Source of the DNA: Amoebophrya sp. A120
Lineage: Eukaryota; Protista; Dinoflagellata
NCBI GenBank assembly: GCA_905178155.1
Contig: CAJINV010000010.1
Span: 3,492,587 to 3,556,586 of the forward strand
DNA: 64,000 nt
Reading direction: 5' to 3'
Part shown: positions 1-64,000 of the stretch, in pieces
Numbering within the stretch: position 1 is the stretch's first letter
Layout: the number at the start of each line of letters is the position of its first letter
Position numbers and translations under genes: made by a program
The notes under the pieces: model-generated
Database searches by the model: none
The model's input: the letters and a program-made list of their open reading frames with translations, nothing else
What the model was told of the DNA's origin: nothing

Positions 1-3000
1 CCGCGCGAAGCTGACCCGGCTGTCTGCGTGGTTCAATTCCGCCTCTTCTAGCATCTTCTCCAGCTTTTTGATCTGCAGCTGATACCTCTCTTGCAACTTC
101 TTCATCTCTTGTCGGGCTTCCTCCTTGACCTGCTATCAAAATGAAAAATCCCCCCTCCCCATATCAGAACGAAAATCTGTAATGCAGATTTGTGATCACA
201 AATCAGCTTTGTCATGCTAGAAGGGAAAAAATATATGCGAACTGTAGTGCTGGGTGGCGTGGAAAGCAGGCCTTGCATCTTCAGCATGACAAGAGGCAGC
301 TGGACGTGGGAAACAGCATGACAAATTGCCTGTAAACGAGGCCACGACTGCGCCTATATGCCTTCTAGCAATACAAGTCGACTTGTGTACTCAAAAACAG
401 CATCACAAAATTCGTTTTCGATACGGGAAGGGGGACTTTTTCCTCACAATACCTGCTTCTCGAAATTTTTTTCCCGCAGTTCCCGCGCCGACCCGGTGGT
501 CGGCGGACTCTGCTGCCGTGCGGTCTTTATGCATTGCAAATATGTCTGGGTCTGGGAGATTGGGAGATGACTTGTCATGCAGGTTTTCCCCTGGCGTGCA
601 GGACATAGCATAACGTCTGGCGTGCAGGACATAGCATGACAGATTCTGTGAGATCTTTCTCAAACCTAGCCCGCATCCGAAACTTCCTCGCTAGGTGGTC
701 AAAAGTGGACCACAACTTTTGGTACTAACCATGCAACACAGATTTTTTTTTTTCACAGTCCAGCCTTAGCATGACAAGTTACAACCTTCCAAACCACCCA
801 GACATATTTGCATTTTATAGTCTTTCCGTCTTTCACCTCCAAGGCCTGCAGCTTCTGGTTCATCAGGATCAGATCGTTCCCGAGCGACCAATTCTTGTGC
901 TTCAGATCCGCGTTCACTCGTTCCAGGGAATCCCGGCTGTGGGCCGTAGTTTTTAATTCCTTCTCCAATTTTTCCTGTGCGAACTTCAACTCTTGCAGCT
1001 TTTCCTTGTACTTCTGTTCGACCGAGTCCTTCCACGACTTATCTTTCATTAAATTATGCAAGAAAAAAACTGTGTGAGTGTAACTTTGTCTTGCAGATGT
1101 TGCGCTACAGTTACACTTGTTATGCTGGATATGCTTTAGAAGCTATTTTGATACTTACGTGTTTAGTTTTCGCGTACTAGCGACGCATGACAGGTTTTCT
1201 CTGTCACGCAAAACAAATCTGTCATGCTGTTCCTGCCAAAAAGTTACACTTACACACTTTTTTTCTTGCGATACAAATCGCCCGCCCCCCAGTACGCCAG
1301 CTCCTCCTTGCACTGCCGAATGGTCTGCAGGGCCACCTGGATGTCCCGCAGCATCTGCTCGTGAGACGTTCCTTTCGTCAAGCTCGTGACGCTGGTGCTG
1401 GGAGACAGCAACGCCGCGGATATGACAGTGCACAACTCCCCCTCCCCCTCATTTGTGTAGCATGAACGGCACTGCAAGCCACAGCCAGAATGCACGTTTT
1501 GCATCACAAATTTGCATAGGATTGTAGTGCTCTTTGGGCTGCCAGAACTTGTCATGCAAACGCTGCTCAGAGGCACGGACTGCATTGGGCATTTTGCATG
1601 ACAAATGAGGGGGAGGGGGAGTTGTGCACATTCATAGCGGAGTTGCCGGACTGAAAAGACGTCGTGGACAATTTCGACCCCAGCCTCTTATATCAAATGC
1701 AAATATGTCTGGGTCTGAAATAAACTTGTGATGCTGGGTGGCGAGTCCTGAGGACGCCACAAGTGATGGCTCAGCATGCCAAGTTTCTGACTTGCTAGGT
1801 GTTGCGTATTGTGCATGACAGACCGCGTTTCGGCATGACAGAACAGTGGGGCTCTTGGGTACTAACGAGCATGACAGACTTTGGAGTCATGCTAGCAGAG
1901 CATGACAGATCTTCCATTCTTCCAGACCCAGACCTTTTTGCAATCCATATCGCAGGGGACAACGATCCCCCACCCGTCGCCGTCCTTGGGTGCTGCTGAA
2001 ACACGCCCCCTTCCGGGCTAAAGACCCCCTTATCGTAAGGAAAAATCCCCCCTCCCCATATCGAAAAGGAACGCCTCAGAAAATTTGCGATGCTGATTTG
2101 TGACCACAAATCGCGTCTGTCTTGCAAGAAAGCAACGGCATGGGCTCCGCCTCATTATGCAGGCGGTTTGTAATGCTGTTGGTCCTACAGCATAGGCGTT
2201 CCCCATGCTAAGTGCCTAGGCCAAAACCTCTGCACACAGGCATGGTATGGGCCTGCAGTCCCCTACTGCAAGACAAATCTGATTTGTGCACGCAAATCCA
2301 GCATCAGAAATTTCCTTTTGATATGGGGTGGGGGCTTTTTTCACTTTGATACCCCTGGGAAGGCGACCACCTGGACCTGCTCGATGGGCTTCTCGTAGCA
2401 GGAGACCTTCCCTGCGAGGGGGAGAAGGGCCGCGTGCGCGAGGACGATGGATCCCGGACGTAGGTAGCCCGGGTTCCACGCCCTGTAGTTCTCCGGTCCA
2501 GACTTTGGCTGTACCGGCTGGCTACGGTTGCAGAAGAATTGTTCTTTGGGCTAGAATTCCTTGTACCCGCCCGTCGACTGAAATCCGCGCCCGCACTGTT
2601 CCCCGTTTCGCCCAGTGGGATCTTGTGCCCGAACACCAGCTCGGAGCTATCACTCGCCAGCTGCCGGACTTGCTGTCGCACCGTTTTCAACTGCGTCCCG
2701 AGCACCGTGAATTTCGCCCGCAGCATATTGCGCTCGTGCTCCGCGGACGTTTTGCCCCTCTGGTCCTCGAGGGCCCGGAAGTCCTTCTCCAACCGGTCCG
2801 CCCGCCGCTGCTGCGTACCCAGTTGTTCCTGCAGAATGGCGATGCGACGCTCGTATTTCCCCGTCAATTCCGCCCGCATCACGATTTCCGAAGGAGATTC
2901 GTGCATAATTTTCGAAGCGGATGCCATACTGTGCGGACTGGAGCGTCGGGACAGTTTTTTCTCCCGGGTGTCAAGTGTAAAAATGTCTGGGTCTGGAATG

Positions 3001-4708
3001 TGTCCGGGTTTGTCATGCATATTTTGCATGACCCAGGATGTCTGTAATGCATGACCTAGCATCGCAGATTTTTAGAGAGCTTCCTGATGCCTAATCCGCA
3101 TGACAAATGCCCTCCAAGCGTAGCAAAAACTAGACTACTCTTGCTGGTCATGCAATACAGATTTTTTTGGAGTCCGAAGTTAGCATCACAAGTTCCAACC
3201 TCCCAGACCCAGACATTTTTGCATTTGATACCGGGTATCGTCGAACAAAAATTGCTCGAAATCTTCCTCGATGTTTTCATCATTCTCACCCTTGTATCTT
3301 GGTCTTCTTTCACTTGCTCCAAGAACTACCCCAGCACCAGCTGGCGCACCATCATGATCAGGATCGTCTTCACTATTAACGTCATCGTCATAAAACTCGT
3401 TTTCCTGCCCGAAGGAGCTGTGCAGTCGTTTCGTGGTGCTTGCTTTCTGCTGCTGATTTCCTTTCGTGTTATTTGTTCCTGCAGTCATTTTTGCGCTGAA
3501 AAGTAGTTTTTCTTGCTGCATCACCTCCGCAATATCCCCGCTCTGCAGCTCCTCTAGCTTTTTCCTCTTGGACACGTTATTTTCTCGGTCCTCTTCCGGG
3601 TTTAATATCTTCTTCGCGTGGACCGGGCTGTCTTCGTCTTCTTCCAGAATGACCGCGCCAGACGCCCTATCCAAGGAAAAAAGTGTTTATACATTTGTAG
3701 TGAGTGCAGCATCACAAACTTGCCTTGCATGACAGAGTAGAAAACTTGCAATGCAGAGATCATATTAAGCGAAAACACGTATGAGGTGGGGCTCGAAAGC
3801 GTTCTGTGCATGACAGAGCTTGTCTCTGCTGCGTGGAATGCAACACAATGTGGAACTGTAACACTTTTATCTTTGGATACGCCCGGTAGTTCACCGTTCT
3901 CCTTTCGCTGGGCGAGGGGGAGTTCGTGATCTTCTCGGTGGGAGGTCGGTTCTTATTGCCGTTCAACACTTTATTTTTACTAGTGCGACGCTCCTCGATA
4001 AGATTTGCCGGACTCATCGTTCCGGCTGACGACTTGGACCCGACCCGACTTTGCCTCTCCCTCGCGCTTTGCGACTGCAGCCGGACCCCGGGGACGTCGT
4101 ACAGCGCTTCCAGTTCCTTGACCCGTCTCTGCATCGCCTGGGCCTCTATGCATTGCAAATATGTCTGGGTCTGGAAACTTGTGATGCTGGGTGGCGTATC
4201 ATGAGGAGGCCATAAGTGCTGGCTCAGCATGACAAGTTTTTGACCTTCTAGGTGTTGCCTCTTCTGCATGACAAACTGCGTTTCTGCATGACAGAATGGT
4301 GGGGCTCTTGGGTAACGAGCATGACAGATTTAAGAGTCATACCAGATCGAAGCATGACAAACATGCATTCTTCCAGACCCAAACATTTTTGCATGTGATA
4401 GCCTCTGAAACTTTGCCCGCGTTGTCCAGTTGTAGCGCCTTCTTGTCGTGCTTCAACACCCGGTTTTCGGCCTTCAAAATCGCATTGGTGGTCTTTAACC
4501 TCGTGATTTCCTCGCTCACGTCCAGATAAAACGAATCGCGAGGTGGATAGTTGGCTGCTGCACCATCATCGTCAGCAGCTGGTGTGGTTGTAGTACCAGC
4601 TGCGTCACCAAGCTGCTTGTGTTGGTCCTCATACAACGGACCACTTCTACTTCTCGCACGACCACCTGCGGTGGCGGATTTTCTATCCTTTTTTGCCTCC
4701 AAAGACAT
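1..4708 (-). CDS. Coiled-coil/low-complexity hypothetical protein, 3' part (runs off window start); 9 introner introns
   Basis: Removing each TIR element plus one 5-bp TSD joins ORF pieces in frame (..GKVSEA|QAMQRRVKEL..VNYRA|SGAVILEEDED..FDDTR|EKKLSRRS..). Either continuous with 5435-13149 or a separate gene from ATG 4708. Confidence 0.75.
134..451. mobile_element. Introner family B (TIR core GAAAAATCCCCCCTCCCCATAT)
   Basis: TAT..ATA TIR; TSD cctgc; this TSD happens to allow GT-AG. Confidence 0.9.
528..819. mobile_element. Introner family A (TIR core TGYAAAWATGTCTGGGTCTGGAA)
   Basis: TIR; TSD gtctt; internal 26-bp tandem duplication at 591-637. Confidence 0.9.
1055..1273. mobile_element. 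Introner family E (TIR core AAAAAAASTGTGT.AGTGTAAC)
   Basis: TIR; TSD taaat/caaat. Confidence 0.85.
1421..1636. mobile_element. Introner family D (TIR core GTGCACAACTCCCCCTCCCCCTCATTTGT)
   Basis: TIR; TSD gcgga. Confidence 0.9.
1691..1949. mobile_element. Introner family A
   Basis: TIR; degenerate TSD tctta/tcgca; frame restored on removal. Confidence 0.8.
2031..2351. mobile_element. Introner family B
   Basis: TIR; TSD cccct. Confidence 0.9.
2969..3230. mobile_element. Introner family A
   Basis: TIR (left end TGT); TSD ccggg. Confidence 0.9.
3668..3879. mobile_element. Introner family E
   Basis: TIR; TSD cgccc. Confidence 0.9.
4147..4400. mobile_element. Introner family A
   Basis: TIR; TSD gcctc. 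Confidence 0.9.
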
Positions 4709-4880
4709 CAACTACAGAAAACATCTGCAGCGTACCACCCAGAATAAAGTGTTCCGCCATGGTTGTATGGGGCGCGGATTAATATCGCGCACCAGGCCAT
4801 GCTGCAGAGCCCTACTTCTCCCGACGGAAAACTAAAGGGCTAAGAGCGAAGTTCGCGCCCGCCATGCCGCGCGAAGGGTG

Positions 4881-4938
4881 AAATGGGACTGGGCATAACA
4901 AGTCACGACACAGTACCTTGAGCCAAAAGCCTCCCACT
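4881..4938 (-). ncRNA. Second, divergent SL RNA gene-like unit (degenerate)
   Basis: Minus strand reads AGTGGGAGGCTTTTGGCTCAAG|GTACTG; imperfect inverted copy of the plus-strand unit including upstream region (arms about 4867-4983 and 5048-5165); Sm site A>C. Confidence 0.6.
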
Positions 4939-5093
4939 GCAACACACTTGACATCGATTTCATAATCCACAAGTCTCAATAAGCGACGCTTCAGGTTGAC
5001 ATCAATGCTCTGAATGCCGAAAACCTGTCGCGCCAGATCTGCACACACTTAATTGAGACTTGTGGACTAAAAGATCAATGTGTCAAAGCTTGC

Positions 5094-5151
5094 GATGTCG
5101 GCATTTTGGCTCAAGGTACAATGGCGTGAGTTGCTACGCCCAATCCCTTTT
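5094..5151 (+). ncRNA. Spliced-leader (DinoSL) RNA gene-like unit
   Basis: GATGTCGGCATTTTGGCTCAAG (18/22 to DCCGTAGCCATTTTGGCTCAAG, intact ATTTTGG Sm site), then GTAC donor, GGCGT..ACGCC hairpin and TTTT; about 56 nt, like dinoflagellate SL RNAs. Confidence 0.75.
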
Positions 5152-5434
5152 CACCCCTCACGCGGATTGACAACCACAGCGACGCACCCAGGGGCCGCCC
5201 GCGTGGAGGACACGCATGCAGAAATTTTTGGCCCCCTAGGTACCACCGGATAAGTGCTTCTCTGTTCCCTCAGCACGAGCGGCTTTATCCAGCATTTTAC
5301 TTCTCCATGTGATGCCGCTTTTTCGCCTTGTTTCGCGCCCTAGTTTTTCTGTTTGTGATTTTTCAAACCGAACCAACTGCCACGACCTACTTGCGGCCGC
5401 GCTTTGCCCTTTGGTTTTTGCGCTGGAACCCGCG

Positions 5435-8400
5435 TCAAAAAGTAGAATTGTGACCCCGTGCGTAAATTGAAGTACTTCTCGCACGACCACCTGCGGTGGC
5501 GGATTTTCTATCCAGGTACGGGTTGTCATCATCATTCAAAGAACGTGCCTGCTCCTCCTGCTCGTGGCTCGTTTTACTCGTCTCCCCCGTTTTGCTTCGT
5601 GCCTTCTTCAACGCCTTCAAAATGGCCTCTCGTTCTTCCCGCATAGCAGCTTCCATCGCCTCTAGTAACGCTTGCTGCCGTTCCTCCGCCAGCTCCTGGA
5701 TATTCACCGGCGAAGTCGTCCCTGACATAGGATCAATACGGTTCGGAAGACCGACGTTGTCTTCTAACTCCTTACACTTCCGCCGCCACTCGCTGGCCTG
5801 CACCCACGACCGGTTGATTTGCTCGTGCAGTCTCGCGATCTCTTTCGTGACCGCCTGTTCCAAATCAAATGCAAAAGTGTCTGAGTCTGGAAGATTCTGA
5901 GACTTGTCATGCACATTTTGCATGAGCCATGATGTCTGTGATGCATGCCCTAGCGTCACAGGTTTCCTGAGGGGTTCTTGATGTCTATTCCGCATGACAA
6001 ATGCCCTCTCCGCGTGGCAAAAATTAGAATCCTTTTGCTGCTCATGCAACACAAATTTTTTAGACATCCAAATGCAGCATCACAAGTTGCATTCTTCCAG
6101 ACCCAGACACTTTTGCATTTCATATTCCAAATCCGAGATCCAAAACCGGTCCGGCGCCAACTGCTCCTTGTTGATGCTGGTCCCGCTCTATTGTGCGGAA
6201 AAATCCCACCTCCCAATATGGAAGCAGCATGCCTCTGAAAATTTGTGATGCTGATTTAAAGCCACATCTTGTGTTTGTCTTGCAAGAAGGCAAATCCAGA
6301 TCCAGAGAGCCCGCCGCATTATGCAGGCTGCTTGTGATGCTTTTAAACCCATAGGGCAGACGTCTGTCAACATGCTAAAAAGCGCCTACCCCAGAACACC
6401 CCCGCCCGGGCTTTGCAACTGCCTGCAGTCCCGTGCTGCAAGACAAAGCTGATTTGTGTACACAAATCCCGGATCAGAGACTTCCATTTTGATATTGGGA
6501 GGGGCGGGGATTTTGCATTGTGATACGTTCTGGTCATTTTCCAGAACCTCGTCCTTTTTCGTTTGCAGCAACTTATCCAAGATCGGGCTGCCGGTCGTGG
6601 CCGCCTGGCCGGGGAGCCGCCGGTACGGGCTGTTCGGGGACAACTGTTTTTGCTCGATGGACCTCACTTTCTTGATGAGCCCCGCGTTCTGTTCCCGCAG
6701 GATGCGGAGTTGGTTTTCGTAGTTTCGCTTGAAAAGCCCCAATTGTTTCTCCTTCTCCAGCAATTCCCCTTATCAAATGTAAAAATGTCTGGGTCTGGAA
6801 AAATGCAGAGGTTTGTGATGCAGCTTTGGCATGACCCAGAAGGTCTACCATGCACGCCCTAGCATGAAAGGTTTTGAGAAGGTCTCCTAATGCGTCATCC
6901 GCATGACAAAGCCCTTCTTTCGGTGGCCGGAAATGTGCACCTTTTGGCTTACATGCATGACAGATTTTTGTGTGATGTGAAATGCGCATCACAAGTTGCA
7001 TCTTTCCAGACCCAGACATTTTTACATTTGATACCCCTTGCAGGTCCTCGATTTCCTTCTCGAATTTGTATGGGAGTGCACAACTCCCCCTCGTTTGTAT
7101 TGCTATTGCATGAACAGCAATACAAGCGTCAGCAGGAATACAGGTTTTGCATGACAAATTTGTACACGAGTGTCGGGCTATTTGCGCTGCCAGAACTTGT
7201 CATGCTGGGAAACTAAGGGCAGGGCGTCCCTTTGTAAATTACGTCGACAAACTCTTAACCGCGTACCCGGTAAACTCCAAAACAGAAATTTTGAACAGCG
7301 TGATTTCTACCAGAACTTGTCATGCAAACAGTGCCAAGAGGCAATGGGTGAGTTTGGTATTTTGCATGACAAATGAGGGGGAGAGGGAGTTGCGCACTCT
7401 CATAATTTGAAATTCGGATTCAGATTCTTCTTGGAAATCCTGGTGTTCGCTGGACCTGCTGCTCCGGGTGAAGTAGTAGTTGACGTTGCAAATGCGTTGT
7501 TTATTTCATCCTCGTCGTAGTTGAACGGGCCGGTGCTGTCTATCCAAGGAAAAAACTGTGTTAGTGTCACTCTCCCTGGCTGACAGCATCACAAATTTGC
7601 TCTACACAACAGAGACAACCTGTCATGCGTGGCTTGCAAGGGAAAACACACCTGAAAAGAGGACTTCATGGTTGTCTGGCATGACAGGTGTAGCTCTGTT
7701 GCATGTTCTGCATTACAGAGTTACACCTACACAGTTTTTTTCTTGCATATTGTCGTTCTGCTGATTATTATTCCCCGTCACCACCGCTTTTGCCAGGGCT
7801 TGCTGGAAAAAGCTCTCCTGCTTTTTCAGCTCCCGGTAATGTTCCTGCGTTTCCTTGCGTATTGTCTGTTCTAATTGTTCTATCCCACGAAAAAAGTGTT
7901 ACAGTTACACACTTGTAGGCAATTCAGCAACACAAATGTCCCTGCATGAGAGAGAAAACTTGTAATGCAGAAATCCTACGGGGGGAAAACACCTATGAAG
8001 CGAGGCTCCTGTGCATATCCGGCATGACAGAGCTTGTCTGTCTTGCTTGGCCTGCATAGACTATGTGTGTAACCGTAACACTTTTTTCTTGCAATATGTT
8101 CGACTTTTCCCGCCGAAATGTTCCCAAACAGGCGGTGTTGGTGCGCGAGGCAGGATTGCAGAAAATTCTTCCATATGGATTGCAAATATGTCTGGGTCTG
8201 AAACATTGTGAGACTTGTCATGCATGTTTTTTTTTTTCATTGGGCCCCACTCTGTGTCTTCGCATGTAAATTCATCACTAATTTAGGAGGCCGGTGTGCG
8301 TTACTTAACATGTGATGCAGTTCTACGAATTCACCTGCCTGCCGCAGCAGGATGATCAGGGCCGACACCTTTCACACAGTTAAGCATGTTTTGCTTGTCA

Positions 8401-11400
8401 TGCATGTTTTGCATGACCCAGGACGTCTGTAAGGCACGCCTAGCATCACAGATTTTTAGAGGGCTTCCTGATGCCTACTCCGCATGACAAACGCCCTCCC
8501 CGCGTAGCACAAACTAGACTCCTCTTGCTGGTGGTCATGCAATACAGATTTTTTTAGAGTCCAAAGTTAGCATCACAAGTTCCAACCTTCCAGACGCAGA
8601 CATTTTTGCATTTGATATTCCACGCGCCTAACTGCATCAGCTTGAGGATCAAGGTCGGGTCCTGGCCGACGATGACTAGCTGCTTCAAGCGGTGGATGGT
8701 CACAACTCCCTCATTCTCTACTTCCACGACGGAATTTTCCTTATCTGCCCCGCGCCGTTGCATCTCCTTCACTTTCGCAAACAAAGAGAGAGAACGCTCT
8801 GCAGAAGCTGCACTGTGGTCCAAACCCGACTGGTTCAAGCCACGACTTCCAGAAAGCGCCTCGCTGTAGCGGTCGAGGACTTTGTCTATTTGGTCTGAGG
8901 ACGCTACTGGTGCTGCTGCTCTCGAAGAGGACCACGACGACGTAGCTGACATTGTAAAAAGCTCGGAGGAGAGTTCGGTGAAGGCGGAGAGAGGAACTCC
9001 AGACCCGGTTGTGCTGCTAGGTTCTGCGGCTTTGTTGCTGCCGAACTTCCTTTCCAATTTCTCCAGCACACTGTCCACCAACTGCTCCGGTATCTCCGTG
9101 TAGTCCAAGCTAGCTAATAACGGCACATCCAGCTTCACATTGAAGGCCCCGGCTGGGCCCTGCTCGGCTTTCTTCAACAGGGAGGACTCACAGAGCCCCA
9201 CCAGCGTCAGCACGTCTTCCAGCGGTTCGCAAGTGGTATGGCTTGCTGATGCAGCTATTGCGTTATCAGAGGATGATGTTGAAAAGAACCCTTTTTCATC
9301 TACTCCGAAAGAATTTAAATTCTCCACCCGTCTGCTACTTCTCGCCGCGGGGCTGTTCCCGCGGCCGGCTAACAGCCAGTCTTCCAACTCTCGGTCAACG
9401 GTGATCGGTCGCAGTTCCTCTTGGTGCAGGGCTAGCTGCGCCCGCGCATTCACGTTGATGCCCCGCTCGATCAGGCTTTGGGGAACGAGAGCGGGGGCAT
9501 TTGGCCCGTTATAATTTTTGCCGTAGTTCTCGGTGCTGCTTTTCAGAAGATTCGTGTGCTCCTCCAGCAGCTCGGCAAATTTCTCCTTCAGATAAAAAAA
9601 CTTCTCCTCGTAGGTTGGCGTTCTACTTGCAGAATCTTCTCCACTTATCCCAGCACCTCCGGGTGGCGGTCCTGGAAAGAACGCTTTCTTCAGAAACGGC
9701 ATCGTCGGGGCCGACGCAGGATTGTGCACGAAACCTGTTCCTCCGAACTGCTCCCTGTTTGATATTATCGCGTGGTTGTTCGAAGATCCTAGCAGAAAGG
9801 ATCTTTCCAACTCCCGCTCCGCCTGCTCCAGTTTCGATTCCAGCACCTCCACGTTGTCCAGCCGGTCTTGAATCGCGTCCAGTTGCTCGTCCTTAAACTG
9901 AATCTCGTCCTTCAAACTGCTTAAAACCTCCAGCAGATCCTGCTCCCGCTTCTCCGCGTCTACCAGGCGGCGCTCAGTTTCGCGAATCTAAAGATCAGTT
10001 TTTTACTTGAAACGCATTCAACACTCTTTGTCATGCTGAATCACTATCACAATCATGGTCCTATCCTATAGACACGAGATGACCGCACTGCTCGCATGGT
10101 ATGACCATGAGGACAAAAAAATCATCTGTCATGTCATGTAACTACAGCAAAGAAGTAACAGATACCTTATCCCCCTCAGCTCGCAGCTGTTTCTGGTGCA
10201 GTTCCACCATGAGACCCGATTTTTTCTCAAACTGCCGCAGCGCGTTCCTGACCACGGCCCCGGCGGACTCTTCGATAGCAAGCAACCGGTCATAGAAAAT
10301 TCTCGGCAGGTCTTCCCTCGCGATACGCAAGTCTAGTCCCAGTTTCTGCAGGGATTGCTCGACCGACGCGGGGATTTGCAGCACCTCTCCATTCGCGAGT
10401 TGCACGGCCTGGTTCTTCTCGAGAAGAGCCGTGCCGTCGATGTGCTCTTCCAGACCACCGTCATCTACTTCGTCCTCCAGGTACACCAAAACTCCCTTGT
10501 TCTCCACGGCTTCTATATCAAAATGAAAAATCCCCCCACCCCATATTCAAACTAGAAATTTGTGATGCAAATTTGTGGTCGCAAATCAGCTTTATCATGC
10601 TAGAAGGGAAAAGATTCGGACTGTAGTGCTGGTTGGCGTGGGAAAGCCTTGCCTCTTCAGCATGACAGGGGGCAGCTGGAAGTCGGAAACAGCATGACAA
10701 ATTGCCTGCAAACGAGGCGAAAGCTGCGTCTCTTGGCATTCTAGCATTACAAGTCGATTTGTGTACTCGAATACAGCATCACAAATTTCGTTTTCGATCT
10801 GGGGAGGGGGGATTTTTCCTTTTGATATTCTACCTCCTGCAACCGCTCGGCCCTCATCTCCTGCTCTGCCTCGTTAGCGAGCTTCCGCAAATCCACCACT
10901 TCGAAATGCTGGCTAATGTTGTCACAACGAGCAGGGTAAAAATCATTATTAAACCCGGGGTTGTAGACAGGAGGTCGTGAGGCAGCTCCTCGTCGTGTAC
11001 TTTTGTGGAAAGCTGCCGCTGGATGATCCTCGATCTTGCTGTTAGTCAGAAGCAAGTTGTTCCTGTTCATCATACTTTTTTCCGCGGTTGTAGATGACAT
11101 CGTCCCTGGTAGTACTGTGCCACTTCCGTGGCCTACGCCACTGTTCAGAATCGCCAACCCTGGATTTTTCAGAATCGTTGTGTCCTTTGACGACGTTTTT
11201 GTCCCGGCGGAGTTGTAAACCTGTCTGTGGCCCCCCTCCCGCGCACCAGCAGCAGGAGAAGTAGGAAAAGTCTTCTTGCTCGGACTGCTTGTGGTCTATT
11301 GTGAGGAAAAATGCCCCCACCGCAGAACTTGGGAGCATTTGTATTGCAACCCCTTCCCATGGAAGCGCTCGCTCTCTTGCATGTATCAGCATCACAGATC

Positions 11401-13149
11401 TTCTTCTTCAATCGTGAATAGCAAAAATTCGTATTAGATCCCAGCAAGAGCAGCGGCGCTTGTCATGCAAGCGATGCTGTGTACGACTAGACTCTGCATC
11501 AGAAAGATTCATAATCCTTTCATGCATGACAAAAAGTTTTCATTTGGAAACTTCGCATCACAAATTATTGCAACTTTCGGGGTCGTGGAGGCATTTTTCA
11601 TTGTAATATGGTCTGAATGAAATTCTGCTGGCTGTTGTACAGATTCCAGGCGTTGGCTACCAAATGTAAAAATGTCTGGGTCTGGAAACTTGTGATGCTG
11701 GGTGGCATATCATGAGGAAGCCACAAGTGCTGGCTCAGCATGAGAAGTCTCTGAGCTTCTAGGCGTTGCCTATTCTGCATGACAAACTGCGTTTCTGCAT
11801 GACAGAAAAATGGCGCTCTTGGGTAACGTGCATGACAGATTTGAGAATCATGCCAGACACGCATGACAAACATGGACTCTTCCAGACCCAGACATTTTTA
11901 CATTTGATATTGGCGGAGGACAGTCCAAAAGGAAGTAGCGGACCTGGTGCAGAGCCGTACCTGATAGTACTCCCCGCTGGCGGTGCGGAAGTGCTGCTGG
12001 TTGGATTTGTTTTCTTCCGGAAATCGGTGACCCAGGTGGCGGACCCAGTTATCCTGAGCAAAAACGTCCCCACACCAGTGTCAAGATGGGAACTCTGCAA
12101 CACAAATGCAGAAGTTTTGGGAGTCACGCATGACAAGTTTTTCTACGGATTGTAGTGCAGGTCAGCAAGGACGACCGCATCACAAATCTATCTCCTTATC
12201 GTGTCGATAGCATAACAAATTCTGCAGCACGACTGAAAATGCCGCTCATGGGGATCCGCATGACAAGTCTCCCTGTAGATGCAATTCCGCATGACAACTC
12301 TGGGGTGGAGGCGCTTTTGCTGAGGATACCAGTGCTGCGATGGTTGCTATTTGTACTACCGCCATTCATCATCTTCGCCGAAGCCGCGGATGCGGTTAGA
12401 AATACCCCGGAAGCTGCTGTTGCGGAAGATGACGATGAAGTAGACGACAACCCCAGTAGATACGGGATTTGCTCCGTGTGCGCCTGCGAATCCCCCAGGT
12501 CTTGCTTCCAGCTGATCCCGCTCTTGTTGATCGGATTGCTATTGCTGTTGGATAAAAACGCAATCTTGTCCTCTATCTTTTGATGCACTTGATCATCACT
12601 TTGCTGGACGACAGGATCTACAGACGTTTTAGAAATTTTCTTCTCGCTGAATAAGGCACTCGGCGTGCGCGGGTCGGGGTCGGTCTCGGTTCTTATTCCG
12701 GAAGGAACTTTCTCGCCGCCAGTCAGCTCGAAAGTAGGTAAAATTTTTGAATCGTCCTTTTTAGTGGTCGCTGCGGCAGAAAAAACCGCGCCCCCTATGA
12801 CCTCCTGCGACGAAGGTTCTGTTAATGATATCTGCTCGGGATAATTATTCGTGTTGTTGTTCTTCCACTTCGCCTGTACTACATTCCGCTCGGGAAAAGT
12901 CGTGGTCCCGCCGGCAATATTTTCAAATGCTTCCGGCAGAAGCAACTTCTCTTCGTAAAAGTCCCCCAGTAACTGCTTCGCAAATCCGTTCGGCGTCTCG
13001 CCCCAGAAATTCGGCGGGCCGCCGCTACTGGTATTTTCGTTGTTTTCCTCCTTCACCGGGCTGTTGCCGCGGGAGAGAAAGGTGCTCACGGGCGAGGAGT
13101 CAGTGATGGAGTCAAGAGCAATGTTGATTTTTCCCTCGTCGTCCACCAT
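5435..13149 (-). CDS. Coiled-coil/low-complexity hypothetical protein, 5' part; 11 introners plus a GT-AG intron (9988-10165)
   Basis: ATG 13149 (MVDDEGKINIAL). In-frame joins traced: ..HRSTG|SATWVTDF..SSAN|AWNLYN..IQT|TSSPSKK..; ..LRAEGDK|IRETERRL.. Long heptad-like segments; no recognisable domain. Confidence 0.75.
5863..6124. mobile_element. Introner family A
   Basis: TIR (left end AAT); TSD ttcca. Confidence 0.9.
6189..6525. mobile_element. Introner family B
   Basis: TIR; TSD cgctc/cgttc. Confidence 0.85.
6771..7033. mobile_element. Introner family A
   Basis: Perfect about 30-bp TIR; TSD cccct. Confidence 0.95.
7069..7404. mobile_element. Introner family D with nested 120-bp insertion
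   Basis: TSD atttg; internal direct repeat ccagaacttgtcatgc at 7190-7205 / 7310-7325. Confidence 0.9.
7541..7749. mobile_element. Introner family E
   Basis: TIR; TSD ctgtc/ttgtc. Confidence 0.85.
7881..8096. mobile_element. Introner family E
   Basis: TIR; TSD tgttc. Confidence 0.9.
8174..8617. mobile_element. Introner family A with nested 180-bp insertion
   Basis: TSD ttcca; internal direct repeat cttgtcatgcatgtttt at 8214-8230 / 8394-8410. Confidence 0.9.
10516..10827. mobile_element. Introner family B
   Basis: TIR; TSD ttcta. Confidence 0.9.
11297..11608. mobile_element. Introner family H (TIR core GAAAAATGCC(C/T)CCAC)
   Basis: TIR; TSD tggtc. Confidence 0.9.
11658..11909. mobile_element. 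Introner family A
   Basis: TIR; TSD ttggc. Confidence 0.9.
12050..12328. mobile_element. Introner family C (TIR core AAAAACGTCCCCACMCCAGAGT)
   Basis: TIR; TSD ccagt. Confidence 0.9.
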
Positions 13150-14159
13150 GGCCAAGGACAAGATCAATGCCAATGGCAGCACGCGATATAGGCGTCAACA
13201 GGAAGAATGTAGGGTGCAACTTCATGTGCTTCTGCTGTTCTCGAAAAAGTAAAAGTGCATCATTCAAAAAAACCTGAAATAAAGCAGCACTAAGTAATCC
13301 TTGTTTAGTAAATAAAAATCGTGAACAATAAAAGCTGCCTGGTTTTTACTACCCAACAATCGTCCTCTTTACGCTGCTCTATCACCCCGCTTAAACTTAC
13401 TTATTCTTCTCGGACACTAATGCGCCGCACGAATCGTGTAGCAACATGTACACGACGACAACGAGGTTGTGATCTACTCTGTTGGCATTGCCTCTACGAA
13501 GATAATCGAGCACCTCCGCCACTAAACGCCCACGAAAAAGACGACTTTATTTCAGCGGCACGACCCTTACAACCTTCCTTGACCGAATCACATCACGATC
13601 GCATATCGAATTCACATTCATTCATCACAGATAGGCACCTACTTTTTGATTAAAGACGACCAGCGGAGTTGACCGGAGAGGTGCTGACGACGTTTATTTA
13701 AAAGATTTCACGAAAAGTTTTTCTGAAATGTCCACCATCTTCACGATTGAGATGACTACGAGGTCGACTATCACGCAGCTACACGACAATATTTGATGCC
13801 GGCATAAGTAGTTTCACCCACAGCAACACACGAGTAAGTAGAACAGAAGTGGCTTTGGAAATCCTCCAGACCACGTCGCCGGCTACAGGCACACAAGAAG
13901 AACCTCTTCTTACTTCCGATGTTTCATCTTTCGAAACAGACCGTAGTGAGTGTCGTCATTTTCTTGAAACAGTACATACAGCATCTAGATATGATTTTTG
14001 CTCAAAATTGTCCTCTTTACGTAAACGTTCTATCTGAAACATTAACATTCGTCTTGAACCATTCAAATCATGCAATCTATCTTACGGACATTATTTCGCT
14101 CTTCAACAACCACTCTACTAGTAGATGAGCCACCACTTTTGTACAAAAACCAATTTCCG

Positions 14160-16881
14160 TCAAGACCTCGCCACCCCCCGCCGCGAAGACCACGACGCCA
14201 CAACCCGCAGGCCCAAGACCGACACACCCCCGCCGCACACTAAAGCCAAGGGTGGGAAGAGAAACGGCGAAAACGTGTCCGCGCCTTTTTATCAACTGCA
14301 AGAGTGTCTGGGTCTGGAAAAGTGTAAACTTGTCATGCAGATTTTCCATGACCCATGAGGTCTGGACTGCGGGACTTAGCATGACAGACTCTGCGAGGTC
14401 TCTGCCATGCCTATCCTGCATGAGAAACTCCCCTCCAATTTGGTCAAAAGTGGACGGCTTTTGGCACTCACGCAACACAGATTTTTGCATGCTGCAGATT
14501 TACCATCACAAGTTGCCACCTTCCAGACCCAGACGTATTTGCAGGTGATACTTTTCGCCCCATCACGAACTCCCGAATTTGCCACACGCTCGCCAATCCA
14601 ACGAGTGCGCCGAAGAGAGACACGGCGATCGCCTTGCCGATCATGTTGACCATGTGTACGCGTAGATCAACATTTACTTCTTCCGGATGGGAACAAGAAT
14701 AAGTGGCCCAACTACGACCTGCCACCCCGCCAAGAGCCACCGTCGGCACGAGAAAAATGGCGAAGGGCCACCAATGTGCGGTCGCTGTGATCAAAAACAG
14801 CAACGCCAGCGTCTTGTGCCACTTTTTAAAAACCGTGCGAAACCTGGGGTGCTTGTTCCTAACCGCAGCCAGCCCCCCGATGGCGGCGAGGAGCAGAAAA
14901 CTGAGTAACCCCGTCAGATACAGCAGATTTTCGCCCTCGCTGAAGTTATCAAATGCAAAAATGTCTGGGTCTGGAAGAATGCAAGATTTGTCCTGCTTGT
15001 CTGGCATGACTCTTAAAACTGTCATGCACGTTACCCAAGGGCTCCGCTTTTCTGTGATGCAGAAGCGCAGCTTGTCATGCAGAATAGGCAACACCTAGGA
15101 GCTCAGAAACTTGTCATGCTGAGCCAGCATTTGTAGCCTCATCATGAGACGCCACCCAGCATCACAAGTTCCCAAACCCAGACATTTTTACATTTGATAG
15201 AAGTCGAAAATGAGCCACAGTTCCCTGCGGTACACAAACCAAACCAGCTTATGGCGTTCCCAAACAATACACTCGCAAGTGTTGCATGAATTTGCAATGC
15301 AAGAATGGCAAAAGTGAAAGAAGGAAGATTAGGATTACGCCCGCTGCGTTACAGATTTGGAACAACGGATTGTCGTTCTACTTAGCGCGACGAGAAGAAG
15401 TTGTCATGCGGAGAGGCCTTGATCATGTGAAGAGTGATAGCGTTTTTGCATGACAAATCATGTAGCAGTTGAGAATGTAACAGTTGAGAATCCCATACAG
15501 TTCGCCGCCACCGTGCAGCACCGCCCAGAAGACCGTGTTCCACGCGACAAATTATGAGAGTGCACAGCTCCCCCTCCCCCTCATTTGTCATGCAAAGTGC
15601 CAAGTCCACCCTTTGCCCTCTGGCACTGCTTGCATGACAGGTTCCCGAACAAGCCGAAACAGGACTAGAATCGGTCTGGAGTTTGTCATGCAAAAGCTGC
15701 ATCTTAGCCAGCACCTGTGTTGCTGTGGATATCACCCAAATGAGGGGGAGGGGGAGTTGTGCACTTTCATACAAACTTGTGCATCTTGAGAACCAGTGTG
15801 TGGTGACCGTGACGAGAAGCGAAAAGCATCAAGGTCGACATGGACCCGGAAATAAAGTTCTGCACTTTATTCCCCGAAACAAGAATCCGCGCGGCGAAGG
15901 ACAGGATTGCGACGAAGACAATGTGCCAGGAGAGCGGAAACGCCGCGGCGATCGCGAAGCCAATTATCCGGTGCCACACGTCCTGTGCGAAAAAGTCGCC
16001 GGTTTCGTACTGGAGCAGTGGGAGGGCGAACCAGAAAGCGGACAGGATCACCCAAGAAACTTGGATATGCAATGCAAAAGCATCGTACTAGTATAGATTG
16101 CATTACAAATTAGCCCAGCATTACAAATTGAATTTGTGATGCTGATTCACCTTGAGAAATAGATTTGTATTGCATAAACGCAACTGCTGCAAGTACGATA
16201 CTTTTGCACAGGATATTGGAAAAAACGATACAATTTTTCATTTTCTGATTGGATTTCATCGACGGCAGAGTTGTAGTTGATGTGAGGTCCTCTCGCCAGC
16301 ACACTAGTGTCGCTCGCGATCGCGTTGGCGTTAGAACTACGATTAGGAGGCTCGCCAGGAAGATTCCTCAACGCGACTGGATTTCTCGAATTTTGAAGCA
16401 GTTGCTGCTTTGATGTTGATGTTGCTTCTACTCCGTTCACACCTGAACCAACCGAAACGACAGCATCTAGATGAGTATCGCCGGGTGGCGGAGCTGCACC
16501 ATCCACAAAACCACTCCGGGGTGGCGGCGCAGCACCGGACGGCGCACGCAACCTCCAACAGTGGTGTAACATAGCGAAAATCGCTACTGGCACCGTCCAG
16601 ACGAGTAGCATCACCAGTGCGAAAGGGGTGAAACCGAGGAACATTCCTTTCTGGAAGCAGTACGGCCCGTGTTCCCCGCCGGCGGTAGTGGTGCAATTCT
16701 CCCGCGGATTCCACATGTTGCACAACCCACCGACCCCACCCACGCCGCCGACATCTTCGCCGAATCGGAAATCGAGGATAAAAACGCGGACCGGCTCGTA
16801 GACAGTGGAAACGAGGAGCAGGGACGTCCAGGCGAGTAGGGTGCAACGGTAAGAACTGGTGGGTGGAATTATCTTCCACAT
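14160..16881 (-). CDS. Multi-pass membrane protein, ferric-reductase-like transmembrane domain
   Basis: Spliced product has hydrophobic helices with paired His (LKMHKF..FWAVLHGGG; FKKWHKTL..ITATAHW). 4 introners; one intron near 15290-15480 unresolved; stop TGA at 14160. Confidence 0.55.
14290..14550. mobile_element. Introner family A
   Basis: TIR; TSD ctttt. Confidence 0.9.
14947..15199. mobile_element. Introner family A (opposite orientation to 11658-11909)
   Basis: TIR; TSD gaagt. Confidence 0.9.
15553..15771. mobile_element. Introner family D
   Basis: TIR; TSD caaat/caaac. Confidence 0.9.
16066..16215. mobile_element. Introner family F (TIR core GCAAAAGTATCGTACT)
   Basis: TIR; TSD ttgga. 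Confidence 0.9.
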
Positions 16882-18102
16882 GGCAGCTTTTTGTTTCTTC
16901 TACTCGGTTGACCAGTTCATCAAAACAAACTACTCCGAGACGACCAGCAGTATGTCCTGTATAATATTCCCGCGGCTCTGTTTTTGCTTCGTTCGAGCTA
17001 ATCAACGGCAAGGGCTTTGCTGAAACCATAATCCAGACAACTAACAGAACCCGGCGAAATTTCATTTGACCAACCGCGATTGACAGAAGAAACGCAACCG
17101 CAATTCTAAACAAAATTTGTTCGATGCCGATGTTGGGTATACCGAGCCGAGTTTTATTCAAGGGTAACGAACACTCCGTGTTTCGGCCCGCCCGCCGGCG
17201 ATCTTTGTTGCACCAAAGGCCGCGAAAAAACTAAAACGGCACTTTTTTTTTCTCCAACAATACATTCCCAGAAAAATGCTAATGTGTCACCATCTGCAGT
17301 ACGTCATCAGCACACACTTTGCGCCGATGAAGAGGACAAGTAACAAGCATAGCACTACCGGTTGACGTTGATGTGATGTCGGCTAAGGGGTGAAATAAAT
17401 ACTTATACTTCCACTTATCCTTTATTCCGGCAGCAGTTTACCCTTTTCTGTCAGGGTGGAAAAAACCTTGTTGGTGTCAATCTCTTGAGCTGCTGGTGAT
17501 CGTGAGGCCGGGAAGCCAGAGCCACAATCAAAAACGAATATGAATATGGAGAAGCTTTTGCTTTTTGCTATTCCAAAGAGGGGGGTAGGCTGGGGCAAAA
17601 ATGGCACGATAAAATTCTTTTCGATACCACGACACGGACATGGACGACGAGGTCGTCTGTAGTCCACTCGAAGCAAAGAAACATTGTATTCAGCTGCCTC
17701 TTTTACGCACTGCAGGTTATGCAGTTGTTTCAGAAAGTGAAAAAGGTAGTAACAGAGGTAAATTAATATGCCATGAAAAAGGAAGTAAGTAACAACGAAC
17801 GACCATGTAGTCAAGTACTTCTTGCTCTTTCCGCTTTTTGCTTCTGAGCATCGACGTTCTCTTGTCAGAGCGAGCGAGTTGTATTCGTTTGTACGCGTTC
17901 TGGTGGTCTGCTGGTACTTGTGAACGTCTTCACTGGCGCCTTAAGTACCCGCCTGAGTTAACCGGCCGCCTCGGCCACTGCGTCTGGGTTTGGGAAGGGT
18001 ATGGGGTTGCCGTAGTTGAGTATAGGGTACACTGCCCGATAAAAATTTTCTACAGCACTAGGGCTCCCAGTTATGGTTTCGCCTTGCTCCTGGACCGGCC
18101 CC

Positions 18103-18139
<37 letters not shown>

Positions 18140-18157
18140 GAGTAGTAGTAGTAGTAG
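18103..18157. repeat. (GTA)n microsatellite
   Basis: About 18 units, one interruption; intergenic. Confidence 0.95.
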
Positions 18158-18538
18158 CAATGTCGCCCGCTCTTTTGAATGGTGAGCAACAAATTTCGGG
18201 ATGAATTTCGAAAGGTTCTTCCGCTTACGATCCTTAAGCGCATTGCGTAACATCAGTTGTCCATTCAGGCACTTGCGCTTCGCGTAAATTAAGATGGGAA
18301 AACAAGCCTGATGTCGTCGATTCAAACACCCGTCATCGGTGTTCTTTCATGTGCGTTGTTCTTCCTTGTCTATTATATTTGCGTTTTCATTATACACATT
18401 CGTTGGTTTTGCGAAGAGCGACGCTCCTCGTCTGCTAGCGCTACAACGAGAAATGTTCGATGATTCCGGGGTCTTAGCTTGCACGAATACCTCCCCCCGA
18501 CGCTGCTGGCAAGTTTTCGCACTCAAACAAAAAAAAAA

Positions 18539-18850
18539 TCAGATGTAAGTTATACAGCCGAGAGATTCTCCGGTCCATCGGGCCTTCTTTCCCGCCTTCC
18601 CCCCCACCTTCGTCCCGGCCTTCGCCCCGGCTTTCGCCCCGGCCTTTTCCCCCGCCTTCTTCCCGGCTTTCACCTTCTTAGCGTCTTGGTCAACTCGCTT
18701 GCGGTCATGCTGGATGAAACCGGACGCACCCGCTTCGCTGCCCTCCCAGGAGTGCGTGGTGGTTCCTCCGTTCTTCTGCAACGCGGAGGCGAACGCCCCT
18801 CCCCCCGCCAAGGGGGCTGCCGCGGTGACAGCAGCAATTTTCTTCATCAT
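18539..18850 (-). CDS. Small putative secreted Lys/Ala/Gly-rich basic protein
   Basis: MMKKIAAVTAAAPLAGGGAFASA leader followed by KAGx tetrapeptide repeats (12-bp DNA repeat); intronless. Confidence 0.5.
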   Translation of the reverse strand: MMKKIAAVTAAAPLAGGGAFASALQKNGGTTTHSWEGSEAGASGFIQHDRKRVDQDAKKVKAGKKAGEKAGAKAGAKAGTKVGGKAGKKARWTGESLGCITYI

Positions 18851-19952
18851 TTTGCTGCGGTTTCTTGATGTTTCTTTCGTGCTCGAACGAATGTGCTGTT
18901 TATTCTCGGTGCGCAGAAAGATTGCCTTGAAAAGGTGCTTTCTGCGGGTGGTTCTACCTCTTCGCAGTCTTTACTAAACTTCTTCCACCTGCTTCGTGAG
19001 TCAAACTCAAAACCGGCCTCCCACAAGGAGAAAAAAATTGGAACAACTGTTGAGTTGGAAATTAAAATCGATAGATTGGTATTGAAATTAAGTATTCTCT
19101 GAATCTTCAGAAACGAAATAAAGTTATATGCAAAACTGCTTCCTATGAATCACTACGCGGCTTCACACGACACTAACGCCCTTTTCGGAATGTTACAGAG
19201 CCGTCCCCATGATATCACGGTGTACAGCACGACAACACGACAACGGTTCTTCGTACGACCGCGAACTCTGAGCACGACGAAATACCTAGACGTACGAGAT
19301 GTCCTGGATGCGTACCTAGACGTACGAGATGACTTCGAAACGAGTACTGCCTCTACCGGACGACCAAGTTCGAGCACGAACAATTTCTACAAAATTTCTA
19401 TGGATGGGCCACGATTGAAAGAAGTACAGATCTATAAATGTAAAAATTCCCGCAGAGCCGACGAAACGTACTGCCCGAGTGTCGTGCTCAACAACTACCC
19501 TAGTACGAATGACAACGAGGACGCGCAAATCTTTTCTGGACGCGCGACACAGAAACTGAATCAACAGCGTCGAAAAACGTAGAACTTCTGCACGACCATA
19601 CTAGTGCTTTCTTACGACGGAAATGGAAGGTGTTAACGAACAATCTGCTTTTTCAAAGCCAGTGACTGGAGCACGACCACGATCTGCTTCAACTTGTACA
19701 ACTACCTTTTGTAGCGTTTTCCGTTCCATATTTCAGTAGAAACATGGTTTTGCTATTGTCTAGTGGTACGTCGATGAGAACATTCTATCTTTTATTTTTT
19801 TTCCAGTAGAAAATTAAAAACTGTAGCAATCGTCATACGGGACCGAACTACTAAAATTTTCAAATGTCGCTGATTTTATTTTTGTCGTGCATGGTCTCTG
19901 CATGACCACGAACTACAACTTGCAGTTCGTCCTTTCCATCTCATGGAGGTCT

Positions 19953-22900
19953 TCACCTCCACCTCCGCTCGTTGTTCATCCTATTGCCCCCACGACCGTA
20001 GGACGACGTGTTGTTCACATGACTTCCAAACGAACCCGCCCCAAAACTCGGCGCAGCAGCAGCGTTCGCCACAAACTGTCCGCGTTTCGGTAGCGGCCGG
20101 AGCTGTGGTCGGTGCGAAGAAGTTGTGGAGTTGTAGGAGGTCACGCTGGTGGGGTTTTGGTTTTGATATTGTGCCGGAGCTGCACCAGGCCTCGTGAACT
20201 GTCGGTAGTGGTTGTTCGCGTTAAAATTTTGTTGGTTTCTGTTGTTCATTCCATGATGCCCTGGAGGATTCAGGCCTGCGCCCGGTTTCGGCGGAGGGGG
20301 GGCTTGCGGAATCTTATTGCTCATAGCTGAACTGTATCAAATGCAAAAATGTCTGGGTCTGGGAGATTGCAAGAGTTGTCATGCATATTTTGCAATCCAT
20401 AATGCCTGTAATGCATGGCCTAGCATCACAGATTCTTAGAGCGCTTCTTCATGCCTATTCCGCATGACAAATGCCATCTCCGCGGAGCGCAAAATCTACT
20501 CCCCTTACTAGTCACGCAATACAAATTTTTTTGAATCCAGAGACAGCATCACAAGTTTAGAATCTTCCAGACCCAGACACTTTTGCATTTGATAAACTGT
20601 CTCCGGGCTTTACCCTTCCCTCAATCTCCGCAATCGGGATGGGCCGCGCCTCGAAGATCTCGTCGAACAGGTCGACGTTTGTAGTCGTGTTGGCCTGTTT
20701 TGATATTACTTCATCGCTAATATCGCCGTCATCTTCCCGGTCGTAGTTTTTTCCGATGATCAGCTTCACTGCCCGGTCGATCTCATACCTCACAATCTCC
20801 CACCCGGCGCGCCTCACCGACCTGGCCGCATTGTTCGTGTTCTCTATCCTGAGGAAAATAAACGTCCCCACCCCAGAGCTGTCATGCAAATCCGCATGCC
20901 AAAAACGTTTCTCATGCGGAGCCCCAAAAGAAGCATTTTCTAATTATATTCGTATTTGGCAATTTGTGATGCTAGAATCAGCGCGGTATCCTGTATCTGT
21001 AATGCTTCTGAACTAGCTAAACAGGATCACACTACGAAGACACACTCGTCATGCGAAACAACCAAAGCTGGTGGATTTGTATAGCAGATTTCGCATCTTG
21101 ACTCTGGTGTCGGGACGTTTTTCCTCAGGATATTCTCAAACGGGTCTTCTATCCACAAGACTTCCGCCACAAAGTCCTGCCGTTCCACGACGGGTAACCT
21201 TTGTCCAGTCCTGACGGAGTATCAAATGTAAAAATGTCTGGGTCTGGAAGAATGCAACTTGTGATGCTGCATTTGGATTCCAGGAAAAATCTGTATTGCA
21301 TGAGTACCAAAAGGAATGCAATTTTTGCTACGCGGAGCGGGCATTTGTCATGCGGAATAGGCATCAAGAAGCTCTCAAAAAATCTGTGATGCTAGGGCAT
21401 GCATCACAGACATCAGGGCTCATGCAAAACATGCATGACAAGTGTCAGAATCTTCCAGACCCAGACATTTTTACAGTTGATACGGAGAGCTTGGTCTTGC
21501 GGAGCGGCGCGGCGTTCACGTCGTCGTCGCTGGTCGTCACATCGCCGTGCAGAGAGGAGGACGCCCGCTTCAGATCGTCGTTCGTCGGCAGTTGCTGGAG
21601 CCACTCGAGAAATTGCTCGAACAGAACGTGCTCGGCCAGTTTGTTCTGCTGGGGCGGTTTCGTTTTTTTATCCTCAAATGAATTTCTTCCGTCGAGTTTC
21701 CGCCGCTTCGCGTCGTTGGATTGCAGTTGGACCTTGGCGAGAGGTTTATCCTGAGTAAAAACGTACCCACGCCAGAGTTGTAATGCAGATTTGCAAAGAC
21801 AGGAAGACTTGTAATGCGCATCCCCATGAGAGCCATTTCCAATCGTGTTTTGGAATTTGTGATGCTGTGAACAGGATGAGCAGATGAATCTGTGATGCGG
21901 CTGCAATTGCTAACCTGCACTACACTGCAGAGTGCAACTTGTCATGCGTGACTCACAAAACTCCTAGGTTTGTGTTGCAAAATCCCCATCCTGACTCTGG
22001 TGTGAGTACGTTTTTACTCAGGATAAGGTTTGGTTTTTTTTGACGATTTCTTTATTTGCGACCTTTTATTGCACAGCTTCGACAGCAATTCCTTGTCCCC
22101 CCCATCCTCCTCGTCGGAGGAACTTGTAGTTACGTCCCCCTCTAGCGGTATGGACCCATCTTCGGCGCTCTCATCGTCTTCGCCATGATTCCTCAACCCG
22201 CCCAGCAGATCGATCGCTTGTGGCTTTTTCCTTTTCGGTTCTTTCCGCTCCTTCTCGACTTCACTCGTTTCTTCACCGGGTAGTAGTGCTTGGTCGCCAT
22301 GATGATGATCCGAGCCTTGTTTGTTGTTCTCTCCCTTGATGAATGCATTGCAAATATGTCTGGGTCTGGAAGGTTGCCAGGTTTGTCATGCATACTGACC
22401 ATCACCCATGATGACGTCTGCAATGCATGACCTAGCATTACAGATATTTAGAAGGCTTCCCGATGGTGCCTACTCCGCATGAGAAATGCCCTCTCCATGT
22501 AGCACAAACTAGTAGACCCCTAGCCCTTGTCATGCAACAGAGATTTTTTTAGAATCCAAAGACAGCATCACAAGTTGCATCCTTTCAGACCCAGACATAT
22601 TTGCATTCTATATGTTGTTCTGCTGCAGCTCTTCGTAACAAAGAATGTAGTCCTTCTCGATGCAGAAAAACAGGTACATATCAAAAGGAAAAATCCCCCC
22701 TCCCCATATTGAAAACCTGTGTTTCCGAAAATTTGTGTTGCTGATTTGGGGTCACAAATCGCATGCGTCTTGCAAGACGACAAGGGCAGAAGCTTCCTCC
22801 CCATTCGGGAAGCGATTTGTCATGCTGGCTGGCTTAAAGGGGAGCCGTTTGCCATGCTGAACAACTAGACCCATAAGCCCCTACCTAGCCTGGGGATCTG

Positions 22901-25723
22901 GCCGCAATGCCTTCCTGCAATACAAAGCTGATTTGCATACACAAATCCAGCATCAGAAATTCCGTTTCGATATGGGGAGGGGAGATTTTTCCTTTCGATA
23001 GTACAGCAGCACCCAGGAGAAGGAATTGAGCAGGCCGTGGAAGGCCGGCGTTTTGTCCGGGACAATGGACAACCGCTTCTTCACCCAGTGCTTAACCACA
23101 ATAAAGCCCCGCAACACCCAGTCCTTTTGTTTCAACAGGTCCACCATGCATTGCAAAAGATGCCGCACTCGTGCTAATTGCGTTTATGCATTGACAAATC
23201 TTTCTCTCAAGGCAAATCCGCATTACAAATTTAACTTGTAATGCTATAGTGAATTTGTAATGCAATTCATACTAGTACGAGACTTTCGCAATGCATATCC
23301 GCGATGCGGTAGTCCGCGGACCCGGACGAGCTCTTCCCGATCGAAATGTCCGCCTCGAGGTGCTCGTCAAACTCGATTTTCAACACCTATCCTGTGTAAA
23401 AACGTCCCCACCTCCCCAGAGTTGTCATGCAAATGCGCACTGACAGGAACATGTGTAACGCGCAGCTCCATGAGACGCATTTTCAGTCGTGGTGTTTTAC
23501 CATTTGAAATGCTGTAAACAGGATGAGAAAGTGGCTTTCTCATGCGACTCCCCTTGCTAACCACCACTACACTGCAGATGGAAACTTGTCATGCACAACT
23601 CCCAAAACTTGGGGATTTGTGTTGCAGGGTGGGGGCGTTTTTACTTTGGATAACAACGGGATTTTCGCAAACCACACCTGGTCCACGATTCTGCACGACC
23701 CGCTGTATTTCCGAATGTCCTTCGCCAGGCGTTTCAGCAGCGTCACTTTCTCCTGTTTCACCTGCCGGTCCTTGTCGTGGATGTTATGGGGGTGTCAGGA
23801 TCGAAATCGTGAAAGTTGAAATTAATAGTTTGTCATGCATAAAATGCAACGCAGAAATTGTCTCTATTGCACAGGACGCAAGAGAGGCAGACTGTAAGCC
23901 TGTTGAGGGGTAGAAACTGAGCTGCTCACGTAGCATGACAAAAGGCGTCCTCCTTAACCAAACAGCATGACAAACTGGATTTAGATTCTACCCAAATCTG
24001 TCATGCGCCACTTGGAAACTGGGCTTCGACTGGCCTCCATTTTATGCATGGCAAATTATTTCAACTTTGCCGATTTCAATCCTGACAGTTCCATAGATGT
24101 CGCTGTCAAAGTACTTCTGGTAGCAGTCCGCCGGACCCTTCGTGTCGATATGCAATACAAATTTCCCGTATATCTCATGTACAAGATGCATCACAAATTT
24201 CCCCGATTTGGAATGTTGTAAAACTTGTCATGCTATTAAACTAGGATGGAAGCCAAGTTTTGCCATGCAGAGACCGCATTTGTACTTACGTCGTGTACGG
24301 GAAATTTCCTGTGGATAGTCCAAATCGTTCCAGACCAAGGCCAAATCCACATCCGAACCAACCAGCGCCGTCTTCTGGGCGTAGGAGCCAAAGGGCCGGC
24401 ACTCCACGTGGCTGTCCGGAAAAATCCGGTTGTATCCAGTGCACAAGTACTATCGCACTCGTAGTAATATTGCAGGCATGCATCACAAATCTGAAATCTC
24501 GCTCTTAACCTTAAGCAGGTAAAAAACTCCGCATTACAAAAAATTTCATCTGTATATGCTGAGCCAATTTGTCATGCCACTTTGTAAAATGAAATTATCT
24601 ACCTAGTACGGTTCTTTTGCTCTGCATAGGTTGCAGTAGTCTTCGATTCGCTTGATCACGTTGTACGACGCGGTCCAGTAGTCCTCCGTTGGCTTGATTT
24701 GCTTCACGATCTGCTGCATGAACTGCAAAAGTATCGTACTAGTAGTAATTGCAATACAAACTAGCTCAGCATGACCAATGGAATTTCTCATGCTGTTTGA
24801 CCTTGGGATGGAGGTTTGTAATGCATGACTGCGATTACTACGAGTACGATACTTTTGCAGTGCATATGCTGGATCTTGAGCGCGAACTTCTCCCGCAGCT
24901 TCTGCCGGTCGTTCGTTTGGAGATGGCGATCTTTATTTCCAGGACGACCGCCCCGGCCGGAGGGAATTCTGTCGTGCTGAAAGTCGCCTGTTCTATCGTC
25001 GTCATTTTGGTCGCGAGGTTGAAGACCATCTCGATCCTCCCCACCCGAGGACTGCTCGGTGTCGTCCCGTAAAAATGATCTTGCCTCGTCTATCAAAAGG
25101 AAAAATCCCTCCTCCCAACATCAAAACGGAAATCTGTAATGCGGCATTTGCCTACACAGATCACGTCTTTCATGCAGTGCGGCACTGCAGGCAAAGCCTA
25201 AGCCTTTGCGGGGGTGTTTTGGCGTAGGTGCTTAGCATGGCAGAGGCCTGCCATGTAGCCGTAACAGCATTATAAAGCGCCTCTAGAAGTCGGCGGATTC
25301 TTTTGATTTGCTCCCTTGCAAGAGAGACAGGATTTGTGGCCACAAATCAGCATCACAAATTTTTAGGATCATACCTTTTCAGTATGGAGAGGGGGGATTT
25401 TTCCTCACAATATCGTCGTCGTGCTCCTGCTCTTCATCTTCATCTCCGCCGTCTCCGTCTCCCACGTCCACCCCACCGCCGGTGCTGTTGTTGCTTTCAT
25501 CTCGCATCAACAGCATTCCTGCTGTCCGTTTCAAAATTGGCGCGGGCGCCTTGCTGGCGGTTGTAGCAGTCCTCGCAAAAGGGTTTGGGTTTGGCTCGAA
25601 CCTCCTACTCTTGCTCTTCGAAGTCGAAGTATGATTATTTATTGTGGACGCCATATTAGTAGTTTTCTTGCCAGACGAGGAGGAGGCGGGCTGTAAAACC
25701 GGGCTTGGTGAAGGCGGGCTCAT
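19953..25723 (-). CDS. Cid1/TUTase/Trf4-type non-canonical poly(A)/(U) polymerase; 13 introners
   Basis: After splicing: PFGSY..GSDVDL catalytic motif, KIP.LKIEFDEHLEADISI third Asp, VVVKHWVKKR, GLLNSFSWVLL, and LWIEDPFE|NTNNAARSV PAP-associated motif. Confidence 0.9.
20335..20594. mobile_element. Introner family A
   Basis: TIR; TSD aactg. Confidence 0.9.
20845..21132. mobile_element. Introner family C
   Basis: TIR; TSD ttctc. Confidence 0.9.
21220..21482. mobile_element. Introner family A
   Basis: TIR; TSD cggag. Confidence 0.9.
21747..22025. mobile_element. Introner family C
   Basis: TIR; TSD aggtt. Confidence 0.9.
22342..22612. mobile_element. Introner family A
   Basis: TIR (left end AAT); TSD tgatg/tgttg. 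Confidence 0.85.
22679..23000. mobile_element. Introner family B
   Basis: TIR; TSD gtaca. Confidence 0.9.
23145..23297. mobile_element. Introner family F
   Basis: TIR (left end CAT); TSD tccac/tccgc. Confidence 0.8.
23388..23652. mobile_element. Introner family C
   Basis: TIR; TSD acacc/acaac. Confidence 0.85.
23785..24095. mobile_element. Introner family G (long TIR, core GTCAGGWTYGAAATCG..AAAGTTGAAAT)
   Basis: About 60-bp TIR; TSD gatgt. Confidence 0.9.
24149..24317. mobile_element. Introner family I (TIR core AAATTTCCCGTA)
   Basis: TIR; TSD gtcga/gtcca; frame restored on removal. Confidence 0.8.
24433..24628. mobile_element. Introner family F (degenerate)
   Basis: TSD ggttg; join EDYCN|RIFPDSH. 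Confidence 0.8.
24717..24866. mobile_element. Introner family F
   Basis: TIR (left end CAT); TSD tgctg. Confidence 0.9.
25091..25412. mobile_element. Introner family B
   Basis: TIR; TSD tcgtc. Confidence 0.9.
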
Positions 25724-26551
25724 CGATGAAATACTACAAGAACTTCTGATGCGTTTTCTGTACTACTTCTAGAAGTGGCACTATTCTTCGTGACACTGAG
25801 CGGGCGGCTGCATTGTGGAAAACTATTAATACACATCGTGCTGCGTTCATCCCCGCTATAACACGCTAGCTATCACTATCAGTAGTTTGTCTAGCAAAAG
25901 ACAACGCGGTGGTCTAGTGTCTACTATGTATGTCCTGAAATAAAACAACAAAATCAGATGGCAAAGAGCAGGTCAAAGAAGTCAGGATCCGAGCCGGAGT
26001 TGGTGCAGCTACAAGAAGATAGAACTCAAGTTGTAGTCCTCCGGGTGGATTGCAATCTTCACGAAATAAAGGATCTATCTTCCGATTTCAGTTCTTGTGG
26101 TAGTCTGCCTAGATCTTGGTCGCCGTGTCACTTGTCATTCTACGTATAGTAATCTGTGATCATCATGTCGTGAACATGGAGTGTGCGAGCAACTGCTTGG
26201 TTGGTGAGTCATCTACTTCTCGGCGACTACTGTGAGCACCATAGATGAAAGTGAAACACCGCGTCACAAAGGATATAAAGGATGCCGATCCCCCAGGCCT
26301 CGCAACAGATTTTTCATCAATTTTGGTTCTTCCTCTTTTGCGAGTAGTTTCAGAAGTTCCAATCCCACGCCTGGTTTGTTTTCTTGTCCACCTACGTACG
26401 TGCGCTGTAAAAATCACCACTAAGTTCTGGTACGCGCACGATCGATAGATAATTTTTACAAGCATCACAACCTCCTCCTTCCGGCATAACTGCTCACCCG
26501 CACCACGGTTTAGGAAAACAGCGACCAGTACAAGAACTTCTCCGCGGCTTT

Positions 26552-28624
26552 CTATGGGTGCCAGAACCAAGCTATCAAAAGGAAAAACCCCCCCTCCCCA
26601 TGTCGAAAACGAATTTTGTCTTGCTGTATATGAGTACACAAATCACACTTGTCTTGCAGTAGAGGACTGCACGCAGATCGTAAGCCTTGGTGTAGGGGCC
26701 TAGCATGGCAGGCGTCTGCCCTATAGGCCTTGCAGCATTACAAAGCGCCTGCATACCCTGGCGGAGTCTCTGAGTTTGCCCTCTTGCAAGAGGGACAGGA
26801 TTTGTGGTCACAAATCAGCATCACAAATTTTTAGATACATACCTCTTCAGTATGGGGAGGGGAAATTTTTCCTTTTGATACAAGCTACTGCAGTCCCTAA
26901 CGCGAACCCGACTGGCGTCATGCGCAGAAAGTGAAAAGTATCCAACAGGAAAAACCAGGCAGGTCTTCAGATTTGTTGTAATGCAAAAGTCCTCTATAAT
27001 TTTTGCATTGCAAATATGCCTTGCCTGTTTTTCTCTGTGGGATAAAAAGCCGGAAACCGGTGCGCGATCACGTGGTAGTGGTTCTTGTTACCTGACAAGT
27101 GATGATGTGTTGGTTATGCAATACAGATTCTGTAGGTAAAAATATGGAACGCTAGCATTACAAGCTTCAACTTTCGAGAACCAGACAGTATATTTGCAGT
27201 GGATAAGTCTGGGAGCAGTGTGGGTTTCAACAATTCATCAGAATGCAGTTCTTCCACCGCGACGAATCCTCACAGGTGATTTTATGCATTTCATCTTCAT
27301 CTGTAGTCCAGCATCGGAGATCAAACCTACCATGGAGCATGTAATTGGTTATTATCATGAAGACAATGAAAAACTTTATCAATACAGAATGGTGCGTAGG
27401 AGGTCATCTTGCACCCGCAAAGCTGCTTCACCATGTTGCCGTCCTCTGTTTCATGTTTTCAGGTTTGTGGTTTTGCTTTTGGTTCAGTTTCATTTTGAGT
27501 CTTGCAACATGATATTAAGAAAGAACAACGTTCGACGTCATGCGAGCTCGTCGAGATATGCTTATGAAATGAAAGTGCATTTCTATACCTCTCATCGTAA
27601 ATCGCACTGGCTCGAAACCTATGCATTGCAAAAGTATCGTACTCGTATAAATGCATTACCTCAGCATTAGAAATAAAATTTGTAATGCGGATTTGACTTA
27701 ACAAAAAGATTTGTAATGCATGATTGCAATACGAGTACGATACTTTTGCACAGCATAAAACCTGTGCCTTTATGTGACCCGTTGCACCACGGCTGCGTGT
27801 CCGATCTCCCACATGAGCACCAGTGGTAGTAGGTCTGTAAAATTATTATTGTTCACCACCAATGGTAGAAGTGGATCTGTGATCTGTCGCACAGCTGCAC
27901 ACCCTCCGCATCCACGTAATTTATTTATTGTGATGCAAAAAATATAACTTCTTCCTCTATCTAAAAAAAAAAAAAGCAGTACGTGTGTCCTCAAGATGGG
28001 GATCCGGTACGGGTTATCCTGAGGAAAAACGTACCCACACCAGAGTCAGGATGGGGATTTTGCAACACAAACCTAGGAGCTTTGTGAGTCACGCATGACA
28101 AGCTGTACTCTGCAGCGTAGTGCAGGTTAGCAAGTGCAGCCGCATCACAGACTCATCTGCTCATCCTGTTCACAGCATCACAGATTCCAAAACACGATTG
28201 GAAATGGCTCTCATGGGGATGCGCATCACAAGTCTTCCTGTCTTTGCAAATCTGCATTACAACTCTGGTGTGGGGACGTTTTTACACAGGATACGGGTAG
28301 AGCTGCGGGCTTTTAGGTCGGTTTACCTCGTTCTATGCATTGCAAATGTGTCTGGAGGTTTGGAAGAGTGTAAACTTGTCATGCAGGTTTTCCATGACCC
28401 ATGAGGTCTGGAATGCGGAACCTAGCATGACAGACTCTGTGAGGTCTCTATCATGCCTATCCTGCGTGAGAAACTCTCTCCCAACTTGGTCGAAAGTGGA
28501 CAGCTTTTGGCACTCGTGCAACACAGATTTTTGCATGATTCGGATCTAGCATGACAAGTTGCATCCATCCAGACCCAGACATATTTGCATTTCATACGTA
28601 CGGCCAAAAATCAAACCACGGCAT
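26552..28624 (-). CDS. ApiCox13: CDGSH Fe-S protein, ApiCox13-like (myzozoan cytochrome c oxidase subunit)
   Basis: Spliced: MPWFDFWPYEVNRPK..YHWCSCGRSDTQPWCNGSHKGTGFEPVRF..LCGCKMTSYAPFC..GFALGTAVAWFWHP*. Two CDGSH-type motifs and C-terminal TM ending HP, as I recall for apicomplexan ApiCox13. One intron near 27275-27385 is uncertain. Confidence 0.75.
26573..26880. mobile_element. Introner family B
   Basis: TIR; TSD caagc. Confidence 0.9.
26939..27044. mobile_element. Introner family J (106 bp, smallest)
   Basis: TIR TATCC.ACAG..AAAA..CAGGCA; TSD aaaag. Confidence 0.85.
27094..27205. mobile_element. Right half of a family A element inside a probable GT-AG intron
   Basis: A-type right end (..ccagacagtatatttgcagtggata); left TIR missing. 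Confidence 0.55.
27620..27757. mobile_element. Introner family F
   Basis: TIR; TSD aaacc. Confidence 0.9.
28015..28293. mobile_element. Introner family C (near-identical reverse copy of 21747-22025)
   Basis: TIR; TSD cgggt. Confidence 0.95.
28334..28596. mobile_element. Introner family A
   Basis: TIR; TSD cgttc/cgtac. Confidence 0.9.
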
Positions 28625-29409
28625 CTTCTTGGAGGCAGCTGCTCTGGAACAAAACCAGAAAGGCTATACGCTATACTGCACCACGACCACAAGGGATGAA
28701 GCTGCAGCTCCTGCTCCTCCTCTTTCTGGCCAGTCTGTAGCTGCTGGCTACCAGCCTGCGGCGTGCATCGAAGGACCGACACGCTTCTCCTCGCCCACAC
28801 TGCGTGTCAAACAACTTGTATTTTCAGATTATTCAGGAAATCAAATTTTAATTGTGAACCGACGGTGAAAGACACGGAAACCATGAAGAGAAAAACCACA
28901 GAAAATCCCTCTTCTCGCTCTGGCACTGGTTTTGATGAACATCAAGGACTCTTCAGACTCGCTGCTCAGAAGATCTACTCAGACCCTCGGTTCTCAGACT
29001 CGCTCCTGCAAAAGAAGATGTGGCAAAACTACCACGCGTGTCAGACCACTGCTCTCGTCAACTTCTAAAAGAGGAAGTCAATAAGAATAAAACGAACTTA
29101 ATACTATGGCAGTCACGGTCGCTGTAGCGGCATTGTGCACCCCTACGACTTGTGGCGGTTCTTGCCACGGCGCGGTAGAACTATTTCGGAGTTTGATTCC
29201 CATACTTCGAGAATTACTTCTGCCAGGGAAATGAAACAAATCCATGTAGTCGTGCGGTTGAAGTAGATGGCGCAGCTGCTAAAAGAAGCACTGCAAAAAA
29301 ACTCGTGGTTTTAGTGTCGTGGTTTTATTGGTAGAGGCCGTGATAAAAAATATTAGCCCAAATTGGTGTACAAAAACAGCGAGAATCCAAACCAAAAAAC
29401 AGACTCACA

Positions 29410-31278
29410 TCAGTCGGAATCGTCCCACCGCGAAGCCTTCTTTTCCTTTATCCTATGTAAAAACGTCCCCACACCCATAGTCAAGATGGGGAATCGGCTA
29501 GACAAATCCACAAGCTCTGGCTGTTTTGCATGACAAATTTGGACTCGTAGTGTAGTGCTGTTTAAGGTAGTTCAGTTGTAGCATCACAGATCTAGTATGT
29601 CATGCTGCTTGGAGAATGACAAATTCCACAACACGACTAGAAAACGCTTCTCATGGGGCTCCGCATGAGAAACATTTTCAGCATGCAGATTTGCATTACA
29701 ACTATGGTGTGGGCACATTTTTAACTACGATATCCTTCTTTCTCTCCCTGTCTCGGTTTTTCGCCCGCTCCGATCGTGGCTGTGGTTGTTCCGCTTCTCC
29801 CTCCTGTTCGTCATGGTTTATTTCTGCTCCCCTCCGGCTTTTCTTGTCCTGCTCTGTGGAGCCGCCTCGCCTTCTAGACCTGTCCCTTCTCTGGTCGGCT
29901 CCATGATCTTCTCTGCCACCATGGTCGTCACTCCCTCTCCGGCGTTGCCGGTCGCGGTTCCGGTGGTCACGCCTTTCGACGTCGTCGCCGCCTCGCTGGT
30001 GTTCGTCTTCCCCACGACCGGGGGTAGTGGATTTTCGCATGTAGTCCCGATCCTCCCGTCTGTGTTGTCCTCTCGGAGATGTAGTTGACCCCTGCTGTTG
30101 TACTACTATCCCCTGCGCCTGATGAAGATCAGCACCGTGCTGTTGATGATGCTGCTGCCCACCGGCGCCCACAGCAGGTGGTTGCACCGCTGCAACCGCG
30201 CCCATCATCTGCTGCTGCTGCTGCCATTCCATGGGGACAATGCCACCCATCTTTCCCTGCGGCGGCACCATGCCGCCACCGTAAAACTGCTGAAACGGCT
30301 GCGGCGGCGCGGCGCCGAGCAACGGCCCCACGCCGGGAATGTGGTGCGACTGCGCTTCGGGATTCGCGGTCGGCTGGGAAAAGTGCGGCTGCGGGGGCAT
30401 GGGGTTGTAGCGGTAGCCGCCTCCTTTTTGTGCAGGTGCTGGTCCACCTCCACCTCCTTTGTTCATGTACGGTTGCTGTTGTTGGTACGGAAACCCGCCC
30501 GGGCCACCCATCGGCATCCCCATCGGCCCCACATTGGGTTGGTTCTGCAGCTGCAGCCCGATTTGCTCGGCCTTCAACCGTTTCGCGTCCATTTCCATCT
30601 TTTTCTCTTCCACGAACCGCTTCGGAATGCCGGAGGGTTCGCTCATGGCAGAGATGAGCAGCTCCCACAGTTCCTGGCAAAATTCCGGGGTCTGCTTGCC
30701 GAGAAAGGGGGTCAAGTTCATTTGGAACTTTTTCGGCTCAATTTTTTCGTCCGCGGTCTGCTTTTCGAAAGTTAGTTGGGAGTTCACATACCTGGGATTT
30801 TGAAAATTTCTCATGCTTGATAGATAATATATTCATTTGTCATGCATACCCGACTGCGCCACATCAAAAACCTTTGCACCGTCGCCGCAAGCAGCTTCGG
30901 ATGCAGGAAATCTAGGGATAGACACATCATTTGTCATGCTTCGCAAACGCAATAGTACTACAGAGTGAAAAAATAAAGAAATGCCAATTTGCCATGCGCA
31001 AAAAAAAAAAAACCTACGAAAAAATTCGCATTGAAATGTAGTAGTAAGTACTCGATAACAATGTCGTCTTCGAATCCCATTATCTCGATGACTTTCGTCT
31101 TAATCCAGGGCTTTATGCTGTCGAAGGTAATTTTGCTCATGTCAATCTCCTTTTTATACAACTCTTCGTTGAACATGCCCTGCTTGGCCATCTGGTTCAT
31201 CACCCGTTTTGTCCCGTCCGCGATGTTCATGCGCTGCGACCCGGCCCCGCGGCCGTGGAAACCGCCAGAACCCTGCAT
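29410..31278 (-). CDS. PWI-domain splicing factor (SRm160/SRRM1-like)
   Basis: IKPWIKTKVIEIMGFEDDIVIE|YVNSQL..FQMNLTPFLGK..FCQELWELLISA; Q/P-rich and R/D-rich tail; GT-AG intron 30792-31051 and one introner; ends KASRWDDSD*. Confidence 0.9.
29449..29732. mobile_element. Introner family C
   Basis: TIR; TSD tcctt. Confidence 0.9.
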
Positions 31279-32142
31279 TTTGGTTCCTTTGTAGTTTGAT
31301 GCTGGTGATAATTATTTTGGTACGTAACCACTTCTACTTCACTATCACTATACTGACCGCATCGAAAGATGAAGAACGGTCTTAGCTCCTCCTGCGCACA
31401 CAGTACTGCTATCTAGTCAAATCCCGGCTCAACATCGGGAAGATGAAGATACTTAACTACAACGGTATGAGCTTATACAGGAAGCCTGATCATTACAAAG
31501 AGATCTTCTTCTTCTTCCCGCGTCCCGTCGCGTTCTTCGCTGTGAAAGGACAATAATTTTTAGTACGATTATATTATTTTCCCAAAGTTTCTTGAAATGA
31601 AAAAGTACAGTACTGACCTCTTCTTAATTCGCAGCGAGATAGAAAGACCACAGAGATGAAATAATTTTCGATTTATTGAAAACAAGGAAGCTATGGGAGG
31701 ATCCAATCATGTGGCAGTTTTTTTTCGTTCTTCTAGCATGGTGTTTTATTCATTGTTTCTACTGTATTCTGATCTTGCGCTGCACTTGTTTCCGGCCCTG
31801 AAAAAGTGGAAACTGGTGAAAAAATTTGGTACTATTCATTGGACCACTAGCACTACAACTTGGCAGGAAAAATTCATAAAGGTAAGTCTTTCCGCGATAT
31901 TAATTACCGTGAACAATGTCGCGCTCATTTTCGATTTGACCTGGAGGACCCTTGCTTTCGGGACGTCTTGTGCAGCCTACGAAGCACTACAGAATTCCAT
32001 TACATTCCTTCATGGTTCGGAAAAAAAAATTCATCTTTTCTACTATCGAAAAACCCACCAGTTATGTACTTCTAGCTGGGACAGGGTTCTTGTGTCCTTA
32101 TAATATTCATGCTGGAAAAAATGTACTTGCTTCAAAACCAGC

Positions 32143-32582
32143 TCAGTTCCCCACGTCCGCGCAACTGCCCAGGCACTGTACGTAGCTGTGGCCGTTGTTG
32201 TATGAACTCCAAAAGTTGTATCGTACTCGTATAAATGCATTACAAATTTCCTCAGCATGAGTAGACAGGAAATTTGTGATGCAGATTCACCTTAAGAAAA
32301 AGATTTGTAATGCATGATTGCAACACAAGTACGATACTGTTGCACAGGATATGTTGTGGCACTTCTCGAAGCACTCCGCCTTGCAGTAGGGACAGTCTTT
32401 GGAGGATGTCTCTTCTTGCAGGAGGGACAACAGCATGAGGGGACTTGTAGTTTCTGTCGTCTGTTTTTTGTCCTGCGGAATTATGTCCAGGAAATCCGCA
32501 ACGTCGCTGTCCTCCAGGTCTGCCACGGCGTCTGCCAGTTCGGAGTCTTCTTGTTGCTCCACCTCCGCTGATGTACTAGCAG

Positions 32583-32626
<44 letters not shown>

Positions 32627-35600
32627 TTCGCGGCTCCAGCTCCCGATGCCAACGTGTTTCTTGTCGTTGTGGTGTCCAAAAACAGCACGTCCATTTCATT
32701 CGCAGCGTCGCTTTCCGCGGTGTCATTCGACATTTCGTCGTCGTTTTGCTCCTTTTCATTCACTATGCATTGCAAACACCGATCTGGGTCAAGATCTGGA
32801 GATTTGTGTTGCTGATACTCGACGCATCTTCTTCGTAGAGTACCAGCTCTGCGGCATACCAGCATGAGAAGTCTGCTAGTTTGCGAGGCTTGTTGCCGAT
32901 TCATTCGTATAAGTACTTACATCGCATGACAAACTAAGCTATTCTCAGCATGACAAAAAAACTGGCTATAGTTGCATTTTAATGATGCATCACAAATACA
33001 AATCCTTGCTGTCCACCTTCTCCTTCAAATCTATGCATTACAAATCCAGACCTCCCAGGGTCAGTATTTTATGCAATTCATACTCACTGGTGACTCCGTT
33101 TCCAAATCCTTCTCGGCTTCCTCCTCGGTCACCGTTTCGGGCACGGGCTCCCCCGCCTCCGCCGTCGGCGCATCGTCGTTTGCAGGGTGTTGCTGCTCCT
33201 CCGCGGGAGCCGGGACTGCCGTAGCTTCGGACCCCGTGCTATCGTATTTAAAAACGTCCCCACCCCAGAGCAGTAGTGCAAATCTGCATGCTAAAAATGT
33301 TTCTCATGCGAAGCCCCATGAGAAGCATTACGTAGTCGCGTTTTGGGATTTTTCATGCTCCAATCAGCATGATATACCAGATCTGTGATGCTGCTTAACT
33401 ACCTCAAACAGCACTACACGACGAGTCCAAATTTGTCATGCAAAACAGCCAAAATCTGTGGATTTGTCTAGCCAATTCTCCATCTTCACTATGGGGTGGG
33501 GACGTTTTTACATAGGATACGTGCCGTCGTGGGCGTTTTCCAACCGTTCCAAATCGCCGACGGACTTCATCAGCTCCTCCTGGGCTTTATCAACTGCAAA
33601 TATGTCTGGGTCTGGAACAAACTTGTGATGCAAGTCAGGGAACAATACGCGCACTGTAAAGCGCTGCCCAGCATGACAAGCTTTTCCGTGGTTCTGAGTT
33701 GCGTAATCCGCATGACAAGCCACGTTTCTGCATGAAAAGCAGGAGCAGCGCTTTGCGGCCACGCAATACAGAACTCAGAGTCATGTCGAACTGGCATGAC
33801 AAATCTCGCAATCTTCCAGACCCAGACATAGTTGCCTTTGATACGCTTCTTGCAGCTTCTGCGCATTCCCCTCTTTCACGGCCTTCAACGCTTTTTGCAT
33901 GGTTTTGATGTTCGACGCCAGTCGGGCGATCTCGACGTGGGTCATTTCCCCCGACTGCCGGCCCTCTTCGAACTTTTTCGCCATGTCTAGGATTTTCTGC
34001 TCCAGCATCCTAGTCACCAACTCCTTTTCCGTCATCTGCTTCCCGTTCGGGTTCTGCTCCTCTGCAGTTTTCAGCCGGCGGACCACTATTCTGTGTAAAA
34101 ACGTCCCCACCCCAGAGTCAAGATGGAGATCTCGCAACGCAAATCCAGAACCTTTGGGAGTCGCGCATGACAAGTTCCTCTCTGTCTTGTAGTGCAGTCT
34201 AGCAAGTGCAGCCGTGGATCACGAAGCCGTCTACTTCTCCTGTTTACAGCATCAGAAAATCCAAAACACTACTGGAAATTAATGCCTCCCTCGCATGGGG
34301 ATGCGCATTACAAATCTTGCTACAATTGCAAATCTGCATGACAACTCTGGGGTGGGGATGTTTTTGCAGAGGATAATCACGAGCGGGGGCTTGGGGTGCT
34401 TTTTCTTCACGACAAAGGGTTTCTTCAGTGGCTTAGCCTCCCCTTTGTCCTCGCCAGCCGCGGCTTTGTCTCCGGGTGCAGCTTCGGTTTTGTCCTTCGG
34501 TGACGTCCTCGCGGCTTCTTCCTTCGACGAAGAAGAAGATGTCGTGGCGGTACCAGCACCGGTAGAAGTTGTACTACCTCCACTATGAAATGCAAAAGTA
34601 TCGGTCTCGTAGAAATCGCATCACAAATTTGCTCAGCATTAGAAATGGAATTTGTAATGCGGCTCTACCTTATTAACAAGATTTGTAATGCAGAAATATA
34701 TTTGCGATTAATACGAGTACGATACTTTTGCAATGCATATCCACTGTGCTCATCCAACCACTCGCCACACAGCTCGACGAGTGGTTTTATCAAGAAGAAA
34801 AATCCCCCCTCCCCATATCAAAGCGGAAATCTGTGATGCAGATTTATGGCCACAAATCAGCTTGGTCATGCTAGAAGGGAAAAGATGCGGACTGTGGTGC
34901 TGGTTGGCGTGGGACCACAGTCTTGCATCTTCAGCATGACAGGAGGCAGCTGCAAGTGGGAAACAGCATGACAAATTTCCTGCAAACGACGCAAGAACTG
35001 CGCCGCTTGGCCTTCTAGCATTACAAGTCGATTTGTGTACTCAAATACAGCATCACAAATTTCGTTTTCGATATGGGGAGGGGGGATTTTTCTTTTTGAT
35101 AGGTTTTTCTTGTTTTTCATTTCCACGCTTCAACAACATCTTCACGAACTTCACCACCTCTAAGGTCGAGAACTCCTTGTCATTCAGAATTTTCCACTGC
35201 TCGTCAAAACTCGCTTTCCGCCGGCTCAACAGCAGTCCCATCAGCAAATTCGTCTTCTGCTCCCGCTTATGCAGTGCAAAAGTATCGTAATCGTACTCGT
35301 ATAAATGCATTACAAATCTCCTCAGCGCGAGAAATGAAATTTGTAATGCGGATTGACCTCAAGTAATGCATGATTGCAATACGAGTATCAGATACTTTTG
35401 CACAGGATACCGCTCCTGGTTCAGAAGGCTGTTCCCGCGAAGTTCCATCTGTTGCGCAACCTCGCTGATCGCTGCGTCCGTCTGTTTTTTCAAAAACGCC
35501 GCATCGAGTTGACCAGAAGTTGAAGTTGCAACACCTCCGCTGCTTTGCTTTTTGCTCTTCACCAACAGGTTCTCCATCTTTTTCACGAAGGGAGACAACA

Positions 35601-35883
35601 CTTCGGTGCTCAATTTCGAATTCTTCACGTTCCGATTGGAGGCCATCAACTTCCGAAACCCGGTCAGAACAGACTGCAGGCGGTGGAGCTCCTTGTCTGC
35701 AGTGGCGGGGGTCGCTGTCGTAGCTGTAGTACCGCCGTACTGGGGAGCAACGAAGGCATCTGCAGCGGTGCAGCAGATGAGCAGCAGAGAGGAGCAGAGC
35801 GACAGCTTCCAACGAGATGAAAAACGACTGCCACCTCCATTACCTGGGGGACGCCCGATCATCATGTCAACTACTACTGCCAT
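32143..35883 (-). CDS. Putative secreted protein with acidic linker and C-terminal 6-Cys motif; 8 introners
   Basis: Hydrophobic leader LSLCSSLLLICCTAADA; helical segments; after splicing ends CPYCKAECFEKCHN|NGHSYVQCLGSCADVGN*. Confidence 0.75.
32201..32351. mobile_element. Introner family F
   Basis: TIR; TSD tgttg. Confidence 0.9.
32583..32625. repeat. (TAC)n microsatellite encoding poly-Ser
   Basis: About 14 units in a coding exon (SSSS.. on minus strand). Confidence 0.95.
32764..33082. mobile_element. Divergent A-like introner
   Basis: Degenerate TIR; TSD ttcac/ctcac. Confidence 0.75.
33240..33519. mobile_element. Introner family C (reverse of the 29449-29732 type)
   Basis: TIR; TSD cgtgc. 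Confidence 0.9.
33588..33843. mobile_element. Introner family A
   Basis: TIR; TSD ggctt/cgctt. Confidence 0.9.
34087..34375. mobile_element. Introner family C
   Basis: TIR; TSD accac/atcac. Confidence 0.85.
34584..34739. mobile_element. Introner family F
   Basis: TIR; TSD tccac. Confidence 0.9.
34788..35101. mobile_element. Introner family B
   Basis: TIR; TSD ggttt. Confidence 0.9.
35268..35409. mobile_element. Introner family F
   Basis: TIR; TSD ccgct. Confidence 0.9.
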
Positions 35884-36531
35884 CTTTTATAGGACGGGAA
35901 CGTCGAAAAAACTGATCTCTCAGAAGAGATTCATCTACAGGAGGAGCGACGAGGTGATGACACTGAAGAGTTCTTGTGAAGACGAACCTGGACTATTTAA
36001 CACGGTAGAACTACATTTTTTCTGATCACTGGTGATCTTGGACCTCCTGACTTGCCCCTATACTATCCATGGAATTTCTCTCTCGTCTCTTAACTGACTT
36101 CTTGTTCCACGTTGCCATTCGACGGAAAAGATGAGTCAGTTTCTGGATCCAGTTTCCCTCTTTCTGTTGCTAGGGCCTGTTGTAGTGTTGAAGCTGAACA
36201 ACGTGATAACATTCGTGGGGAAACAAAGATCTACTTGTCAACCGCACAAGCAGACCAAGTCAACGAAAACATGTTGATTTCATATCTATATTTTTTCACT
36301 ACATGCATAAACCGTTCGTACAACTTTCTCAAAGACCTGTGTACTAGTTTTCCTTCCATTCTCCAAGTACTATACCTCGTTCTCGCATGATATGCAAGAA
36401 TTTTTTTGCATAAGCATTGAACAGTATCCATTCCATTCATCGTCATCAAACAGCGACATTTTGATTTTCGATTTATTTTGTGACTTAAAAAAGTGTAAAG
36501 GTGTAAAAAGTAAGTGAAAATAACTCTTTAT

Positions 36532-39500
36532 TTAAATTTTCTGCAAACCAGCAACCGCATTTTTCATCCCCCCGCTGCGAATGTCGCCGTATCGGTTGTC
36601 GGCCGGCCCAACGAGGACGGTGGTCGAAGAGGACGCTGTTGTTTTTACCGCCTGCAACTCCACCTCGCTCTCGCCACCACTGAAGGGCAAAACCAAGTCG
36701 TGCTGCTGCTTGCCGAAAAGGGTCGTGCTGGTCATGATTTGCTGGGGCGGGGGTTCTTGCTGCGGAAGTCCTGCACTTGTTGCGGGAAACACTTCTGCTG
36801 GACGAGCCTGGATAGTAAGTTTGTTGTTTCATCCTCAGGTTGACTTTTTCGTATACGATTTCACCGATTCTAGACTACAATTTGACGTTGTCCTGACCTG
36901 TATGCATTTGAGTATTTCACACCCAAAATGATGATGATCTCATCGAAAAAAAAACTGCCGCATAACAGAAATTTCTTCGGCTCCTTTTTCTGCGGTAGAA
37001 GATACTTTGTTAAAGATTAAAATACCGAAGAAGAATCCTCTCCTGGTGTCGACATCAAAAGCGCGAGCGCCTCGGCGGGTAGCTTCTGGAAGTGCCCGGC
37101 CCGGCTGCCCGGGCTTGCACAACTCAAGACCTGCCCCCGAAGTCAAGAAAGCAAGGCCCGTAAGACGCGTCCTGGCCCCCGGGGTGTTTGTTTTTGCACG
37201 GCAGACGGAGCGCATTATACAAAAAAAGGCGGGCAACCTTCGCTGCGGGTCGCGTGCCACCCTGGTCGCCCGATGTCCGCCCGACCTCCCCGCGCCTGAT
37301 CTGACTGGCTGCGCCTGCGGCGCAGAAGGCCCCCCCGGCTGCCGGTCGTAGCAACAAAGAATATGGCGCGGGTACTGTAGGCACCCCGGAAGCCCCCCTC
37401 TGAGGCCCCCCCTGAGGCCCCCCCCTAAGGCCCTTCCTGAGGCCCCCCCGGAGGCCCCCCCCGAGGCCCCTTTTCCGTTGCCGCGCACAGTAGCAAAGCA
37501 AGCTCCCCCGGATCGGCCAAAGAGTCGCGCGCGCGAACATTGCCCCGCGCGAACGCCTCGGCGGGTAATTTCATTCTGGAAATGCCCGGCCCGGCTGCCC
37601 GGGATTGCACAACTCAAGACCTGGCCCCGAAGTCAAGAAAATAAGGTCCGCGCAAGATGGTGCCCCGTCTTCTTCGGTTGGCTTCCAGCTGCCTTATGTT
37701 CTTATGGGTGCTCTGCTGCGTGATGCGCCATGTTTTTTGAAGAGCCAGCGCTACCCCTATCCCAGCCTTTTCGTTCCCTCCGTAGGGAGCCTAGCCCAAC
37801 AGTCTTAGTGAGCATTTTGCCGTATACTCAATATCTTCTTGCAAAAGGATCAAGCTCAAGAAAGGGTCGCCCATCAGGGCGACCCGTCTTCTTGTACTAT
37901 GTAAAGATATAAATACCGAAGAAAAATCCTCTCCGAGTGTCGACATGATCAAAAGCTGCTGTGTATCTCGCTGTCCACCAAGACCACCACCACCAAGGCC
38001 GTTCAGATGTTCCTGGAACAGACTGGACTGGGATGATGCACCCGTGCTGCTCGTCGCCACCCTCTCGAAAAACGCGGCAAGCACTTGGAAGTACGCGACC
38101 GGGTATCAAGTGCAAATATGTCTGGGTCTGGAAGGATGCAAACCTGTGACGCATACTCGGATCACACAAAAATCTGTCATGCTTAGACAGCAAAGGGAGC
38201 TCCTTTTCCTGTCGCCGAAAGAAGGTGTTTGTCATGCGAATTAAGCATTGGGAAACCGTCTCAAAACCTTTGATGCTAGGCCTTGCATGGCACACCTTCT
38301 GTGTCAAGCAGAGACAGCATCACAAAGCTCAGCAATCTTCCAGACCCAGACATTTTTACATGTGATACCGGGTTGGTCTCGACCACGTCGTTGTGCCCGG
38401 CTTCCAGCGGAAAATACGGCGGGTACCTAGCATGAAGAAACACCACCAGCACTCCAGAAGAGGTAGGATGTCTTTTTAATGCACAACAAAACTCTCCAAG
38501 ATGAAACCACGGGTCCGATAAGCGAAAGAGAAGCGACAAACATGAAGAGGACACAAAATTCAGTTTTTTCAACACATAAGAGTTGTAGTATCAAATGCGG
38601 AAAATGTGATGGTGCCATGCCAGTAACACGACACTTTGAGTGTTTGATTGTCTTCGAAATTTTATATGCGACGTGAGCATGTTTTAGAGGTTGTGATCGA
38701 AGTTGTGGTCGGGCTACATGATCATACATAGATTTTTGTACTTCTTGTTCCAGGTATAGTCTACAAAGAGGACCAGAATTGATGTTCACCGGCGTTTTTA
38801 GGACTATCACACAGCACAAAGACAACCTTGCTAGACTTGTTTTTGATTGGGGGAAACAATACCAAGCCTCTACCCTTAGTCCCAGTGTCATGTCGAGACA
38901 GTGCGTTCGTTGTGCGACAACAAAATTAAATGTTGGTGCACTTTTACAGTGTTTCAACATGACAAAGAGACAGTCGGGTAGAGCTTTTTCTGAAAATTTG
39001 AGAAGCTCCTTGGAGGGCAACGAAGTCCCTCTAGAGCATAGTTATAGTGCTATACGTCAACTTGTCATGCAAAATTGTTGCTTTTTGCCAGGTTCTAAAC
39101 TACCTTGGCTCATCTTCGCACGGTAAAGGGACTACAAGTCGATCGCACATTGTCGATTTTTTTACGTGTGGTCAAGCGAACGAAGCAAACGTTGCAAAAA
39201 ATGGCCCGAGTAGTGAAGTACAGTCGTGTTTCGTTGTAGTGCCCGATCTTTCATATTTTTCCGCTTTTTTGATCACGCTCGTGTACGGTAAGGACGCTTT
39301 ATTCAAAGTTCTTGACAATTATGCAAATCGATAGACAGACAGCTCTTGGCGATATTTTCTCCGTACGAAAGACGGGATGGGCCGACAGATTTTGTGATCG
39401 AGTCGTTTCCGCACGTTGCGACAGCAAAGACAAAGAACGAAGCCCGAATTCTCTTTATTTTCTGCAAATATTGACAGACGTGTTGATCGATAGTATGCAT

Positions 39501-42500
39501 TTGCTGCCCATAGTGGCGCCAGCTCTTTTGGACGGATATTTTACTACTTCTGTGCTTCTCGCGAGACGAGTAGAGCAGTAGTAATTCCCTTTGCACGTTC
39601 ATACGCTCACTGTGATGACAAAAAACGAGGGCCCGAGAGATTTTTCATTATTAAGCTAGGGAACCGGATTGATTTTTTATCGAGCTTTGCTCTTCGCTTG
39701 TGGTTGTGAACGGTCATAGTTACTACGTCGCGCTGCTCAGCTCCTTCCCTCACGTCGTTGATCTCATTTGTACGCACGCACGCACGTCAAATAAATCTAG
39801 TACAGACGAGAAGCAATTTTGGACGACCGATTTTTATTTTTTGAGGTATGTTATTGTTCCAATTTTTATCGCCGAGATATTACGGTAATATCGTGGTAGT
39901 AGTTGTTCGCACGGTCGTTCTTGCTGTTGGTCATCCCGACAGGAGCTCCTGCTGACGTGGTTCTTGTTGTACGGCATAGAAGCATAGTGCCCGACGATTT
40001 TTTGCACGGCATACCCGACTTGTTTCCTTTGCAGCTTTACCAAAGTACGGAGAGACGTACTCGGTTAATTTGCCCACGTGAAGACGCATTACAGACGTGT
40101 AAGTAGACGTTGTTACGACAGACGGAGCAGAGGGGGCGCACGACGAGGACTCGCAGGAGATGTAGTTCTACTTCTTTTGCGCATACGTAGGTAATAGAAT
40201 TCGCAGGTGCCCGACGTTGCTGTATTTTGCTCTGACCGCAGACCGCACTGACTTCTGCTATACGACGCTCGCAACCGAAAATGTCTGTACTACCTAACGC
40301 CACAGAATAAGCTTGCTCAAGTCTCTATATTAGAAGAAGTTGCTGTCTCTTTTCCATGCAAGACCACAAACAGACGCGTTTTTTCTGATTCGACGCACAG
40401 CTCTCGTCTCCGATCCTTTTTTTCGATCATTTTTGCCCTTTCATGTTTTCCGCAACAACTCATACGCTACGCTACGAAATTCTATGATTACGAGGACAGA
40501 TCTACGCTACGACATTGCTATCAGAGCTACGAGTTCTTGCAAAAATCTGGAGGCTGGCGCAAGACTGAATCTGTTTTGACGTACTTATTGACCTCTTTGC
40601 CTTTCACGCTACGAAGCCTTTCCTCACGCTACGAGTCCTGTTGCTTTCCTGACGAAGAAAAAACAGTTCTACGTTAACGCTACGCTACGAAGCGAAAGGA
40701 CAGACGCAGTAGTACTTCTTCTACCTAGGGGCTTACTTTGTCGTCATCTCTCTCCTTGCGTCGATTCTTCAACTTGTTATCCGAGCAATAATGCCTGTAA
40801 AACAACAAGCATGTCAAGTACAGACGGTGTGGCTTTTGGATCGTGCTAGTTAATCGGAGACAGAGCTACTTTTGTGCCCGACACGGCGTCACAGACCGAA
40901 GAGAATTCTGAGTCGAAGCGACGAGAGACTGTACTGGGTGATCGCAGAACCGACAAGGCATTTTTCTTTTTCTTGGATCCGACCAGGGAGAACGAAAGTT
41001 TTGAACGTAGAAATTTGCTGAAAAATAAACGAAGATGAAGGCAAGTTGGTGCTGGGGCCAGCCGCGTCGGAAATTCTGCTTACACGGAGGAGAAACTGCA
41101 GTGGCGACGCGGGAGGAGACGGTGGTCGGCGAAAATCTGCACGAAATCAACTTCGAGTCAAAATCGACAGGAGAAAAAAAGAAAACGTGGAAAACGCCAT
41201 TTTTTTTTCGATAATTACTAGATGGAAACTCAAACTGTGTGCTGGTCTCAAGGAGTTACAAGTTCTGTTCTTCAGCTCCGGTGAATAAATGCAAGACAGA
41301 GCAGTTGTACATATCAAATCAGAAAAAAATCTGCAATGATAGAGTGATATCACGAAGGGGGGGTGTAATTCCTGTCGAGTTACATTGCAAAAATTAGGTC
41401 GACGACAAACGATGCTTTTTATTCGAAGCAATAGTACTCATCTTTCACTTTGTACGAACAATATCAAAGGTACAACCTCCGGATAATTATACGGAATTTT
41501 GCTAAACTATCAGAGTTCATTGCGATATACTTCTTCCGCGTGGAGGCAGTCGTGATGCCGTCCATCAAATACCTCCGATAATATTTTCCTTGTGTTGTAC
41601 GAAAGCTGCAAATGCAAGAAGCATTCTAAACCGTCTTTGCTATACGAAAAGGAAGCAAGACGAGTTTTTCTGATGTTGAGAAAATCATAGAAACCGCACA
41701 CGTGACGAACGGAACCGACAGACTACGTTCATTCTTCTTTATCGCGCATACACAAATCGTCGTCTTTCATTCGGACAACATTGACCGAGGAGGTTCTAAT
41801 CGACAATCTTCACTAGAACGACGAAGTTACTACGTTTAGGTAGTTACGACCAAAGCAATGAAAACCTAAACCGTATTCTTCTAGAAGTACTTCTTCGTTC
41901 GAAATCATTCGGGCACAAGAAAGCTACGACGGACGATACATAGCAGGAGTGATAGGTTAAACAAGCATGAAAAAAAACCAAACATTACCTCCTAGACTCC
42001 TCGATGCTTGTGAAGAGCTTTTGCGAATGCGCGAAGGGCACCACGGTGTCCTGTCGTCCATGAATCAGCAGCACGGGGCAGGTATGAAATGCAAAAATGT
42101 CTGGGTCTGGAAGGTTGCCAGGTTTGTCATGCATATTTCGCATGACTCAGTTTGTCTCTAATGCATGATCTAACATCACATATTTTTAGAGGCCTTCCTG
42201 ATGCCTATCCCGCATGACAAATGCCCTCCCCGCGTAGCAGAAACTGGGTCTCTCTTGCTGGTCATGCAATACAGACTTTTTTAGAGTCCAAAGTTAGCAT
42301 CACAAGTTCTAACCTTCCAGACCCAGACATATTTGCGATGCATAGCAGGTAAGCTGCCGGATTTTTTCCGCATTTTTGAACAAGTCAAAGCAGACGAACG
42401 TGGTGCTGGGTTTGCAGCAACCCTCCGGGTTGGGATCCAGCACCCGGATTCCGGAGAGCATCGCGGAATGGAGGATCACCCCACCACACTGCGACTTGAT

Positions 42501-44379
42501 CTTTGCGGCCAGCTCCACGATGGGCCCCGTGCCAACCGACTGTCCGTACAGAATAATGTTTTGCGGGTCGTAGTGCAGCTCCTCCGTCAGGAACTTGTAG
42601 GCCGCGTCCGCGTATCCTGTGCAAAAGTATCGCACTCGTTCGTAGTAATCGCAACCATGCATTACAAATCTGGCTCCCAAGGCAAATCAGCATGACAAAT
42701 TCCATTTGCAACTACTACTAGTACGATACTTTTGCAATTCATAACGCGTCCCCCGTCACATGGCGGAAGTGGGGGACGATATATCAAAAGGAAAAATCCC
42801 CCTCCCCATATCAAAAGGAAGTTTCTGATGCTGGATTTGCGTACACAAATCAGCTTTGTATTGCAGAGAGGCACTGCGGGCAGATCTCCAGGCTGGATCG
42901 GGGCGCATGTGTCTAGTTGTTCAGCATAGCAAACGGCTCCCCTTTAGGCCCAACAGCATGGCAAATCGCTGCCATAATGGGGCGAAAGCTCCTGCCCTTG
43001 TCTTCTTGCTAGACAAATATGATTTGTGACCTCAAATCAGCAACACAAATTTTCGAAGTCATACCTTTTCAATATGGGGAGGGGGGATTTTTCCTTTCAA
43101 TACGATAGGCTTGTTGTTCTTGAGTTGTTGTGCTTCCCGCGGTATCATCTTCTTCTCCCCCGACGGTGGTGCAGCTGCTGCACCACTGCCCGGTATCCCA
43201 CGAAAAAAGTGTTACAGTCACACATTTGTTGGACTTTCTGCATCACAAATTTTCTCTGTGTGGCAGTAATGCAAAGATAATAAGGGAAAATACGTAGGAA
43301 ACGAGACTCGCAAGCATTTCCTGCATGACAAAGGTTGTCTGTCTTGCGGCTCCTGCAACACAATGTGTAACTGTAACACTTTTTTCTTGCATACCCTGGT
43401 CCAGCACCGCAGTGAACTGCCCTGCTTCCGCCGCCAGCTGGGTAGCGGTCGTCGCGGCTCCGCATTACAGTGAAAAACGCCCCCACCCCGAAAGTTGTGA
43501 TGCGAAGTTTCCAACTGAAAACCTTTTGTCATGCATGAAAGTAGGACTATGGATCTTTCTGATGCAGAGTCTAGTCGTCGTATACAGCATCGCCTGCATG
43601 ACAAGCACCGCTCTTGCTGGGATCTTTTGCAATACAAATTTTTGCTATTCACGGTTGAAATATTAAATCTGTCATGCTGATACAAGCATCAAGAGGGCGA
43701 GTGTTTTCATTGGAAAGGTTTGCAATACAAATGCTCCCAAGTTCTGGGTTGTGGGCATTTTTCCTCACAATACTCCGTCTTTCGCCTTCTCCAGCGCGAT
43801 GGGACCGTAGCCGCTGTACTCCACCCCCAGCACGTCAATCTGGAGGGTTTCAGACAGGTCGTAGTAGACGGGGAGCATGAGCCCCATATCCGTTGCATTC
43901 CCGTGGCAATGGAGGAGCACGAAGTTTCTATTTCGGTCGACCTCATGATTCCCTGCCTGTTCCGTATCATCATGTTGATCCCTTACAACTCCCCCACTGC
44001 CCCTCCTTCTTGAAGAAGATGTGATTCCGTAAAAATTTCCTTTCCTTCGAAAGAGGGAGACCAGTGTCGTTTTCTTATCCGTCACAGTGTTCCGCAGCAA
44101 GTAGACCGCCACTTTTTCTTGCGCTTGCCGGTAGACGATGTGCGTCTTCAGTTCGCGGATGGTGTAGAAGAGGTAGTACCGCTGCAGTTGGTTCTTACCA
44201 CTTCCGGCGGTCGCGCCATGGTCGTGATCGTCCTCCTTCGGATTCGGTCTCTTCACGATCGTGTAGCTAGGTGGGGTCGGGGGCAGAAAGGAAAACCGGT
44301 TCCGAATCTCGTCGACTTTGCACTTGTTGATGCACACGTAGCAGGTCAGAGCGCACGACGCGCTGCAGTTTGCACCCAT
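36532..44379 (-). CDS. ABHD17: ABHD17-like alpha/beta hydrolase (depalmitoylase family)
   Basis: N-terminal Cys cluster, FSFLPP, HCHGNATD, EYSGYG, YGQSVG (Ser), IHGRQDTVVP (Asp), AGHND (His, 38385 region). 6 introners and a 3.56-kb GT-AG intron (38427-41988). Last exon (to 36532) is inferred; alternative stop at 37791. Confidence 0.85.
37012..37956. repeat. About 50-bp imperfect direct repeat flanking about 840 bp GC-rich insert with internal about 100-bp direct repeats and (GAGGCCCCCCC)n
   Basis: aaagat..aaataccgaagaa.aatcctctcc..gtgtcgacat..caaaagc at 37012-37061 and 37903-37956; internal repeat about 37061-37160 / 37548-37650; C-rich tandem at 37389-37470. Confidence 0.85.
38104..38367. 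mobile_element. Introner family A
   Basis: TIR; TSD ccggg. Confidence 0.9.
42083..42344. mobile_element. Introner family A
   Basis: TIR; TSD gcagg. Confidence 0.9.
42613..42743. mobile_element. Introner family F
   Basis: TIR; TSD ccgcg/acgcg. Confidence 0.85.
42782..43102. mobile_element. Introner family B (reverse of the 22679-23000 type)
   Basis: TIR; TSD cgata. Confidence 0.9.
43194..43393. mobile_element. Introner family E
   Basis: TIR; TSD cccgg/ccctg. Confidence 0.85.
43463..43772. mobile_element. Introner family H (reverse of 11297-11608)
   Basis: TIR (left end CAT); TSD ctccg. Confidence 0.9.
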
Positions 44380-46218
44380 ACGAAATTCGTGTTGACAGGA
44401 CCACCGAGGACTGCGCGACGTGCCAGCACGGCAAGGTCAACATCTGCCGAGCAGTGAGCTGAACGGAGCACCACAGCGGGGGCGTTGATCCGTGGGCCAC
44501 GGCTGCAAGGGAGAACGGTTAATAATAGAAGATGATTGAGGCCTCGATGAACAAGATAGCTGCTGTCTGCTCCACTTCAAAATCTTGTTTCTCGTCACTG
44601 TGCTCGTGCTGCTGACGTGCAACTGCAAGAAGTCTTTCCTCATGGCTACTCGCAACACTTGTGCGGCATGATCTTCACAGCGAGCGACGTGCAAGACCTT
44701 ACCACCGTGCTGCGACCAAAGCCGCAACCAGCTCCTTCTTAGCAAAAACTCCTGAGCGCCATCACAAGAAGCGACGTGTGCAGACAAGGACGGAGTGAGA
44801 ACGCAGCGGCCTCTCGGCTTAACAAACTACGCAGGTGGAGATCGCATCAATATTTTGGAGGAGCCACCACTCAGAGCAGTGGTTCTCACAGCTCCAGCAC
44901 ATTTTTCATGTCTTCTACTCATCTTCCGCAGAAATCACGAATGTTACGAATTTGGAATCAAACATAGTGAACGATCCACACAGAAAACGAAAAACCTCTG
45001 TAGTTGTTCATAACGACACCGTTGATATTACGGATTAGTTGGAGTTGGAGAGATCAAGTCAAAGCAGGATACTTTTAAGCCACCGACCTGTATCATCAAC
45101 CGATTTCCAGAAAAAAACGATTCAAAAAATAGAACCAAAAGCGGCCGTCGATATTTTGGGCTAAATGTACCGACTGTGGTGACAACGCAACTACATGATC
45201 TGAAGAAGTACTCCGAAAATAAATAAGTAAATCAATCAGCCGCTGACCGAGCGTTTTTGGAGACAACAATCAGACTTCTTTATTCCACTACGCCAAGAGA
45301 ACACGACTACAACGTACGTGCGCCAACGCGCGCGCGGTGCTCCTTCACAACCAAAACGATCCGCTGGCCGCAGCAGCGAGACCGACTTGTGCTGGCAAGT
45401 AAAATCACTCCTGTCGAAAAATCCCTCCTGCAGCAAGTAGCGATATTCGTTCGATATCGGTAAAAAAGTCTTTACAACACCGTGCGAGAAGTTGTAGAAC
45501 TACTAGCGCAAAAGTAGAGTTTTTGGCTAAGTAGCTCTTTCGATTCGCGCCGTGCTGCGCCATGTGAGCAGGGGCTGCTTCTTGTTCTTGCCTGGTCGTG
45601 TTGAATCAAGCACCCTCCTCTCTTCAACACCATTTAGGAGTTCTAATCGTGCAAAGAGAACAGGAAAGCAAGATAGAATTGTAATTCCGCCTGGCAATCG
45701 TAATCGAGGTCGTGTAGAAGAAGCAGCTGTGTGGACAGGGTGATAAATACAATATGGATGCTTTGGGCTTTGGGGTATTTTGTACGAGGGCGTCTCTCTG
45801 CCCCGCGACGCAGAGTCGAAACTGGAGTCACGCACTCGCAACTCCAGCAACGGCCGTAAAATGGTAGAGCGTTTGTTTTTTCAAAACTTGCAAATAAATT
45901 ATTTTTTTTCAAAATTTGCATTGCAATTCATACTTCAAAACCTACATGTTTGTTTGTTCAAAATTTGAATTTCCTCTTTGTAGATGATAACGATCCACTG
46001 TCAATCTTGCAGCATATTTTCGCCTTCTTCTTCTTGCAGCATATTTTCGCCTTCTGTTGTAAGCACAGCCCATCATAAAAATCCTTCACATTCCGAATAA
46101 AAAGCAGCTCAAACAGCGATTACCACCCGTGGTCAGGATGCATACTGCTTCCGTACAAGGACTCGACAACTTTTATATTGGATATAACCGCGGCCCGCGA
46201 TGCACTACAGCTGCAGCC

Positions 46219-46505
46219 TATCCTGAGTAAAAACGTCCCCAGCAAAGAGTTGTAATGCAGAAAAGCAGTGACAGAAAGGTTTGTAATGCGTATCCCCATG
46301 AGAGGCATTTCCAGTCGTGTTTTGGAAAAATTTGTAATGCTGTACATAGGATAAGCGTGTGTCTTTGTGATGCGTCTGTCATTGCTGGCCAGCACTACCC
46401 TGTGCAGATGGAAACTTGCCATGCAAAACTCTGAAAGCTTGGAGATTTGTGTTGCAGACTACTTACCAACTTGACTATGGGGTGGGGACATTTTCACGCA
46501 GAATA
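46219..46505. mobile_element. Introner family C, downstream of a stop codon
   Basis: TIR; TSD cagcc. Confidence 0.9.
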
Positions 46506-46544
46506 CAGCCATCCGTGATGTGTAGTTTCAGGGTCGACCATGGT

Positions 46545-47330
46545 TTATGGCGCCGGCGGTAAGGAGGACGCTGACCGTGCCATGATTTGCTGCTGTGGCG
46601 GCGCTGCTGGCGCCCCCTCTGCTGGCGCAGCATGAGGAGTTCGAGTGCAGCAGCCACACAGCATGATCTTCTTCCACTTCGCAATGATCTCGTCGACGTT
46701 CGCTTGCACCCAACGTGCCTGCAGATTCTCTAGAATGTCTTTGTAGTCGTTCGTAGTTGCGGGAAAACCGGTGGCTTCGATTTCAGCAATCTGCTGCTGC
46801 TCCGGAGGATTGACCAGCAACTGCGCCACCTCCTGAAATCGGCGCTCCATCGCCCGCTTTTTCGCCGATCCATCCTTTAGCTCTATCAGCTTTTGTAGGG
46901 ACTGTTGGTCGTGCTCCGATTCGGAGTGATACAAACAGAGCCCACCGCACGCCGCTGCAGCTAGGCCCGTCGCAGCGACGGGCAACGTAGAAGCAAACGT
47001 CGACGCCCATAAGCCGCCAGCTGCCGTGACAGTGCCGGCGACGCCCCTGAGCTGCTTGCCCGTTCGGCGGATGCATCCATTGTAGTCATTTCCCCGTTTG
47101 TCGCGAGGCGTTTGGTTCTGCTCGACGAATCTAATGTCGTCTCGGATTCCTTCCAAGAGTCCTCTCGCCTTCTCGAGGCGGTTCACCACGGCAACCATGG
47201 CCTCTGCTTCCTCATATTTCTCACGATAGTACGAGATAGACTCACCTTCTCTGATTTGCGAGCGCGCCCCGGATGGAGGAGCAGACGTCGCGCGCACCCG
47301 ACGACCGGTCGGGCGGCAACAAGGTATCAC
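46545..47330 (-). CDS. Hypothetical protein with coiled coils and Gly/Ala-rich hydrophobic hairpin (5' end unresolved)
   Basis: 261-codon ORF; GVAGTVTAAGGLWASTFASTLPVAATGLAAAACGGLCLY flanked by charged helices; no clear ATG. Confidence 0.55.
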   Translation of the reverse strand: MIPCCRPTGRRVRATSAPPSGARSQIREGESISYYREKYEEAEAMVAVVNRLEKARGLLEGIRDDIRFVEQNQTPRDKRGNDYNGCIRRTGKQLRGVAGTVTAAGGLWASTFASTLPVAATGLAAAACGGLCLYHSESEHDQQSLQKLIELKDGSAKKRAMERRFQEVAQLLVNPPEQQQIAEIEATGFPATTNDYKDILENLQARWVQANVDEIIAKWKKIMLCGCCTRTPHAAPAEGAPAAPPQQQIMARSASSLPPAP

Positions 47331-47823
47331 GATGAAAAACCCCCTGAACCCCTACCCAAGTGGAGTTGCTCCTGCGTGAAGAAGATTTTCGTCATTACAC
47401 ACTCACACAAAGGTCAGTTGTATTGCAAGAAAAAAATGCGAGAGCGTTCTGTCGCGTTATGACTTTCTGGCCGATCTTAAATAATCGATACGGCTGCAGG
47501 TCAGCCTAAAAGCGAAAAAATGCGATTTGGCTAGTGCATTTTTGCGGCTGTAAAAAACAAGTCTGGCAATTTGCAGTGTGCGTTCGCGTATGGGATGGGA
47601 TGGAGGTTTTTCCTCACGGTAAGAGCACCGGTGTTGGCTGCACTTGCAGGAGGTATCAAGAAAAAAAAAACCACCTCAACCCCAACCCGAAATCAGTCTC
47701 CGCTGCATGAAGTACTAGGTTTGCGTCCTTACACGGCCACAAGTCCAGTTGCATTTTTCGTCACGACCACGAGCAGCTCTCTGTCGCATCATAGTTTTTT
47801 CTTATTGGCCGATCATATCTTAT

Positions 47824-48162
47824 CTATTGCATGCCGCTCGACCTACAAATGGAAAAATCATGTAGTGCTTTGTTCTTTTGTTCAAGACCATATATGCGCC
47901 TATACAAAAACTTGCCGACTGCGTTTTCGTTCGGGAAGGAATGGCTTTTCCTCTCGGTAGAAGAGAGATATTCTTGTTCGTCCCGACGTACCTCTCTCCC
48001 TGCAGGTGGAAGCCCCCCGCTCTGCTCCAGCAGAGGCGTGTCCCGAGTTTCGCCGGCAGGACTATGCGCGGCGAAGACACCCGGCAGGGCGGAGTTCTGT
48101 TGCAGCGCCGCAAGCTGCAGCAGAAGAGCAGTGGCGGAAGAAACGAAACGGGCGCCCGGCAT
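47824..48162 (-). CDS. Small putative secreted protein or first exon
   Basis: MPGARFVSSATALLLQLAALQQ signal-like N-terminus; 112 aa. Confidence 0.35.
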   Translation of the reverse strand: MPGARFVSSATALLLQLAALQQNSALPGVFAAHSPAGETRDTPLLEQSGGLPPAGREVRRDEQEYLSSTERKSHSFPNENAVGKFLYRRIYGLEQKNKALHDFSICRSSGMQ

Positions 48163-48699
48163 TTTTTCGTTTTTGTTTTTGGTAAAAATTTACGTAAACA
48201 CGATGCTCAGGGAAGTGATCGAGCGTTGATGGTCGTGGGGGTACTTACTTGCTTATTTTTATCGAGGCAAGTAGTAGATCTAGATTCAGCTATGCTAGTC
48301 GAGGTCGAGAGTAAGAAAGCTTATGAAAGATGAGTATGCACAGCGCAGCGGTGGAGCTAATTGAGTCCTTGTGGTTAACAAGAAGACGAAAAGCTTCGAC
48401 CGTGGCTGCTATAACAGGTTTGTATAAGGTGGTAGTTTTTTCGTTTTATTTGCCAGAAGTAATAGTTTAGCAAAGCAGTAATTCTCGTCGACGTTCAAGA
48501 AAAAAGGCTTTGCGATTGGCAGTAGAATGGTTTTTGATGAAATTCTCAATTACAGTTTTCGGAAGTATTCATTGAGATTTGCGTCATTTGGTTTTTGCGT
48601 TGGTTGGAACCCGATCCAAAAAGCAGAACTGTTCGCCCGTCCGCAAATTGCATCTGAGGCGCTTCAAGTATAGCACCCACTGCCTGGCACACGCAAAAG

Positions 48700-49230
48700 G
48701 TACGTACAGCGCGGCTTTTTGGGGATTGACCTACAGCGGGCGCGCGCAGCGCGCCGCGCAAAATTTTAGCACCCTGGCAAGCGCGGAAGCGGGTGCGCAA
48801 TAAATAAAACTCAGCACACACACAGCGCCAGTTGCGCCGATGATGTTCGAACACAGGTTATGAATTGCAAATTTCGATCTGGGTCTGGAAACTTTGGATC
48901 CGTCTGGGGCACTGCATGAAAAAATAAATACGGACAAACTGTCGATCTGCTAATATTTTAGGTCCCGTATAGGACTTAATATTCCACAGCGCATCAACAT
49001 GCCTTTTTGCAAAGCAATCCCGATGTTTTGCTTTTCGCACGCATGGATGCAAATTAACAGATGAGCTTCGAGGTGTCACTCATATAAAACCCCAACACGC
49101 TGCACAACAAATCTTGCATAGCCTTCTAGACCCAGACAGATTTTCAGACACCGGATATAGATCCGCTTGTCCTGCCGCGATCTGCTGTGCGAAGGAAAGC
49201 ACCGCGGCAGTGCCTACCATACCAGCCTAC
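48700..49230 (-). pseudogene. Truncated paralog of the 53052-54127 gene
   Basis: 48815-49225 aligns by eye to 53300-53720 including the same intron (..QADL|CSNIIGATG..); 5' part replaced. Confidence 0.6.
48859..49157. mobile_element. Degenerate A-like introner (paralog of 53345-53647)
   Basis: Eroded TIR; TSD caggt/tagat. Confidence 0.7.
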
Positions 49231-49336
49231 CATACCGATGTGCGTCTTCAATTCCCAGAGACGAACAGAGTGAACGTGTGCAGAGAAGAACGGAGTGAGA
49301 ACGCAACGGCCTCTCGTCTTAGCAAACTACGCAGGG

Positions 49337-49510
49337 TATCGCAAGAAAAAACTGTTTCACTGTGAACTTGTGATGCAGAAAAAGCATCACTGAAGTATTT
49401 GTCTTGCTACACATGCAAGACAGTGGACTTTTAGCTGTGTTTTCCCTTAGGAGTCTCGCATGGCAAATTTTCTCTGTCATGCAGCACAAACTTGTGATGC
49501 AAAAGTTGCA
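49337..49510. mobile_element. Family E introner, right end truncated
   Basis: Left end tatcgcaagaaaaaactgt plus several boxes; right TIR replaced by a duplicated block. Confidence 0.6.
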
Positions 49511-50380
49511 AAAGTTGTAGAGTGGTTTTTGATGAAATTCTCAATTACAGTTTTCGGAAAAGCTTTTTATTGCGACAGAGTGGTCTTCACGGTAGTAGTT
49601 GCAATCAGATTAACTGTGGCTCAGGCTTTGATTATCTGTGATGTAGGGGGAATATCTTCACGACTAGGTGGTATAAAATAATCAGGCACTACCTGATCGG
49701 TCACATCACGGGAACAAGTACAAGAACTTCTACCATTTTTTACACATGTACATAGACGCAGTGCTTCTGCTCCTCACCGATTTTATTTTTCGCCGGTTCG
49801 AATATGATCGTCCCCGGCTTCGAATATGATCGTCTGATGTCCCCGGCTTCGAATATGATCGTCACGCCGATTTATTATTTTTTGACCGATGTTATATTCC
49901 TTCGATCATGAACGAGCTCTGCCGGCTTCTGCTTGCAGTTCTCAGCAAGGGATCGATTTTTCTAAATTTCTAATATTTTAGATCATCGAAGTAGATCCTC
50001 GCGAGCAGATCTCTTGCCAGCGTCGTACTCGCAGTTCGACTTGTTACTCGTCCTCCGCAAGAATCTACTGATCAGCCGTCGACCGAGCGTTTTTGAACAA
50101 CCCTTAGAAGTCTGTCCCCGGAGTGTTGTACATCAGCGCTTTTGGCGCGGATGAAAACCACACTCCTTTATTCCACTACGCCAAGAGAATACGACGACAA
50201 CGCACGTGCGCCAACGCACGAGGGTTGCTTCTTCACAACCAAAACGATCAGCTGGCCGCACCAGCGAGACCGAGTTGCGCTGGCAAGCAGTTATGGTAAA
50301 ATTGGTTCTTCTTACAGATTCTGCCTGCTTCTTGGAGTCCAAGAGGCGTCTCAGCACCCGGAGGCGGAGAGCGCAAAAGC

Positions 50381-51338
50381 TAAGGGTGCGCAGCCCACTA
50401 GCAGCAGACCGGGGCTCGAACGAAAAAATATTTTGCTCTGAAAATTTTAAAAATTTTTGATTTCTGCGCGCCGGTTCGAGAAGGCGGCTTTGAGGTGGTT
50501 TCCAGGATGCACAACTGCGACGGCCGACTTGCGCTGCGTGTCCGGGACCAAGATGCGGCATGAACATCTCTCGCCGAGCCCGGTCCGGGGAGTCGGTTTA
50601 GGAAGAGAAAAGAAGCTACCGGCGAAGCGCTTTGGCTGCCGATCGCGTGTCGATATAGAAAACATACAAAAAGCGACCTCTGCAGGACCTTCAGAGTCTA
50701 CTACAGAGCAAACGGCTCCAAAAACCAGGCCAAGAGTCGCGCCGTCGATGTCGCCGGCTGCGGGCACCGTGCTCTATAATCTAGAAAGTTTTCTCTTGTG
50801 GCGGCAGGTCAGGGATGACCAATCTCGGAAATACTCCTCCGGAATGCCATTTCGAAATGAATTCTAAAAGAAATCGACTCCGAAATGGCATTCCAATCAC
50901 CCATTCCGACAGGGCATGCCGAAAAGGCATTTCGAAAAGGCATTTCGAGATGGCATTCCGAAACGGCATCTCGACGAGACACCCTCTGCAAGTCTGGGCG
51001 TCAGGTTGGTGCGCATTCTCATGCGCCAAAACAAAAAGCGTGGATCCTGAGCACTGATTTTGTGTTGCCACGCTTGAAAACCCGAACAGCACTAGCTCCA
51101 GCAGGGCCTCAACATATGGGCGCTTAAAGATCGCATCTAAAAGGCAGGACTGCGACATAAATTTGCTTGGAATATTACGCCCGTTCATCTACTGCGAAGT
51201 CCCCCAGTGCTTGCTTGATCTCCGATCTCATCCAGGATCGTCTTGTCGCGACGCGGATTTTTGAAATTTTGAAAAATTTTAGGGCAAAAAAAATATCCGT
51301 TTGAAACTGGTCTGCTGCTAGTGGGCTGCGCAGCCTTA
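50381..51338. mobile_element. Non-autonomous TIR DNA transposon (958 bp), 7-bp TSD
   Basis: TIR TAAGG(G/C)TGCGCAGCCCACTAGCAGCAGACC (29/30, extends imperfectly to about 88 bp); TSD caaaagc on both sides; internal GGCATTTCGAAA repeats at about 50830-50970; no transposase ORF. Confidence 0.85.
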
Positions 51339-53051
51339 CAAAAGCCTGTTTCTTGGAGTCCAAGAGGCGTCTCAGCACCCGGAGGCGGAGAGCGCCACCA
51401 AAAGGCGTCCACCAAAATGATGTTTCTCGTCCATGGTTGTTGCAGGCTGATGACTTTGGTATGAACCTGCACACTTTCTGACAAGCCTGTTGATTGCCTG
51501 ATCGCGTGCGCCGGCTCTGCAATTGATCTATATACGTATAGGTGCACATATAATACCTCTTCTTTGTTGCACGGTCATTCCTCCTCGCGAAGGAAAATAA
51601 AACAAGTACCTCCAACAACAAAATTCACACGCGATGTCGAAACCGGCTGAGCGAGGACCGGGCCCGCGCAAAATAAATCACATCGGATAGAATTCTAGTT
51701 ATTGCACGGCCAGTCCGTCGCTGCGGAGATGTTGATACAGTACTATGCAAGGGCATCGATCCAAATGTCGAGATCCAGAGAAAAGAAGTTCGTCGGAGCA
51801 GCAAGGAGTCAAAGTCTCGTCAAGATAGTTTAACTAAGGCATTGGACTTGAAGTTCGAACTCGCCCTCTTGGTTTAACAGAAATCATTTCCGCGTGTGGA
51901 AAATTGAAGCGGCCGCGTTTTCTCCACCAATCAATGCGAACTTACTATGACGGTTCGCTTCTACAGGAGATCTTCATCTTCTTCACCGTTGAAATAAAAC
52001 GGCACCGCTTCACTTTATCCGCGTGAAACAGGACAAACAGTTTTGCTCTATGTGTATCGCAGATCTTTCGCAGGTACTAGCAGCGCAGCAAAAACAAAAA
52101 TCTCTTCTGCTGCCTCAGGTTCTTTCGTCCGGCTTGTTAGAAGTAGTGGAACACATTGCAATAGGTGTGAACAAAGCACGCGCAAGGCTTGCAGCGCAGT
52201 CTCGTTCTCGTACGAGGCTCCACACGACAAGCATTCAGTTTTCGATGACATCTTCACCAATCTTCATCTTACAGATTACGGGGTATAGATGTTTCTTTTC
52301 GCTTGTTTCTGTGGGTGGTGGTCAGCGGTCGCCTCTTCCCATGTTTCTCGATCGACAGGGGCAGAGCTTCGCCTAATTGCCCCAGGCTCACAAATACCAA
52401 GTGGCAGTGTGTCCAAGAGGCTTCTCAGCGCGAACTTTCTTGGAGTCCAAGAGGTGTCTCAGCACCCGGAGGCGGAGAGCGCAAAACGTTTCCGTGGGGG
52501 ACGTCCTTCAAAAACACGGGAGTGGAAAGGATCTTCAGGGTAGTACTTTAAACCAAAAAAAATGATCATCTCTTCATTTTCTCTTCAGCATTCTTTCGGA
52601 AACATCCATGTGAGCCCTCGAGGAAGCTGCACCGGGGGGGTCGGCCCCTCTACGTCTTCGTTGTATTCGTGTTGTTGATGTTCCGAGCTATTAAAATGAC
52701 TACATTTTTGTTCCGAAAAATCATGGGAGAGCTAGTGGTCGTTGCACCAACTGGTGGGTTTTCACCCTGTACCTCCTTCTCAGCATGTACTACCGCAGGG
52801 AAAAATAAAATGGAAAAATTCACTCACCAGAGCGCTTCCACCTGCACGTGCACTACGTCTAGGTGGTCTACGCGCTGTATAACTTGAACATAAACATAGA
52901 CTTTCCACGATCATCTTACACCTTTCAAGGACAAAAATACGGTAAAATCTAAATTTCTTCATACACTGGTACTACTAGCGGTCATAGAAAATGAATAGCT
53001 AGTATCTGCTCGAATCTTTTTGAATGAAGGCCTACGATAGCCTAGACCGCC

Positions 53052-54127
53052 TCATGGTGTCGGTGCTTCAGGCAGACGTCGGGCGGTCCCGCTGAAGAAG
53101 GGGTCTCTGCTGGTGGCGGCAATCTGTTTCTGACGTTCCGCGGCCTTGTGCAGGCGCTGCAGCGAATCCACTTCCCGTGCAAATCCCTCTCTAGTCCTGA
53201 GCACATCGTCTTGCAAGATCTGTCTGTCCAGTACAGCCAGGCGTTGACGTAAGCCCTGTGTGAACGCGCCGCTGGGTTGAGCACAGGCCGCAGCACCCAT
53301 GAGCACGACAGTGCCGGTTGCTCCAATGATGTGTGAACACAGGTTATGAATTTTTGCGAACATCCAGCATCTGAGTCCAGAAACTAACTTGTCATGCCAG
53401 TCTGCGAGAAGTCAGTGACGGGCACTGCATCGGAAAAATACGGACAGACTTTTGCTCTGCGTATATTATTCCACAGGGCATCAACATGCCTTTTTGCGAG
53501 GCGGGCGCGGGGATCTAGATCTTTTCGCAGCAGTAAGTACCCATGCATGAGAGTGCTTGGAGTAAACATGATCCTCCCAAACAAGCAAAACAAATCTTGC
53601 GAAATAAATCTTTTCTAGACCCAGACAGATTTTCGCACCGGAGGATACAGATCCGCTTGTCCTGCCTGCAGTTGCCGTGCGGAGGAAGCCACCAAGGCAG
53701 TCCCTGCCGTACCAGCCGCAACGCAGCAGCTCTGGACCATGTCGAGGGTTTGCTGGATTTTTTCCCGCTCTCTGTCAAGCAAAGCCCTCTCCTCCGGGTG
53801 GAACGGCTGGGCGCCGACGCCCCCTACAGACTCGTTTATGGCTTCTTTAGCCCGCTGCAGCGCACGATATTGGTCAGGGCGTGAGCCTCCGACGAGCGGA
53901 CGCTCCGCAGCTGGAGCTTCCGCCCGCCGCTGCCGCTGCTGCGCGTCCCGCCGCGCACTAGCACGGGCAGCGCGAGCAACCCCACCGTTATTTGCATTCC
54001 GGGGTGTAGCAGCGGGAGTTGCACCTCCGGCAGCGTGCAACCGTACCGCAGACGCAGGCTTGAAGAAAGCCAGGTGCAGCTGCCCCAACGCCACGAGGCG
54101 GACGGACAGGTTCAAAAGACGCGACAT
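53052..54127 (-). CDS. Putative secreted protein with hydrophobic hairpin; one introner
   Basis: MSRLLNLSVRLVALGQLHLAFFKPASA leader; in-frame join AGQADL|CSHIIGATGTVVLMGAAAC after removing 53345-53647 plus TSD. Confidence 0.7.
53345..53647. mobile_element. Degenerate A-like introner
   Basis: Eroded TIR; TSD caggt/cagat; frame restored on removal. Confidence 0.8.
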
Positions 54128-55388
54128 TTTGATCACCAGTCTCGACGATTTTGCAGTACTTATACTTACTAGACGGGGGTATAATGTTGATAACAGAATA
54201 GTACTTTTTGAGTTGGAGTTTTAGCAACGCAGGAGAAGTAGCTCAAGTACAAGAACAATTCGCTATATCACGACAGTATGTAGTTGCAGGGGGTTCTTGC
54301 GGCGGGGTTGTATACCTACGCGATAAGCAAGAAGAGCTGTGATGCTGAAAGGAGCCTAGAAGAAATATTACAACTCGGCGCTATATGAAGATGTAACTAA
54401 GTGGGGGAAATACACTAGTTTGTGTTTCTACTTTGTGGGTTGGTACTGATCAATCACTTCCGTGGTCGTTTAGTTGCAAGTGGAAGTTTTTACAATCGTA
54501 CAACTACTTCAGCGAAGAAGTTGATGTTCGAAAAAAAGGCTTATTTGCGATTGGTAGTAGAATGGCTTTTGATGAAATTCTAGTTTTCAAAAAAGCTGTT
54601 TGCGACACCAGAGTGGTCTTCACGGTACTAGTAGTTGCAATCAGATTCTTTGTGGCTCAGGCTTTGATTATTTGTGTAGGGGAAATATCTACTTCACGAC
54701 GGACTAGGTGGTATAAAAGACACCCTAGGTGATGTAAAATAATCAGGGAACTGATATGTCGTAGCGAGGGAACAAGAATTTCTACCAGCATTTTATTCTA
54801 CACATGTACACTTTCCTCACCGACTTTTTTTACACGGTCCTCGTCTTTTCTCCTCAAGCCGATTTTCTTGACCAATGTAGTCCATGGCTCCTGCTGCGTG
54901 GTACTTACTAATACTTCACTCTATGCAGGAGAACGAGCTGCCAGGTAATATTTCGACTAGAAGTCACAGAGGCTTTCACAATTTCTTGAGGATCGTGGAA
55001 ACAAGGTCGACTTTTCCAAACCAAGGATCGCAATCGTGCAACCGAAAATTATCCTGAAAGACCACAAGAACAACTCGGAGCCTTTTTATTACCGACTTTA
55101 TTATTTCGAGATCTGCTCCGTGTTGTTGATCATTTTTTTCCATGCAATATAAACACAGCGAACAGTAGAACAAGATCAACAGCCGTGGACACTTCTGTTG
55201 AACGCAGCTATCAATCTTCTGTAGAACTAGTAGCGCAGAAGAATTCGATTAGCACATTGCACCGCCATGTGAGCAGGGCCTGCTGCTTCTTGTTCTTGCC
55301 TGCTCGTGTAGACTACAACTACATGGCTATGGTACTAGTAAGCTCTGTCCCTTGCCACCCAAGAGGTTGGTATTGGTTTGGATCATGC

Positions 55389-56921
55389 CTATGCTGGTAT
55401 TGGTCGCACTCCGGTGTAAATCGTGTATTTCGACGCGGCAAACTTCACGTCTCCGTTATTGACATTGAGAGGAGGAACGTCCTTGGGCGAGCCCGTCTCT
55501 TTCAGCCTAGCTACTCGCTTACGAGCTTCTCCCGCTTTCTCCTGCGCGCGCGTTTCCTCTTCCGGACTCTCGAAGGCCTCCTCCGTGCGGAGATCGATTG
55601 TGATTTTAATCAGGCTCCTCCCCGTGGGGTCCTTCGAAACCAGCTGCCGGTCGTCATAGAAGAAAATGTCCAGGGTATGAGTCAAGAGCGGCCCCCGGAA
55701 CGCACGAAGGCGGAGCTTGGTTGTGCGACATTGAAAACGAGTGATCCGCCGAAATGGTCCACCTCTTTCCTGGTCATCTTCCGCAGTCGCCGCCCTTTCT
55801 TCCGCGTCTTCAAGAAAGTAGTCGGCACTGATACCCCAGACTGCTTCGGTGTCGAGGTAGCCCATAGCTGGAAAAGCGTTCGTCGGTACGGTCTGCTGCA
55901 GGTAGTCCACCGTATCTTTTTGCTTTCCCTCCAGTTTCCGATGGATGCTGTTTTGCCCTGCCTTTTTTCTGCTCTCGACAATTCGCGCCCAGAGTGTTGT
56001 TGGTTGCGACGGGCAAATTGACGGCTTCCGCGTACGCCCTCCATATAAAGCGAGAAGATCAGCGTCTTCGAAGAATTCCATTGGCCCGATTTGCGTTTGG
56101 GCCTCGTCGCGATTGATGTGCTTTTTGACCGCTCTGTACACGTCCCAATGCGTGACATCCTCCACTGCGTCGCCCCCGTCCAAACGCGCACGCAGCAACG
56201 GCTCCAGCCAAGATGCCGCTGGGGGAAGGGAATCCCACGCAGCGAGTTGAGGGTCCTGAGCCTCGGAGGCTGATACTCGTGCCTCGGCTTCGGCCAGTGC
56301 GACAAAAAAGGCATTGGAATGGGCCCGTAGGCTTGATGTGTCTATTGAGCCCCGACGGGCTGCCAAAACCGCCGGTAGAAGGACTCCGGGCTTGTACTCA
56401 AATCCTCGCTCGTACCGAACTGGATCTTCCCCTATCTGCTTGTCAACCCGCACGGGACCACCCGTCAAGTGTGCGGCAATGTTGTCCATGATCGGCCTCT
56501 TTTTGGGTAGCCCGAGTCCCCCCATCTGCGGCATAAAGATATCGAGCGTTTTCGCGAGCTTGTCAGTCGGGCTCCTGGGCAGTTTTGACAAGCGGTCAAA
56601 CGCGAGCAAGACCGCCGGCAGCTTGTAATCGGGCGATTCCGGCGCGGGGGCAACCGCATTCTCGCTGCCAGCACCACCGTCTCCGTGACCAGCAGGGGCT
56701 GCGCCACCAGGCGGATCATCGCCTGCATCACCATGTTGGCCACCGCCTGCGCCAGCACGACCACGACGCCTGCCACGACCGGGACGTTCGCTCAACACGC
56801 GACGTCGCTCTAGAAGAACCTTCAGCAAAACCGCAGCGACCCGGGCTTTGTCGTCAAAATGAACGACCACGCCCCCGGCTAAGAGGAGCCTTCCGCAAAG
56901 TTTCGCGAAAATTTTGGACAT
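55389..56921 (-). CDS. Intronless hypothetical protein (about 510 aa), possible signal-like leader
   Basis: Long open ORF, ATG 56921; no recognisable family motif. Confidence 0.7.
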   Translation of the reverse strand: MSKIFAKLCGRLLLAGGVVVHFDDKARVAAVLLKVLLERRRVLSERPGRGRRRGRAGAGGGQHGDAGDDPPGGAAPAGHGDGGAGSENAVAPAPESPDYKLPAVLLAFDRLSKLPRSPTDKLAKTLDIFMPQMGGLGLPKKRPIMDNIAAHLTGGPVRVDKQIGEDPVRYERGFEYKPGVLLPAVLAARRGSIDTSSLRAHSNAFFVALAEAEARVSASEAQDPQLAAWDSLPPAASWLEPLLRARLDGGDAVEDVTHWDVYRAVKKHINRDEAQTQIGPMEFFEDADLLALYGGRTRKPSICPSQPTTLWARIVESRKKAGQNSIHRKLEGKQKDTVDYLQQTVPTNAFPAMGYLDTEAVWGISADYFLEDAEERAATAEDDQERGGPFRRITRFQCRTTKLRLRAFRGPLLTHTLDIFFYDDRQLVSKDPTGRSLIKITIDLRTEEAFESPEEETRAQEKAGEARKRVARLKETGSPKDVPPLNVNNGDVKFAASKYTIYTGVRPIPA

Positions 56922-57448
56922 GATAGATTCAACAGTGGTCAAAAGGTAACTTAAAATTTGTTTTTTCTGTCTACTTTATTCACTTTTCGATTTGCACTTG
57001 ATGAAGTAGAGACGTTTCGAAACAAATCTCGATATGTGCGAACTGTCGATACTGTTGATGAAGCGAGCTAGTTTGTGTTAGTTTGTAGTTCTTTTGGAAA
57101 TTATCCTCGTGTTCTTTTTTTGTTCACTGAACGGCGCAAGTAGAAGAGAGTAATTGTTTTTAATGAAGTACTTGTGGCCTGCTTCGTTTTTACATGATCG
57201 AGAGGATCTTCATTCTCTGTGAAAGTGATTACAGTGGTGGACCTAGTTCTTCTCGGGGAAAACGCGCAAACGTGTTGCGGTTGCGCGACACGTAAAAATC
57301 CGACCGATCGACAGTTCTGCTCAAGGGATCTGTTTTTCTAAATTTCTTCTTCGTTCTTCCAGGGATCTCGACATAATAATTTTACATCATCGAAGTAGAT
57401 CCTCGCGAGCAGATGATCTCTTGCAAAAAATTATTTCCACGTCTTTGC

Positions 57449-57511
57449 TAGAGTCGTATTAAGTACTTTTTTTTTTTTAAGATGTAAGTACATAGAGTCG
57501 TATTAAGTACT
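57449..57511. repeat. 19-bp direct repeat flanking poly-T plus short filler
   Basis: tagagtcgtattaagtact at 57449-57467 and 57493-57511. Confidence 0.85.
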
Positions 57512-57709
57512 CTCAGTTATTGCTCCTCCGCGGGAATCGAATGGCACGTCTTAGACGTGGTTCTACTTCTGCAACATTCTGCAAGATTCTTCTCCATTTT
57601 CTCTACAGTCTTTCCGAAACATCCATGTCCGCCCGCCAAGGAGCCGCGCCGGGGCTTCCCCTCGACGCAAATGAAGAACCTAAGTTGAAGATCACCTTCT
57701 TCTTCAGTG

Positions 57710-60700
57710 CTACAATTTGCTAAATTTTGGCTTTTGTTTCATCATGCTGGCCTGAACGGCCGCTGGCAAATCCTCCGACTGCAAGTATGGCGGAGGAAAA
57801 GTAGAAACCTGCGGATCAGATGTTTACTCTGTGAGATGAAATTAGAGGTCGTAGTTCCTGCTGTTGACCACTTCATTTTAATTTTGCAGAAGAGTAAAAA
57901 TCGTAGATGATGAAGATGCCGCACTGTTGACATAATCACAATTACCATATAAACCTTTTTCTGCAAAATGCAAAAGTACTATTTAGTACTTTTACTTTAA
58001 TATCGCATGACAAACGCTCTTGCTTTGACATATTCTTCGCTTCTATTCCACATCAACAGCTGCATCAAATTTTTCTTCTCACAGAAGCATGACCACCTCC
58101 GAGGTCCAGCCAGAAGGTGAAAAAAGTAATTGTGTCTCCTCATGGATAGCAGCAGCGAGCCGTTCAGCGTTCTCACGTATTCCAGGCCTGCTTCTTGGCT
58201 GTGGTCGGCAGAAAACAGCAGGGTCTTCTTGGTCCCCACGATGGCCACAGGGGCGAGCGACGCGATTTCCAAGGCGCAATTGTGGGCAATTTGCTCCAAT
58301 TTTTCCCGTATCAAATGTAAAAATTTCTGGGTCTGGAAGATTGACATGCTAGTCTGGCATGACTCTGCACTCTGTATTGCGCGGCCACCAAGAGGTCCTC
58401 TTGCCTATCATGCAAAAGCGCAGTTTCTCATGCGAAACACGCATCACAGAAGCACGAAAAAACTTGTCATGCTTGGCGGCGCATTAAAGAGCACTTATTG
58501 TTCACGGACTTGCATCACAAGTTTCCAGACCCAGACATTTTTACATTTGATATCCCGATCCGTGTTGCTGCAGTTGAAAGACTGGGAAAAACCGTATGGA
58601 AGCGTCAGGTTTGAAATCGACAAAGTTGAAATAGTTTGTCATGCATAAAATGCAACCCACAAAATGCCTGTCTTGCAGAGTAGGCAAGGGAGGCAGATTG
58701 TAAGCCTGTTGAGGGGTAGAAATAGAGCTGCTGAAGTAGCATGACAAAAGGCGTCTTCCTTACCGAAACAGCATCACAAACTGGATTTTGGCTCTACCCA
58801 AATTTGTCATGCGCCACTTGGAGACTGGGTTACAACTGGTATCCGTTTTATGCATGACAAACTATTTCAACTTTGTCGATTTCAAACCTGACACATCCAT
58901 AAACCGAGCTGGTGGCGTATAACATGCTAAGGTGGAGCTACAATTTCATCAAACGTTTACAATAAAGTCGGGACTTTGTCTTGCATGAATAAAAGCATGA
59001 GGAGTACCTATACAGAGCCTTGCGCTTTTCGCAATACAAATTTCGCAAGATTTTGAGGTGGTTTTGGAGGTCGTGCCCCGGAACTTGTCATGCGTATTTA
59101 TTTTCCTGCGACGAGAGTAGGTCAGGTCACATGACGCACTTTTTGCATCACAAGAAGTAGAAGTCTACGTTTTTATTCTTCTTGTCACGCTCGACGAGAT
59201 TGTAGTAACACCTGAGCAGGTGATATGCTCCGCGGTCTCACCGGTGAAATCGCGCCCGGTGTAGAGAAGCTTTGGTATGCGCAGGAAATATTTTTTCAAC
59301 ATCTCCCCCTTCCTAGATGCAAACTCGAACTTCTACATTTGCCCTGCGCGATCATCACGATTGCAGTGGTGGAATGGCATGATAATGATTGCATACGCAA
59401 AGTTATATGAAAATGCATGCTACCTGATGTTCATGTTGTTGAAGCCGGTTCAAGAACACGAGTTTCATTTCTTCTTCTGGTCAGAAAAAAATGTTGACAA
59501 TCCCCATTCGATAGCAGTCAAGAGCGACGTATTTCCTGTGCAAAGCCGAGGCATCCGTTGAAGAGCACCTGATGTGTTGTTCGTTGTAGAAGTGTCTGTG
59601 GGGGCCTTGTTCTTCTTACTCGCTTTTGAGATAACTTTAAGGAATTTCCTACGTTTGATATTCCAGCCGATCGTCGATCAGATGCTCCCGGGACACCTTG
59701 TTTTCGGACCGAAGCGTCCGCTTGAAATCAGCACTGCCGCGGTCCTATGCAGAAGTGTAAATATGTCTACCAGGTCTGGAAGGATGTTGGAACTTGTAAT
59801 GCTATCTGCGGAATCTAAAAATATCTGTGTTCTTGCATGAGCAGCAAGAGGAGTCCAGTTCTTTGCACGCGGAGAGGGCAACATTTCTCATGCGTGATAA
59901 GCATCAAGAGCAGGCCCTCAAAAAATCTGTTATGCTAGGACCTGCACCACAGACCTCACGGGTCATGCAAAATGTGCATGACAAAACCCGACTCTTCCAG
60001 GCATCCAGGGATATTTGCATTTGATAGGTCCTGTCGGAGCTAAAACGCATTCATACCGGGGAGGCGACGGAGCTGGGCGCGGCAGATCGCCTCTGGAACC
60101 GGGCTATCCTGTGCAAAAGTATCGTACTCGTATTGCAATCATGCATTACAAATCATCTTGTCAAAGCAAATCAGCATCACAAATCTTATTTTTCATGCTG
60201 GGGAAATTTGTAATGCATTTTATGCATTTATACGAGTGCGATACTTTTGCAATGCATACGGGCGCTCCTGATGCACCGGCTGCGAGTATCCTCGGTAAAA
60301 ACGGGCTTAGTCAAGACGAGCACAATTTTGGAAGACAAGAAATCCAGGGCTTTATTTGGGACTCACGCATGACAAGTTCTTTGGGTATAAGTATGCAGTG
60401 TAGTCGTGCCTTCTAGAAGCGAAGTACTCCAGACGCGTCACAAATCCGCTGAGTGATCCTGATTAGCGCATGGCAGATTCTTGACCCTCCCGAACACTGC
60501 TGGAAAATGCCTCCCGCTTTCACGGAAGGCCGCATAAGAACACGTCGCGAGCATGCAAATTTGCATGACAAGTCTGGGGCAGGGACGTTTTTACTCAGGA
60601 TTGAGAGACGAGAAGTGGAAGGCTCGGGAGGGAAAAGGAATTTCGGGAAAGAATTTCAGAGATTTTGAAATCACCATTGCCCGCATTTTATGCATTGCAA

Positions 60701-63416
60701 ATGTCGAAGATCTGGGTCGGGAGGAATACTAAGAAAATTGTTGTCATGCGTGTTCCACTTCCTCTTCCAGAACAGGAGTCACTACACATCAAAAATCGTA
60801 TGCATTGACGCGGCGCAAAAGTTGCCCGCATTGATTTCTTGGGCCTTGTTCTGTGGGGGCCTTGTTCTTCTTACTCGCTTTTGAGATCGCACGAGCTGGC
60901 GAAAGGCTCTCGAAATAGAAAATCTCAGAGAATCTCTATTTGAAATAGAGATTCTCTGAGGAAAATAGAAATTCTCGATAAAGAGTATAGTTTTTTTCTT
61001 CTTCTTTCTTTCTTTTTTCTTCTTTTTCTGTTTCTTACTGTTTTCCCACATGTGTTTTACTATATTTCAGCAGCTCCTCCACCAGTGGCGAAGCCGAAAT
61101 AGAGACTCTCCATCCCAAATAGAGATTCTCCATCTGGGATAGAGAATCTCTATCTGGGATAGAGATTCTCTATCTGAGATGCTAGGTTGCCAGCCAGCAA
61201 CCCAGGAAGCCTGGCTACCAGCCTGGCAACCCAGGCTTTGCTAGCCTGCCAGCCTGCTGGCAACCCAGGCTTTGCTAGCCTGCCAGCCTGCTGGCAACCC
61301 CGGCTTTGCTAGCCTGCCAGCCTGCTGGCACCCAGGCTTTGCTAGCCTGCCAGCCTGCTGGGACCCAGGCTTTGCTAGCCTGCCAGCCTGGCACCCCGGC
61401 TTTGCTAGCCTGCCAGCCTGGCACCCCGGCTTTGCTAGCCTGCCAGCCTGGCGCCCAGGCTTTGCTAGCCTGCCAGCCTGGCGCCCAGGCTTTGCTAGCC
61501 TGCCAGCCTGGCACCCAGGCTTCGCTAGCCTGCAAAGCCTGGGTGCTAGTCTGCCAGCCTCTCAGCCAAGGCTTCGCTAGCCTGCAAAGCCTGGGCGCAG
61601 CCCGGCCGCCTAGCGGCAGCCCGCGCGATTATCTTCGCGACGCACGCCCACACCAGCTAGGTGTGGCGCGCGATAACGTAGGGGCGCGCGGCGCTCCTCG
61701 AAAATCTTTGATGGACCCACTTAGCGGCCTCCCACCCACGGCCTTGTTCTTCTTACTCGCTTTTGAGATCGCACGAGCTGGAATTCGATAACTTTAAGGA
61801 AAAATCACGCATCTTCACAGCAACACAGCTTTAGGTAATCACGCATCACAGCTTTAGGTAATCACGCAACACAGATTTACCTACATCAGCCGCCAGCCCC
61901 ATCCTTGGCTCCCGGACCGAGAGGATACATATCAAGTGCAAAAAATATGTTTGGGCCTGGAACAAACGTGTGATGCAGGCGAGTGAATAGAAAGCACACT
62001 GTCAACATGCACCGCCAAGCATGACGGATTTTTCCGTGGCTTTGTGTATTCGCGTGTTCCGCATGAGAAACGTTCCTGCATGACAAACAAGAGGACCTAT
62101 TACTGGTCGCGCAATACAGAGCTCAGTGTCATGCCAGACTACCATGACAAATATCGCATTCTTCCAGAGCCAGACCTATATGCAATGCATAATACAGTCG
62201 GTGGTGCAATACCGAATATCGCAGGCGGAAAACATTTCCAGTCCCGCTCCGATACACAGCTTCGCTACGATATCCAGGAAGAAAAATTAGGTTGGTGTGT
62301 TTTTTTTTGATCATGGGTGGCAACAAGATCAAAAATTTGTCCTTGCGAAAGACAGACGAAACTCGAGGTGCATGCAAACCAGTACTACGTCATAAACACA
62401 ATCACGCCATGCTTTTGTCAGTGGCACATTCACAAGTGATAATTGCTTTTCAGAGTGGTTCTACTGCAAGACGCACACAAACCTACAGAAATAAACAACA
62501 CTTTTTTTCCTTTGATATGCGACTCCAATGACCGGCTTCGTGCAGAGCTGGATCGCGCGGCAAGATTCCTGCATCTCTTTTAGTATCAAAGAGAACAAGT
62601 CCAGTTGTTCCCGCACCCACTTCTCGCCGGGAGATTTGTCATGCGTGGATCACACAGCTGCACATGGAGTACATGAGTGGAAGATCATTGCTCGTCCCGC
62701 GCGTTTTGCAACGCGATGAATATCATAACTTTTTGTGGTTCAAAATGCAATGCGCGCGATCGTGTCGCATATGAGACTTACGTTACGCCGGCGGCTTGAG
62801 ATGCGAGAACAAGTGAAATTCGGATCGCATAATTATCGCGTTCATCATGAAAAGCGACTTTCTCCCGACATCCTCGATGTGCGTCGGCTGGAGTGACGTC
62901 AATACCTCCAGATCGATGCCCGAGCAAAAGACCTTCGAGTCGCCCGCGGTGAGGATGATGACGAGCACTGTCCCGTCGGTGCAGAGCTTGGGAAAAACTT
63001 CCTTCAGCTCCTGAAACATGGTGATGTCCATCGCCTTATGCATTGCAAATATGTCTGGGTCTGGGCGAGTGCAACTTGTGATGCTGCATCTGGATGCTCA
63101 AAACATCTGTATTGCATGAGCATCAAGGGGAGTCAAATTTGGCTACCCGGAGAGCAGGGCATTTGTCATGCGCGCTGCGCATCGATAAGCGCTTAAAAAA
63201 TGTGTGAGGCTGAGGCATGCATCACAGACATCACGCATCATGGAAAATGTGCATGACAAACTTGTCCTCTTCCAGACCCAGACATATTTGCATTTCATAC
63301 GCGTTCAGCTTCTTCGGCCGGTTCAGCTCCACCTTGGCGACCCCGGTCTTTTCGTCCGTGGACACCCGGAGGGTCTTCAGCCCCTTCGCGTACTCGGGCG
63401 TGGACGAGAAAGTCAT
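57710..63416 (-). CDS. ECH1: Peroxisomal delta3,5-delta2,4-dienoyl-CoA isomerase (crotonase fold)
   Basis: VELNRPKKLNA|M, FCSGIDL, KPVIG..CIGAGLEMFSACDIRYC..REPRMGLAADV|GALQRMPRL, LYTGRDF, PVAIVGTKKTLLFSADHS; ends KPKFSKL* (PTS1). 2.3-kb GT-AG intron at 59568-61880. Confidence 0.9.
58309..58552. mobile_element. Introner family A
   Basis: TIR; TSD tcccg. Confidence 0.9.
58595..58901. mobile_element. Introner family G
   Basis: About 58-bp near-perfect TIR; TSD aaccg; homologous to 23785-24095. Confidence 0.95.
58918..59225. mobile_element. Introner family K (TIR TAT.AC.TGCT.AGGTG)
   Basis: TIR present; TSD eroded (tggcg/tgctc); frame restored on removal. Confidence 0.65.
59746..60026. mobile_element. 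Introner family A (in captured fragment)
   Basis: TIR; TSD ggtcc. Confidence 0.85.
60105..60258. mobile_element. Introner family F (in captured fragment)
   Basis: TIR; TSD cgggc. Confidence 0.9.
60287..60602. mobile_element. Introner family C, divergent (in captured fragment)
   Basis: TIR (right end ATT); TSD gcgag/gagag. Confidence 0.75.
60689..60802. mobile_element. Internally deleted A-like introner (in captured fragment)
   Basis: A-type left end; TSD cattt/cattg; right TIR eroded. Confidence 0.55.
60858..61781. repeat. 42-bp direct repeat flanking 840-bp satellite-like insert
   Basis: ggccttgttcttcttactcgcttttgagatcgcacgagctgg at 60858-60899 and 61740-61781; insert has ATAGAGATTCTC repeats and a 31-35 bp CCCAGGCTTTGCTAGCCTGCCAGCCTG minisatellite (about 61180-61600). 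Confidence 0.9.
61930..62191. mobile_element. Introner family A
   Basis: TIR; TSD ataca. Confidence 0.9.
62271..62517. mobile_element. Degenerate E-like introner
   Basis: TAT..ATA ends; TSD tacga/tgcga; join VIGVA|AKLCIG. Confidence 0.75.
62584..62831. mobile_element. Highly degenerate introner
   Basis: TAT..ATA ends, box present, eroded TSD; frame restored (MMNA..|EMQES). Confidence 0.55.
63037..63299. mobile_element. Introner family A
   Basis: TIR; TSD cgcct/cgcgt. Confidence 0.9.
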
Positions 63417-64000
63417 GATTCTTTTTTCCTCAGTTGTCTCCTCGGTGCTTTATAGAGGTTGTATACGAACCTATTAATAAGTACGAGCAGTAGTACCTCT
63501 CCCTGCGAAAAGTAAGAATACCCCCCTGGCAACGTTCGACGATTGTCGCTAAAAGTTCTTCGATTTTTCCTTCTTTTTGCTCCTTAAAGACTGTAAAAGT
63601 AAGTACTGTTTACCTGGAAAAATAATTCTCGTTGTACTTCAAAAATATTCAACGAGAAAGCAATGAAAAGCCTCAAGCCGATCTACTCCGGTTCTTGATG
63701 AACCAGCAAAAGGTTAGACAGGCGATTTCGCATTCGGCACAGAAGTGGTCCTGCGGCTGCACCGGCTGGATGTTGCAGTAGACTTCGTTGCGAAGTAGAA
63801 AACTTTTTTTTCAATAATTTCTGCACAAAAAACTAAATAAAACCGACTGTTTACTGGCCATGATGTTCCGTCTTTTGATAGCGATCCGAGATAGGACACC
63901 AGATCATGAGAACCACCGACAAAAAAGGGCAACAGCGGCTCCGCGCTGTGGAAATAAGTACATTGGGACCGACGAACTTCAACTTGCTTCCGGGGTCGCA

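Follow-up and report, generated by a model that had tools for sequence, protein, structure and literature searches.

We found that the head-to-head derivatives of spliced-leader (SL) genes at 4867-5165 of the window, the whole 64,000-nucleotide stretch of the Amoebophrya sp. A120 genome that was analysed (C10:3492587-3556586 in a 115.5-Mb assembly of 401 contigs), are probably the internal cargo of a non-autonomous element of ~1.9 kb with terminal inverted repeats (TIRs), present here as a young truncated exon insertion that is spliced out as an intron. A minus-strand gene recently received, in one of its coding exons, a 778-bp copy of this element that is truncated at one end; the insertion duplicated 41 bp of the exon, and the element is removed from the mRNA as an in-frame 840-nt intron with non-GT-AG borders. 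Each of the two units appears to comprise an upstream box, a variant leader, a core with Sm site and splice donor, an SL intron and a 3′ box. Positions without a contig prefix are those of the window.

A repeat search of the window returned an imperfect inverted repeat at 4867-5165 with arms of ~114 nt (4867-4980 and 5052-5165) around an unrepeated centre of 71 nt (4981-5051). The arms pair in two pieces, 4867-4928 with 5104-5165 (62 nt, 84% complementary) and 4951-4980 with 5052-5081 (30 nt, 83% complementary), between which each arm holds a 22-nt block that has no match in the opposite arm. The window has exactly two occurrences of the 12-mer TTTTGGCTCAAG, at 4917-4928 on the minus strand and at 5104-5115 on the plus strand, and GTAC follows directly in both places, as the initial annotation had described for the two arms of a single inverted repeat. 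The count of this 12-mer is not significant by itself (at least two matches at one mismatch arose in 19 of 100 shuffles); significant instead are the long inverted repeat and the BLAST homology of its arms to the canonical SL gene on C11.

The plus-strand unit (5094-5151) has a leader-equivalent at 5094-5115 (GATGTCGGCATTTTGGCTCAAG) with the Sm site ATTTTGG inside the exon at 5103-5109, a splice boundary between 5115 and 5116 with the donor at 5116-5117, a 5-bp hairpin at 5123-5140, a T-run (TTTT) at 5148-5151 and a 3′ box that extends to about 5165. The Sm site, donor, hairpin and T-tract that had been attributed to the plus copy are thus all present, and the position of the T-run predicts an RNA of 58 nt. 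The minus-strand unit (4881-4938) has its leader-equivalent running from 4938 to 4917 (AGTGGGAGGCTTTTGGCTCAAG), its donor GT at 4916-4915, an intron-homologous part that reaches to a T-run at ~4881, interrupted in this unit (CCCATTTC), and a 3′ box from 4880 to 4865; its Sm site is CTTTTGG, with the U-run and GG kept and C instead of A as the first base. Upstream of both cores at a fixed distance lies Box A (TTGAGACTTGTGGA), at 4966-4979 on the minus strand and at 5053-5066 on the plus strand, where a ATCAATGT box follows at 5074-5081. TGTCAA is also common to both arms, with an offset of 2 nt, so the two upstream blocks that the annotation had assigned to both arms were correctly read.

Both arms thus carry an exonic Sm-binding site of the AUUUUGG type (ATTTTGG in plus, CTTTTGG in minus) and a GT donor right after ..CAAG that leads, as GTAC, into an SL intron. 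Neither has the 22-nt DinoSL exon DCCGTAGCCATTTTGGCTCAAG: the leaders begin GATGTCGGCA.. and AGTGGGAGGC.., and only their last 12-13 nt match it. The units stand as an inverted pair within a mobile element rather than in a tandem array or an SL-5S arrangement. Rfam gave no match over the whole window at gathering score; over 4600-5600, with E-values up to 10 allowed, it recognised no SL or snRNA family, and the palindrome drew only miRNA-like matches attributable to chance.

We assessed the ancestry of the arms by whole-genome BLAST. Both align with the intron and 3′ flank of the canonical gene on C11 at 84-85% identity over 62-64 nt (E 5e-12 to 1e-11). That gene is the only one of its kind that we found: the canonical DinoSL 21-mer has 51 exact occurrences in the genome, most of which continue into unrelated sequence and are therefore relics, while TTTTGGCTCAAGGTA has only 19 genomic occurrences, of which exactly one comes with the canonical leader (C11:2800774-2800797, minus strand). 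At four more canonical or near-canonical leader sites GT follows, though not GTA; this is the number that chance predicts for ~60 relics, and an intron-containing query recovered none of the four. A single canonical SL gene agrees with the statement that each Amoebophrya genome (A25/A120) has a single complete DinoSL coding sequence (PMC7789003).

Because the arms are homologous to the canonical SL gene with its intron included, they are, as judged from sequence, SL RNA gene derivatives and not retroposed mRNA relics. In a relic of the latter kind the leader would be joined directly to an mRNA body, whereas both arms keep the SL intron; the argument that the retained GTAC intron speaks against such a relic was sound, this intron being homologous to that of the canonical gene. 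The search of the genome with the unit also yielded the homologous SL loci that had been expected, including the sole canonical gene on C11 and tandem arrays of variants on C1. Of the proposal of head-to-head SL genes with variant 5′ ends, the ancestry, orientation and variant leaders stand, while the independent locus does not, the pair being an internal segment of a mobile element.

Around the canonical gene (C11:2799274-2802288), a degenerate SL-like unit (GGCCATTTGGCCGAG.., with the same 3′ box) lies ~120 nt upstream, at about 1380-1450 of the reverse strand, which suggests the remnant of a tandem pair; ARAGORN found no tRNA near the gene. Genome-wide, many canonical or 5′-truncated SL relics adjoin ..CATGCA / ATGCAATACAAA-type sequence and have one downstream body in common, which fits SL-headed retroposons that target introners.

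The mobile element was recognised from its ends. When the region was compared with other loci by BLAST, homology stopped sharply at 4695 and 5470, and walking outward in the other copies defined a non-coding element of ~1.88-1.89 kb with 48-nt TIRs (77% complementary; left end TACTTCG.., right end ..GAAGTA) and no open reading frame longer than 114 aa. Nine copies occur in the genome at at least 95% identity, two of full length (C19:823109-824990 and C6:4751282-4753173) and seven truncated (four from the left, three from the right), with one intact ..GAAGTA end in every truncated copy. The element ends are identical across these two full and seven truncated copies. Besides the window copy, the truncated ones lie on C11 (one), C5 (two) and C2 (three), and among those on C2 are copies that stop within the SL inverted repeat and so lack one arm. 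The window copy (4695-5472, plus strand) corresponds to positions 1100-1869 of the 1882 in a full copy. It is without the left 1.1 kb, and the terminal 13 positions are left only as AGTA after a 9-bp deletion relative to the family, so that of the TIRs and discrete ends seen in several copies it has the right TIR only (5431-5472, plus strand, ending ...GAAGTA). It is 98.97% identical to the full copy on C19 over 776 aligned nt (2 mismatches, 2 gaps); five further copies, which share its sharp ends, match it at 94-96%. Older relatives occur on C14, 79% identical across the left half, and on C3, 70-76% identical with the head-to-head pair kept.

The SL pair is one of three internal palindromes in the element. 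In a full element (locus L002), the others are a palindrome with 120-nt arms at 1036-1285 (86% complementary, 10-nt spacer) and one with 33-nt arms at 417-489; with the TIRs and the SL pair, they make the element almost wholly a set of nested inverted repeats. A further segment of ~82 nt within the window copy (5160-5241, plus strand; element query positions 1565-1646) is dispersed over at least 25 other genomic places at 88-96% identity and is covered by RNA contigs. Its Sm-like AATTTTTGG is flanked by GGGGCC and GGCCCC; the segment has no Rfam match and could be a small RNA of a new type or a small repeat. Elsewhere in the window, 48587-48670 matches the right-end region of the element at 76% and ends ..CTTCAAGTA, probably as the terminus of a related element family.

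The window copy is flanked by a perfect target-site duplication, the left repeat at 4648-4688 being identical at 41 of 41 positions to the right repeat at 5473-5513. The left repeat was host exon and is now intronic; the right one stays in the mRNA as exon. At the truncated junction, a six-base filler TTTTTT (4689-4694) precedes the start of homology at 4695 and lies outside the family consensus; fillers of 6, 8 and 29 nt were read at this junction in three copies. Target duplications occur at six of the seven truncated copies (41 bp in the window, and 38, 33, 32, 30 and 23+ bp) and at neither of the two full copies nor at one truncated copy (L003), and since these three have none, more than one insertion route may exist. 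Variable, long and absent at three copies, the duplications are not the fixed short ones of a TIR transposon. We considered LINE-type retroposition as the sole reading, given the variable truncation, constant end, long duplications and A6/T6 at the junction, and rejected it because poly(A) is absent from the full copies, which carry TIRs instead, and truncation can be from either end. The 41-nt repeat as a duplicated exon was rejected as well, the homology of the other copies ending exactly between the repeats. With 2 mismatches and 2 gaps in 776 nt and an intact 41-nt duplication, the insertion is very recent by sequence divergence.

The consequence of the insertion for its host was read from assembled contigs of RNA runs X3 and X7, which are one sample and the source of all splice evidence given here; because these contigs skip six introns, the runs are truly RNA. 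A transcript contig of 5141 nt on the minus strand spans the six introns, with blocks at 3300-3661, 3879-4141, 4401-4625, 5466-5857, 6125-6183 and 6526-6765, which upholds the placement of the pair inside a protein gene and shows that gene to be expressed. Between the exon upstream of the insertion (5466-5857) and the one downstream (4401-4625), both supported by the transcript contig and the open reading frame, the mRNA skips a non-canonical intron of 840 nt with TT..GA borders (4626-5465, minus strand; joint 4625/5466 in X3, at depth 69, and in X7). Spliced out with the element are 22 nt of the former exon and the left duplicate, with zero letters shared at the joint. The right duplicate and 7 nt at the end of the element stay in the mRNA, which resumes 22 nt past the left duplicate. 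The phases of the reading frame show that splicing preserves the frame and shortens the coding sequence by a net 15 nt, and RSRSGPLYEDQHKQ becomes RSTSIQHKQ, 14 residues being replaced by 9; the insertion therefore does not divide the gene into two. From its sequence the host protein looks coiled-coil, and a Pfam search of the host exons, exon by exon, found no domain. The fold predicted for the intron has a 16-bp helix 18-19 nt inside both borders and pairs the SL arms with each other. No splice joint at the SL-like donors (4916/4917 or 5115/5116) was reported in the RNA contigs.

The other five introns of the host gene (3662-3878, 4142-4400, 5858-6124, 6184-6525 and 6766-7033, minus strand, from RNA contig joints) are hairpin-type introner elements of ~217-342 nt, with a TAT start, long terminal inverted repeats and direct repeats of 2-9 nt at the borders, and none of the five has GT-AG borders. 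The 840-nt intron shares with Amoebophrya introners its removal at non-canonical borders and departs from them in length and end structure, being 840 nt long and without a TAT-type terminal repeat, whereas its five neighbours conform to the definition. Recurring pseudo-peptides in the list of open reading frames (FQTQTFLHL / KCKNVWVWK) are translated introner repeats. In the raw RNA-seq runs X11-X13, which have the same species label, almost nothing maps to the host gene apart from introner repeats with loose ends, and these runs probably represent a different strain under that label; X11 and X12 yielded no transcript starts or ends.

We compared the units with their paralogs in an alignment of ten diverged units anchored on the core (both window arms, C11:606, two on C3, three of the 136-bp tandem array on C1, C1:4893585 and the canonical gene), scoring conservation as the fraction of units that share the commonest base. 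Conservation was 0.91 in the core, 0.81 in the 3′ box, 0.80 in Box A and 0.77 in the intron, compared to 0.57 in the leader and 0.45-0.49 in the flanks. The 39-nt spacer from Box A to the core was free of indels in eight of the ten units, the exceptions being the canonical gene, which is without the box, and unit b on C3, where a degenerate box is displaced by 13 nt. Exact matches to Box A number 23 in the genome, against 1 for the control, and 21 of the 23 are at SL-like units. Uniform decay would not give such mosaic conservation, and conversion by the canonical gene cannot maintain Box A, which points to selection on the SL-like units as transcription units, as far as can be inferred from sequence. 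The candidate promoter of the initial annotation gains from the shared upstream box and its matches at SL-like units and loses from the absence of that box from the canonical gene, because of which Box A is at most a putative promoter. A consensus fold of the ten units had no shared structure past 4 bp; since the hairpin of the plus arm is not conserved among them, we make no covariation argument.

Outside the known SL-like units, exact Box A matches lie at C2:6925120-6925132 and C20:939370-939382. On C1, two near-identical tandem arrays in opposite orientation (C1:1854664-1854996 and C1:16438255-16438587; 136-bp period) hold three to four SL-like units with Box A, and two units of these arrays have a leader that is perfectly complementary to the donor region over 8-9 nt (CCTTGAGC..GCTCAAGG).

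If the two units were active variant SL RNA genes, they would produce capped Sm-class RNAs of ~58 nt from a shared bidirectional promoter region, with 22-nt leaders trans-spliced onto a subset of mRNAs, and would resemble the diversified SL systems of Perkinsozoa. Such a reading, which we hold to be rather improbable, draws on the Sm/donor core that is intact in both arms, on Box A, core, intron and 3′ box being kept at fixed spacing across old paralogs, on low-depth RNA contigs that begin near the plus unit (5099-5229) and on precedents for SL diversity in Perkinsozoa (PMC9399869) and Amphidinium (bioRxiv 10.1101/2024.02.20.581179). Against it stands the genomic record of leader use. TTTTGGCTCAAG has 130 sites in the genome (26 for the control), about 60 of them with the canonical leader, and outside the element copies neither variant leader occurs at any of the 130; by this indirect, relic-based test, either leader is found at 0 of ~110 non-gene sites compared to ~60 for the canonical one. 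RNA depth in poly(A)-type contigs is zero across 4640-5041, which includes the minus unit. Over 5099-5470 the depth is 5-14, with values of 5-8 across the plus unit, and the contigs there carry differences that mark other copies or the dispersed 82-nt repeat. Metagenome scans gave no match to the minus leader and, for the plus leader, only 20-mer matches ascribed to chance, in coding-like sequence of two GC-rich contigs that look bacterial. The lack of any secondary structure shared among the paralogs also argues against active genes, as does the plus core, which is altered to CACTTTGG..GTG, with a different Sm site and donor, in four of the seven copies that hold the plus arm and intact in three. 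The minus core is intact in nine of nine element copies.

We accordingly regard real leader donation by the variant units as unlikely. Equally doubtful is a broader proposal, by which an Amoebophrya mobile-element lineage would carry working, promoter-bearing SL RNA genes with freely diversifying leaders and either spread new cap-proximal leaders or use the SL-type Sm snRNP module for itself, for example for tolerance inside genes. If true, it would be the first example of spliced-leader genes that are mobile.

The opposite possibility is that the units are dead pseudogenes, a fragment of an SL gene that was captured by the element and is now drifting, with the conserved blocks reflecting recent ancestry or patchy gene conversion. 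The change of the plus core in four of seven copies, in both Sm site and donor, and the broken T-run of the minus unit fit decay as well as function, and we count them against our preferred reading; every variant unit seen sits in repeated or mobile DNA, and the variant leaders have left no genomic trace. Simple drift is nevertheless difficult to reconcile with flanks and leaders at a random level of similarity beside a 14-nt box, a 15-nt core and a 3′ box that are 80-100% conserved, nor would it be expected to leave the 39-nt spacer between box and core free of indels in eight of ten units, and conversion by the canonical gene cannot explain a Box A that this gene does not have. We consider dead pseudogenes improbable.

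It is highly improbable that the inverted repeat is simply an RNA hairpin for the element or intron, compacting the insert or recruiting Sm proteins for splicing, with SL ancestry as no more than a source of Sm-site- and donor-like sequence: the predicted fold does pair both arms along their length, a separate predicted 16-bp helix joins the intron ends 18-19 nt from each border, the other five host introns are hairpin-type introner elements and Amoebophrya genomes have yielded no U1 snRNA (PMC7789003), but the splice borders lie far from the SL-like donors, where no joint was reported, the end helix is partly host sequence specific to this site and so cannot be a feature of the family, and the conserved Box A spacing in the tandem, non-inverted arrays on C1 would be left unexplained.

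We thus favor SL-gene derivatives carried as cargo by the TIR element. Under this reading, the SL-like units act, or until recently acted, as small transcription units that would have been selected within the element lineage, as suggested by box, spacing, core, intron and 3′ box being conserved while leader and flanks are randomised. The spliced leader of the cell would come from the single canonical gene on C11 and not from the element units, which probably contribute little or nothing to mRNA leaders, and the insertion itself may have used an unusual long-duplication pathway of this genome.

SL RNA genes are normally fixed housekeeping arrays, and we know of no description of promoter and 3′-end signals for SL transcription in syndineans. 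The locus is a concrete, datable example of how variants of SL genes may arise and disperse, and Box A and the 3′ box are candidate promoter and 3′-end signals for SL transcription in this group. It also adds another very young exon insertion that became an in-frame, non-canonical intron, which lends support to the idea that mobile DNA is tolerated in this genome by being spliced out. Should the variant leaders be used, they would be relevant to the way in which diverse leaders and caps control translation in dinoflagellates. Our literature search for SL-like genes inside dinoflagellate transposable elements found no paper describing them.

Links between small-RNA genes and mobile DNA are known from other systems. 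SINEs derived from tRNA, 7SL or 5S genes have an RNA-gene head at their 5′ end as promoter, and SLACS/CZAR elements insert into trypanosomatid SL genes. The window element is similar in joining mobile DNA to a small-RNA gene with its own putative promoter, and differs in that its SL-like units are internal, paired and outward-facing inside a TIR element.

The window units agree with DinoSL RNA genes (Zhang et al. 2007, PMC2606063) in the last 12-13 nt of the exon, including an exonic Sm site, and in the AAG/GT donor, a conserved 3′ box, an intron 84-85% identical to the canonical one and a T-run ~58 nt from where the RNA is expected to begin. Their leaders are unrelated to DCCGTAGCC in the 5′ 9-10 nt, their upstream box is absent from the canonical gene, they form an inverted pair in a mobile element instead of a tandem array, and the genomic-relic test gave no sign that their leaders are used on mRNAs. 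A variable 5′ part and a kept 3′ part of the exon are also seen in SL paralogs of Perkinsozoa, where two SL types are proven on transcripts and extra genomic variants are without evidence of use (Alacid et al. 2022, PMC9399869); the window variants differ in lying on transposable DNA and in that none is proven on transcripts. Retroposed mRNA relics with DinoSL, as reported from Slamovits and Keeling 2008 in PMC7789003, have the full canonical leader joined directly to the mRNA body. Like the roughly 60 relic sites in this genome, the window units are copies of SL sequence outside the SL gene, but they keep the SL intron and have non-canonical leaders.

As an intron, the insertion resembles DNA-transposon-derived introners, in which a non-autonomous TIR element in an exon becomes a new spliceable intron. 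In such introners the GT-AG sites come with the insert or are created by it, and the duplications are short and of fixed length (Gozashti et al. 2022, PMC9860276; 2025, PMC12130899), whereas the window intron has TT..GA borders and the duplications of the element are variable, at 23-43 bp. Amoebophrya introner elements are ~240 nt long, with terminal inverted repeats of 8-20 nt (TAT.. in A120), direct repeats of 3-5 nt and terminal hairpins that are thought to help them to be spliced out (Farhat et al. 2021, PMC7789003). The window family is set apart from them by its size of 0.8-1.9 kb, 48-nt TIRs, 41-bp duplication and SL-gene cargo, and by intron borders that lie 18-19 nt outside the predicted helix. 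It is like them in being repetitive DNA within genes that is removed at non-GT-AG borders, with helices (predicted in the window intron) that join the intron ends, and it occurs in the same type of genome, in a gene whose five other introns are typical introner elements of the TAT type.
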